This document shows positions 1 through 32,027 of a stretch of 32,027 nucleotides of DNA, piece after piece. The position numbers and the translations under genes are program-made. The DNA comes from a virus. Lineage: Duplodnaviria; Caudoviricetes. The notes under the pieces are model-generated. The model saw nothing but the letters and a program-made list of their open reading frames with translations, did no database searches and had not been told where the DNA came from. The stretch is from the IMG/VR virus record IMGVR_UViG_3300009684_000013, positions 1 through 32,027 of that record; one strand, 5' to 3'. Numbering within the stretch: the stretch's first letter is position 1; each line of letters begins with the position of its first letter.

Positions 1-123
1 AAGCCTTGCACTTAATTGTTCAATCTCTGACCTGCTATAAAGTTTATTAGCATTCATCATTTCTACACAAAAAGGTCTTGAATTAGGTTTATCCTTATCA
101 CTAAATCCTGTTTTCCACTCATA
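1..123. repeat. Terminal direct repeat, copy 1 (123 bp); probably an assembly overlap of a circular or circularly permuted genome
   Basis: Bases 1-123 match 31905-32027, and the portal reading frame is continuous across the junction. Confidence 0.95.
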
Positions 124-1647
124 AGAATATCTGATAAGCATCTCCCTTGTAATTGGTTTAATCTTTTCTAATATCTTACTTAAAGAATCAGTTAATATTC
201 TTTCAGTTTGAACATTAGAATCAATGCCTTCTCCTATTTTAACCTCTTTAATGTCCAAAAATCCCTTATCTGCAAGATTTGATATTACCCTCTTAATTAC
301 TCCAATATCTTCGCCTAATGTGTCTGCAATGACCTCAGGAGTGATTCTTTTATCTTTACTTATCAAATCTAAGACATTTCCTTGTAATTGTGTTACATCT
401 GCAAAATTAGCCTCCTCAAAAACTGACCTTTGCTTCCAGATATTGTACTTGTTTTTGTCATCTCCAAATTCATATAAACAACTAAAATCTTCAGAGAAAG
501 ATTGTTGGATAGGCACTTGTGGTTGTTGATATTTAGTAATATCTATACCTGCTTTTTCAAGCAACCATTCTTTAGGTGCTATTTGTAATAAAGTTTGCTC
601 TGTTAACTCCATTCCAATAGGCTCACAAGGTATAATCTTCAAGTCCTCTGGATATCCTGCAAACCCTGCCAACATATTAAACACAGATTCTAATTCAATC
701 TGTTTTGCATTAACATAAGTGTTCTTAAAAATCTCATAGCCATCCCTCATTTCAGTTCTGCTTCCCAACTTACCTGCTTCTGCAATACCAAAGATTGAAG
801 GAGTAGTAATTTGATGACCGCTAAAAATGTTAACTTGAATAAGTGAATCAACCCTACCAAAATCTTCCTTTGTTAAATCAGATTGTCCTAAATCATCAAC
901 AATAGGCTTTCTTGAAGCATCATTAACAAAAGCTAACATATACTTTATTCCATCTGCTCCTGTATATGTATTCTTAAATTTATTATGTACAACTCTTTGC
1001 TCTTCTGGAGATGGCTCTCCATTTGGTAATGTAATAAGTTTACTTGCAGAAAACCCTGTTTTTGCATTACCTAAAACGTGCTTACTAACCTCAATATCAG
1101 ATTCTATGTAATTTAAGGCACCAAAGTATGCAGGTAACGAATAAGCACCCTGATTAGGTCTGTATTCTTTTATATAGTATATCTGTTTGCCAACAGGATT
1201 CTTAGGATTAAATGAAGGATATACTTGATATTGTTCATTTCTATCTTTCCAATCTTCTTTATACCAATATTGAGTATTATCTTTATTTGTTCTAAATTTA
1301 GAATAGTCGCAATGCCATATCTCAGCAATCTTACCTACTCCCCAAATAACTTCTAAATAAGCACCTCCAAATAGTTCAATATCTAAAGATACTTTTCTGC
1401 TTAAATCATTTAAAGTTTCTGTTCTATTAACGTGTTGAATAAATTGCTCACTACCAGACCATCCATTTCCATTAATGTAGTGAACTTTACTTTTTACAAT
1501 AGCATTATGCTTGGCTGATTTATTAAATAAATCAATCAGATATATAGGATAATCGTTCTTCTCGCCATACTGAATATATCCTTCGCCTTTCTTTTCTTTA
1601 TATTCAGGCTGCTTAGCTTCTGCAAATTGTATTATTTGAAAACTCAT
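1..1647 (-). CDS. Portal protein, 5' part (continues across the junction to 31794; ~585 aa in total), with C-terminal winged-helix and MuF-like extensions
   Basis: Missing from the ORF track because the contig end splits it. ATG at 1647 overlaps the upstream stop (ATGA). It begins MSFQIIQFAEAKQPEYKEKKGEGYIQYGEKNDYPIYLIDLFNKSAKHNAIV, and later has portal-like segments (YSLPAYFGALNYIESDIEVSKH, NIFSGHQITTPSIFGIAEAGKLG). It sits between the capsid/tail genes and the head-tail adaptor. Confidence 0.85.
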   Translation of the reverse strand, partial: MSFQIIQFAEAKQPEYKEKKGEGYIQYGEKNDYPIYLIDLFNKSAKHNAIVKSKVHYINGNGWSGSEQFIQHVNRTETLNDLSRKVSLDIELFGGAYLEVIWGVGKIAEIWHCDYSKFRTNKDNTQYWYKEDWKDRNEQYQVYPSFNPKNPVGKQIYYIKEYRPNQGAYSLPAYFGALNYIESDIEVSKHVLGNAKTGFSASKLITLPNGEPSPEEQRVVHNKFKNTYTGADGIKYMLAFVNDASRKPIVDDLGQSDLTKEDFGRVDSLIQVNIFSGHQITTPSIFGIAEAGKLGSRTEMRDGYEIFKNTYVNAKQIELESVFNMLAGFAGYPEDLKIIPCEPIGMELTEQTLLQIAPKEWLLEKAGIDITKYQQPQVPIQQSFSEDFSCLYEFGDDKNKYNIWKQRSVFEEANFADVTQLQGNVLDLISKDKRITPEVIADTLGEDIGVIKRVISNLADKGFLDIKEVKIGEGIDSNVQTERILTDSLSKILEKIKPITREMLIRYSYEWKTGFSDKDKPNSRPFCVEMMNANKLYSRSEIEQLSARL

Positions 1648-2021
1648 TGTCTAATTTTATAAGTATCTGTCGTTTGATATGAAGTAAATATTGTTGATGC
1701 TTGATTTAACATCATTATTCCACTCTCTAACATATTCAATCCAGATGGATTTGTATTTGATGAACTTGCTTGTTCATATATTTCATAAGTATATTGACCT
1801 ATTAATGAAGTGTTAAAATAAGTGTTAGTAACTAAACTGAACTTATTATACCTATCTTTAAATAGGCTAATATCTGCATTATTTAATAAGACAAATTTAA
1901 CTTCTGTATTTGTACTTCTACTTCTGAAAATAAAAAGGTAGTTAGGATTTGTAAGTAATTCCTTTTCAGTTAAAGTTAAATACATATATTGGGTTGCCCC
2001 TTTAGTTAATTGTATCATCAA
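1644..2021 (-). CDS. Hypothetical virion/morphogenesis protein
   Basis: 125-aa beta-rich ORF, translationally coupled to the portal and preceded by the late-promoter motif. Confidence 0.6.
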   Translation of the reverse strand: MMIQLTKGATQYMYLTLTEKELLTNPNYLFIFRSRSTNTEVKFVLLNNADISLFKDRYNKFSLVTNTYFNTSLIGQYTYEIYEQASSSNTNPSGLNMLESGIMMLNQASTIFTSYQTTDTYKIRQ

Positions 2022-2024
2022 CTA

Positions 2025-2051
2025 TAAATGTCAACTTCGTAAGTATTTAAC
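2025..2051 (-). promoter_or_regulatory. Putative late promoter (GTTA-N16-ACATTTA)
   Basis: One of five copies of GWTA-N16/17-ACATTTA, each just upstream of a late gene. Confidence 0.65.
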
Positions 2052-2084
2052 AAAAAAAATGCCCTACCAATTAAGGTAAGGCAC
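2052..2084 (-). terminator. Rho-independent terminator after the putative major tail gene
   Basis: Minus strand reads GTGCCTTACC-TTAATT-GGTAGGGCAT followed by a T run. Confidence 0.8.
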
Positions 2085-2103
2085 TTCTATATTATATATT
2101 CAC

Positions 2104-2622
2104 TTAACCTGCGGTTGTCAAAGCAGAAGCTACTGCAGAAGCAACACTTTGAGCCAATGTAGGTTCTTTACCTGTAAATGTCAAAGTATATCCACTTCTA
2201 TCTCCTTCAGCAGTACCAGATTGAGCAGAACCTGCAGTTACATCTAATCCTCTTGTCAAACCAAGATACCAGAAATTGCCATTATTGTCTTTAACAACTG
2301 CCTCCAAAAGATTCTTTGAAAGTAGCAATATTTCGTTTCTTGTATTAACTTGAAGTTTGTTAAGAACAAGTGTTAACTCTTGTTGATAGAAGATAGTTCC
2401 ATTTTCAACAGATGAATTTATGTTCTCAACAAATGAAGATGTGCCTTTCACAAGTTCATATTTGTAGAACTTCTTTCCTGTAGCCTTAGTTAAGGCAGTA
2501 ATTACTCCACTTGCTTCTGTTTGAGATGTTACATTAGCTGATTCAATGAAGTAAACCTCCGTTAAACCACCTAAAGAATCCCTACAATCAAGTGTGTAAC
2601 CTTGAGTTAAAGCACACGGCAT
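2104..2622 (-). CDS. Probable major tail (tube) protein
   Basis: 172 aa, Thr/Ser/Gly-rich (MPCALTQGYTLDCRDSLGG...GYTLTFTGKE). Lies directly after the MCP and is followed by a strong terminator. Confidence 0.65.
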   Translation of the reverse strand: MPCALTQGYTLDCRDSLGGLTEVYFIESANVTSQTEASGVITALTKATGKKFYKYELVKGTSSFVENINSSVENGTIFYQQELTLVLNKLQVNTRNEILLLSKNLLEAVVKDNNGNFWYLGLTRGLDVTAGSAQSGTAEGDRSGYTLTFTGKEPTLAQSVASAVASALTTAG

Positions 2623-2644
2623 ATTATTATATTTATAAGATTAT

Positions 2645-2667
2645 AAAAAGGGGAGTTTTACCTCCCC
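2645..2667 (-). terminator. Rho-independent terminator after the major capsid gene
   Basis: Minus strand reads GGGGAG-GTAAAA-CTCCCC-TTTTT. Confidence 0.8.
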
Positions 2668-2673
2668 AATTAA

Positions 2674-3627
2674 TTAGAGTTTAAATTCAACCCACTCATC
2701 TGGGAATGCAAAGTTCACACCCATTTTGAACTCAGATACAAAACGTACTTCATCTGCTTCTTTAGCATAGAAGATTTCAAATTTCTCTTCTTCGTTTAAC
2801 AAATCTGTTCCCAAGAACATATTGCTCAAACGACAAGCATAAATTTTATTTGTACCATTCAAACCTGCAACTGCAATAACTTTGATTGAAGTACCTGGAA
2901 GGATGAACTCGCTATCTGCTTTTGCATCAACTTGATAATGAAAACTATTTGCATTCTTAAGTGCAACAGTATAAGTTCTGAAAAGGTCTTGACCACAGAA
3001 GATAGTCATATCATCTTTAGCAACAACCTTTGCAGGAATAGCCAAGTAAACTGCATCAAATACTGCGATAACGTTTGCAGAAGTGATTGAAGCAACAGGA
3101 CCACCAGAGATATAAGTTGAAGTATTTGCAGAAATGATAGAAGCAGAAGCCTCTAAAGAATGCCTAATAAATCCTTTAAACTTATTCAAGTTACCATCAG
3201 CACTCAAAGTTGAACCCTGCCATATTGCAGTTTCAAGTTGAGCAGCAATAATAGAAGCCTTTTTATCAGAGTATTCTTGCTCAAAAGGAATAGAATCATA
3301 TCTGCTTCCTGTTGGCAATGCCTTCTGAAGATATTTAGCTTCCAAAGCCTTTGGACAAAGTGCTTCGTTAACTTTAATTTTACCTACTACAACAGGTCTT
3401 TGTGTGAAAGAAGTTGTTCCTGAAGCATTGAATCCGCAAGTTCCACCTGCTTGAAAGAATGCATCTGTATCCATAACATTGATTTGCTCACTTGATTTCA
3501 CTCCTACCATTACATTTCCAGAAGATTTAATCAAGGCAGCAGTTTTTGCACCAAGTACAGAGTTAGTAACGAGCAATGCTTCGTTCTCTCTTGTATAATC
3601 TGCTAATGAACTTACGCTAAATGCCAT
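2674..3627 (-). CDS. Major capsid protein
   Basis: 317 aa, downstream of the protease and scaffold genes. Contains an HK97-like IAAQLETAIWQG...FKGF segment and is followed by a terminator. Confidence 0.85.
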   Translation of the reverse strand: MAFSVSSLADYTRENEALLVTNSVLGAKTAALIKSSGNVMVGVKSSEQINVMDTDAFFQAGGTCGFNASGTTSFTQRPVVVGKIKVNEALCPKALEAKYLQKALPTGSRYDSIPFEQEYSDKKASIIAAQLETAIWQGSTLSADGNLNKFKGFIRHSLEASASIISANTSTYISGGPVASITSANVIAVFDAVYLAIPAKVVAKDDMTIFCGQDLFRTYTVALKNANSFHYQVDAKADSEFILPGTSIKVIAVAGLNGTNKIYACRLSNMFLGTDLLNEEEKFEIFYAKEADEVRFVSEFKMGVNFAFPDEWVEFKL

Positions 3628-3632
3628 TGTAT

Positions 3633-4220
3633 TTAATTTTTATTGTTTAAAATTGCGTTTCTATATTTATTAAGTCTATCAAACTTAATGTCTTTTGATT
3701 GCTCAAACTTAAATGATTTAGGTGCTTCAATAGGGTCAGCAGAAGGTACTTTGCTAAACTCTTCCATCATTGATACTACCAAACTAAATCCTTCTTTATT
3801 TTTGAACTCAATATCTTGAATCTTTGATTGCAATGCACTATTGATAGCCTTTAATTCATCAATTTGCTTATTAAAATCAGATTGCATCTCTTCCATTTTA
3901 GCATCTTGCTTTTTTACCATATTTTCAGGCATAACCTCTTCAGGCATAACATCTTCAGCAGGAGAAGCAACTTCAATGATAATACCTTTATCATCTATTT
4001 GTATTGAAGTTCCATCAGCAAGTTGATGTTCGCCCATTGGAGCAGGAGAGCCATCAGCCAATGTTACTGCACCACCAATAGCAAGTTCAGTAATATCTAC
4101 TTTAGTTCCATCCATCAATGAATATTCAGCCATTTTAGTTGGCATCATATCTTTTGCAGTTTCAACAGGCATATCTTCAAATAATGCCCTAATTTTTAAG
4201 ATTGCGTCTTTTGCGTTCAT
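3633..4220 (-). CDS. Capsid scaffolding protein
   Basis: Acidic 195-aa protein with an APMGEHQLADG motif and a coiled-coil C-terminus, located between the protease and the MCP. Confidence 0.7.
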   Translation of the reverse strand: MNAKDAILKIRALFEDMPVETAKDMMPTKMAEYSLMDGTKVDITELAIGGAVTLADGSPAPMGEHQLADGTSIQIDDKGIIIEVASPAEDVMPEEVMPENMVKKQDAKMEEMQSDFNKQIDELKAINSALQSKIQDIEFKNKEGFSLVVSMMEEFSKVPSADPIEAPKSFKFEQSKDIKFDRLNKYRNAILNNKN

Positions 4221-4225
4221 AATTG

Positions 4226-4253
4226 TAAATGTTTATTTTATTTAATGTTTATC
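4226..4253 (-). promoter_or_regulatory. Putative late promoter (GATA-N17-ACATTTA)
   Basis: Motif copy ending 5 nt upstream of the scaffold ATG. Confidence 0.6.
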
Positions 4254-4836
4254 ACTTAACAGATAGAAGAATATCTTTAATGCTATCTAATAATTGTGCT
4301 TCTTTTGTTTTAGCCTTTGAATATTCAAATATTCCCTCAACTGAAAATCCTTTAAAATTACCTTCCTTAATCATTTTCCATACTTCTGGATTCTCTACTT
4401 TAAAACTACCAAACCAACTTCCATCAGGTGCATCTTCAAATCCTCTCATTGGTAGAATACCTCTTTCAGTATCACAAATAAAAGATTCAAACATAGTAAC
4501 TCCGCTTACTTGTTGATTAGAATCGTGCATTAAGTTTACATTTGCTTGATATCCTTTTTTAAAAAACTTTTGAGCAATCTTAAAAATAGTGTCTTTGCTG
4601 AACACCACATAATACTCCCCATTAGTAGCATCATTGCGATAGATAGGAGAATCAGCCAACATAACAGGACCAGAGATAATTTGCTTATCTTCAGAAACGA
4701 TTTGAAACTTAACATTTTCTTTAAACGCATTCCAATTTCTTTGTATCGCAGGTTTATCTACCAAAGCAATAAATGATACCTCAGCATCATCTTGCATATC
4801 TTCATTTATCATCAATTCGTAAATAGGTAATTCCAT
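4252..4836 (-). CDS. Prohead protease, XkdF-like putative phage serine protease
   Basis: IALVDKPAI, NLMH, GSWF and GNFKGFSVEG motifs typical of XkdF-like proteases; lies upstream of scaffold and MCP. Confidence 0.8.
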   Translation of the reverse strand: MELPIYELMINEDMQDDAEVSFIALVDKPAIQRNWNAFKENVKFQIVSEDKQIISGPVMLADSPIYRNDATNGEYYVVFSKDTIFKIAQKFFKKGYQANVNLMHDSNQQVSGVTMFESFICDTERGILPMRGFEDAPDGSWFGSFKVENPEVWKMIKEGNFKGFSVEGIFEYSKAKTKEAQLLDSIKDILLSVK

Positions 4837-4841
4837 AACTA

Positions 4842-4868
4842 TAAATGTTTTAATTTTTATTATTTATC
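4842..4868 (-). promoter_or_regulatory. Putative late promoter (GATA-N16-ACATTTA)
   Basis: Motif copy ending 5 nt upstream of the protease ATG. Confidence 0.65.
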
Positions 4869-6618
4869 AATCAAACCTTGCTCTTTGTTGTATGGCTTTG
4901 ATTCTCTGTTGGTTAGTTGTTACATCTGTTTCAACTACATAGGCTTTAATTGCTTGATTTCCTAAAGCATTAATTGTTGATGCTGATAGATTTGTTGTTG
5001 CTGATTGTGGTTGTTGTGGTTGCATCGGTGCAGATGAATTTTTTGCAAATCCTGATGCTTCTCCTGCACTTCCTCCAGAACCTAATTGACTTAATGCTTT
5101 TCTTGTAGCTAATAATGATGATGCAACACCTAAAGCACCACTAATTGTATTTATTGTAACCCAAGGTTGACCTGCAGTAACTGGAGATGCTGCAACTGCT
5201 TTTGCATTTGCTACTTGTGTGTTTACTATAATTCTTCCTATACCTGCTGCATTTTCTGCAATAATTGCTGCTGCTTGTATTGCTTTATTTTTACCTGATA
5301 CTTCTCTTAATACATTTGCTAAACCAAATATTAAATCTATTTCAGCATTTTGAATTTCTTTTTTAGCTAAATATGCATCTAATTCAGATTGTGTTCTTCT
5401 TTTATTTTCAAGAATGATATTATTTGTTGCCTGTTGCTTTACTTCTTGAACTTGATTTTCTAATTCAAATTGTTTTGCAAGATATTCATCATCTTTTACT
5501 GCTTGTTCTGCTGCATCTGCTGCATCTTTTTCTTTTTTCTTTTCTTGATTATTTAGAACAAGCATATCATAATCAAAACCTGCTTTTCTTGCTTTTTCTC
5601 TTCCATCTTCTAATCTTTTAGTTTCTGCCTCCTCTGCTTCTCTTTTCTTTTTTGCTGCTTCTTTTTTTCTTTCTATTTCTTTAGTCTGAAATTCTATATC
5701 AGCAACTTTACCTTCTACGTTAATTTTTGCTACTTCTTCTCTTGCTTTTATAGCACCTTCTTTGTCTGCATTTTTTATTTCCTCATAATATCTTATCTGT
5801 GCTTGTCCTCTTAATTTTCTAAAAGATTGTTCAATATCAAATAATTCTTTTTCAGATGCACCTTTTAATTTAGCTTGTGCAATAGCAATTTTTCTTTGAT
5901 TTTCTAAAGATGATAATGAAGAATCTAACCCTATCTTTGCCCCTTTCTTAATACTTTCATTCAATTTATCTTGTGCTTCTTTTGCTTTTTCTGCTTCAGA
6001 TGTGTAAGATTGAAATGCTGATATAATCTCACCAACCGCTACGATAAGAAGTCCTATTCCTGTTGCTGCGATTGCACCTTTTAAAACCTTGAATGATGTT
6101 GACGTAGTTTCTACTGCAACACCAAAAAGTTTCATTGCACCTGCTGCTGCTTTATTAGCTAATTCATTGAGTTTTATAAATGCAGTAGAATTTTTTATTA
6201 CTGCTCCTAAATTTTTAAATGAATCAATACTTTCTCCAATAGCTTGTAATCCTTGTGATAAAGCCATAGCAGATTGTACTTTCAATAATGCTTTTTCAAC
6301 ATCTTTACTTTCAGTACCAAACAAGCTAATTGCACCTTGTACTGCTGCAAATCCACCTGCCACTCCAGATAAAGATGCAGTTAGTGCTTTGAATTTAGCA
6401 TCTGGATTAAAGGCATCTGTTAATGCTTTAGCATCTCCAATCCTATCTTTTAATTCTCCTGCTCTCTTTGCTGCTTTTACTGCTTCTTCAGATGTAACAC
6501 CAAACTTATCACTTAATGCAGCTACTTCTGCCTGTGCTTCTCTTAATTGTTTTTTAAGTGAGCCAACCGCTTCTCCTGCATTACCACCAACATTTATTTG
6601 AAAATCTAATTGTGCCAT
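4867..6618 (-). CDS. Tape measure protein
   Basis: 583 aa, Ala/Lys/Glu-rich helical and coiled-coil sequence with hydrophobic segments; ends in KAYVVETDVT. Confidence 0.8.
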   Translation of the reverse strand: MAQLDFQINVGGNAGEAVGSLKKQLREAQAEVAALSDKFGVTSEEAVKAAKRAGELKDRIGDAKALTDAFNPDAKFKALTASLSGVAGGFAAVQGAISLFGTESKDVEKALLKVQSAMALSQGLQAIGESIDSFKNLGAVIKNSTAFIKLNELANKAAAGAMKLFGVAVETTSTSFKVLKGAIAATGIGLLIVAVGEIISAFQSYTSEAEKAKEAQDKLNESIKKGAKIGLDSSLSSLENQRKIAIAQAKLKGASEKELFDIEQSFRKLRGQAQIRYYEEIKNADKEGAIKAREEVAKINVEGKVADIEFQTKEIERKKEAAKKKREAEEAETKRLEDGREKARKAGFDYDMLVLNNQEKKKEKDAADAAEQAVKDDEYLAKQFELENQVQEVKQQATNNIILENKRRTQSELDAYLAKKEIQNAEIDLIFGLANVLREVSGKNKAIQAAAIIAENAAGIGRIIVNTQVANAKAVAASPVTAGQPWVTINTISGALGVASSLLATRKALSQLGSGGSAGEASGFAKNSSAPMQPQQPQSATTNLSASTINALGNQAIKAYVVETDVTTNQQRIKAIQQRARFD

Positions 6619-8652
6619 TTAGAATGTTTTTGTTATCACTTTAAGTAATTCCACTTTTGTTGTGGTGTAATTCATAGGATTGTAGTTTATCACTTTGTTT
6701 ATCCTGAATAATATGCCATCTATCCAAACTAATCTACTGAAATCAAGTTGTTGAATATCCAAAGCATTTAATAAAACTTGACAGGTCAATAACTTACTAT
6801 CTTTATCCGTAATTTCAGCCATATAATCACTATAATAGGCATTAAATAGGTTAGTAGTAGGATAGGATTCTGCAGTAAAATAAAGTTCATTAGGTGCCCC
6901 AAAATTTATATCATTTAATGGTAGTAATGAATTATTAAATTGCAGATGTCCTGCATAACCATAAGCATTTAATGTTATTAAGTTTGATGCACCATTTTTT
7001 ATTTTCCAATTTGTTCTACCTGTTATCTTTTGAGCCTGAAGGATTCTAATATTAAAATCCATCTGGTCTTTTGCTGCATTATCATTTGACTTTTTATAAA
7101 TTGCAGAATAAATTTTGTCCTTTCCTGTTGCTTGAAATAATGGAGTGGCTGAAAATATTACCTCTGTGCTACTTGTATTATTAGCAAATTGAAATTCTGA
7201 ATCATACAATCTATCTCCATAACCTTCATTATATCTTTTACGATAATTCTCATTATAGTAATCATTATCAGGCTTATACTTAAACTGATAGAATCTACTA
7301 TTAAGTTCACTCATTGGTTTAATTGACCAAGCCTTTGACCTGTCTACCTTATTAGTCCAATCCTGTGTTGTTCCTGAATAGAAGTCAATATATGGCTTTA
7401 TATGAAGTTTTTTCTCATCAAATTGGTCATCATAGACATAAAGATTAAACATCTTACAAATGCTTATGAAAAAATCCTTTTGATAAATTCCGTGTGGAAT
7501 TGCATCATTAATTGTTATAACATCTCCATATCCTATGTTCACAGTTGTAGGCAATAAACTTATTATCTGTAATTGTCCACCATATTGTTGAATCTGTTGA
7601 ACATTTGAACTTATTCCTACTCTTAATACGTCATTTTGATTGAATGTGATTCCATTTGTAGATAAATCAACATTAAAGAATGCAGGTAATGAAGCAACTG
7701 AAATTGTTTGTTGTTCTAATATTGATGCATTTTTATATAAAGTAAATGTTGCAGTTGTTCCACTATGAACAGAATTAATTTGTCCAAATACTGAACATAT
7801 AATATCATCATTCATTGCAGCAGCAGGAGTATATGTAAATTCTTGATTACCTCCACCTAAAGTAAAATTTCCTAAAGTTGTTGCAGTATAATGAACATTT
7901 GAAGGATTATTATAAGTATTAGCAGTAGGATTTGCTTCCAAAGCAATATTTGAATATTTACTTAGTATTTTTTGATTACAAGGAATTATTAATCTTTTAA
8001 ATAAATCAGTTTCTAACAATGGAAACTCCCAAGTGTAATCCGTTCCTGCTATTATTTTTTCTAAATACTCCTTAACATATAAAGCAGGTTTGAATGCTTC
8101 ATACTGAAAATCTAAATCATTTGAAGTTACATCTCCTCCGATATCAATTAAAGGATAATAAATACCGCTTCCACTAACTGAATCCCAAGAAGCAGTAATA
8201 TGTTCGTGTGTCCAAGTTTCATTGTAAGCACTAAAATCTAAATCTTCAAGTTTAGCTTTCCCTAATTCAGAAATAAACCCTCCTAAATCTCCGTTAACAT
8301 TACATTGATATTCTATCGTTCCTGACTGATTAACAATCTCTAAAAGCCTAATAACACCTTTAAATATTTGTATTTTATCAATCAATATTCTACATTTAGC
8401 AGTTTTAGCAGCATTAAAGTTTGAGTTAACATTTGGTAAAGCATCATTAGTAACATTGGAATTACCTAAATCAAAAATAAATCCAAATATTTTATTATTT
8501 TTGGCAGTACCTACTAAAGTTATTGTTTTACTAAATGATGTATTCTTTGCACCAAAATCGTTGATATCATCAATGGTATAAGTAAAATCAGTTGATATAT
8601 CTTCAACCAAATCAACTTGATAATTCTCAATATATATTTCTGTGCTAATCAT
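6619..8652 (-). CDS. Tail tip/baseplate hub-like protein
   Basis: 677-aa beta-rich protein next to the tape measure gene; N-terminal DFTYTIDDINDFGAKNTSFSKTITL resembles Bacteroidota siphophage tail proteins. Confidence 0.65.
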   Translation of the reverse strand: MISTEIYIENYQVDLVEDISTDFTYTIDDINDFGAKNTSFSKTITLVGTAKNNKIFGFIFDLGNSNVTNDALPNVNSNFNAAKTAKCRILIDKIQIFKGVIRLLEIVNQSGTIEYQCNVNGDLGGFISELGKAKLEDLDFSAYNETWTHEHITASWDSVSGSGIYYPLIDIGGDVTSNDLDFQYEAFKPALYVKEYLEKIIAGTDYTWEFPLLETDLFKRLIIPCNQKILSKYSNIALEANPTANTYNNPSNVHYTATTLGNFTLGGGNQEFTYTPAAAMNDDIICSVFGQINSVHSGTTATFTLYKNASILEQQTISVASLPAFFNVDLSTNGITFNQNDVLRVGISSNVQQIQQYGGQLQIISLLPTTVNIGYGDVITINDAIPHGIYQKDFFISICKMFNLYVYDDQFDEKKLHIKPYIDFYSGTTQDWTNKVDRSKAWSIKPMSELNSRFYQFKYKPDNDYYNENYRKRYNEGYGDRLYDSEFQFANNTSSTEVIFSATPLFQATGKDKIYSAIYKKSNDNAAKDQMDFNIRILQAQKITGRTNWKIKNGASNLITLNAYGYAGHLQFNNSLLPLNDINFGAPNELYFTAESYPTTNLFNAYYSDYMAEITDKDSKLLTCQVLLNALDIQQLDFSRLVWIDGILFRINKVINYNPMNYTTTKVELLKVITKTF

Positions 8653-9875
8653 CTGTATTGACTATTTATATATTTACCAACCTCAATATCCACTTCAAAA
8701 TTGAATAGTTTATCACTTGATGCTAACTTATATTCATAGTTAGTTGATGCAATCACACAAGGGAAATAACCAGACAACACTTCAATATAGCAAATGCTTG
8801 AACCTACTAATTGAGCCAACCATTCATAATCGTTCTCACTTACCCAATCAGATATCAATTTCATTCTGTCCTTATGTTGAATAGAATAGTTTAAAGTTGT
8901 TTCGTTAAACCTATTGTAAGCATCTACATTTGACATACTGCTTCCAGATAACTGCCATTCACTTCTTCTATATGATGACCTTGTAAACTCTGTATTCCTT
9001 TTATTTACTAAAGCAAACTTCATTGTGTCCCATCCACCAAGCCTATTAAGAAAATGAATGTTGTATTGCCTATGTTTAGGGTAGCATACCTGTTTAACTT
9101 TAACCTTACTTGTAACAAATGAAGAACCACCTGCTGAATAGTTGATATACAAATGATATCCGAAAGTATCCTCAGTAATTAATGTGCTTCCTGCAAATGT
9201 GTTTATTGCTGCTGCCTGTAAGCTAAATAAATTAAACTCTCCAGATAATGTTAATGCTCCTGTATAGCTTAATAAAACACTACCTGCTTCATTAACCACA
9301 TCAATAGTTGCAGTATATGTTCCGCCTGTTGTCTTTCTGAAATATGATATGAAGCATTGGTCTCCAAATTCCATCTCAATCTTATCAAAATCCCTATCTG
9401 TCAACCAATTATCTGCAAAGTTAGCAACTAATAGATTCTCATAATAATCATCTAAAACTAAAGGAATTTCATTTCCAATATCAATCATATCAGCAAACAA
9501 AGGAGGGTAGTAATTATATGCAGAAAATGTTCCACTTGCATCTGGCAATACCGCTATGCTTCCAGATACTTCTTCTCTGACCTCCAACACATAATCAGTT
9601 TTCATCTTGTTATTAGAAGCTACAAGAATTGAACTACCAGAAGGCTCAAAGTAATTTGATGTATATGCTCTTACCACAGGAGCAGCATTAAATACTCCAT
9701 AGTTACCGCTAACATCTGGGAATACTTTTGACCTTGCAACTAAACTTCCATTTACTTTTACATCGTAAACAAATTTAAAATTGGTAGTTCCTGCATTCGT
9801 TGAAGATGAAACAAACCATAAGTCTGTATGCATTGAAGAATATGTCGCAGGTGTGTCTAAAATCGTAATTGCCAT
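8649..9875 (-). CDS. Tail structural protein (distal-tail-like)
   Basis: 408 aa with FLNRLGGWD motif; translationally coupled to the hub-like gene. Confidence 0.6.
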   Translation of the reverse strand: MAITILDTPATYSSMHTDLWFVSSSTNAGTTNFKFVYDVKVNGSLVARSKVFPDVSGNYGVFNAAPVVRAYTSNYFEPSGSSILVASNNKMKTDYVLEVREEVSGSIAVLPDASGTFSAYNYYPPLFADMIDIGNEIPLVLDDYYENLLVANFADNWLTDRDFDKIEMEFGDQCFISYFRKTTGGTYTATIDVVNEAGSVLLSYTGALTLSGEFNLFSLQAAAINTFAGSTLITEDTFGYHLYINYSAGGSSFVTSKVKVKQVCYPKHRQYNIHFLNRLGGWDTMKFALVNKRNTEFTRSSYRRSEWQLSGSSMSNVDAYNRFNETTLNYSIQHKDRMKLISDWVSENDYEWLAQLVGSSICYIEVLSGYFPCVIASTNYEYKLASSDKLFNFEVDIEVGKYINSQYR

Positions 9876-10528
9876 TATTGTTCTTTTTGTATTCTATTAA
9901 CTTGTATAGTTATATCTCCTTCCAATGCTACTGCTAAAGCATCTAAGAAATCTTTATTTTGTAGCACCTTCAGAGCATCATCAAAATACTTTGTTGCCCT
10001 TAATCCATCTCTGTGTATTCCCCTTGCAATGGCAAATGCTAAACTTTTCTTTCCATCTATTGCTTTAGCTTCAACACCTAATTTTCTGTATTTTTTAAAT
10101 GTTACTGCCCTGCTTTTATTAAATGCTAACCAATCCTGTATAGGTTTTACAGGAATGCTTTTTTTACCTGACTTGTATGAATATGGTGTGCCTTGATTCT
10201 GTTTTTTATTCTTAGTTCCCCTTACACCCTTATTTACAAAGTCATAATACTTATCTGCCTTTGAGCCTATTGGATAACCAACTTCAAGAGTATATCCTCC
10301 AATATTATTCTGATAAACAATAGGTAAGGATAAATCAAATAGCTGACCAGAAGCAATGGCTTTAGATTTTGTTAAGTTTTCTTTAGCCTTCTCAGTAAAT
10401 TCAAATCCTATATAATAAAGGATTTTTTCAAGCAATGGAAGGGCATTTGGGTCAACACTACTATACTGCGAATTAATCAAACGATTAAATTCTGCTGCAA
10501 TTAATCCCTGTGCTTTTGCTTTATTCAT
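9875..10528 (-). CDS. Neck/tail-completion protein (HK97 gp10-like)
   Basis: Basic 217-aa protein with ASGQL, YYDFVNKGV and FAIARGIHRDGLRATKYF motifs. Confidence 0.6.
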   Translation of the reverse strand: MNKAKAQGLIAAEFNRLINSQYSSVDPNALPLLEKILYYIGFEFTEKAKENLTKSKAIASGQLFDLSLPIVYQNNIGGYTLEVGYPIGSKADKYYDFVNKGVRGTKNKKQNQGTPYSYKSGKKSIPVKPIQDWLAFNKSRAVTFKKYRKLGVEAKAIDGKKSLAFAIARGIHRDGLRATKYFDDALKVLQNKDFLDALAVALEGDITIQVNRIQKEQ

Positions 10529-10534
10529 CTAATA

Positions 10535-10561
10535 TAAATGTCCAGAAATAAGGAAAGTAAC
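10535..10561 (-). promoter_or_regulatory. Putative late promoter (GTTA-N16-ACATTTA)
   Basis: Motif copy ending 6 nt upstream of the ATG at 10528, at the head of the tail operon. Confidence 0.65.
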
Positions 10562-10563
10562 TG

Positions 10564-10591
10564 AAAAACCCCATCCAATTAAGGATAGGGG
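10564..10591 (-). terminator. Rho-independent terminator
   Basis: Minus strand reads CCCCTATCC-TTAATT-GGATGGGG-TTTTT. Confidence 0.75.
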
Positions 10592-10614
10592 AAATAATCA
10601 GTCACCTGCTGAAC

Positions 10615-10866
10615 TTACTTTTTAAAATCTCTCTCTGCTTTTAGATAGGAGAGAGTGTTAAGGTATTCTATCACTTGAAGTTCAAATGCTTCATTATATC
10701 TGATATTGTGAAAGTCGGCAACAATTTTGGAGCAATACTGCCATCCAAAATATTCAATAAATTTTGAACCTCCTTTTCTGCCTCCGAATGGCTCTTGCCC
10801 ATCTCCACTATCTTCTGTATCAAATAATCCTTTGTAATTTCCATCCAATTTCTGTATACTTGATAA
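10615..10866 (-). CDS. -1 frame extension of the tail assembly chaperone (gpGT-like C-terminus)
   Basis: The frame is open from 10890 to the stop at 10615 and has only a weak TTG start. It can be entered by a -1 slip at T TTT TTT, giving ...LSSIQKLDGNYKGLF...FIEYFGWQY...YLNTLSYLK. Confidence 0.7.
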   Translation of the reverse strand, partial: LSSIQKLDGNYKGLFDTEDSGDGQEPFGGRKGGSKFIEYFGWQYCSKIVADFHNIRYNEAFELQVIEYLNTLSYLKAERDFKK

Positions 10867-11336
10867 AAAAAAACAATGGAATGATAGACATCAACAAACC
10901 TTGCTTCAAGTAAATCTGTTGCATATTCTTCGTGTCTGGATGCATCATACTTATCCTCTCTCCAACCAAAGATGGTTTTACGCATAGGGATTACCATTGA
11001 TGCTGCCAACTTGTGAAGATTTGTCACGAGTTCAACAGAAAATACCTTGCTTTCAATGTACCTACCAGAAGGTAACTTCCTGACATCATAAACGCATTTA
11101 TACCTCTTGCTATTTACTTTTATGTACTTTACAGGTTTACCTTCAATAGGTTCACTTAGGAAGCCTATTTTAGCTTTCTCATTAGCATATTCTTCAACAG
11201 ATAGGGAATCCACTTGATTCTCTGTCCATCCGTTTAAAATGGCTATTAAACGCATATTCTGGTCAGTAGCATCTTCTATCCCCAAAGCAGGTACTAATTG
11301 CTGATATTGAAAAACATTAATCTTATCCCAAGACAT
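10671..11336 (-). CDS. Probable tail assembly chaperone (gpG-like)
   Basis: 221 aa, with a T9 slippery run at the VFF codons (10865-10873) and an overlapping -1 ORF. Confidence 0.65.
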   Translation of the reverse strand: MSWDKINVFQYQQLVPALGIEDATDQNMRLIAILNGWTENQVDSLSVEEYANEKAKIGFLSEPIEGKPVKYIKVNSKRYKCVYDVRKLPSGRYIESKVFSVELVTNLHKLAASMVIPMRKTIFGWREDKYDASRHEEYATDLLEARFVDVYHSIVFFYQVYRNWMEITKDYLIQKIVEMGKSHSEAEKEVQNLLNILDGSIAPKLLPTFTISDIMKHLNFK

Positions 11337-11538
11337 TGTCAGTAGTTTGGTCAGTTACTTGAAGTTTTACATTCTTGCCCATTGCATTAAACAATTTGTT
11401 AATTACGTTTAATCTTGGGTTTGAGCCTCCTTCAATCCTGTTAATAGTTACAAAAGAGATTTTAGATTTCTCTTGCAACTGCTTCTGTGTTAGATTCAAT
11501 GATTTCCTTGTTTCCTTTAATTGTGTTCCGATGTTCAT
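11323..11538 (-). CDS. XRE-family helix-turn-helix regulator
   Basis: LKETRKSLNLTQKQLQEKSKISFVTINRIEGGSNPRL matches the HTH_3/Cro-C1 pattern. Confidence 0.85.
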   Translation of the reverse strand: MNIGTQLKETRKSLNLTQKQLQEKSKISFVTINRIEGGSNPRLNVINKLFNAMGKNVKLQVTDQTTDNVLG

Positions 11539-11540
11539 AT

Positions 11541-11705
11541 TTATTGTGTATTGATTTCTTCGTTAATTTCTTTAATGCGTTTCTCCAGATATTCAGCAAG
11601 TTCATTGCCTGAAAATAAAGTTTTCCCTTTTAAAGCATCAATAGCAAATAATAACATTGCTTCATAACTTCCTAATAGCTTAGCGTGTTTTGTGTAGATA
11701 TCCAT
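11541..11705 (-). CDS. Hypothetical protein (54 aa; start revised to ATG 11705)
   Basis: The ORF-track TTG start falls inside the promoter -7 element, so ATG 11705 is more plausible. Confidence 0.55.
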   Translation of the reverse strand: MDIYTKHAKLLGSYEAMLLFAIDALKGKTLFSGNELAEYLEKRIKEINEEINTQ

Positions 11706-11720
11706 AGTTGTAGGTTTTAG

Positions 11721-11728
11721 CAAATATA
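11721..11728 (-). promoter_or_regulatory. Bacteroidota housekeeping-sigma -7 element (TATATTTG)
   Basis: Matches TAnnTTTG in an intergenic position, followed by an AAAACC leader like the other copies. Confidence 0.6.
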
Positions 11729-11732
11729 ATCT

Positions 11733-12008
11733 TTATTTTAATAATGTCTTAAAGTTTTTGAATGTTTTTTCTACCTGAGTAACCTTATGTTTTATCCCTT
11801 TTTTATGTAGAATCTCAGTTACCATAAGAATATCATTCTCCGTGTGCAGGATTGTTTCGTTTGGACTTCTGGTGTACATTATTATAGGGTCTTTAAATGG
11901 ACTGACTATCCCTACCCACATAGGAACTACTCTTGTAATCATTTTCTTTACTCCGTTAATCTGCTTACTTATTAGGCAGTACTTTTCTGTTTGGATTGCG
12001 TATATCAT
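11733..12008 (-). CDS. Hypothetical protein
   Basis: 91-aa ORF coupled to the upstream gene by an ATGA overlap. Confidence 0.55.
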   Translation of the reverse strand: MIYAIQTEKYCLISKQINGVKKMITRVVPMWVGIVSPFKDPIIMYTRSPNETILHTENDILMVTEILHKKGIKHKVTQVEKTFKNFKTLLK

Positions 12009-12211
12009 TTTATTTTAGTTTTATCTGGATTCTCTCCTTTGTCATTGAATTTAACATATTCGTACAGGCTTAATATCTTATCAAAGTCAGATGCATCATA
12101 CCACATACCATCGTGCATAAACATCTTTGATTCTCCTGTAATCTTCCAATGTGCATTCTTGCGTTCAGCATTGCGATTAATGTACTCGCTGATTTTGTGT
12201 GTTGTTTTCAT
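12005..12211 (-). CDS. Hypothetical protein
   Basis: 68-aa ORF in a translationally coupled chain. Confidence 0.6.
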   Translation of the reverse strand: MKTTHKISEYINRNAERKNAHWKITGESKMFMHDGMWYDASDFDKILSLYEYVKFNDKGENPDKTKIK

Positions 12212-12393
12212 TGTTTGAAAGTTTGGTTAAAATATTCTTTACCAATTCTGTGTTCATCATTAGTTCCTAAATCGAATGCTTCTGTTATCTGCTCCTTCTC
12301 CATTTCTTTTGCTTTTGCTATATCTTCTAAAGATAAATACCCTTGCCTATGATGGTATCTTAATGCTAACCATTCTACTGCTGTTTGTTCCAT
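12208..12393 (-). CDS. Small phage protein with an N-terminal QTAVEWL motif
   Basis: MEQTAVEWL...AKEMEKEQI...YFNQTF, a pattern recurrent in Bacteroidota phages; function unknown. Confidence 0.7.
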   Translation of the reverse strand: MEQTAVEWLALRYHHRQGYLSLEDIAKAKEMEKEQITEAFDLGTNDEHRIGKEYFNQTFKQ

Positions 12394-12398
12394 AATTA

Positions 12399-12497
12399 TT
12401 AATTAAATAGGTTATCTGCTAAGCAGAATAAAATTACCAATACTAATGCTGCAATTATAACTTGCTTCTGTGTTGCGTTCTCAATTAACTTTTCCAT
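12399..12497 (-). CDS. 32-aa single-TM peptide (not in ORF track)
   Basis: MEKLIENATQKQVIIAALVLVILFCLADNLFN; the start overlaps the upstream stop (TAATG). Confidence 0.55.
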   Translation of the reverse strand: MEKLIENATQKQVIIAALVLVILFCLADNLFN

Positions 12498-12667
12498 TAG
12501 ATGTATTTTTTAAAGTTTGGTGAATTATCAAAACAGGCATCACAGATAACTACTTCTGTTGCCTCATCTACTATAATTGCATACGATTGTCCACAATCAC
12601 ATTTACAATTTTTAGTTTGACCTTCAATGATTTCTGCTTGTTCAGTTGTTGCGTAAAATGTGTTCAT
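12497..12667 (-). CDS. 56-aa Cys-rich putative Zn-binding protein (not in ORF track)
   Basis: MNTFYATTEQAEIIEGQTKNCKCDCGQSYAIIVDEATEVVICDACFDNSPNFKKYI; first gene after an early promoter. Confidence 0.6.
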   Translation of the reverse strand: MNTFYATTEQAEIIEGQTKNCKCDCGQSYAIIVDEATEVVICDACFDNSPNFKKYI

Positions 12668-12681
12668 TTGATTTTGTTTTA

Positions 12682-12747
12682 TTGGTTTTGTTACACAAAG
12701 ATAAACCTTTTGTTAATACAAAAATCAATTTCCTAAACTTTTTTTTA
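12682..12747 (-). repeat. 66-bp promoter-containing direct repeat, copy 1 (TATCTTTG at 12696-12703)
   Basis: 62/66 identical to 13194-13259 by manual alignment. Confidence 0.9.
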
Positions 12748-13188
12748 AATTATACCTTCATTTGCTAATGATAAATAACCTTCATTAGTAATTATAAAAT
12801 GGTCTAGTAAATTGACATCTAAAAAAGAACAAGCATTTTTTATCTTTTTAGTTATTTCTATATCTGCATTACTTGCTTTTAAATTACCTGAAGGATGATT
12901 GTGTGCTAAAATTATACTTGATGCTGCACTTTGTAATGCTATTGTCATTATTACTTTCGGGTCGCATATAACACCTGAAAATCCACCACTTGCAACCTTA
13001 TGATAACCAATAACTTGATTAGCTCTATTTAAACATATCATAACCATTTCTTCTGTCCATAATATAGTATCACTATCAAATATTTTTTTTAATATCAATT
13101 CTACTTCTTCTGGAGTTTTTATTATTATTTTATCACCTTTTGATACAGTAACTTTAATTTTGATTTTTGGTAATTTTAACTTTTTCAT
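12745..13188 (-). CDS. radC: RadC-like JAB/MPN-domain protein
   Basis: EEMVMICLNRANQVIG...ILAHNHPSGNLKASNAD...LLDHFII, the canonical RadC HxHPSG-x(4)-S-xx-D motif. Confidence 0.9.
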   Translation of the reverse strand: MKKLKLPKIKIKVTVSKGDKIIIKTPEEVELILKKIFDSDTILWTEEMVMICLNRANQVIGYHKVASGGFSGVICDPKVIMTIALQSAASSIILAHNHPSGNLKASNADIEITKKIKNACSFLDVNLLDHFIITNEGYLSLANEGII

Positions 13189-13193
13189 TTTGT

Positions 13194-13259
13194 TTGGTTT
13201 TGTTATACAAATATAAACCTTTTTTTAATACAAAAATCAATTTACTAAACTTTTTTTTA
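13194..13259 (-). repeat. 66-bp promoter-containing direct repeat, copy 2 (TATATTTG at 13208-13215)
   Basis: 62/66 identical to 12682-12747, offset 512 bp. Confidence 0.9.
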
Positions 13260-13287
13260 TTTATTTTTTTGCTAAAGAATTTAGCTA

Positions 13288-13321
13288 AATGTCAAGTAAA
13301 TGGAGCAGAAAACTTGACATT
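13288..13321. repeat. Inverted repeat AATGTCAAGT-N14-ACTTGACATT containing a 30-bp 11-8-11 site
   Basis: Perfect 10-bp arms immediately after the terL stop; related to 23519-23548. Confidence 0.7.
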
Positions 13322-14468
13322 ATAGGAATGAATATCTACCTGAGCCTGTATTTTGACTCAAATTCTGATAGGCTAAAGCTAAAGCCATTACGCAGTCATC
13401 GTGAAATCCTGAAGGTGCAGAATACTTAACCCCAGTGGCTGAATATTGATATTCAAAGACTTCCAACTCTTTAACGATATGCCCCTCTGGATATCCTATC
13501 TTCCTGCTCTGAATGGCAGTTTGTAGTCCTAACATTAATTGTTGCTTACTTACCTGTGTAAACTTTAATCCCATAATATGCCTACCCTCCCTTTGTAAGT
13601 CCTCAACAATAGGGTCTCCAACCCCTGTTGAATCTATCAGCATAGGTTTTTTTGGCAGTTGCAGAATAGCTTGTTTCGTACTATTCCAATCCATTTGAAA
13701 TCTGTCAAAATAGGCTACATAGCCATAAGAATCTAATCCTATAATAGCAGTAAAGTCAAAAGACTTAGCAAGGTCTATTCCAAAACATACAGGCTCTCTA
13801 TTAGATAAAGGTTCAATACATTTACGAATAAAAGCAGAGCCAAAAGGGTTCGCTGCGTTTTCCATAGGATTTGCCATATATTCCTGTTCAAAGACTGCCT
13901 CTGGAAGTTGCGTTCTTGCCTCGTCTATCTCTGACTTGTCCATATATGGGTTATCGTATGTAGTAAACTTAAATGATTCCCAACCTTGCTCATCTTTCAT
14001 AAATAGGGAATAAAAGTAATTCTTACCTCTGGGAGTGGATAGGAACAAAGCCCTGCCTTTATAGTCCGTTAAAGTAGGTCTGATAGAATTTAGCCAACCC
14101 TGTTCAAGGTCGGGAATAAATGATGCCTCATCCACAATAACCCAATGGAACTTGCGACCTCTTAAGTTATCCAATCTTTCCCCTGTAAAGAATTCAACTG
14201 AGCCACCATTCGGAAAAGATAACTTTAAATCAGATTTGTTATTTAAAAAAGGGAGTGCGTGAATTAACCTATTAAAGAATACTTTAGCAAGTGAATATGT
14301 TGGTGTGATGTAAGCAATCTGTTTTCCCTGTACTGCTTCGGTTATTATCTTTATCTGTGATAGTTCAGATTTACCAAACCTTCGCCCACACATAACCACA
14401 ATAAACCTTGCTTCTGATTCAAGTATTCTGTCTTGGTTGAAATGTGCTTCAGGTACTTCAATTATCAT
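13320..14468 (-). CDS. terL: Terminase large subunit
   Basis: Walker A CGRRFGKS, Walker B VIVDEA, coupling motif LSTPRG, and RNase-H-like GIDLA...D...HDDCVMALA. Confidence 0.95.
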   Translation of the reverse strand: MIIEVPEAHFNQDRILESEARFIVVMCGRRFGKSELSQIKIITEAVQGKQIAYITPTYSLAKVFFNRLIHALPFLNNKSDLKLSFPNGGSVEFFTGERLDNLRGRKFHWVIVDEASFIPDLEQGWLNSIRPTLTDYKGRALFLSTPRGKNYFYSLFMKDEQGWESFKFTTYDNPYMDKSEIDEARTQLPEAVFEQEYMANPMENAANPFGSAFIRKCIEPLSNREPVCFGIDLAKSFDFTAIIGLDSYGYVAYFDRFQMDWNSTKQAILQLPKKPMLIDSTGVGDPIVEDLQREGRHIMGLKFTQVSKQQLMLGLQTAIQSRKIGYPEGHIVKELEVFEYQYSATGVKYSAPSGFHDDCVMALALAYQNLSQNTGSGRYSFL

Positions 14469-14824
14469 AATATGGTCTTGCCCTTGACGAATACAACCTC
14501 TATCTTATTATCGCTTGTAATATCCATCTGTTCTTTAGGCTTTCCGTAAACCCTTGTTAAAAGTGTTTCAAGGCTATATAAAGAGCCTTTGCTTAAACTC
14601 TTACGCATAGCATTGGCTATTGTTTTCTCCAAAATGGTAGCCTTTGGATTATCAAATACGGATTTCAGTTCATCTAAGTCCATTGCCATCATTACCTGTA
14701 TAGTATCGTTTATTTCAGATAGTTTATATCCTGCATCCTTTAATAAGCTAACATATTTTTTTGGTCTGCCTGCTGGATTACCACTTTGACCTTTTACAAA
14801 TGGAATTAAATCTTCTTTTGCCAT
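14465..14824 (-). CDS. terS: Terminase small subunit (DUF5681-like N-terminus)
   Basis: PFVKGQSGNPAGRPK...RVYGKPKE; translationally coupled to terL. Confidence 0.8.
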   Translation of the reverse strand: MAKEDLIPFVKGQSGNPAGRPKKYVSLLKDAGYKLSEINDTIQVMMAMDLDELKSVFDNPKATILEKTIANAMRKSLSKGSLYSLETLLTRVYGKPKEQMDITSDNKIEVVFVKGKTIL

Positions 14825-14825
14825 A

Positions 14826-15605
14826 TTAATCTAAACCTTTGAATGCTTTTAATGGATAAAATATTAATGAATTCCTATAACCGCCATCATAAGTTGGTAT
14901 TATGGGTGTTACTGCGTGCATATTCCTCCAAGCAGGATAAACCAAAATAGAATTATCTTTTTGTCCTATTGTTGCATTATAATCAGGTATATGTAAATCA
15001 CCACCCTTTGAATTTAACCTTTTGCATATAATTACATTTACACAATTTTGAATATTACCATTATCTCTATGAAATGGAGCTGATATATTAAAATTTGAGA
15101 TAGAACTTGTAAATAATTTACCAAATCTCCATTTATCTTTAACATCACTAAACATTTCTATTTGTTTTTGATATTGTGATGGCAATATTTTATTTATTAA
15201 TTGTTCACTTTCTTTAGCTAATAGCATCATTGCTTTTATATAAGTTTGAGCAGATTTTACTGAATGCACCGAACTATAATTTGCATATGCTCTTTTCATA
15301 TGAGGTTTCGGTGCTATACTTCCTATTATAGTAGAATATTGGCTAATCCATTTCAAACCTTTTTGTTTTGCTTGTTCTTCAGTTCCCCTATTCATTTTTG
15401 ATTTAGGAACTCTATCGCTCAGGAATTCATTATTTGCCAAATCCGCAAGTTTGCACATTTTATCAGGCATTTTATTTAAATAAAAACCTATTGGCTCTTC
15501 ATCAGCATAAAATATACAATCCTCGAATATGTTAGCATCAATATATTCGCATTCTTCGCCGATTTTTCTATTGTGTTGTATTGTATTTAAATCTATTTTT
15601 TTCAT
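14826..15605 (-). CDS. TET/JBP-family Fe(II)/2-oxoglutarate dioxygenase (start revised to ATG 15605)
   Basis: FTSSISNFNISAPFHRDNGN (HxD), GGDLHIP, WRNMHAVTPI (distal His) and YRNSLIFY (2OG-binding Arg); ATGA overlap with the upstream GT stop. Confidence 0.8.
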   Translation of the reverse strand: MKKIDLNTIQHNRKIGEECEYIDANIFEDCIFYADEEPIGFYLNKMPDKMCKLADLANNEFLSDRVPKSKMNRGTEEQAKQKGLKWISQYSTIIGSIAPKPHMKRAYANYSSVHSVKSAQTYIKAMMLLAKESEQLINKILPSQYQKQIEMFSDVKDKWRFGKLFTSSISNFNISAPFHRDNGNIQNCVNVIICKRLNSKGGDLHIPDYNATIGQKDNSILVYPAWRNMHAVTPIIPTYDGGYRNSLIFYPLKAFKGLD

Positions 15606-16504
15606 ATAATTAAAGATTTCCATTTTTGATTTTCTTCTTCCGAAGGTATTAAAGATGAACTAATTGATGGTAATGTTATGGCTGAAACCAATTCACTTTC
15701 ATTTTTAACAGCATAACAATTAACACCATGAATATATAAACTATTTTTTACATTAGTCCAATTTGAATGTAAAATTAATGTACAATTATGATATTCAGCT
15801 TCTAAAAAAGTATATTGTGTACCACCTCCATCTTTATTAATAGTAGACATATCTACTAAAAATTTAGTTTCTGCATATAATCTACTAATATCTTGCAAAT
15901 TTTTTGAATAATATCCTTTATAATATTTATCAAAATTCAATTGCTTCAATTTATGAAAATAATAAATATGATTTTTATATCCAAATATTTGTATATCTGC
16001 ACCTAAATTGTTGGCTTTACATATCAAATCTATATTTTTATCAAAATCAACTCTAGAAAGTGACCTATTATATTTTTTTTGTAAATCATATTTAGGATAT
16101 TTATAAAAAGGATGTTTTAAGAAAGTATTTTCAATTCCAATTTTATTTAATAATATATGGACGGTTTCCCTTATAGTTATAACTCTATTATTTTTTGCGA
16201 ATTTTATAACCTCTTTTGATAATTCTGTAGGGTCATGTATAATTATTACTGAATTTTTAAAATTTTGTAACAAACTATAATGTGCTTTATCTATTGCTAC
16301 AATTATAGCATTATTAAAATGTTTTATAGCCTCTTTTTTGATATTTTTATATATAATATCTGCATAAAATTGACCACCACCTTTGAAAGTTTCTTTTATT
16401 TTTATTACATAATTATAGTTCAGAATTTTACATAAATGATATGAAAAAGAAACCCATCCGCCATATTGTGAATTTGATAGATAAAATACTTGATTATTAT
16501 ACAT
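15602..16504 (-). CDS. GT-B fold glycosyltransferase associated with TET/JBP (start revised to ATG 16504)
   Basis: YGGWVSF N-terminus, IIIHDPTE, SRVDFDKNIDLICKAN and DMSTINKDGGGTQYTFLEA (nucleotide-sugar-binding E motif); TAATG overlap with the ParB stop. Confidence 0.75.
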   Translation of the reverse strand: MYNNQVFYLSNSQYGGWVSFSYHLCKILNYNYVIKIKETFKGGGQFYADIIYKNIKKEAIKHFNNAIIVAIDKAHYSLLQNFKNSVIIIHDPTELSKEVIKFAKNNRVITIRETVHILLNKIGIENTFLKHPFYKYPKYDLQKKYNRSLSRVDFDKNIDLICKANNLGADIQIFGYKNHIYYFHKLKQLNFDKYYKGYYSKNLQDISRLYAETKFLVDMSTINKDGGGTQYTFLEAEYHNCTLILHSNWTNVKNSLYIHGVNCYAVKNESELVSAITLPSISSSLIPSEEENQKWKSLII

Positions 16505-17079
16505 TATATTTTTTCTTTTTCTGCTTTTAAATATTCCATAATCATTCCACCTACATAAGCCTTTTGGTCTCTCCAAAATTTTACCAACTCAAATGCTTCA
16601 TCATAATGCTCTGCTTCAAATTCTATTTGTATGGCTTTTTTTACACCATTAGACAAGTCATTTAACTCATTCGATAAATCCACTTCATCTAATATAGAAT
16701 AATCAACATCTGTTTTAAATTCTGGAACATTTAAACCCCAATCATTTAATTCTTCATTATCCCATTGGTTAGCAATATTTTCCCAATCCCACTCTCCATA
16801 CCCAACATTATCTTTTATGATAAATTCCTTCTGTTGTTGTTCTGTTAGTGAACTTGCCTTTATAATTGGTATTTCTTTTAAACCTGCCTCTTTACAAGCA
16901 TTTAAACGCATATTACCACCCAATACAACCATGTCATCATTTACTACAATAGGTCTTAATTTTAGCATCTCTGGGAACTCCTGAATGGATTTTACAAGTT
17001 GCTTAAACTTGTCATCTTTAATAATTCTTGGATTGTTAGGATTAGCTTTTATTTCATTAATCTTAGTTTCAATTATCAT
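16504..17079 (-). CDS. ParB/Srx-like N-terminal domain protein (start revised to ATG 17079)
   Basis: IKANPNNPRIIKD...LRPIVVNDDMVVLGGNMRLNA...FIIKDNVGYGEWD, the type of phage ParB found upstream of terminases. Confidence 0.85.
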   Translation of the reverse strand: MIIETKINEIKANPNNPRIIKDDKFKQLVKSIQEFPEMLKLRPIVVNDDMVVLGGNMRLNACKEAGLKEIPIIKASSLTEQQQKEFIIKDNVGYGEWDWENIANQWDNEELNDWGLNVPEFKTDVDYSILDEVDLSNELNDLSNGVKKAIQIEFEAEHYDEAFELVKFWRDQKAYVGGMIMEYLKAEKEKI

Positions 17080-17599
17080 ATTTGTATATTTTAGAATAAT
17101 CTGTTGGTGCAGTAATATGTTTATATATATGGTAACCCTTATTTGCAAAAAATATATCCCACTCTTCTTGCTCTTTAATATTTATATGCCCCCAAGATTC
17201 ATCCCATTCAGGTATTCTCTGGCTTGTTGAACTAAATAAGATATAGTTAGGTTTAATCTTTTTAAATAAAGAATTTAATTGTTTATCTGTCATATGCTCT
17301 GCAACCTCTATAAATACCATTATATCAGTAGTGATAGGTTTATCTATTATACTTAAATGTGCAGCATTTTGGGTTATATATTCTTTATGTGCATCAAATT
17401 TCTCCCATATTACAACATCAAATCCTGCTTTATGAAAAGCATCTGCATAAACTCCTGTACCTGCTCCATAATCTAAAACTGATTTTCCTAATCCTAATAC
17501 CTGTTGAGCAGTATTGAATGCCAATGATTTAAACATAGGGTTATCAAAACTGATTCCCATCTCTAACTCTGCCTTAAGAAATTCTTTATCCGTTATCAT
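17069..17599 (-). CDS. Class I SAM-dependent methyltransferase (small-molecule/sugar type)
   Basis: VLDYGAGTG motif I, FIEVAEH and GHINIK; no PC (C5) or DPPY/NPPY (amino-MTase) catalytic motif. Confidence 0.8.
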   Translation of the reverse strand: MITDKEFLKAELEMGISFDNPMFKSLAFNTAQQVLGLGKSVLDYGAGTGVYADAFHKAGFDVVIWEKFDAHKEYITQNAAHLSIIDKPITTDIMVFIEVAEHMTDKQLNSLFKKIKPNYILFSSTSQRIPEWDESWGHINIKEQEEWDIFFANKGYHIYKHITAPTDYSKIYKYDN

Positions 17600-17843
17600 T
17601 TATAAAATTTAAATGCTTCATCTTTAAAAATTCTATATGTTGCTTTTTGTCTCCATATTCGATATGACAATTCCTGCACAAACCCATTAGATTTTTGATT
17701 TCATCTTTATTCTTGCTGCTACCCATACCCCTGCAATCTATATGATGAATGTCCACCATCCTTCCACCACAGACTTCGCAACACATAAAATCATCTTTAA
17801 CATAACCAAAAAAATCTAAATATAACTTTGTGTGTTTCCTCAT
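17586..17843 (-). CDS. HNH endonuclease
   Basis: CEVCG...DIHHI...NLMGLCRNCH. Confidence 0.85.
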   Translation of the reverse strand: MRKHTKLYLDFFGYVKDDFMCCEVCGGRMVDIHHIDCRGMGSSKNKDEIKNLMGLCRNCHIEYGDKKQHIEFLKMKHLNFINDNG

Positions 17844-18109
17844 AACGTTCCATCTTGCAAAGGCTCTTTTTTATCATCCTCAATCCTTCTGTATCTCTGC
17901 TTCCAAATTATGTTGCATAAAGATATGCTTTTGTTTACGATTTCATCCTCTTCTGCTTCTGGATATAATAAGTGCAATGTTTCGTGAATAAGTATCTCCA
18001 AATGTTTTTTGCCTTTCAACCTACTATCTAAATATACTATTCCTGTGGAATCTGCTAAACCCCATACTTTTTCTTTGCCTAATTTTTTATATATAACTTT
18101 AATCTCCAC
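17840..18109 (-). CDS. Small HExxH zinc-metallopeptidase-like protein
   Basis: VWGLA...IVYLDSRL...LEILIHETLHLL. Confidence 0.65.
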   Translation of the reverse strand: MEIKVIYKKLGKEKVWGLADSTGIVYLDSRLKGKKHLEILIHETLHLLYPEAEEDEIVNKSISLCNIIWKQRYRRIEDDKKEPLQDGTL

Positions 18110-18287
18110 CTTTTAATTCTAATAAGTCCATTCTTTCTGCTTCACTTACTTCAATCTTCGTTTTACCTCTTACCTGTGCCAATGCTCTTCTATACACCTG
18201 TTCTTTGTTTTGTAAGTCCATAAGCCTTTCTAATAAAAATGCTTCTTGTTGCTCTAAGGTCATCTTGTTTACTTTTTTTGGTATCAT
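18099..18287 (-). CDS. Hypothetical coiled-coil protein
   Basis: 62-aa ORF in a translationally coupled chain. Confidence 0.55.
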   Translation of the reverse strand: MIPKKVNKMTLEQQEAFLLERLMDLQNKEQVYRRALAQVRGKTKIEVSEAERMDLLELKGGD

Positions 18288-19279
18288 AAAACTTTACCTT
18301 TATATATTCTTTTGTTTTGAACTTGAAATTCATCGCCATCTATTTCAATAAACGCAAATCCGTGATTCCATTTATTTAATGGCATATACATTGGATGTAA
18401 TTCAGATAAACAACCCACACTCCAAGTAGTTGTAATCTTACCATTCATATCTGCTTCTGTGTGTTCACTTGTTTGATGATTGTGCCCTTGCATAGCACTA
18501 ACCTTACCTTTTGTAAATAAACCTCTTGCAATATTTACAGGACTGAATGAGCCAAAGTATTCGTGTCCGTGAATGATATTGAGTTCCCCTGCCTTCATAA
18601 TTCTTTTGTCTGCTATTATCTCAATTCCTTCTGCCCTTGCCTTAATTATATTAGCTAACTCAAAATCATCTATTCCTGCCAACTCTCCTGCTTTCATCCA
18701 CAAATAATGCTCATACCTCTCTTCGTGATTACCTATCTTAAAATAAATCTTTGCATCAAAAGTTTTTTTCAATATAGTAATAAAATCTTTGAACGATTCC
18801 AACTCTGAACTAAAACTTCTTTTCTTTGGGTCTTTAGCATACCTGCTTAATCCGAAGAAGTCCAATGTATCTCCATTTAGAAGAATGGCATCTGGTTTTT
18901 GTTTTTTCGCCCAATCGAAGGCAATCGTAAGCGAATTAACAGAATGGTAAGGTATATGTATGTCAGACAATACAAGCAACCTTTGTGCATTAATCTTAAA
19001 AGGCTCATAAATAGTTTCATCACTTGATGGGAGATTGTAAGGATTATATGGTCTGTTTTCTATTTCTTTTCTTATTGTGCTTCTATTGTTCCCCATCTTT
19101 CCCTCAATGGCTCTTAAACTGCTTCTAACTGCTTCTGGACTTTTGAACAATAATTGATTATCGTTATAAATAATTCTTGCAAGTTTTAGACTTGGCATAT
19201 CCCAACCATATTTTTCCCTGTATTCAGCACAAAGATTAGCCTTTGTTGTAAATGGTTTTTCCGTGTTCTTTTGTTGCAT
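18284..19279 (-). CDS. Calcineurin-like metallophosphoesterase
   Basis: LSDIHIP, LNGDTLD, GNHE, HGHE and GHNH motifs. Confidence 0.9.
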   Translation of the reverse strand: MQQKNTEKPFTTKANLCAEYREKYGWDMPSLKLARIIYNDNQLLFKSPEAVRSSLRAIEGKMGNNRSTIRKEIENRPYNPYNLPSSDETIYEPFKINAQRLLVLSDIHIPYHSVNSLTIAFDWAKKQKPDAILLNGDTLDFFGLSRYAKDPKKRSFSSELESFKDFITILKKTFDAKIYFKIGNHEERYEHYLWMKAGELAGIDDFELANIIKARAEGIEIIADKRIMKAGELNIIHGHEYFGSFSPVNIARGLFTKGKVSAMQGHNHQTSEHTEADMNGKITTTWSVGCLSELHPMYMPLNKWNHGFAFIEIDGDEFQVQNKRIYKGKVL

Positions 19280-19685
19280 AAAGTATTTGTTTTCTGTTTA
19301 ATGGAGAATAACTTATATGCACCCAATCAGGATTCTCTTTTGTTCCGAACTCCCAAATAAGTTGGTCAAATGGTAAAGTTTTTGCATACTCAAAGATAGC
19401 ACTATTTTTTATATCTGTGCCATCCATATCAATATCAATAGCCATACCCCTATTATGTTGGCTATTTAATGCACCACCAATGGAAGCATTTAAAGCCTGA
19501 CTTCTATATCCTGAACTGATATAAATTGGTGTTCCAAAATGATTTCTAATAGGCTCAAAAATATGCTCTGCTAACTGCTTTAAGTTTTCAATATGCTCTG
19601 GAGTTGGCATATTTGATATTCCTAATCTCTTTGCAGATTCACTTCTGATAAGTTCTGCTAAGTCAAGGTGTTCACTTATCTTCAT
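19236..19685 (-). CDS. Endolysin, peptidase M15 family
   Basis: SSGYRS...N...GGALNSQHNRGMAIDI...FDQLIWE...WVHISY. Confidence 0.9.
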   Translation of the reverse strand: MKISEHLDLAELIRSESAKRLGISNMPTPEHIENLKQLAEHIFEPIRNHFGTPIYISSGYRSQALNASIGGALNSQHNRGMAIDIDMDGTDIKNSAIFEYAKTLPFDQLIWEFGTKENPDWVHISYSPLNRKQILYATKEHGKTIYNKG

Positions 19686-19869
19686 CTTTTTTAAATATTT
19701 TTTCTGCAGTTGTTAATCCCAAAGCAGCCATTGCTATCCCACAAACTGAATAAACTAAAGCATCATTTGGAGTATGAATTAATTTACCGCAAAGTGAAAT
19801 TGTGGCAATAAATCCGCATAATCTTTTCATTGAAAGCCTTTCATTAGCTTCTGTGAAAAATTGCTTCAT
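19672..19869 (-). CDS. Holin-like membrane protein
   Basis: 65 aa with two hydrophobic segments, an SMKR motif and a charged C-tail; adjacent to the endolysin. Confidence 0.6.
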   Translation of the reverse strand: MKQFFTEANERLSMKRLCGFIATISLCGKLIHTPNDALVYSVCGIAMAALGLTTAEKIFKKDEDK

Positions 19870-20024
19870 TTTTTGAATTCGTGAAATATCTTATAAATAT
19901 TATAAACTATTGTTGTTATTCCTGCTACTATTGCCACATACATAGCTACATCGTTCGTACTCACATCTGCAAATAACTTTAAAATTAGGGTTGTTATACA
20001 CATCCCAATGCTTTTACTATCCAT
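19866..20024 (-). CDS. Holin/antiholin-like membrane protein (start revised to ATG 20024)
   Basis: 52 aa with a TM segment VAMYVAIVAGITTIVYNIY; within the lysis cluster. Confidence 0.55.
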   Translation of the reverse strand: MDSKSIGMCITTLILKLFADVSTNDVAMYVAIVAGITTIVYNIYKIFHEFKK

Positions 20025-20475
20025 TATCAATTTCTTTAAGTTTTCTACAAGCAAACTTCACTCCTTTTGTATCTGTACGTTTATTGATTTGTTCTACTTC
20101 ATTGGAATTATTATCATAATGTGTACCAATTCCGTAGTGTGCAACTGCTGACCATTTTAAAGAGCCGTTGGTAAATATTACCCTACTTTCAGGAATACCT
20201 AATTTTTTAGCCATATTAAGCACTTCTTGGCTCTTTGACCTGCGTGTAATGATATATACCTGCTTACCTTCTTTTATGTCTTTAATAGCCTGTTTTTGCC
20301 CTCTTTCTGTGCTTAAAGTATCATCATAATCATAAGATACTTTATTTGCATCTGCTTTATATTTTCCTGAAGCTAAAATTGCCTGCCAAACTTTAGTTGC
20401 TTTATCCTCTGAATCATATATACAAGCCCCTGAACCAATCCGATAATTTCCATTTGAACATTTTATTACAGGCAC
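20017..20475 (-). CDS. HAD-superfamily phosphatase-like protein with a short N-terminal Cys-containing module
   Basis: KVSYDYDDTL (motif I), YIITRR (motif II), K and HYDNN (motif IV). Confidence 0.6.
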   Translation of the reverse strand: MPVIKCSNGNYRIGSGACIYDSEDKATKVWQAILASGKYKADANKVSYDYDDTLSTERGQKQAIKDIKEGKQVYIITRRSKSQEVLNMAKKLGIPESRVIFTNGSLKWSAVAHYGIGTHYDNNSNEVEQINKRTDTKGVKFACRKLKEIDNG

Positions 20476-20477
20476 AA

Positions 20478-21470
20478 TTAGAGTATTTGTTGATAAATGT
20501 CTTTTCTTTTGGTATTTATCACATCAAAGTTAAAATGCTTATTGCAATACTCAAATAACTGCTCTCCAGATTCTTTTCGCATCTGCTTATCATTTACCAA
20601 ATCGTTTATGTGTTTAAACCAATCAGATTGCTTTTTCACATAATGTACAGGTAAATTTAAATATGGATTAACGTGGCTTACGATTGCAGGATTCTTTTTT
20701 GAAGCAGTTTCCAAAACCTTCAGATTTGATTTCATCCCTGTAAACTTTGTTTCAAGTAAAGGAATAAGGCTAATATCTGAATCAGCATAGGCAGCCATAT
20801 ATTTTGTTACCTCGTTATAATTGTAAATAGTTGGGTTAAGCCTTAATGAGCAGGTAAATGATGCTATCATTCTATCCCAAAGATGCTTTTCAACTTCATT
20901 ATAACCTGCAATAACTGCTTTAATAGGCATACCTAAAAGCCTCTTCATTGGATTTCTTAATATGGCTAAATCGTGTTCGTGTGTTGCACTACCTGACCAA
21001 AACAACCTAACCTTATCTGATTCCACCTTGTTATCTAAAAACTGCTCCTTTCCATAAGGCAAGGCATTTGGTAGAATATGTACATTTTTATTTAGTTTAT
21101 AAATCTCATCTGCTAATCTTTCGTGAGTGCAGGTACATAAATCTGCCTCCTGTATAAATCCTTTTATCCTTTCAACTATCCCTAAATCTTTATAAGTTTC
21201 ATATAATACGTGATGTGTATCTAATTCCCAAAAATCATCATTATCAACTACTAATTTAAACCCATATTGTTTTCGCAATTCGCAAACTGCTTCAACACTT
21301 ATATTTGATAAAACCCTATTGATTACAAGTATATCATAATTGTTATCTAATATTTCGTGACTTAAAGTATCAGTTACCATTGCATATTCCTTCTGCAAAT
21401 GTACCAATGGCATCATTATTCTATGATATCCAACTCCAGAATGCTTAGATGTTATCGCTAATATTCTCAT
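20478..21470 (-). CDS. Glycosyltransferase (GT-B, GT4-like)
   Basis: SGVGYHRIMMP, VVDNDDFW, LPNAL, FWSGSATHEHDL and DISLIPL...KSNLKVLE. Confidence 0.85.
   Translation of the reverse strand: MRILAITSKHSGVGYHRIMMPLVHLQKEYAMVTDTLSHEILDNNYDILVINRVLSNISVEAVCELRKQYGFKLVVDNDDFWELDTHHVLYETYKDLGIVERIKGFIQEADLCTCTHERLADEIYKLNKNVHILPNALPYGKEQFLDNKVESDKVRLFWSGSATHEHDLAILRNPMKRLLGMPIKAVIAGYNEVEKHLWDRMIASFTCSLRLNPTIYNYNEVTKYMAAYADSDISLIPLLETKFTGMKSNLKVLETASKKNPAIVSHVNPYLNLPVHYVKKQSDWFKHINDLVNDKQMRKESGEQLFEYCNKHFNFDVINTKRKDIYQQIL
20494..20520 (-). promoter_or_regulatory. Putative late promoter (GATA-N16-ACATTTA) inside the 3' end of the GT gene
   Basis: Motif copy 18 nt upstream of the GTG at 20475, heading the lysis/modification/terminase block. 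Confidence 0.6.
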
Positions 21471-21816
21471 TAAATAATAAATTGATTGGTACTAAAACAC
21501 CTAAAGAAGTATTATTATCTCCTCCTTTTTTATATCCGTTGATGTTATAACAAAGCCTAACAATATCTTTTAAAGTTTTTGTTGCAATAATTATTGAAAC
21601 ATTAGTTAACTTGAATATCCAATATTCAGCCTGTGTTGTAGTTAACCCACTTTTTTTACCTCTTGAATAAATTTCTATGTAAATGTTTTTAGTTTTATCA
21701 GCCATTAAATCTGTCTTTACTTCTATCTTCTTTCCATCTGAAAATAGTTCGTTGAGCCAAGTTTCTGACTTTTCTCCTAATTCAAGGTCATAATAAAATG
21801 AACTGCTATATTTCAT
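21445..21816 (-). CDS. PD-(D/E)XK-like nuclease-fold protein
   Basis: KIEVKTD...NIYIE...SGLTTTQAEYW. Confidence 0.55.
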   Translation of the reverse strand: MKYSSSFYYDLELGEKSETWLNELFSDGKKIEVKTDLMADKTKNIYIEIYSRGKKSGLTTTQAEYWIFKLTNVSIIIATKTLKDIVRLCYNINGYKKGGDNNTSLGVLVPINLLFNENISDNI

Positions 21817-22112
21817 TTTTTAGGTCTGCCTCTTTTTTTCTGTACAAGATTCTGTACATCTTCCTGTGGAAGTTCCAAATAAAATTGATATAATCGTTCC
21901 AATGCTCCAAAAATATCATCTTTGCAATACTTACACATTATGTAAGTTGGATTCAAATACTTCCTGTATAGTACCTCATATTGATTCAAAACAGGTAATT
22001 CAATATTTCTGACAAAACCTGCTTGACTTATGGTGTGGTAATTATTTATGTTAGCTTCTAAAAAGTCCTTATCATTTTGTTCCATAAAAAATTTGATTAT
22101 AAAGTTTAACAA
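21813..22112 (-). CDS. Hypothetical protein with CxxC and a C-terminal AT-hook-like KKRGRPKK
   Basis: Motifs visible in the translation; the true start may be the internal MEQND. Confidence 0.55.
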   Translation of the reverse strand: MLNFIIKFFMEQNDKDFLEANINNYHTISQAGFVRNIELPVLNQYEVLYRKYLNPTYIMCKYCKDDIFGALERLYQFYLELPQEDVQNLVQKKRGRPKK

Positions 22113-22317
22113 ATAAAGGTGCTATTGCTCCAGATACAAACATTCCCATCAAAGGCATCTTGATAAAATCAGGCAAGAAATAAACTAATAAGGATGTCCA
22201 AGCAGCTAAACAACTTACGCAGTTAAATGGTCTGAAATCTAACTTTAATTTTCTATTAAATTGATGCATCTCTGTAAAGAAAAATGCAAAGCATATTCCT
22301 GTGATAATTTCAATCAT
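22072..22317 (-). CDS. Small membrane protein with CxxC (DUF1360-like)
   Basis: Hydrophobic segments and RPFNCVSCLAAW. Confidence 0.55.
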   Translation of the reverse strand: MIEIITGICFAFFFTEMHQFNRKLKLDFRPFNCVSCLAAWTSLLVYFLPDFIKMPLMGMFVSGAIAPLFVKLYNQIFYGTK

Positions 22318-22798
22318 TGTTTCTGATTTTAGATTTTAATTCTGATTTAGTTATATTTAGAGTTCTAATAATACTCATATAAGGAATTCCTGTATCTCTG
22401 CTAAGAGCCTTTGCGTTACAATTAAATTCTTCTGTATAAAGCCTCAACAATTCTTTTTTATACCAATGTAAATCTTGTATTGAAGATTGTACTTTGGAAG
22501 TTAAATCTTCTTGATGGTTTTCAGTTACTTCATTCGCACTATATTCTACAAAGTTTCTGTACTTTTTATAAAATTGATTGTTACTATTCTGAACAAGATT
22601 TAACATTATCCTTACTACATAAAATCTTAATTCTTTTTTATCATACAGAGTAATAAGTTTCTCATTTGGCAGTTCAGCTAATATTAAAAATACTTCACTT
22701 TTTAGGTCATCTTGCAGTTCAATGGGATGCATCTTACTAAAGGCTTTGTTAACCTCTTCAGATTGCCAAAATTCAATTAAAATTTCGTTCCTTCCCAT
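22310..22798 (-). CDS. Phage sigma-70/ECF-like sigma factor
   Basis: Region-2-like QDDLKSEVFLIL...FYVVRIMLN and region-4-like HTH WYKKELLRLY...AKALSRDTGIPYMSIIRTL. Confidence 0.7.
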   Translation of the reverse strand: MGRNEILIEFWQSEEVNKAFSKMHPIELQDDLKSEVFLILAELPNEKLITLYDKKELRFYVVRIMLNLVQNSNNQFYKKYRNFVEYSANEVTENHQEDLTSKVQSSIQDLHWYKKELLRLYTEEFNCNAKALSRDTGIPYMSIIRTLNITKSELKSKIRNND

Positions 22799-23091
22799 TG
22801 TATTAAAATCGGTTTACCATTTTCCTCTGTACAAAGGTAAGCCTTTCCTCCACAACTAATAATATCTTTAATTCTATCCTGTTGTTCTGGACTTAATCTA
22901 TCTCCTATCTTTTTAACTTCTATTCCTACAAATATTCCTGTATCTGTGTAACCAATTAAATCGCACCATCCCTTTTCAATCGTTCCCTTTCTTCTCTGGA
23001 TAGGTGTGTTGTTCATTCGTGTTACTCTCCAATTTTGTTTTTTAGAGTAATCCTTTGCCCATTTGGTTAACTCATTTGCTGATATGTCCAT
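22777..23091 (-). CDS. VRR-NUC domain nuclease (Holliday-junction-resolvase-like)
   Basis: KGWCDLIG...FVGIEVKKIGDRLSPEQ...GGKAY. Confidence 0.8.
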   Translation of the reverse strand: MDISANELTKWAKDYSKKQNWRVTRMNNTPIQRRKGTIEKGWCDLIGYTDTGIFVGIEVKKIGDRLSPEQQDRIKDIISCGGKAYLCTEENGKPILIQWEGTKF

Positions 23092-23098
23092 TATTTAT

Positions 23099-23293
23099 TC
23101 ATTTAGGATTAGATAACATTTGTTTTATCTTTTCTAAATATAAGCAGTAATCCATAGCCTCTTCCTGTGCGTGGTTTACCCATTCTAATAATTCAAGGTC
23201 GTTTCTATCCAAAGTAGTGCCATATTTTAACTGACCTTTATCTGCCCTTTCTTTATATTTCTCAATTAATGCTTCTAATATTTTGTCTTTCAT
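23099..23293 (-). CDS. Small all-alpha nucleotide-pyrophosphohydrolase-like protein
   Basis: GQLKYGTTLDRNDL...WVNHAQEEAMDYCLYL resembles the MazG-like EExxD motif. Confidence 0.5.
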   Translation of the reverse strand: MKDKILEALIEKYKERADKGQLKYGTTLDRNDLELLEWVNHAQEEAMDYCLYLEKIKQMLSNPK

Positions 23294-23517
23294 TTTTCTA
23301 AGTTTACATTATAATCATTCATCAATTCGTGTAGCTTATCTCTGATTTTTTGGTAAACATCGTAATCATCATCTGTCATATCATCTGGAGCATACTTTGT
23401 ATTAGCTCTTAATTCTTGGTCAAGTTCCCATAATACGTGCCAAAAAGCAAGTCCACTATTTGCAAGGTCATATTCCTGTTGGTCATCTGGAAGATTAAAT
23501 TCAAGTGTTGCTTTCAT
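23290..23517 (-). CDS. Conserved phage hypothetical protein (MKATLEFNLP family)
   Basis: 75-aa acidic ORF with a recurrent phage N-terminus. Confidence 0.6.
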   Translation of the reverse strand: MKATLEFNLPDDQQEYDLANSGLAFWHVLWELDQELRANTKYAPDDMTDDDYDVYQKIRDKLHELMNDYNVNLEK

Positions 23518-23518
23518 T

Positions 23519-23548
23519 TGTCAAGTTTTAGGTTTACTTTATAAGACA
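23519..23548 (-). repeat. 30-bp 11-8-11 site TGTCTTATAAA-GTAAACCT-AAAACTTGACA
   Basis: Fills the intergenic gap; same length as 13290-13319 and shares its 11-bp arm exactly. Confidence 0.6.
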
Positions 23549-23549
23549 T

Positions 23550-23783
23550 TTAGGTAAGTGATTGCTTTACAAATTCTACAAATTTTATCTTAGCTATGTA
23601 CGAATTTCCTCCAACGTGAATCTCTGTATATTCTTTATCTCCAATCTGTACCGACATTGCTAAATCTATATTTCTAAAAAGGACAGATTTTGTCTCCAGA
23701 GTATTCCAATCAACTTCTAAACCTACATTGCTCATTAACTCCGTAGTTTCTGTGTGGCAATAAACATCAAGTAGTAAGTTCAT
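23550..23783 (-). CDS. Hypothetical protein
   Basis: 77-aa ORF overlapping the end of the upstream gene. Confidence 0.55.
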   Translation of the reverse strand: MNLLLDVYCHTETTELMSNVGLEVDWNTLETKSVLFRNIDLAMSVQIGDKEYTEIHVGGNSYIAKIKFVEFVKQSLT

Positions 23784-24516
23784 TAATTTTATTATTAAAA
23801 TACAAAGCTACTGCCATTCTGCGACAATTTAATTCCATTTGGTCATCATCTTTAAATTCAGCAATCAAATTTTTTTTATCTTCGTGGTCTGCTCTGTCTA
23901 TTCTTCTCTGCATTGCCTCTTCAGTTTTACTTACAATATAGTCCACATCATTACCTACTTCTCCCCTACTATGCAGGATATTAAAGGTTTTTAAGCAATA
24001 AAATATTGACCACCATTGTTTAAACTTTTTATAACTATCAAATGAAATTTCTATAATATCATCTTCAGGAAGTGAAGGTTTTAATTGTACAGGCTCTTTT
24101 ACTTCTTCTACAAAGTGTTTATGTGATGCCCATCTTGCGTATGCAGATAACATTCTGTTTAGGTATAGTACTGAAAATGATTGATATGTTTCATTATCGT
24201 AATCAAGTTGTCCTCTGGATGCTAAAGTAAAGGCAAGGTCTAATTCTCCAATAGTTAAGTTTATATAATGGCTTCTAAGTTCAGCCACAATTAATTTCAT
24301 TGACATTTCATCTGGATGCTTCTCTCCTTTAATTCCCAATAGCATCAATCCCATTTCAATCACTTGCAGGATGACAGGAATATTAACTGCTTTTAGTTTT
24401 TCAGTTTTCTTCGCCTGTAAAAAAAGGTTGTTTTCCTTCTGCTGCATCCCATTCGTTTGCCCATTTGAGATTTCTGTCGTAGTGTTCTTTGTAATAATCT
24501 GAAGTTGATTTTCCAT
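23767..24516 (-). CDS. Replication accessory protein (helicase loader/inhibitor-like)
   Basis: Directly follows the initiator, in a lambda O/P-like arrangement; LTIGELDLAF...FSVLYLNRMLSAY helical domain. The call is positional. Confidence 0.45.
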   Translation of the reverse strand: MENQLQIITKNTTTEISNGQTNGMQQKENNLFLQAKKTEKLKAVNIPVILQVIEMGLMLLGIKGEKHPDEMSMKLIVAELRSHYINLTIGELDLAFTLASRGQLDYDNETYQSFSVLYLNRMLSAYARWASHKHFVEEVKEPVQLKPSLPEDDIIEISFDSYKKFKQWWSIFYCLKTFNILHSRGEVGNDVDYIVSKTEEAMQRRIDRADHEDKKNLIAEFKDDDQMELNCRRMAVALYFNNKINELTT

Positions 24517-25150
24517 TTTGTTTAGTTGTTGTTTTTGTAAAGTTATTGTTATTTATCCAAACTGATAACATTTTCTGTTTCCAATTTTTTACCCTGTTGC
24601 CTTTAGCATCATACCAATCAGCAACCTCATAATATTCGTATGCTTGTTTTGCCTTTTCTTCTGTACTTTCTTTACTAATAAAAAAATCAATTACTTCCTG
24701 TTGTGTGGGTTTGCTTTGTATTCTATTAGTCTTTTGTATAATATTAGTCTTTAGTAATACATTAGTCTTTAGTATAGGACTACTTTCACCGATATCGGTA
24801 AATTCCGAAGTCGGTGTTTGCCCATCTCGGTGTTTTTCGGATTCGGCAGGGATATCATATACAACGTGATTCCATCCCATAAACTTACCTGTATTTTTAT
24901 CGTGAACTCTAACAGATATAATATATCCTTTTGTTTGTAGTGCCTTAAATGTTTTATCTATCGTTCCTTCTTTATCTGGAAGTGAGTTATATAAATTTTG
25001 TTTATAAATAACCCAATCAGCAGGAAGGCTTAAGAGATAACTTAATAAACCTTTTTCAGATAATGTTAATTCTTTTGATTTAATTACATCATTTGGAAGA
25101 GTAGTAAACCTTTCAGTTGTTCTTGATTTTATTATCTGTCCTGTATTCAT
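24401..25150 (-). CDS. Replication initiator/replisome organizer
   Basis: N-terminal FTTLPNDVI...LTLSEKGLLSYLLSLPADW...LQTKGYI wHTH, a low-complexity linker with repeats, and C-terminal PTQQEVIDFF...YEYY...VKNWK. Confidence 0.8.
   Translation of the reverse strand: MNTGQIIKSRTTERFTTLPNDVIKSKELTLSEKGLLSYLLSLPADWVIYKQNLYNSLPDKEGTIDKTFKALQTKGYIISVRVHDKNTGKFMGWNHVVYDIPAESEKHRDGQTPTSEFTDIGESSPILKTNVLLKTNIIQKTNRIQSKPTQQEVIDFFISKESTEEKAKQAYEYYEVADWYDAKGNRVKNWKQKMLSVWINNNNFTKTTTKQNGKSTSDYYKEHYDRNLKWANEWDAAEGKQPFFTGEEN
24725..24847. repeat. Putative replication origin: three ATTAGTCTTT units at 18-bp period plus a TCGG/CCGA cluster
   Basis: Units start at 24725, 24743 and 24761; palindrome ACCGATATCGGT at 24788-24799; TCGG at 24795, 24811, 24827, 24837 and 24843. 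Confidence 0.65.
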
Positions 25151-25155
25151 AATAT

Positions 25156-25240
25156 AAAAATCCTAACAGGGATTGGTTGTTCAGCACCGCACCCCATTAG
25201 GATAGCAAGATTTTAATAATATGAAGTCTGAACCCTTCAT
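25156..25240 (-). ncRNA. Predicted structured 5' leader with two hairpins and complementary loops
   Basis: AUGAAG-GGUUCAGA-CUUCAU, then AUCCUAAUGGGG...GGU-GCUGAACA-ACC...CCCUGUUAGGAU-UUUU; loops GUUCAG and CUGAAC are complementary. Confidence 0.55.
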
Positions 25241-25245
25241 TTCTA

Positions 25246-25253
25246 CAAAGATA
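25246..25253 (-). promoter_or_regulatory. Bacteroidota -7 promoter element (TATCTTTG) for the initiator
   Basis: Matches TAnnTTTG, 5 nt upstream of hairpin 1. Confidence 0.6.
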
Positions 25254-25643
25254 CTAATTTTTAAGAAATACTAACCTTTCTTTTATTTCATTTATTGTTT
25301 GTAAATAATCATCATCCGTTTCCATTATATCTTTTGCAGCCTTAAATGAATGAATAACAGATGTATGGTGAGTATTACCAACACTTACCGCTATATCCTG
25401 CCATATTAAGTTAGTATGTGTTTTTAGAAGATATACTGCTGCGTGTCTTGCATACATTACCTTTTTCTTTCTGGTAATTTTTGTAATATCAACCATAAAC
25501 TTATTGTTAACTTCTTGAACAATCATTTCAGATGGAAATCTTTCTTCATTTAATTGTTTTGGTTGTTCTTTTAGCATTTTTTCAAGCCTGTAAATCATAT
25601 TATGATGGCTCTTTATTAACCCTTTAATTTCTTGCGTTCTCAT
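25254..25643 (-). CDS. DnaA domain IV (Bac_DnaA_C)-like HTH protein
   Basis: TRKKKVMYARHAAVYLLKTHTNLIWQDIAVSVGNTHHTSVIHS resembles DnaA R..R.iamYL...IG..f..rDHtTVih. Confidence 0.75.
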   Translation of the reverse strand: MRTQEIKGLIKSHHNMIYRLEKMLKEQPKQLNEERFPSEMIVQEVNNKFMVDITKITRKKKVMYARHAAVYLLKTHTNLIWQDIAVSVGNTHHTSVIHSFKAAKDIMETDDDYLQTINEIKERLVFLKN

Positions 25644-25652
25644 TTGTTTGGT

Positions 25653-25898
25653 TTAGAATGGTAAATCATTAGTTAATCTGTGGTCTGTCATAGGCTTAAT
25701 TTCAGCCTCTTTATGTTGTTCTGTCTTATCATACACAGAATAGATAATACCTCCGTATTTCGCCTCTTTAGTGCCTTTAAATGCAACATACTTCTTGTAT
25801 GTGCCATTTTCTCCAATGGCAATCTCCAGATACGTTTTCCCTGACTTTGATTCTTTTTCTGTAATAAAAATTCCTTTAGCAAATTCTTTTTTTTCCAT
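25653..25898 (-). CDS. SSB-like protein
   Basis: 81-aa beta-rich protein with SKSGKTYL and a C-terminal DLPF tail. Confidence 0.55.
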   Translation of the reverse strand: MEKKEFAKGIFITEKESKSGKTYLEIAIGENGTYKKYVAFKGTKEAKYGGIIYSVYDKTEQHKEAEIKPMTDHRLTNDLPF

Positions 25899-25903
25899 TT
25901 TGT

Positions 25904-26101
25904 TTAATTTATTAAGTCATTAATGTTAACTGATTCCTGTATCTCGTTTAAATACTTTGCTTCTTTAACAGGTTCTTTATCCCAAGCCTCAAGCAAATTC
26001 ATAATAATATTAAATCTATCTTTATCATACCACATATTATGGTACAACTTTGCAATGATAAGTCCTCTCTCTGTAGGTATAACTTTTTTGAAATCTCTCA
26101 T
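25904..26101 (-). CDS. Hypothetical protein
   Basis: 65-aa ORF in a translationally coupled chain. Confidence 0.55.
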   Translation of the reverse strand: MRDFKKVIPTERGLIIAKLYHNMWYDKDRFNIIMNLLEAWDKEPVKEAKYLNEIQESVNINDLIN

Positions 26102-26466
26102 AGTAAACTCATTTTAGCTTTTTCAAATGAAATAATTGTGCGTATGCTATCTATTTGATGAACTGCCGAACTGCAACATCTTTCAAAACCTAATTTAAGT
26201 TTATTCCAATCCTTTGCCTTTGCCTTAATCATCATATTGAAGGTGGATGCTGAATACTTGTCCAGAAGTTCAAGGTTAACTTTACATTCAATATCCACAA
26301 CTTCATCAATCCTATATGCAGCCTCTGTCATATATTCCCCTGCTCTTGCAAGTAATATTCCTAAATGTTCCATTCTGGTAATTAAAGCATCATATTCTTT
26401 ATCCAATGGTTGTTCAAGGAATTTAAGCATTGCCTCATATTTAGTTTGGTAATCCTTTAATTCCAT
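26098..26466 (-). CDS. Hypothetical helical protein (possible recombination mediator)
   Basis: 122-aa coiled-coil protein coupled to the SSAP gene, ending IDSIRTIISFEKAKM. Confidence 0.5.
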   Translation of the reverse strand: MELKDYQTKYEAMLKFLEQPLDKEYDALITRMEHLGILLARAGEYMTEAAYRIDEVVDIECKVNLELLDKYSASTFNMMIKAKAKDWNKLKLGFERCCSSAVHQIDSIRTIISFEKAKMSLL

Positions 26467-27056
26467 TATTTAAGATTTTTTAAAGTTTTTTTAATATCTG
26501 TTGCTGAATAATTCAAACCCATAGCAATTCTATCTTTATCTTGTATCTGATTAGCCTGTAAAGTGGTATAAGCCTTTTCATAATCCGTTTCAAATTTTAA
26601 GTTGTCAATTTTGATTGCAAGTTGTTCCTTCTGTCTTTCCTCATAGGTAGTGTTTTCTAATAAGGTCAAAAGATACATTCTTTTATCATCTCCAACCTCA
26701 TCAACTTCTGACCTTACTATTGCTTTTTTAACTTCATCAGCACTTGCTATGCCACCATCAATTCCTATCCCTGCCATTGCACAGGCTCTACCAACTGCAC
26801 TCGTTTCTGCGTTTTCTAATGCAGAAGTAAAATTGACTTCTTTGTAATTAGCTGATTCAATCTCTTGTGCCAATCCTGTGTAAGTGTAAGAATCTTCTCC
26901 TTTCTCAATTCTCAAAATGGCTTTAACTACCCACATCTTTCGTTCTGGGAAATACTCATAACTGCTTTGGATTGAGTAATTGAAATTGTCTGATAAAAAC
27001 TTTAATCTTTCTGAAACAGGGATGTATTGCTTTCCCTTAATTGATACTGCCTTCAT
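26466..27056 (-). CDS. Single-strand annealing protein (Rad52/Sak-like)
   Basis: IKGKQYIPVSERL...SALENAETSAVGRACAMAGIG...IASADEV. Confidence 0.7.
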   Translation of the reverse strand: MKAVSIKGKQYIPVSERLKFLSDNFNYSIQSSYEYFPERKMWVVKAILRIEKGEDSYTYTGLAQEIESANYKEVNFTSALENAETSAVGRACAMAGIGIDGGIASADEVKKAIVRSEVDEVGDDKRMYLLTLLENTTYEERQKEQLAIKIDNLKFETDYEKAYTTLQANQIQDKDRIAMGLNYSATDIKKTLKNLK

Positions 27057-27309
27057 AATTGTTGGTTTTATTGTTTAGTAAAGTAATTGCTAAAAGTTCT
27101 TTTGCAGAATCAGACATAATACGCAGGTATTGATTAGGAAGTAGAATACCTCTGTCTGTGTTTACAACATAGCCAAGAGGATGTTTTACAACATCGGCAA
27201 TATCATTGTACTTAATTAATTGGATTAGTTCTCTTTCTGTAAAATACTCGCAGTAATAGTCGCCTATGATAACCTCATAGACATTGGCTTTAATGTTTTT
27301 AATTGTCAT
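27037..27309 (-). CDS. Hypothetical protein, first gene of the early operon
   Basis: 90-aa ORF downstream of the promoter at 27330. Confidence 0.6.
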   Translation of the reverse strand: MTIKNIKANVYEVIIGDYYCEYFTERELIQLIKYNDIADVVKHPLGYVVNTDRGILLPNQYLRIMSDSAKELLAITLLNNKTNNYEGSIN

Positions 27310-27316
27310 TTTATTA

Positions 27317-27342
27317 GGTTTTGTTTAAGCAAAGATAAACCT
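27317..27342 (-). promoter_or_regulatory. Early promoter (TATCTTTG at 27330-27337), a diverged relative of the 66-bp repeats
   Basis: AGGTTTATCTTTG...ACAAAACC is shared with 12682-12747. Confidence 0.7.
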
Positions 27343-27400
27343 AATAGTTTAAAAACTAATAAAAACTTTATTTTTTTGTTTGAGAAATATTTTGTATAAT

Positions 27401-27429
27401 AAAAATCCCCACCAAGAATGGCAGGGATT
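27401..27429 (-). terminator. Rho-independent terminator ending the late operon
   Basis: Minus strand reads ATCCCTGCCA-TTCT-TGGTGGGGAT-TTTT. Confidence 0.75.
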
Positions 27430-27442
27430 CAAAACCTAACAA

Positions 27443-27937
27443 CTAAAATGATGACAATAATCTCTTTATTCCAAACTTAAAAGCAAAGTAAAGTATAATT
27501 CCTGATAATAGCAGATAAAACCTACGTTTAAACTTTTTGACATTTTCTAACTTTATGTTTAGATTGTCAATTTCTTTAATATGCTTTTTAGATTCAGCGT
27601 TTAGTAGTTGAATCTGCTTATCGCAATCATCATTTAGTTTATTTATTTGTTTTTGATGGTCTTGTTTTACCAGATACGTTTTAGCAGTGTTTTCAGACGT
27701 TATTTTGACCTCTTTTGTTTTAGTGATAATCTTATTAGGTGGACAGATTACAGGCAAAGAACTATCCTTAAAATGAATTACAATAGTATCCCCTTGCGTA
27801 AGTATAGTATCAATTACTAAAACTTCTTTTATCTCCTCTTTTATAGGAAATCTTTCTGAGCAAACCTTCGCAAGTTTATTTTGCGAAAGACATCCAGATA
27901 AACTACTCGCTAACAATATCAGTATTAGCTTGTTCAT
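27443..27937 (-). CDS. Unimolecular-spanin-like lipoprotein (start revised to ATG 27937)
   Basis: MNKLILILLASSLSG-C lipobox, a coiled coil, and a C-terminal TM RRFYLLLSGIILYFAFKFG. Confidence 0.65.
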   Translation of the reverse strand: MNKLILILLASSLSGCLSQNKLAKVCSERFPIKEEIKEVLVIDTILTQGDTIVIHFKDSSLPVICPPNKIITKTKEVKITSENTAKTYLVKQDHQKQINKLNDDCDKQIQLLNAESKKHIKEIDNLNIKLENVKKFKRRFYLLLSGIILYFAFKFGIKRLLSSF

Positions 27938-28046
27938 CTTGTAGTGCTTTTCCGATTTGTTGGTTAATCTCTTGTAGTTGCTTTTGTAGATACTCAATCT
28001 GTGCCAAAGTATCGTATGCTTTAGCTTTTAATTCTGTAATATTCAT
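27903..28046 (-). CDS. 47-aa coiled-coil protein (not in ORF track)
   Basis: MNITELKAKAYDTLAQIEYLQKQLQEINQQIGKALQDEQANTDIVSE. Confidence 0.6.
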   Translation of the reverse strand: MNITELKAKAYDTLAQIEYLQKQLQEINQQIGKALQDEQANTDIVSE

Positions 28047-28061
28047 AATGTTTAATTTTTA

Positions 28062-28069
28062 CAAATATA
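28062..28069 (-). promoter_or_regulatory. Bacteroidota -7 promoter element (TATATTTG)
   Basis: Intergenic TAnnTTTG match 15 nt upstream of ATG 28046. Confidence 0.5.
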
Positions 28070-28336
28070 CTAAATTATGGTTAATCCAAGTTTATCAGCA
28101 CTCCAATTATATATCCAAGTGTTGATTGCCATTGCAGGTTGATTTCCCCAATCAATGTAGTCCTGACCATTTATTATTAATCCACCTTCTGATATTTTAT
28201 TATTATCTAAATCAAATATTTGCCAATTATTTGCAGCAGAATCTTGATAATTATCATCAATGCAACGAATAGAAAAATTAACTCCTATTTTAGTTTCTCC
28301 ATTAATCCAAATGTTTATCGGTTGTATTTGTTTCAT
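28070..28336 (-). CDS. Tail-fibre-associated small protein
   Basis: MKQIQPINIW...GQDYIDW...WSADKLGLTII; directly follows the fibre gene. Confidence 0.6.
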   Translation of the reverse strand: MKQIQPINIWINGETKIGVNFSIRCIDDNYQDSAANNWQIFDLDNNKISEGGLIINGQDYIDWGNQPAMAINTWIYNWSADKLGLTII

Positions 28337-28346
28337 ATTTTATATT

Positions 28347-30728
28347 TTATAAACTTGTAATTGTTTGCCAAGCAGTAGTATAAACACAAAGTTTATTTAA
28401 TGTTGTGTCATATATAACAAGACCAGCAACAGGTGAAGCAATCGCATTTTTTTCTGTTGTTGTCATTCTTGGCGGTAAGAATCCTTGTGTTGTTGAATTT
28501 ACAGCTAATCTTGCTGATGCAATATCAGTAAATGTTCCACCATTTTGAAATTGTACATTACCTGTTGTGCTAAAAAATCTTCCCCATTCTGTTGCTTCAT
28601 TTGTGCTTGTAAATCTTATAGTTGGTGCAGATATAAATAAATTACGACTTGCAAGTGCATATAAAACCATATCATTAGCAGCAGATAAACCACGACCATA
28701 AGAACCAAATATACCTCCTGCATCAAGTGTATATTTTACTTTAACAAATTGAAAAAAATTATTATCACTTCCACCAACATTAATATTACTTGAAAAAGTA
28801 GTTGCTGGTGCTATTGTTAATGCACTTGCACTAATTGTTAATGATGCACTAGTACTAGCAAATCTACTACTTATTCTTGCTGTACCTCCTGATGCTTCAA
28901 ATATTAAACCTTTAGGTGGTAAAATTGTAGCTGGAAAATAATCACCAGAAACAATAAAATAACTATTATTTACTCTTAATCCGATATTAGAAACATTTGT
29001 AAAAGCACCATTTGTAAATGTAGGATTAATATCTAATGCTACTAAAGAATCACTATTTGCAGAAGCAACAAGTGTATGAGTTAAATTTAACCCTCTTGCT
29101 ATTGCTGATGTTGCAGTGTTACTACCTGTAAATGTCAAATTAAATCCACCACTTGTTAATGTTCTATCGCCTGTTAATGTTCCGTCTCCGGTGTATATTG
29201 TATTTCCACCACCTGCTGCTGCCCATGTTCCATCTGCTCTTAAAAAGTTTGTAGTACCTCCACCACTTGCAGGAGCAAGACCTTTTAAGGATGATGTAAA
29301 TGTATTAAGCAAAGTAGTTGCCTGTGTTCCTGTTAATGTTTCAACATCACCTGTTGCAGCCGTTACTCTTCCGTGAAAAGTTCCTGTTGCTATCTGAGCC
29401 AACATTGCATTTGTAACTTTATTTGCACCTATTGCAGTTGTTATTGCAGTAGTTCCTGTTCCGCTTATATCTCCACTTAAAGTGATTGATTGATTACCTG
29501 TTATATATGTGGTATTATCATAAGTGATAGAAGTTCCACTTGCCTTAACAAAGCCTGTTCCATTTAATTGTGCTTGTGCTGCTCCCCAACTAACCGCAGT
29601 TCCATTAGTAGTTAAAAATTTTCCACTATTTCCTGTTTGTGAAGGTATAGGAGTTGGTACTGCAATGGTCAATGTTTTACCTGTTGCGGATGTAGTTGCT
29701 AATCCTGTTCCAACAACATTTAAAGTATCTGTTGCAGTTGTAGAACTTGCCGTGCCTGTTGTACCATTAATAAATCCAAATGAATTAGATGGTGTTGTTC
29801 CTCCTCCTATTGGGTTATTAATACCTCCATTCAGTTGTATAGTATCAAGCCTATAAGTAACCGCAGCATTAGTTGTTTGAATCCTAATTAAAGTAAATGC
29901 GTTATTTGTAAACTTTAAATTAGTATTGTTAAATGGTATTGTAATTAATTGCCATTGACCTGCTAAATTTCTATTAAACCCTACATTATTATTTGCAGTA
30001 ATTTGAAATAAATTAGAAACAGTTGAAGTTCCATTATAAAATTTAATAGCAAGTATTGTATTAGATGTCCAAGCAGTATTTAACCTAATAGCAAAAGATA
30101 TACTCTTGTAGTTAGAAATATCCATTGCAACTGCCTTACTAAAATCAAAATAAGCATATCCTGCAATCATTGTAACAAGAAGTGATTTACTTCCTGTATA
30201 AGCAAAAGCAGTATTATTGTAATCAAATGAACCTGTAACAGATTGTGCCTTAGTCCAAGTTTCTACATTTTCATCATATATTAAATCTCTTGAAACATTG
30301 TTTGGTGTTGTTGCCCCTGCGTTAATAGTTACATTTGTTAAACCTAATGTTGTTGCAGTATCTCCCTCAGGCTCAATAGGATTTGAAGCAGGTGTTCCTT
30401 GAATGACCTCAACTTGACTGCTTGTATTAACTGCAAATACATCAATTCTTGGGTTAGTAGGGTCTGCTGCTGCAAGTGTTTTTGTACTAAATGGACTTGA
30501 ATACCTTATTCCGTTTAAAATATAAGTACAAGCAGATATATTAAATATTAATCCTGTGCCTGTCCAAGTAACAATACCTCCACTTATAACACCATCCCCT
30601 GTAATACCAGAAATAGAATTAAAAGTTGTAGTTTTTAATTGCCCTGTGATAGCATCTCCAATAGGTATTAAATCTGTTTCTTGTGGATTCAGATTTGTAG
30701 CTAACTGATTAATCTTTTTTGAATACAT
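28347..30728 (-). CDS. Tail fibre/receptor-binding protein (start revised to ATG 30728)
   Basis: Thr/Gly-rich fibre repeats, a carbohydrate-binding-like jelly-roll segment and C-terminal STTQGFLPPRMTTTEKNAIASPVAGLVIYDTT; TAATG overlap with the upstream stop. Confidence 0.8.
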   Translation of the reverse strand: MYSKKINQLATNLNPQETDLIPIGDAITGQLKTTTFNSISGITGDGVISGGIVTWTGTGLIFNISACTYILNGIRYSSPFSTKTLAAADPTNPRIDVFAVNTSSQVEVIQGTPASNPIEPEGDTATTLGLTNVTINAGATTPNNVSRDLIYDENVETWTKAQSVTGSFDYNNTAFAYTGSKSLLVTMIAGYAYFDFSKAVAMDISNYKSISFAIRLNTAWTSNTILAIKFYNGTSTVSNLFQITANNNVGFNRNLAGQWQLITIPFNNTNLKFTNNAFTLIRIQTTNAAVTYRLDTIQLNGGINNPIGGGTTPSNSFGFINGTTGTASSTTATDTLNVVGTGLATTSATGKTLTIAVPTPIPSQTGNSGKFLTTNGTAVSWGAAQAQLNGTGFVKASGTSITYDNTTYITGNQSITLSGDISGTGTTAITTAIGANKVTNAMLAQIATGTFHGRVTAATGDVETLTGTQATTLLNTFTSSLKGLAPASGGGTTNFLRADGTWAAAGGGNTIYTGDGTLTGDRTLTSGGFNLTFTGSNTATSAIARGLNLTHTLVASANSDSLVALDINPTFTNGAFTNVSNIGLRVNNSYFIVSGDYFPATILPPKGLIFEASGGTARISSRFASTSASLTISASALTIAPATTFSSNINVGGSDNNFFQFVKVKYTLDAGGIFGSYGRGLSAANDMVLYALASRNLFISAPTIRFTSTNEATEWGRFFSTTGNVQFQNGGTFTDIASARLAVNSTTQGFLPPRMTTTEKNAIASPVAGLVIYDTTLNKLCVYTTAWQTITSL

Positions 30729-31150
30729 TATGTAGGTATTTGACAACGATTATTAATAGATGGTAACACTAAACTTATTGATGCTTTAACACCTGCTAAA
30801 ACATCTGGCTCACTCTCAGTAAATAAAACCATTGGAATACTATCTCCAACAATCCATTCATTTGCATTATTTCTGATTAAGGCAATAATATCCTGTGCAG
30901 TTAATATCTGGTCAGACATCACTTCCAATTCCTCTGTATTTTCAATCTGCCTATCCATAAAATATAAACCAAAAGTATATTGAATCTGTTTAGCAGATAT
31001 ACTTACATCTTCTATATTAAAAAACATAGCAGGATAATTAACCTCTCCTTGTGAAAGATGGTCATAAATATCCCCATACAACACAAAATTAATTTGTGGA
31101 TGTTGGCTTCCGTAATCCGTTACTTTTTTTACTATTTGGTTTAATGTCAT
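30728..31150 (-). CDS. Tail terminator/head-tail connector-like protein
   Basis: 140-aa acidic protein with YPAMFF and FTESEPDVLAGV; called from position after the adaptor. Confidence 0.55.
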   Translation of the reverse strand: MTLNQIVKKVTDYGSQHPQINFVLYGDIYDHLSQGEVNYPAMFFNIEDVSISAKQIQYTFGLYFMDRQIENTEELEVMSDQILTAQDIIALIRNNANEWIVGDSIPMVLFTESEPDVLAGVKASISLVLPSINNRCQIPT

Positions 31151-31210
31151 TTTTTTTTCTTAAATAAACCTTTAATTTTTTTTGGTTTTTGATGTTAGCC
31201 TCTTTACTCA

Positions 31211-31792
31211 TTAACAACAATTTGGATTATTGCCTTGATATTTTTCTTCGTATGTTTTAAAATCTCCACAACACCCTGCATCTCCTAACCAAATAGAAGC
31301 ATTATAAGCATCTCTTTCTGGCTTTATTGCGTCTATTCCAATTCCATAATTAGAATATAAAGGATAATCAACAATGTTCTGCCTTAAATATTTAATCAAT
31401 CTTTGTTTGTAAAACTCTGCCCTTGCTTTATAACGATTTGCCACATCAATCATATCTTGCATAGATGGATATTCACTATTATCTCCTGCTTTCCTTAACA
31501 ATCCTTTGTTATAAAACTGATAGCTAATCCCTTGTGGCAATTCAGATAAAACAAAATTAATCAATGTATCTACAACATAATTGTTAAGTAATGTTGTTTC
31601 TAATCCTGTTAAATTGTTGTTTGTGATTCCATCTTGCAATCTATTATATAAAGCAGAGCCAAGTGCAGGTAAAATATAAATATCTTGTGCAGCTTTAATC
31701 TCTGGGAATACTAATTTCTCATCAAGATTATTATGTAATCCACTTCTATCTTTGATAGTATCAACTGATATGAATAGTACGTTTAAACTCAT
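31211..31792 (-). CDS. Head-tail adaptor-like protein
   Basis: 193-aa helical protein immediately after the portal (AQDIYILPALGSALY). Confidence 0.6.
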   Translation of the reverse strand: MSLNVLFISVDTIKDRSGLHNNLDEKLVFPEIKAAQDIYILPALGSALYNRLQDGITNNNLTGLETTLLNNYVVDTLINFVLSELPQGISYQFYNKGLLRKAGDNSEYPSMQDMIDVANRYKARAEFYKQRLIKYLRQNIVDYPLYSNYGIGIDAIKPERDAYNASIWLGDAGCCGDFKTYEEKYQGNNPNCC

Positions 31793-31793
31793 T

Positions 31794-32027
31794 TTATTTG
31801 CGTGTTACAATGTTAGACTTCCATTCGTGCCTACAAGATTCTAAATGAATATTTGTATTTGGCTTTGTGTACCAACCACCTTTTCTATCCCAAACAGAAT
31901 ATCCAAGCCTTGCACTTAATTGTTCAATCTCTGACCTGCTATAAAGTTTATTAGCATTCATCATTTCTACACAAAAAGGTCTTGAATTAGGTTTATCCTT
32001 ATCACTAAATCCTGTTTTCCACTCATA
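31794..32027 (-). CDS. Portal protein, 3' end (continuation of 1-1647 across the junction)
   Basis: In frame with 1-1647; reads SRPFCVEMM...GYSVWDRKGGWYTKPNTNIHLESCRHEWKSNIVTRK, with the stop at 31794-31796. Confidence 0.85.
   Translation of the reverse strand, partial: YEWKTGFSDKDKPNSRPFCVEMMNANKLYSRSEIEQLSARLGYSVWDRKGGWYTKPNTNIHLESCRHEWKSNIVTRK
31905..32027. repeat. Terminal direct repeat, copy 2 (123 bp)
   Basis: Identical to 1-123. Confidence 0.95.

Follow-up and report, generated by a model that had tools for sequence, protein, structure and literature searches.

In IncI/IncB plasmids, a leader peptide is coupled to translation of the rep gene. Immunity of P4, through CI RNA, seqA and seqC, has been described as resting on an RNA that is cut from the same untranslated transcript and causes termination ahead of the replication genes (PMC4825925), and for the guanidine-IV riboswitch it has been proposed that loop pairing hinders a terminator, growth of the stem shortening the linker (PMC9788692, PMC11611296). 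Two unnamed elements found mostly in freshwater viruses, DNAVirus_187 (49 nt) and DNAVirus_4859 (106 nt), are furthermore listed directly 5' of DUF1376, DUF4373 and HTH_36 (PMC10690425). The leader described here bears on how non-model Bacteroidota phages dose their replication proteins.

The leader lies in a stretch of 32,027 nt that was analysed as a whole (the window), a virus record of about 32 kb with terminase, protease and endolysin-like genes; no integrase family was found among the 48 window ORFs scanned with Pfam. Promoter motifs and relatives suggest a host among the Bacteroidota. An initial annotation had placed a promoter, two hairpins and a U run on the minus strand, and all of these elements were verified there with their coordinates, as was the statement that the two loop cores are exact complements. 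The features are as follows.

25643-25254 (minus): upstream gene with a DnaA C-terminal HTH (Pfam PF08299)
25253-25246 (minus): -7 promoter element of Bacteroidota type, TATCTTTG (sequence; consensus per PMC6847099)
25240-25221 (minus): hairpin 1, ATGAAG[GGTTCAGA]CTTCAT, 6 bp with an 8-nt loop (sequence, fold, covariation)
25240-25181 (minus): candidate leader ORF of 19 codons, from hairpin 1 to loop 2, not universal (ORF counts)
25233-25228 (minus): code word a, GTTCAG, in the loop of hairpin 1 (sequence)
25220-25204 (minus): linker, 17 nt, A/U-rich (sequence)
25203-25160 (minus): hairpin 2, terminator-like, with 12 bp, a 3x3 internal loop, 3 bp and an 8-nt loop (sequence, covariation)
25203-25192/25171-25160 (minus): lower stem of hairpin 2, 12 bp including two G-U
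Above the 3x3 internal loop (minus): top of hairpin 2, GGT[GCTGAACA]ACC
25184-25179 (minus): code word a', CTGAAC, in the loop of hairpin 2 (sequence)
25160-25151 (minus): U-rich tract TTTTTATATT, from hairpin 2 to the start codon (sequence)
25150 (minus): initiator ATG
25150-24401 (minus): replication-initiator-like gene, 249 aa (PHROG 186, 4707, 428)
24715-24776 (no strand): three direct repeats with 18-nt spacing, inside the initiator gene (sequence)
24516-23767 (minus): overlapping downstream gene, function unassigned by match (phrog_26016)

In the -7 consensus of Bacteroidota promoters a G stands at -5 (PMC6847099), and setting the G of TAnnTTTG at that position places the predicted transcription start near 25241, one base ahead of hairpin 1. 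The TATCTTTG-type motif by itself is not enriched within the window (46 found, 55 expected). The stop codon of the DnaA C-terminal HTH gene, a gene present in 10 of 10 relatives searched, abuts the promoter element, and at the far end of the leader a T5 run occupies 25160-25156, its first T also closing the stem of hairpin 2. The earlier reading of the downstream gene as an initiator gained support from the PHROG families, a tblastn match to rep of Lactococcus phage TP901-1 (E 3e-11) and the internal repeats, which are likely iterons of an internal origin; the gene at 24516-23767 is likely part of the same operon. In the initiators of the window (24401-25150), L021, L055, L221 and L393, the leader and the C-terminal domain are retained and the N-terminal domain is exchanged, with at least five unrelated types.

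Elsewhere in the window, -7 motifs at 12696-12703, 13208-13215 and 27330-27337 are intergenic and have an AT-rich block upstream in common, without a hairpin leader, and a terminator-like hairpin is located at 27430-27403. A RadC-like JAB gene (12745-13188) adjoins the terminase, and a cluster of Tet/JBP-like oxygenase, ParB-like and methyltransferase genes (14826-17599) is possibly concerned with DNA modification. One and the same stretch of protein is encoded at positions 1-230 and 31794-32027, which would fit a terminal repeat or a circular assembly.

The 91-nt leader folds as the two hairpins, with -27.1 kcal/mol. Among 5000 dinucleotide shuffles, loops with at least six complementary bases arose in 13 and an equally good fold energy in 19, with none matching both, and of 6388 windows slid along the genome only 6 passed the loop test, two of them at the leader site itself. 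Hairpin 1 is missing from the MFE of a longer 141-nt fold because those 141 nt take in bases 5' of the predicted start. In prefix folding, hairpin 1 was stable at all lengths and loop 2 was exposed ahead of closure of the lower stem. Both window loops have the G-N6-A form originally noticed, although this form is not conserved in the relatives.

Pairing between the loops had been proposed from the window, with covariation in the regions upstream of initiator homologues as the check, and such covariation was indeed found, strongly supporting the claim. Relatives of the initiator were gathered from viral, metagenome and genome collections, complemented by a pattern search; a first set of 59 upstream regions contained a strong downstream hairpin in 43, yielding 25 distinct loop-2 windows. 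A blind finder recovered own-loop pairing of at least 6 Watson-Crick bp in 17 of the 25 distinct leaders, as compared to 2 of 600 cross combinations of loops pairing over at least 6 bp, and no permutation out of 100000 reached 17 cognate pairings. Six of the eight leaders missed have a complement of 6-9 bases upstream that the finder misplaced. Pairs were then counted in an alignment of 14 leaders, picked for equal loop size: five of the seven loop-loop pairs exhibit double changes, the share of paired cells being 98%, and no helix is without a double change. Across all four helices, 95.1% of 391 cells are paired, a level that none of 500 shuffles attained, with slid controls at 34-45%. MAFFT/RNAalifold on 19 leaders recovered hairpin 2 and not hairpin 1, because the stem lengths differ.

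The wider leader set holds 65 members, of which 11 with three-site, extra-hairpin or mis-called forms were dropped for the fold, U-tract and antisense counts, and 5 ahead of the leader-ORF counts. Of the 65 leaders, 55 have a TAnnTTYG motif at most 25 nt away from the code word, and 57 have their two code words 37-49 nt apart. Folding favours the sense over the antisense strand in 50 of 51 leaders, an indication of RNA. Hairpin 2 had also been likened to an intrinsic terminator, and this view is supported by at least six T among the 8 nt 3' of its stem in 41 of 51 leaders (the tract being interrupted in some; control start regions in these genomes average 25% T and are A-rich), but a simple terminator scan of the window did not return hairpin 2 among its results. 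The leader is a real, strongly covarying RNA element, and a regulatory role is likely.

We also asked where the element occurs. Of 145 related initiator loci, 61 were positive for the leader in a promoter-anchored test, for which motifs on the opposite strand gave 2 of 472. A hairpin-anchored test, from which the window's own record (L342) was excluded, recognised it in 60 out of 145 distinct regions upstream, compared with 1 among 347 other ORFs. At 84 of the 145 loci the promoter-anchored test did not detect the leader, 56 of these having at least 800 nt upstream. Fifty-one of the 61 detections stand directly ahead of the initiator; the remaining 10 are more than 30 nt upstream, nine of them at 249-626 nt. 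In eight whole genomes the detector fired at 7 of 344 promoter motifs, all seven being the leader site, and missed G005. The leader is common among related aquatic phages, where it is present once per genome, at the replication operon. What follows it varies: in Muminvirus a small ORF and a helicase are downstream, the N-terminal domains after the leader are unrelated (HTH_36, DUF1376, Lin1244_N, DUF6291), and in L059 a MUG113/T5orf172 gene is inserted between leader and initiator. Regardless of which gene is the first, the element stands at the start of the replication operon. The initial annotation had it controlling the initiator; the downstream gene is initiator-like, but the element belongs to the operon head and not to the initiator.

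Cultured carriers are phages of Flavobacterium and Cellulophaga, with the following codes.

morran9-1: code GTGAGAAG
lillamy9-1: code GTGAGACG
mumin9-1 and snusmum6-1: code GTGGAACG
elemoA: code TGAGAGC
phi19:1: code GTACGAC
phi18:3: code CTTCTGAC

Three of these, morran9-1, lillamy9-1 and mumin9-1, share one host (Flavobacterium LMO9) and have different codes, rendering both the mechanism and any code-specific cross-talk directly testable; the LMO6/LMO9 phages, including the morran, lillamy and mumin carriers, are described as virulent (PMC7077304). In phi10:1, which the detector missed, the phi19:1 code was seen by eye behind a TATATTTA element. A match in Alistipes phage AS73P1 was rejected as it is without hairpin 1. 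A prophage check of 301 genomes of the genus of G011 found the leader at 1 of 19 loci, one already known; these loci were weak protein matches, so that the check carries little weight. The first pattern scan of the collections proved mostly chance, 0 of 119 matches surviving the filter, and was replaced by a longer pattern that gave 24 loci. In one lake RNA run, 6% of the words were present, from contigs of relatives only and with patchy cover that gave neither start, end nor strand of a transcript.

Further observations were made at individual loci. The annotated 47-aa hypothetical gene gp42 of morran9-1 (L236:1897-2040) occupies the place of the leader and may not be a true gene, and at L200:941-1051 a leader of like scaffold is followed by a 331-aa gene that does not resemble the initiators. 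The Rfam DUF805b motif is found 5' of a ParB-like gene in morran9-1 (L236:578-612) and lillamy9-1 (L423:222-256). Variant leader forms were likewise observed. In L018:2810-3000 and L020:2773-2963 the partner of the hairpin-1 loop is a bulge in the 3' arm of a long terminator. Upstream of the initiator in L307, L309, L314, L315 and L320, a 5' stretch of 9-11 unpaired nt has its complement within the terminator hairpin, a P4-like arrangement, and the letters of the complementary segments change among them. Finally, L274, L276, L278, L326 and L333 apparently have two separate complementary word pairs upstream of the initiator.

On balance, we favour a transcription attenuator as the function of the two-hairpin leader at the head of the replication operon of Bacteroidota phages, with loop pairing hindering completion of the terminator. 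Hairpin 1 would fold first at the 5' end and then wait, and loop 2 would exit the RNA polymerase some 12 bases ahead of possible closure of the terminator stem. If the loops pair first, the polymerase would read on into the initiator, while unpaired loops would lead to release of an RNA of about 90 nt. Carrying both code words, the released RNA would be the simplest competitor in trans, and such competition would exert negative feedback on initiator dose, with cross-talk only between phages of the same code. A crude geometric test is compatible with strain: in 29 of 51 leaders even a fully stretched linker falls short of the length needed, to which weak A-U extensions of the stem contribute, while in L021, whose leader is identical to that of the window, it is long enough (ratio 1.35) and the constraint is not binding. 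A correlation of linker with stem was set aside, as it is negative only because weak A-U extensions consume linker.

Control of translation is equally placed, as hairpin 2 ends about 10 nt from the initiator AUG in the window. In a translational switch, hairpin 2 would mask the site where ribosomes land on the first gene, to be opened by loop pairing or by a ribosome on the short leader ORF, as in the rep leaders of IncI/IncB. Structure at the start codon reduces initiation in Flavobacterium (PMC6847099), 16 of 21 dereplicated leaders have an open frame from the hairpin-1 AUG as far as loop 2 (43% expected; 8 and 5 for the other frames), and 10 of 63 leaders have a leader-ORF stop that overlaps with the initiator AUG. 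However, an AUG is present in hairpin 1 of 36 of 63 leaders and lacking in the other 27, the ORF ends vary, and in the cultured Lillamy and Mumin phages the ORF stops after 2-8 codons. The conserved U-tract is moreover atypical for start regions of these genomes, and in three cultured phages, lillamy9-1, morran9-1 and phi19:1, hairpin 2 and its U-tract lie about 40 nt ahead of the first AUG, so that termination fits better than start-codon masking. We consider a translational switch rather unlikely.

It is improbable that the released RNA of about 90 nt is itself the functional product, be it a small RNA of compact structure, a primer or an oligomer, with downstream control being incidental. 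The element does run from a promoter to a terminator-like end, and hairpin 2 reaches a height of 16-20 bp-equivalents in most leaders. Nevertheless, the leader is nearly always situated where the replication operon begins, as a single copy in each genome; the likely origin repeats are about 400 nt downstream of the leader, and the loop sequences are not conserved.

The loop sequences in fact fall into 30 code classes among 65 leaders, a few of them being mis-called words. Among 53 leader pairs that differ by at most 12% outside the code, pairs which are not independent of each other, 35 have the same code and 18 a different one, mostly through several paired changes. Comparison of the window with L221 gives 6 differences in 12 code positions and 2 in 79 elsewhere, L018 and L020 have 3+3 compensating differences and none elsewhere in 191 nt, and L001 combines an initiator 99% identical to that of the window with a different code. 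That close relatives differ mainly in the loops suggests selection for new codes: purely intramolecular pairing should change slowly, yet the codes switch, and selection for new specificity would imply a partner that acts between molecules. By eye, the loops were also compared with the tRNA-anticodon and YUNR loop motifs, and both readings were rejected, as the close relatives L221, L285 and L282 change those positions.

A separate antisense or trans-encoded phage RNA of IncI or C4 type could be such a partner, fast code turnover being typical of these systems; the RNAI of IncK1 and IncK2, for example, differ by five nucleotides and are compatible (PMC10724649). An antisense promoter motif was however found at only 1 of 50 gene starts (first 250 nt) and 2 of 50 leaders, with a background of 251 of 1436 windows, and the motif test found none in the leader region of the window. 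Nor did a third site switch with the code in 13 genome-pair comparisons, which covered aligned parts of 16.5-28.5 kb each with seeds of at least 6 nt. Two code-like words in the terminator stems of G005 and G010 did not emerge as code-switch sites and were taken as chance. We judge a separate RNA very improbable, and with neither an antisense promoter nor a third site found in these tests the leader RNA itself is left, by exclusion, as the simplest carrier of the code. Highly implausible is an action at the level of DNA, either with the words as inverted repeats that serve the initiator or the upstream HTH protein as an operator, or with the hairpins as ssDNA structures. Although the words flank a promoter beside two DNA-binding genes, the identical leader of L021 precedes a different N-terminal domain, the near-identical initiator of L001 goes with another code, and the G-U pairs favour sense-strand RNA.

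The attenuator can tentatively be extended to an RNA zip code, by which lytic Bacteroidota phages may count genomes of their own kind through the leader RNA, an idea we hold to be possible rather than probable. The terminated leader RNA would jam loop pairing in genomes with the same code of 6-8 letters, shutting the replication operon without a protein repressor, ligand or antisense gene, and rivalry of co-infecting relatives would drive code change. If action in trans is real, the leader would provide protein-free, self-coded control of copy number and co-infection, and about 30 natural RNA switches, nearly orthogonal as judged from the 2 of 600 cross pairs, for engineering of Bacteroidota.

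How does the leader compare with known systems? Neither the window nor the leaders of 20 related loci had a significant match in Rfam, in agreement with the first reading, which assigned no known RNA family. A literature search, with most subscription papers out of reach, found no description of the leader. It is possible that DNAVirus_187 and DNAVirus_4859 represent it, catalogued without a name, a comparison made by description only. Their downstream families are the same (PF14297 presumably being DUF4373 renamed), and their lengths resemble those of hairpin 2 and of the whole leader. The tables of PMC10690425 list 3 and 1 covarying bases, respectively, and terminator 'no', and the parts of that report considered here leave loop-loop pairing unmentioned.

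With the IncI-alpha/IncB/IncK plasmids the leader shares RNA pairing upstream of the initiator, where a few loop letters set specificity (PMC10724649). The analogy to IncI/IncB drawn at the outset holds to this extent; those plasmids use an Inc/RNAI antisense RNA, whereas the leader is without an antisense promoter in the motif test and without a universal leader peptide, and its loop-loop pairing is onto a terminator-like stem. With P4 it shares premature termination ahead of replication genes, here predicted, and some relatives are three-site or pair a 5' segment to a bulge; in P4, an RNA derived from the same leader can terminate transcription in trans. The P4 effector is complementary to two flanking targets, whereas the form in the window has two sites only and no third covarying one, and P4 is a satellite phage; the leader resides in phages described as virulent and in a genome with no integrase found. 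Guanidine-IV (Gd4v) is alike in that the loop of a 5' hairpin pairs with the loop of a terminator or terminator-like hairpin with a U-tract. Its loop nucleotides are however highly conserved and bind ligand, while those of the leader vary freely, in about 30 classes, and the genes downstream are here those of phage replication, with no Rfam match. The leader belongs to none of the three families, IncI/IncB, guanidine-IV and P4; rather, it is built from their logic.
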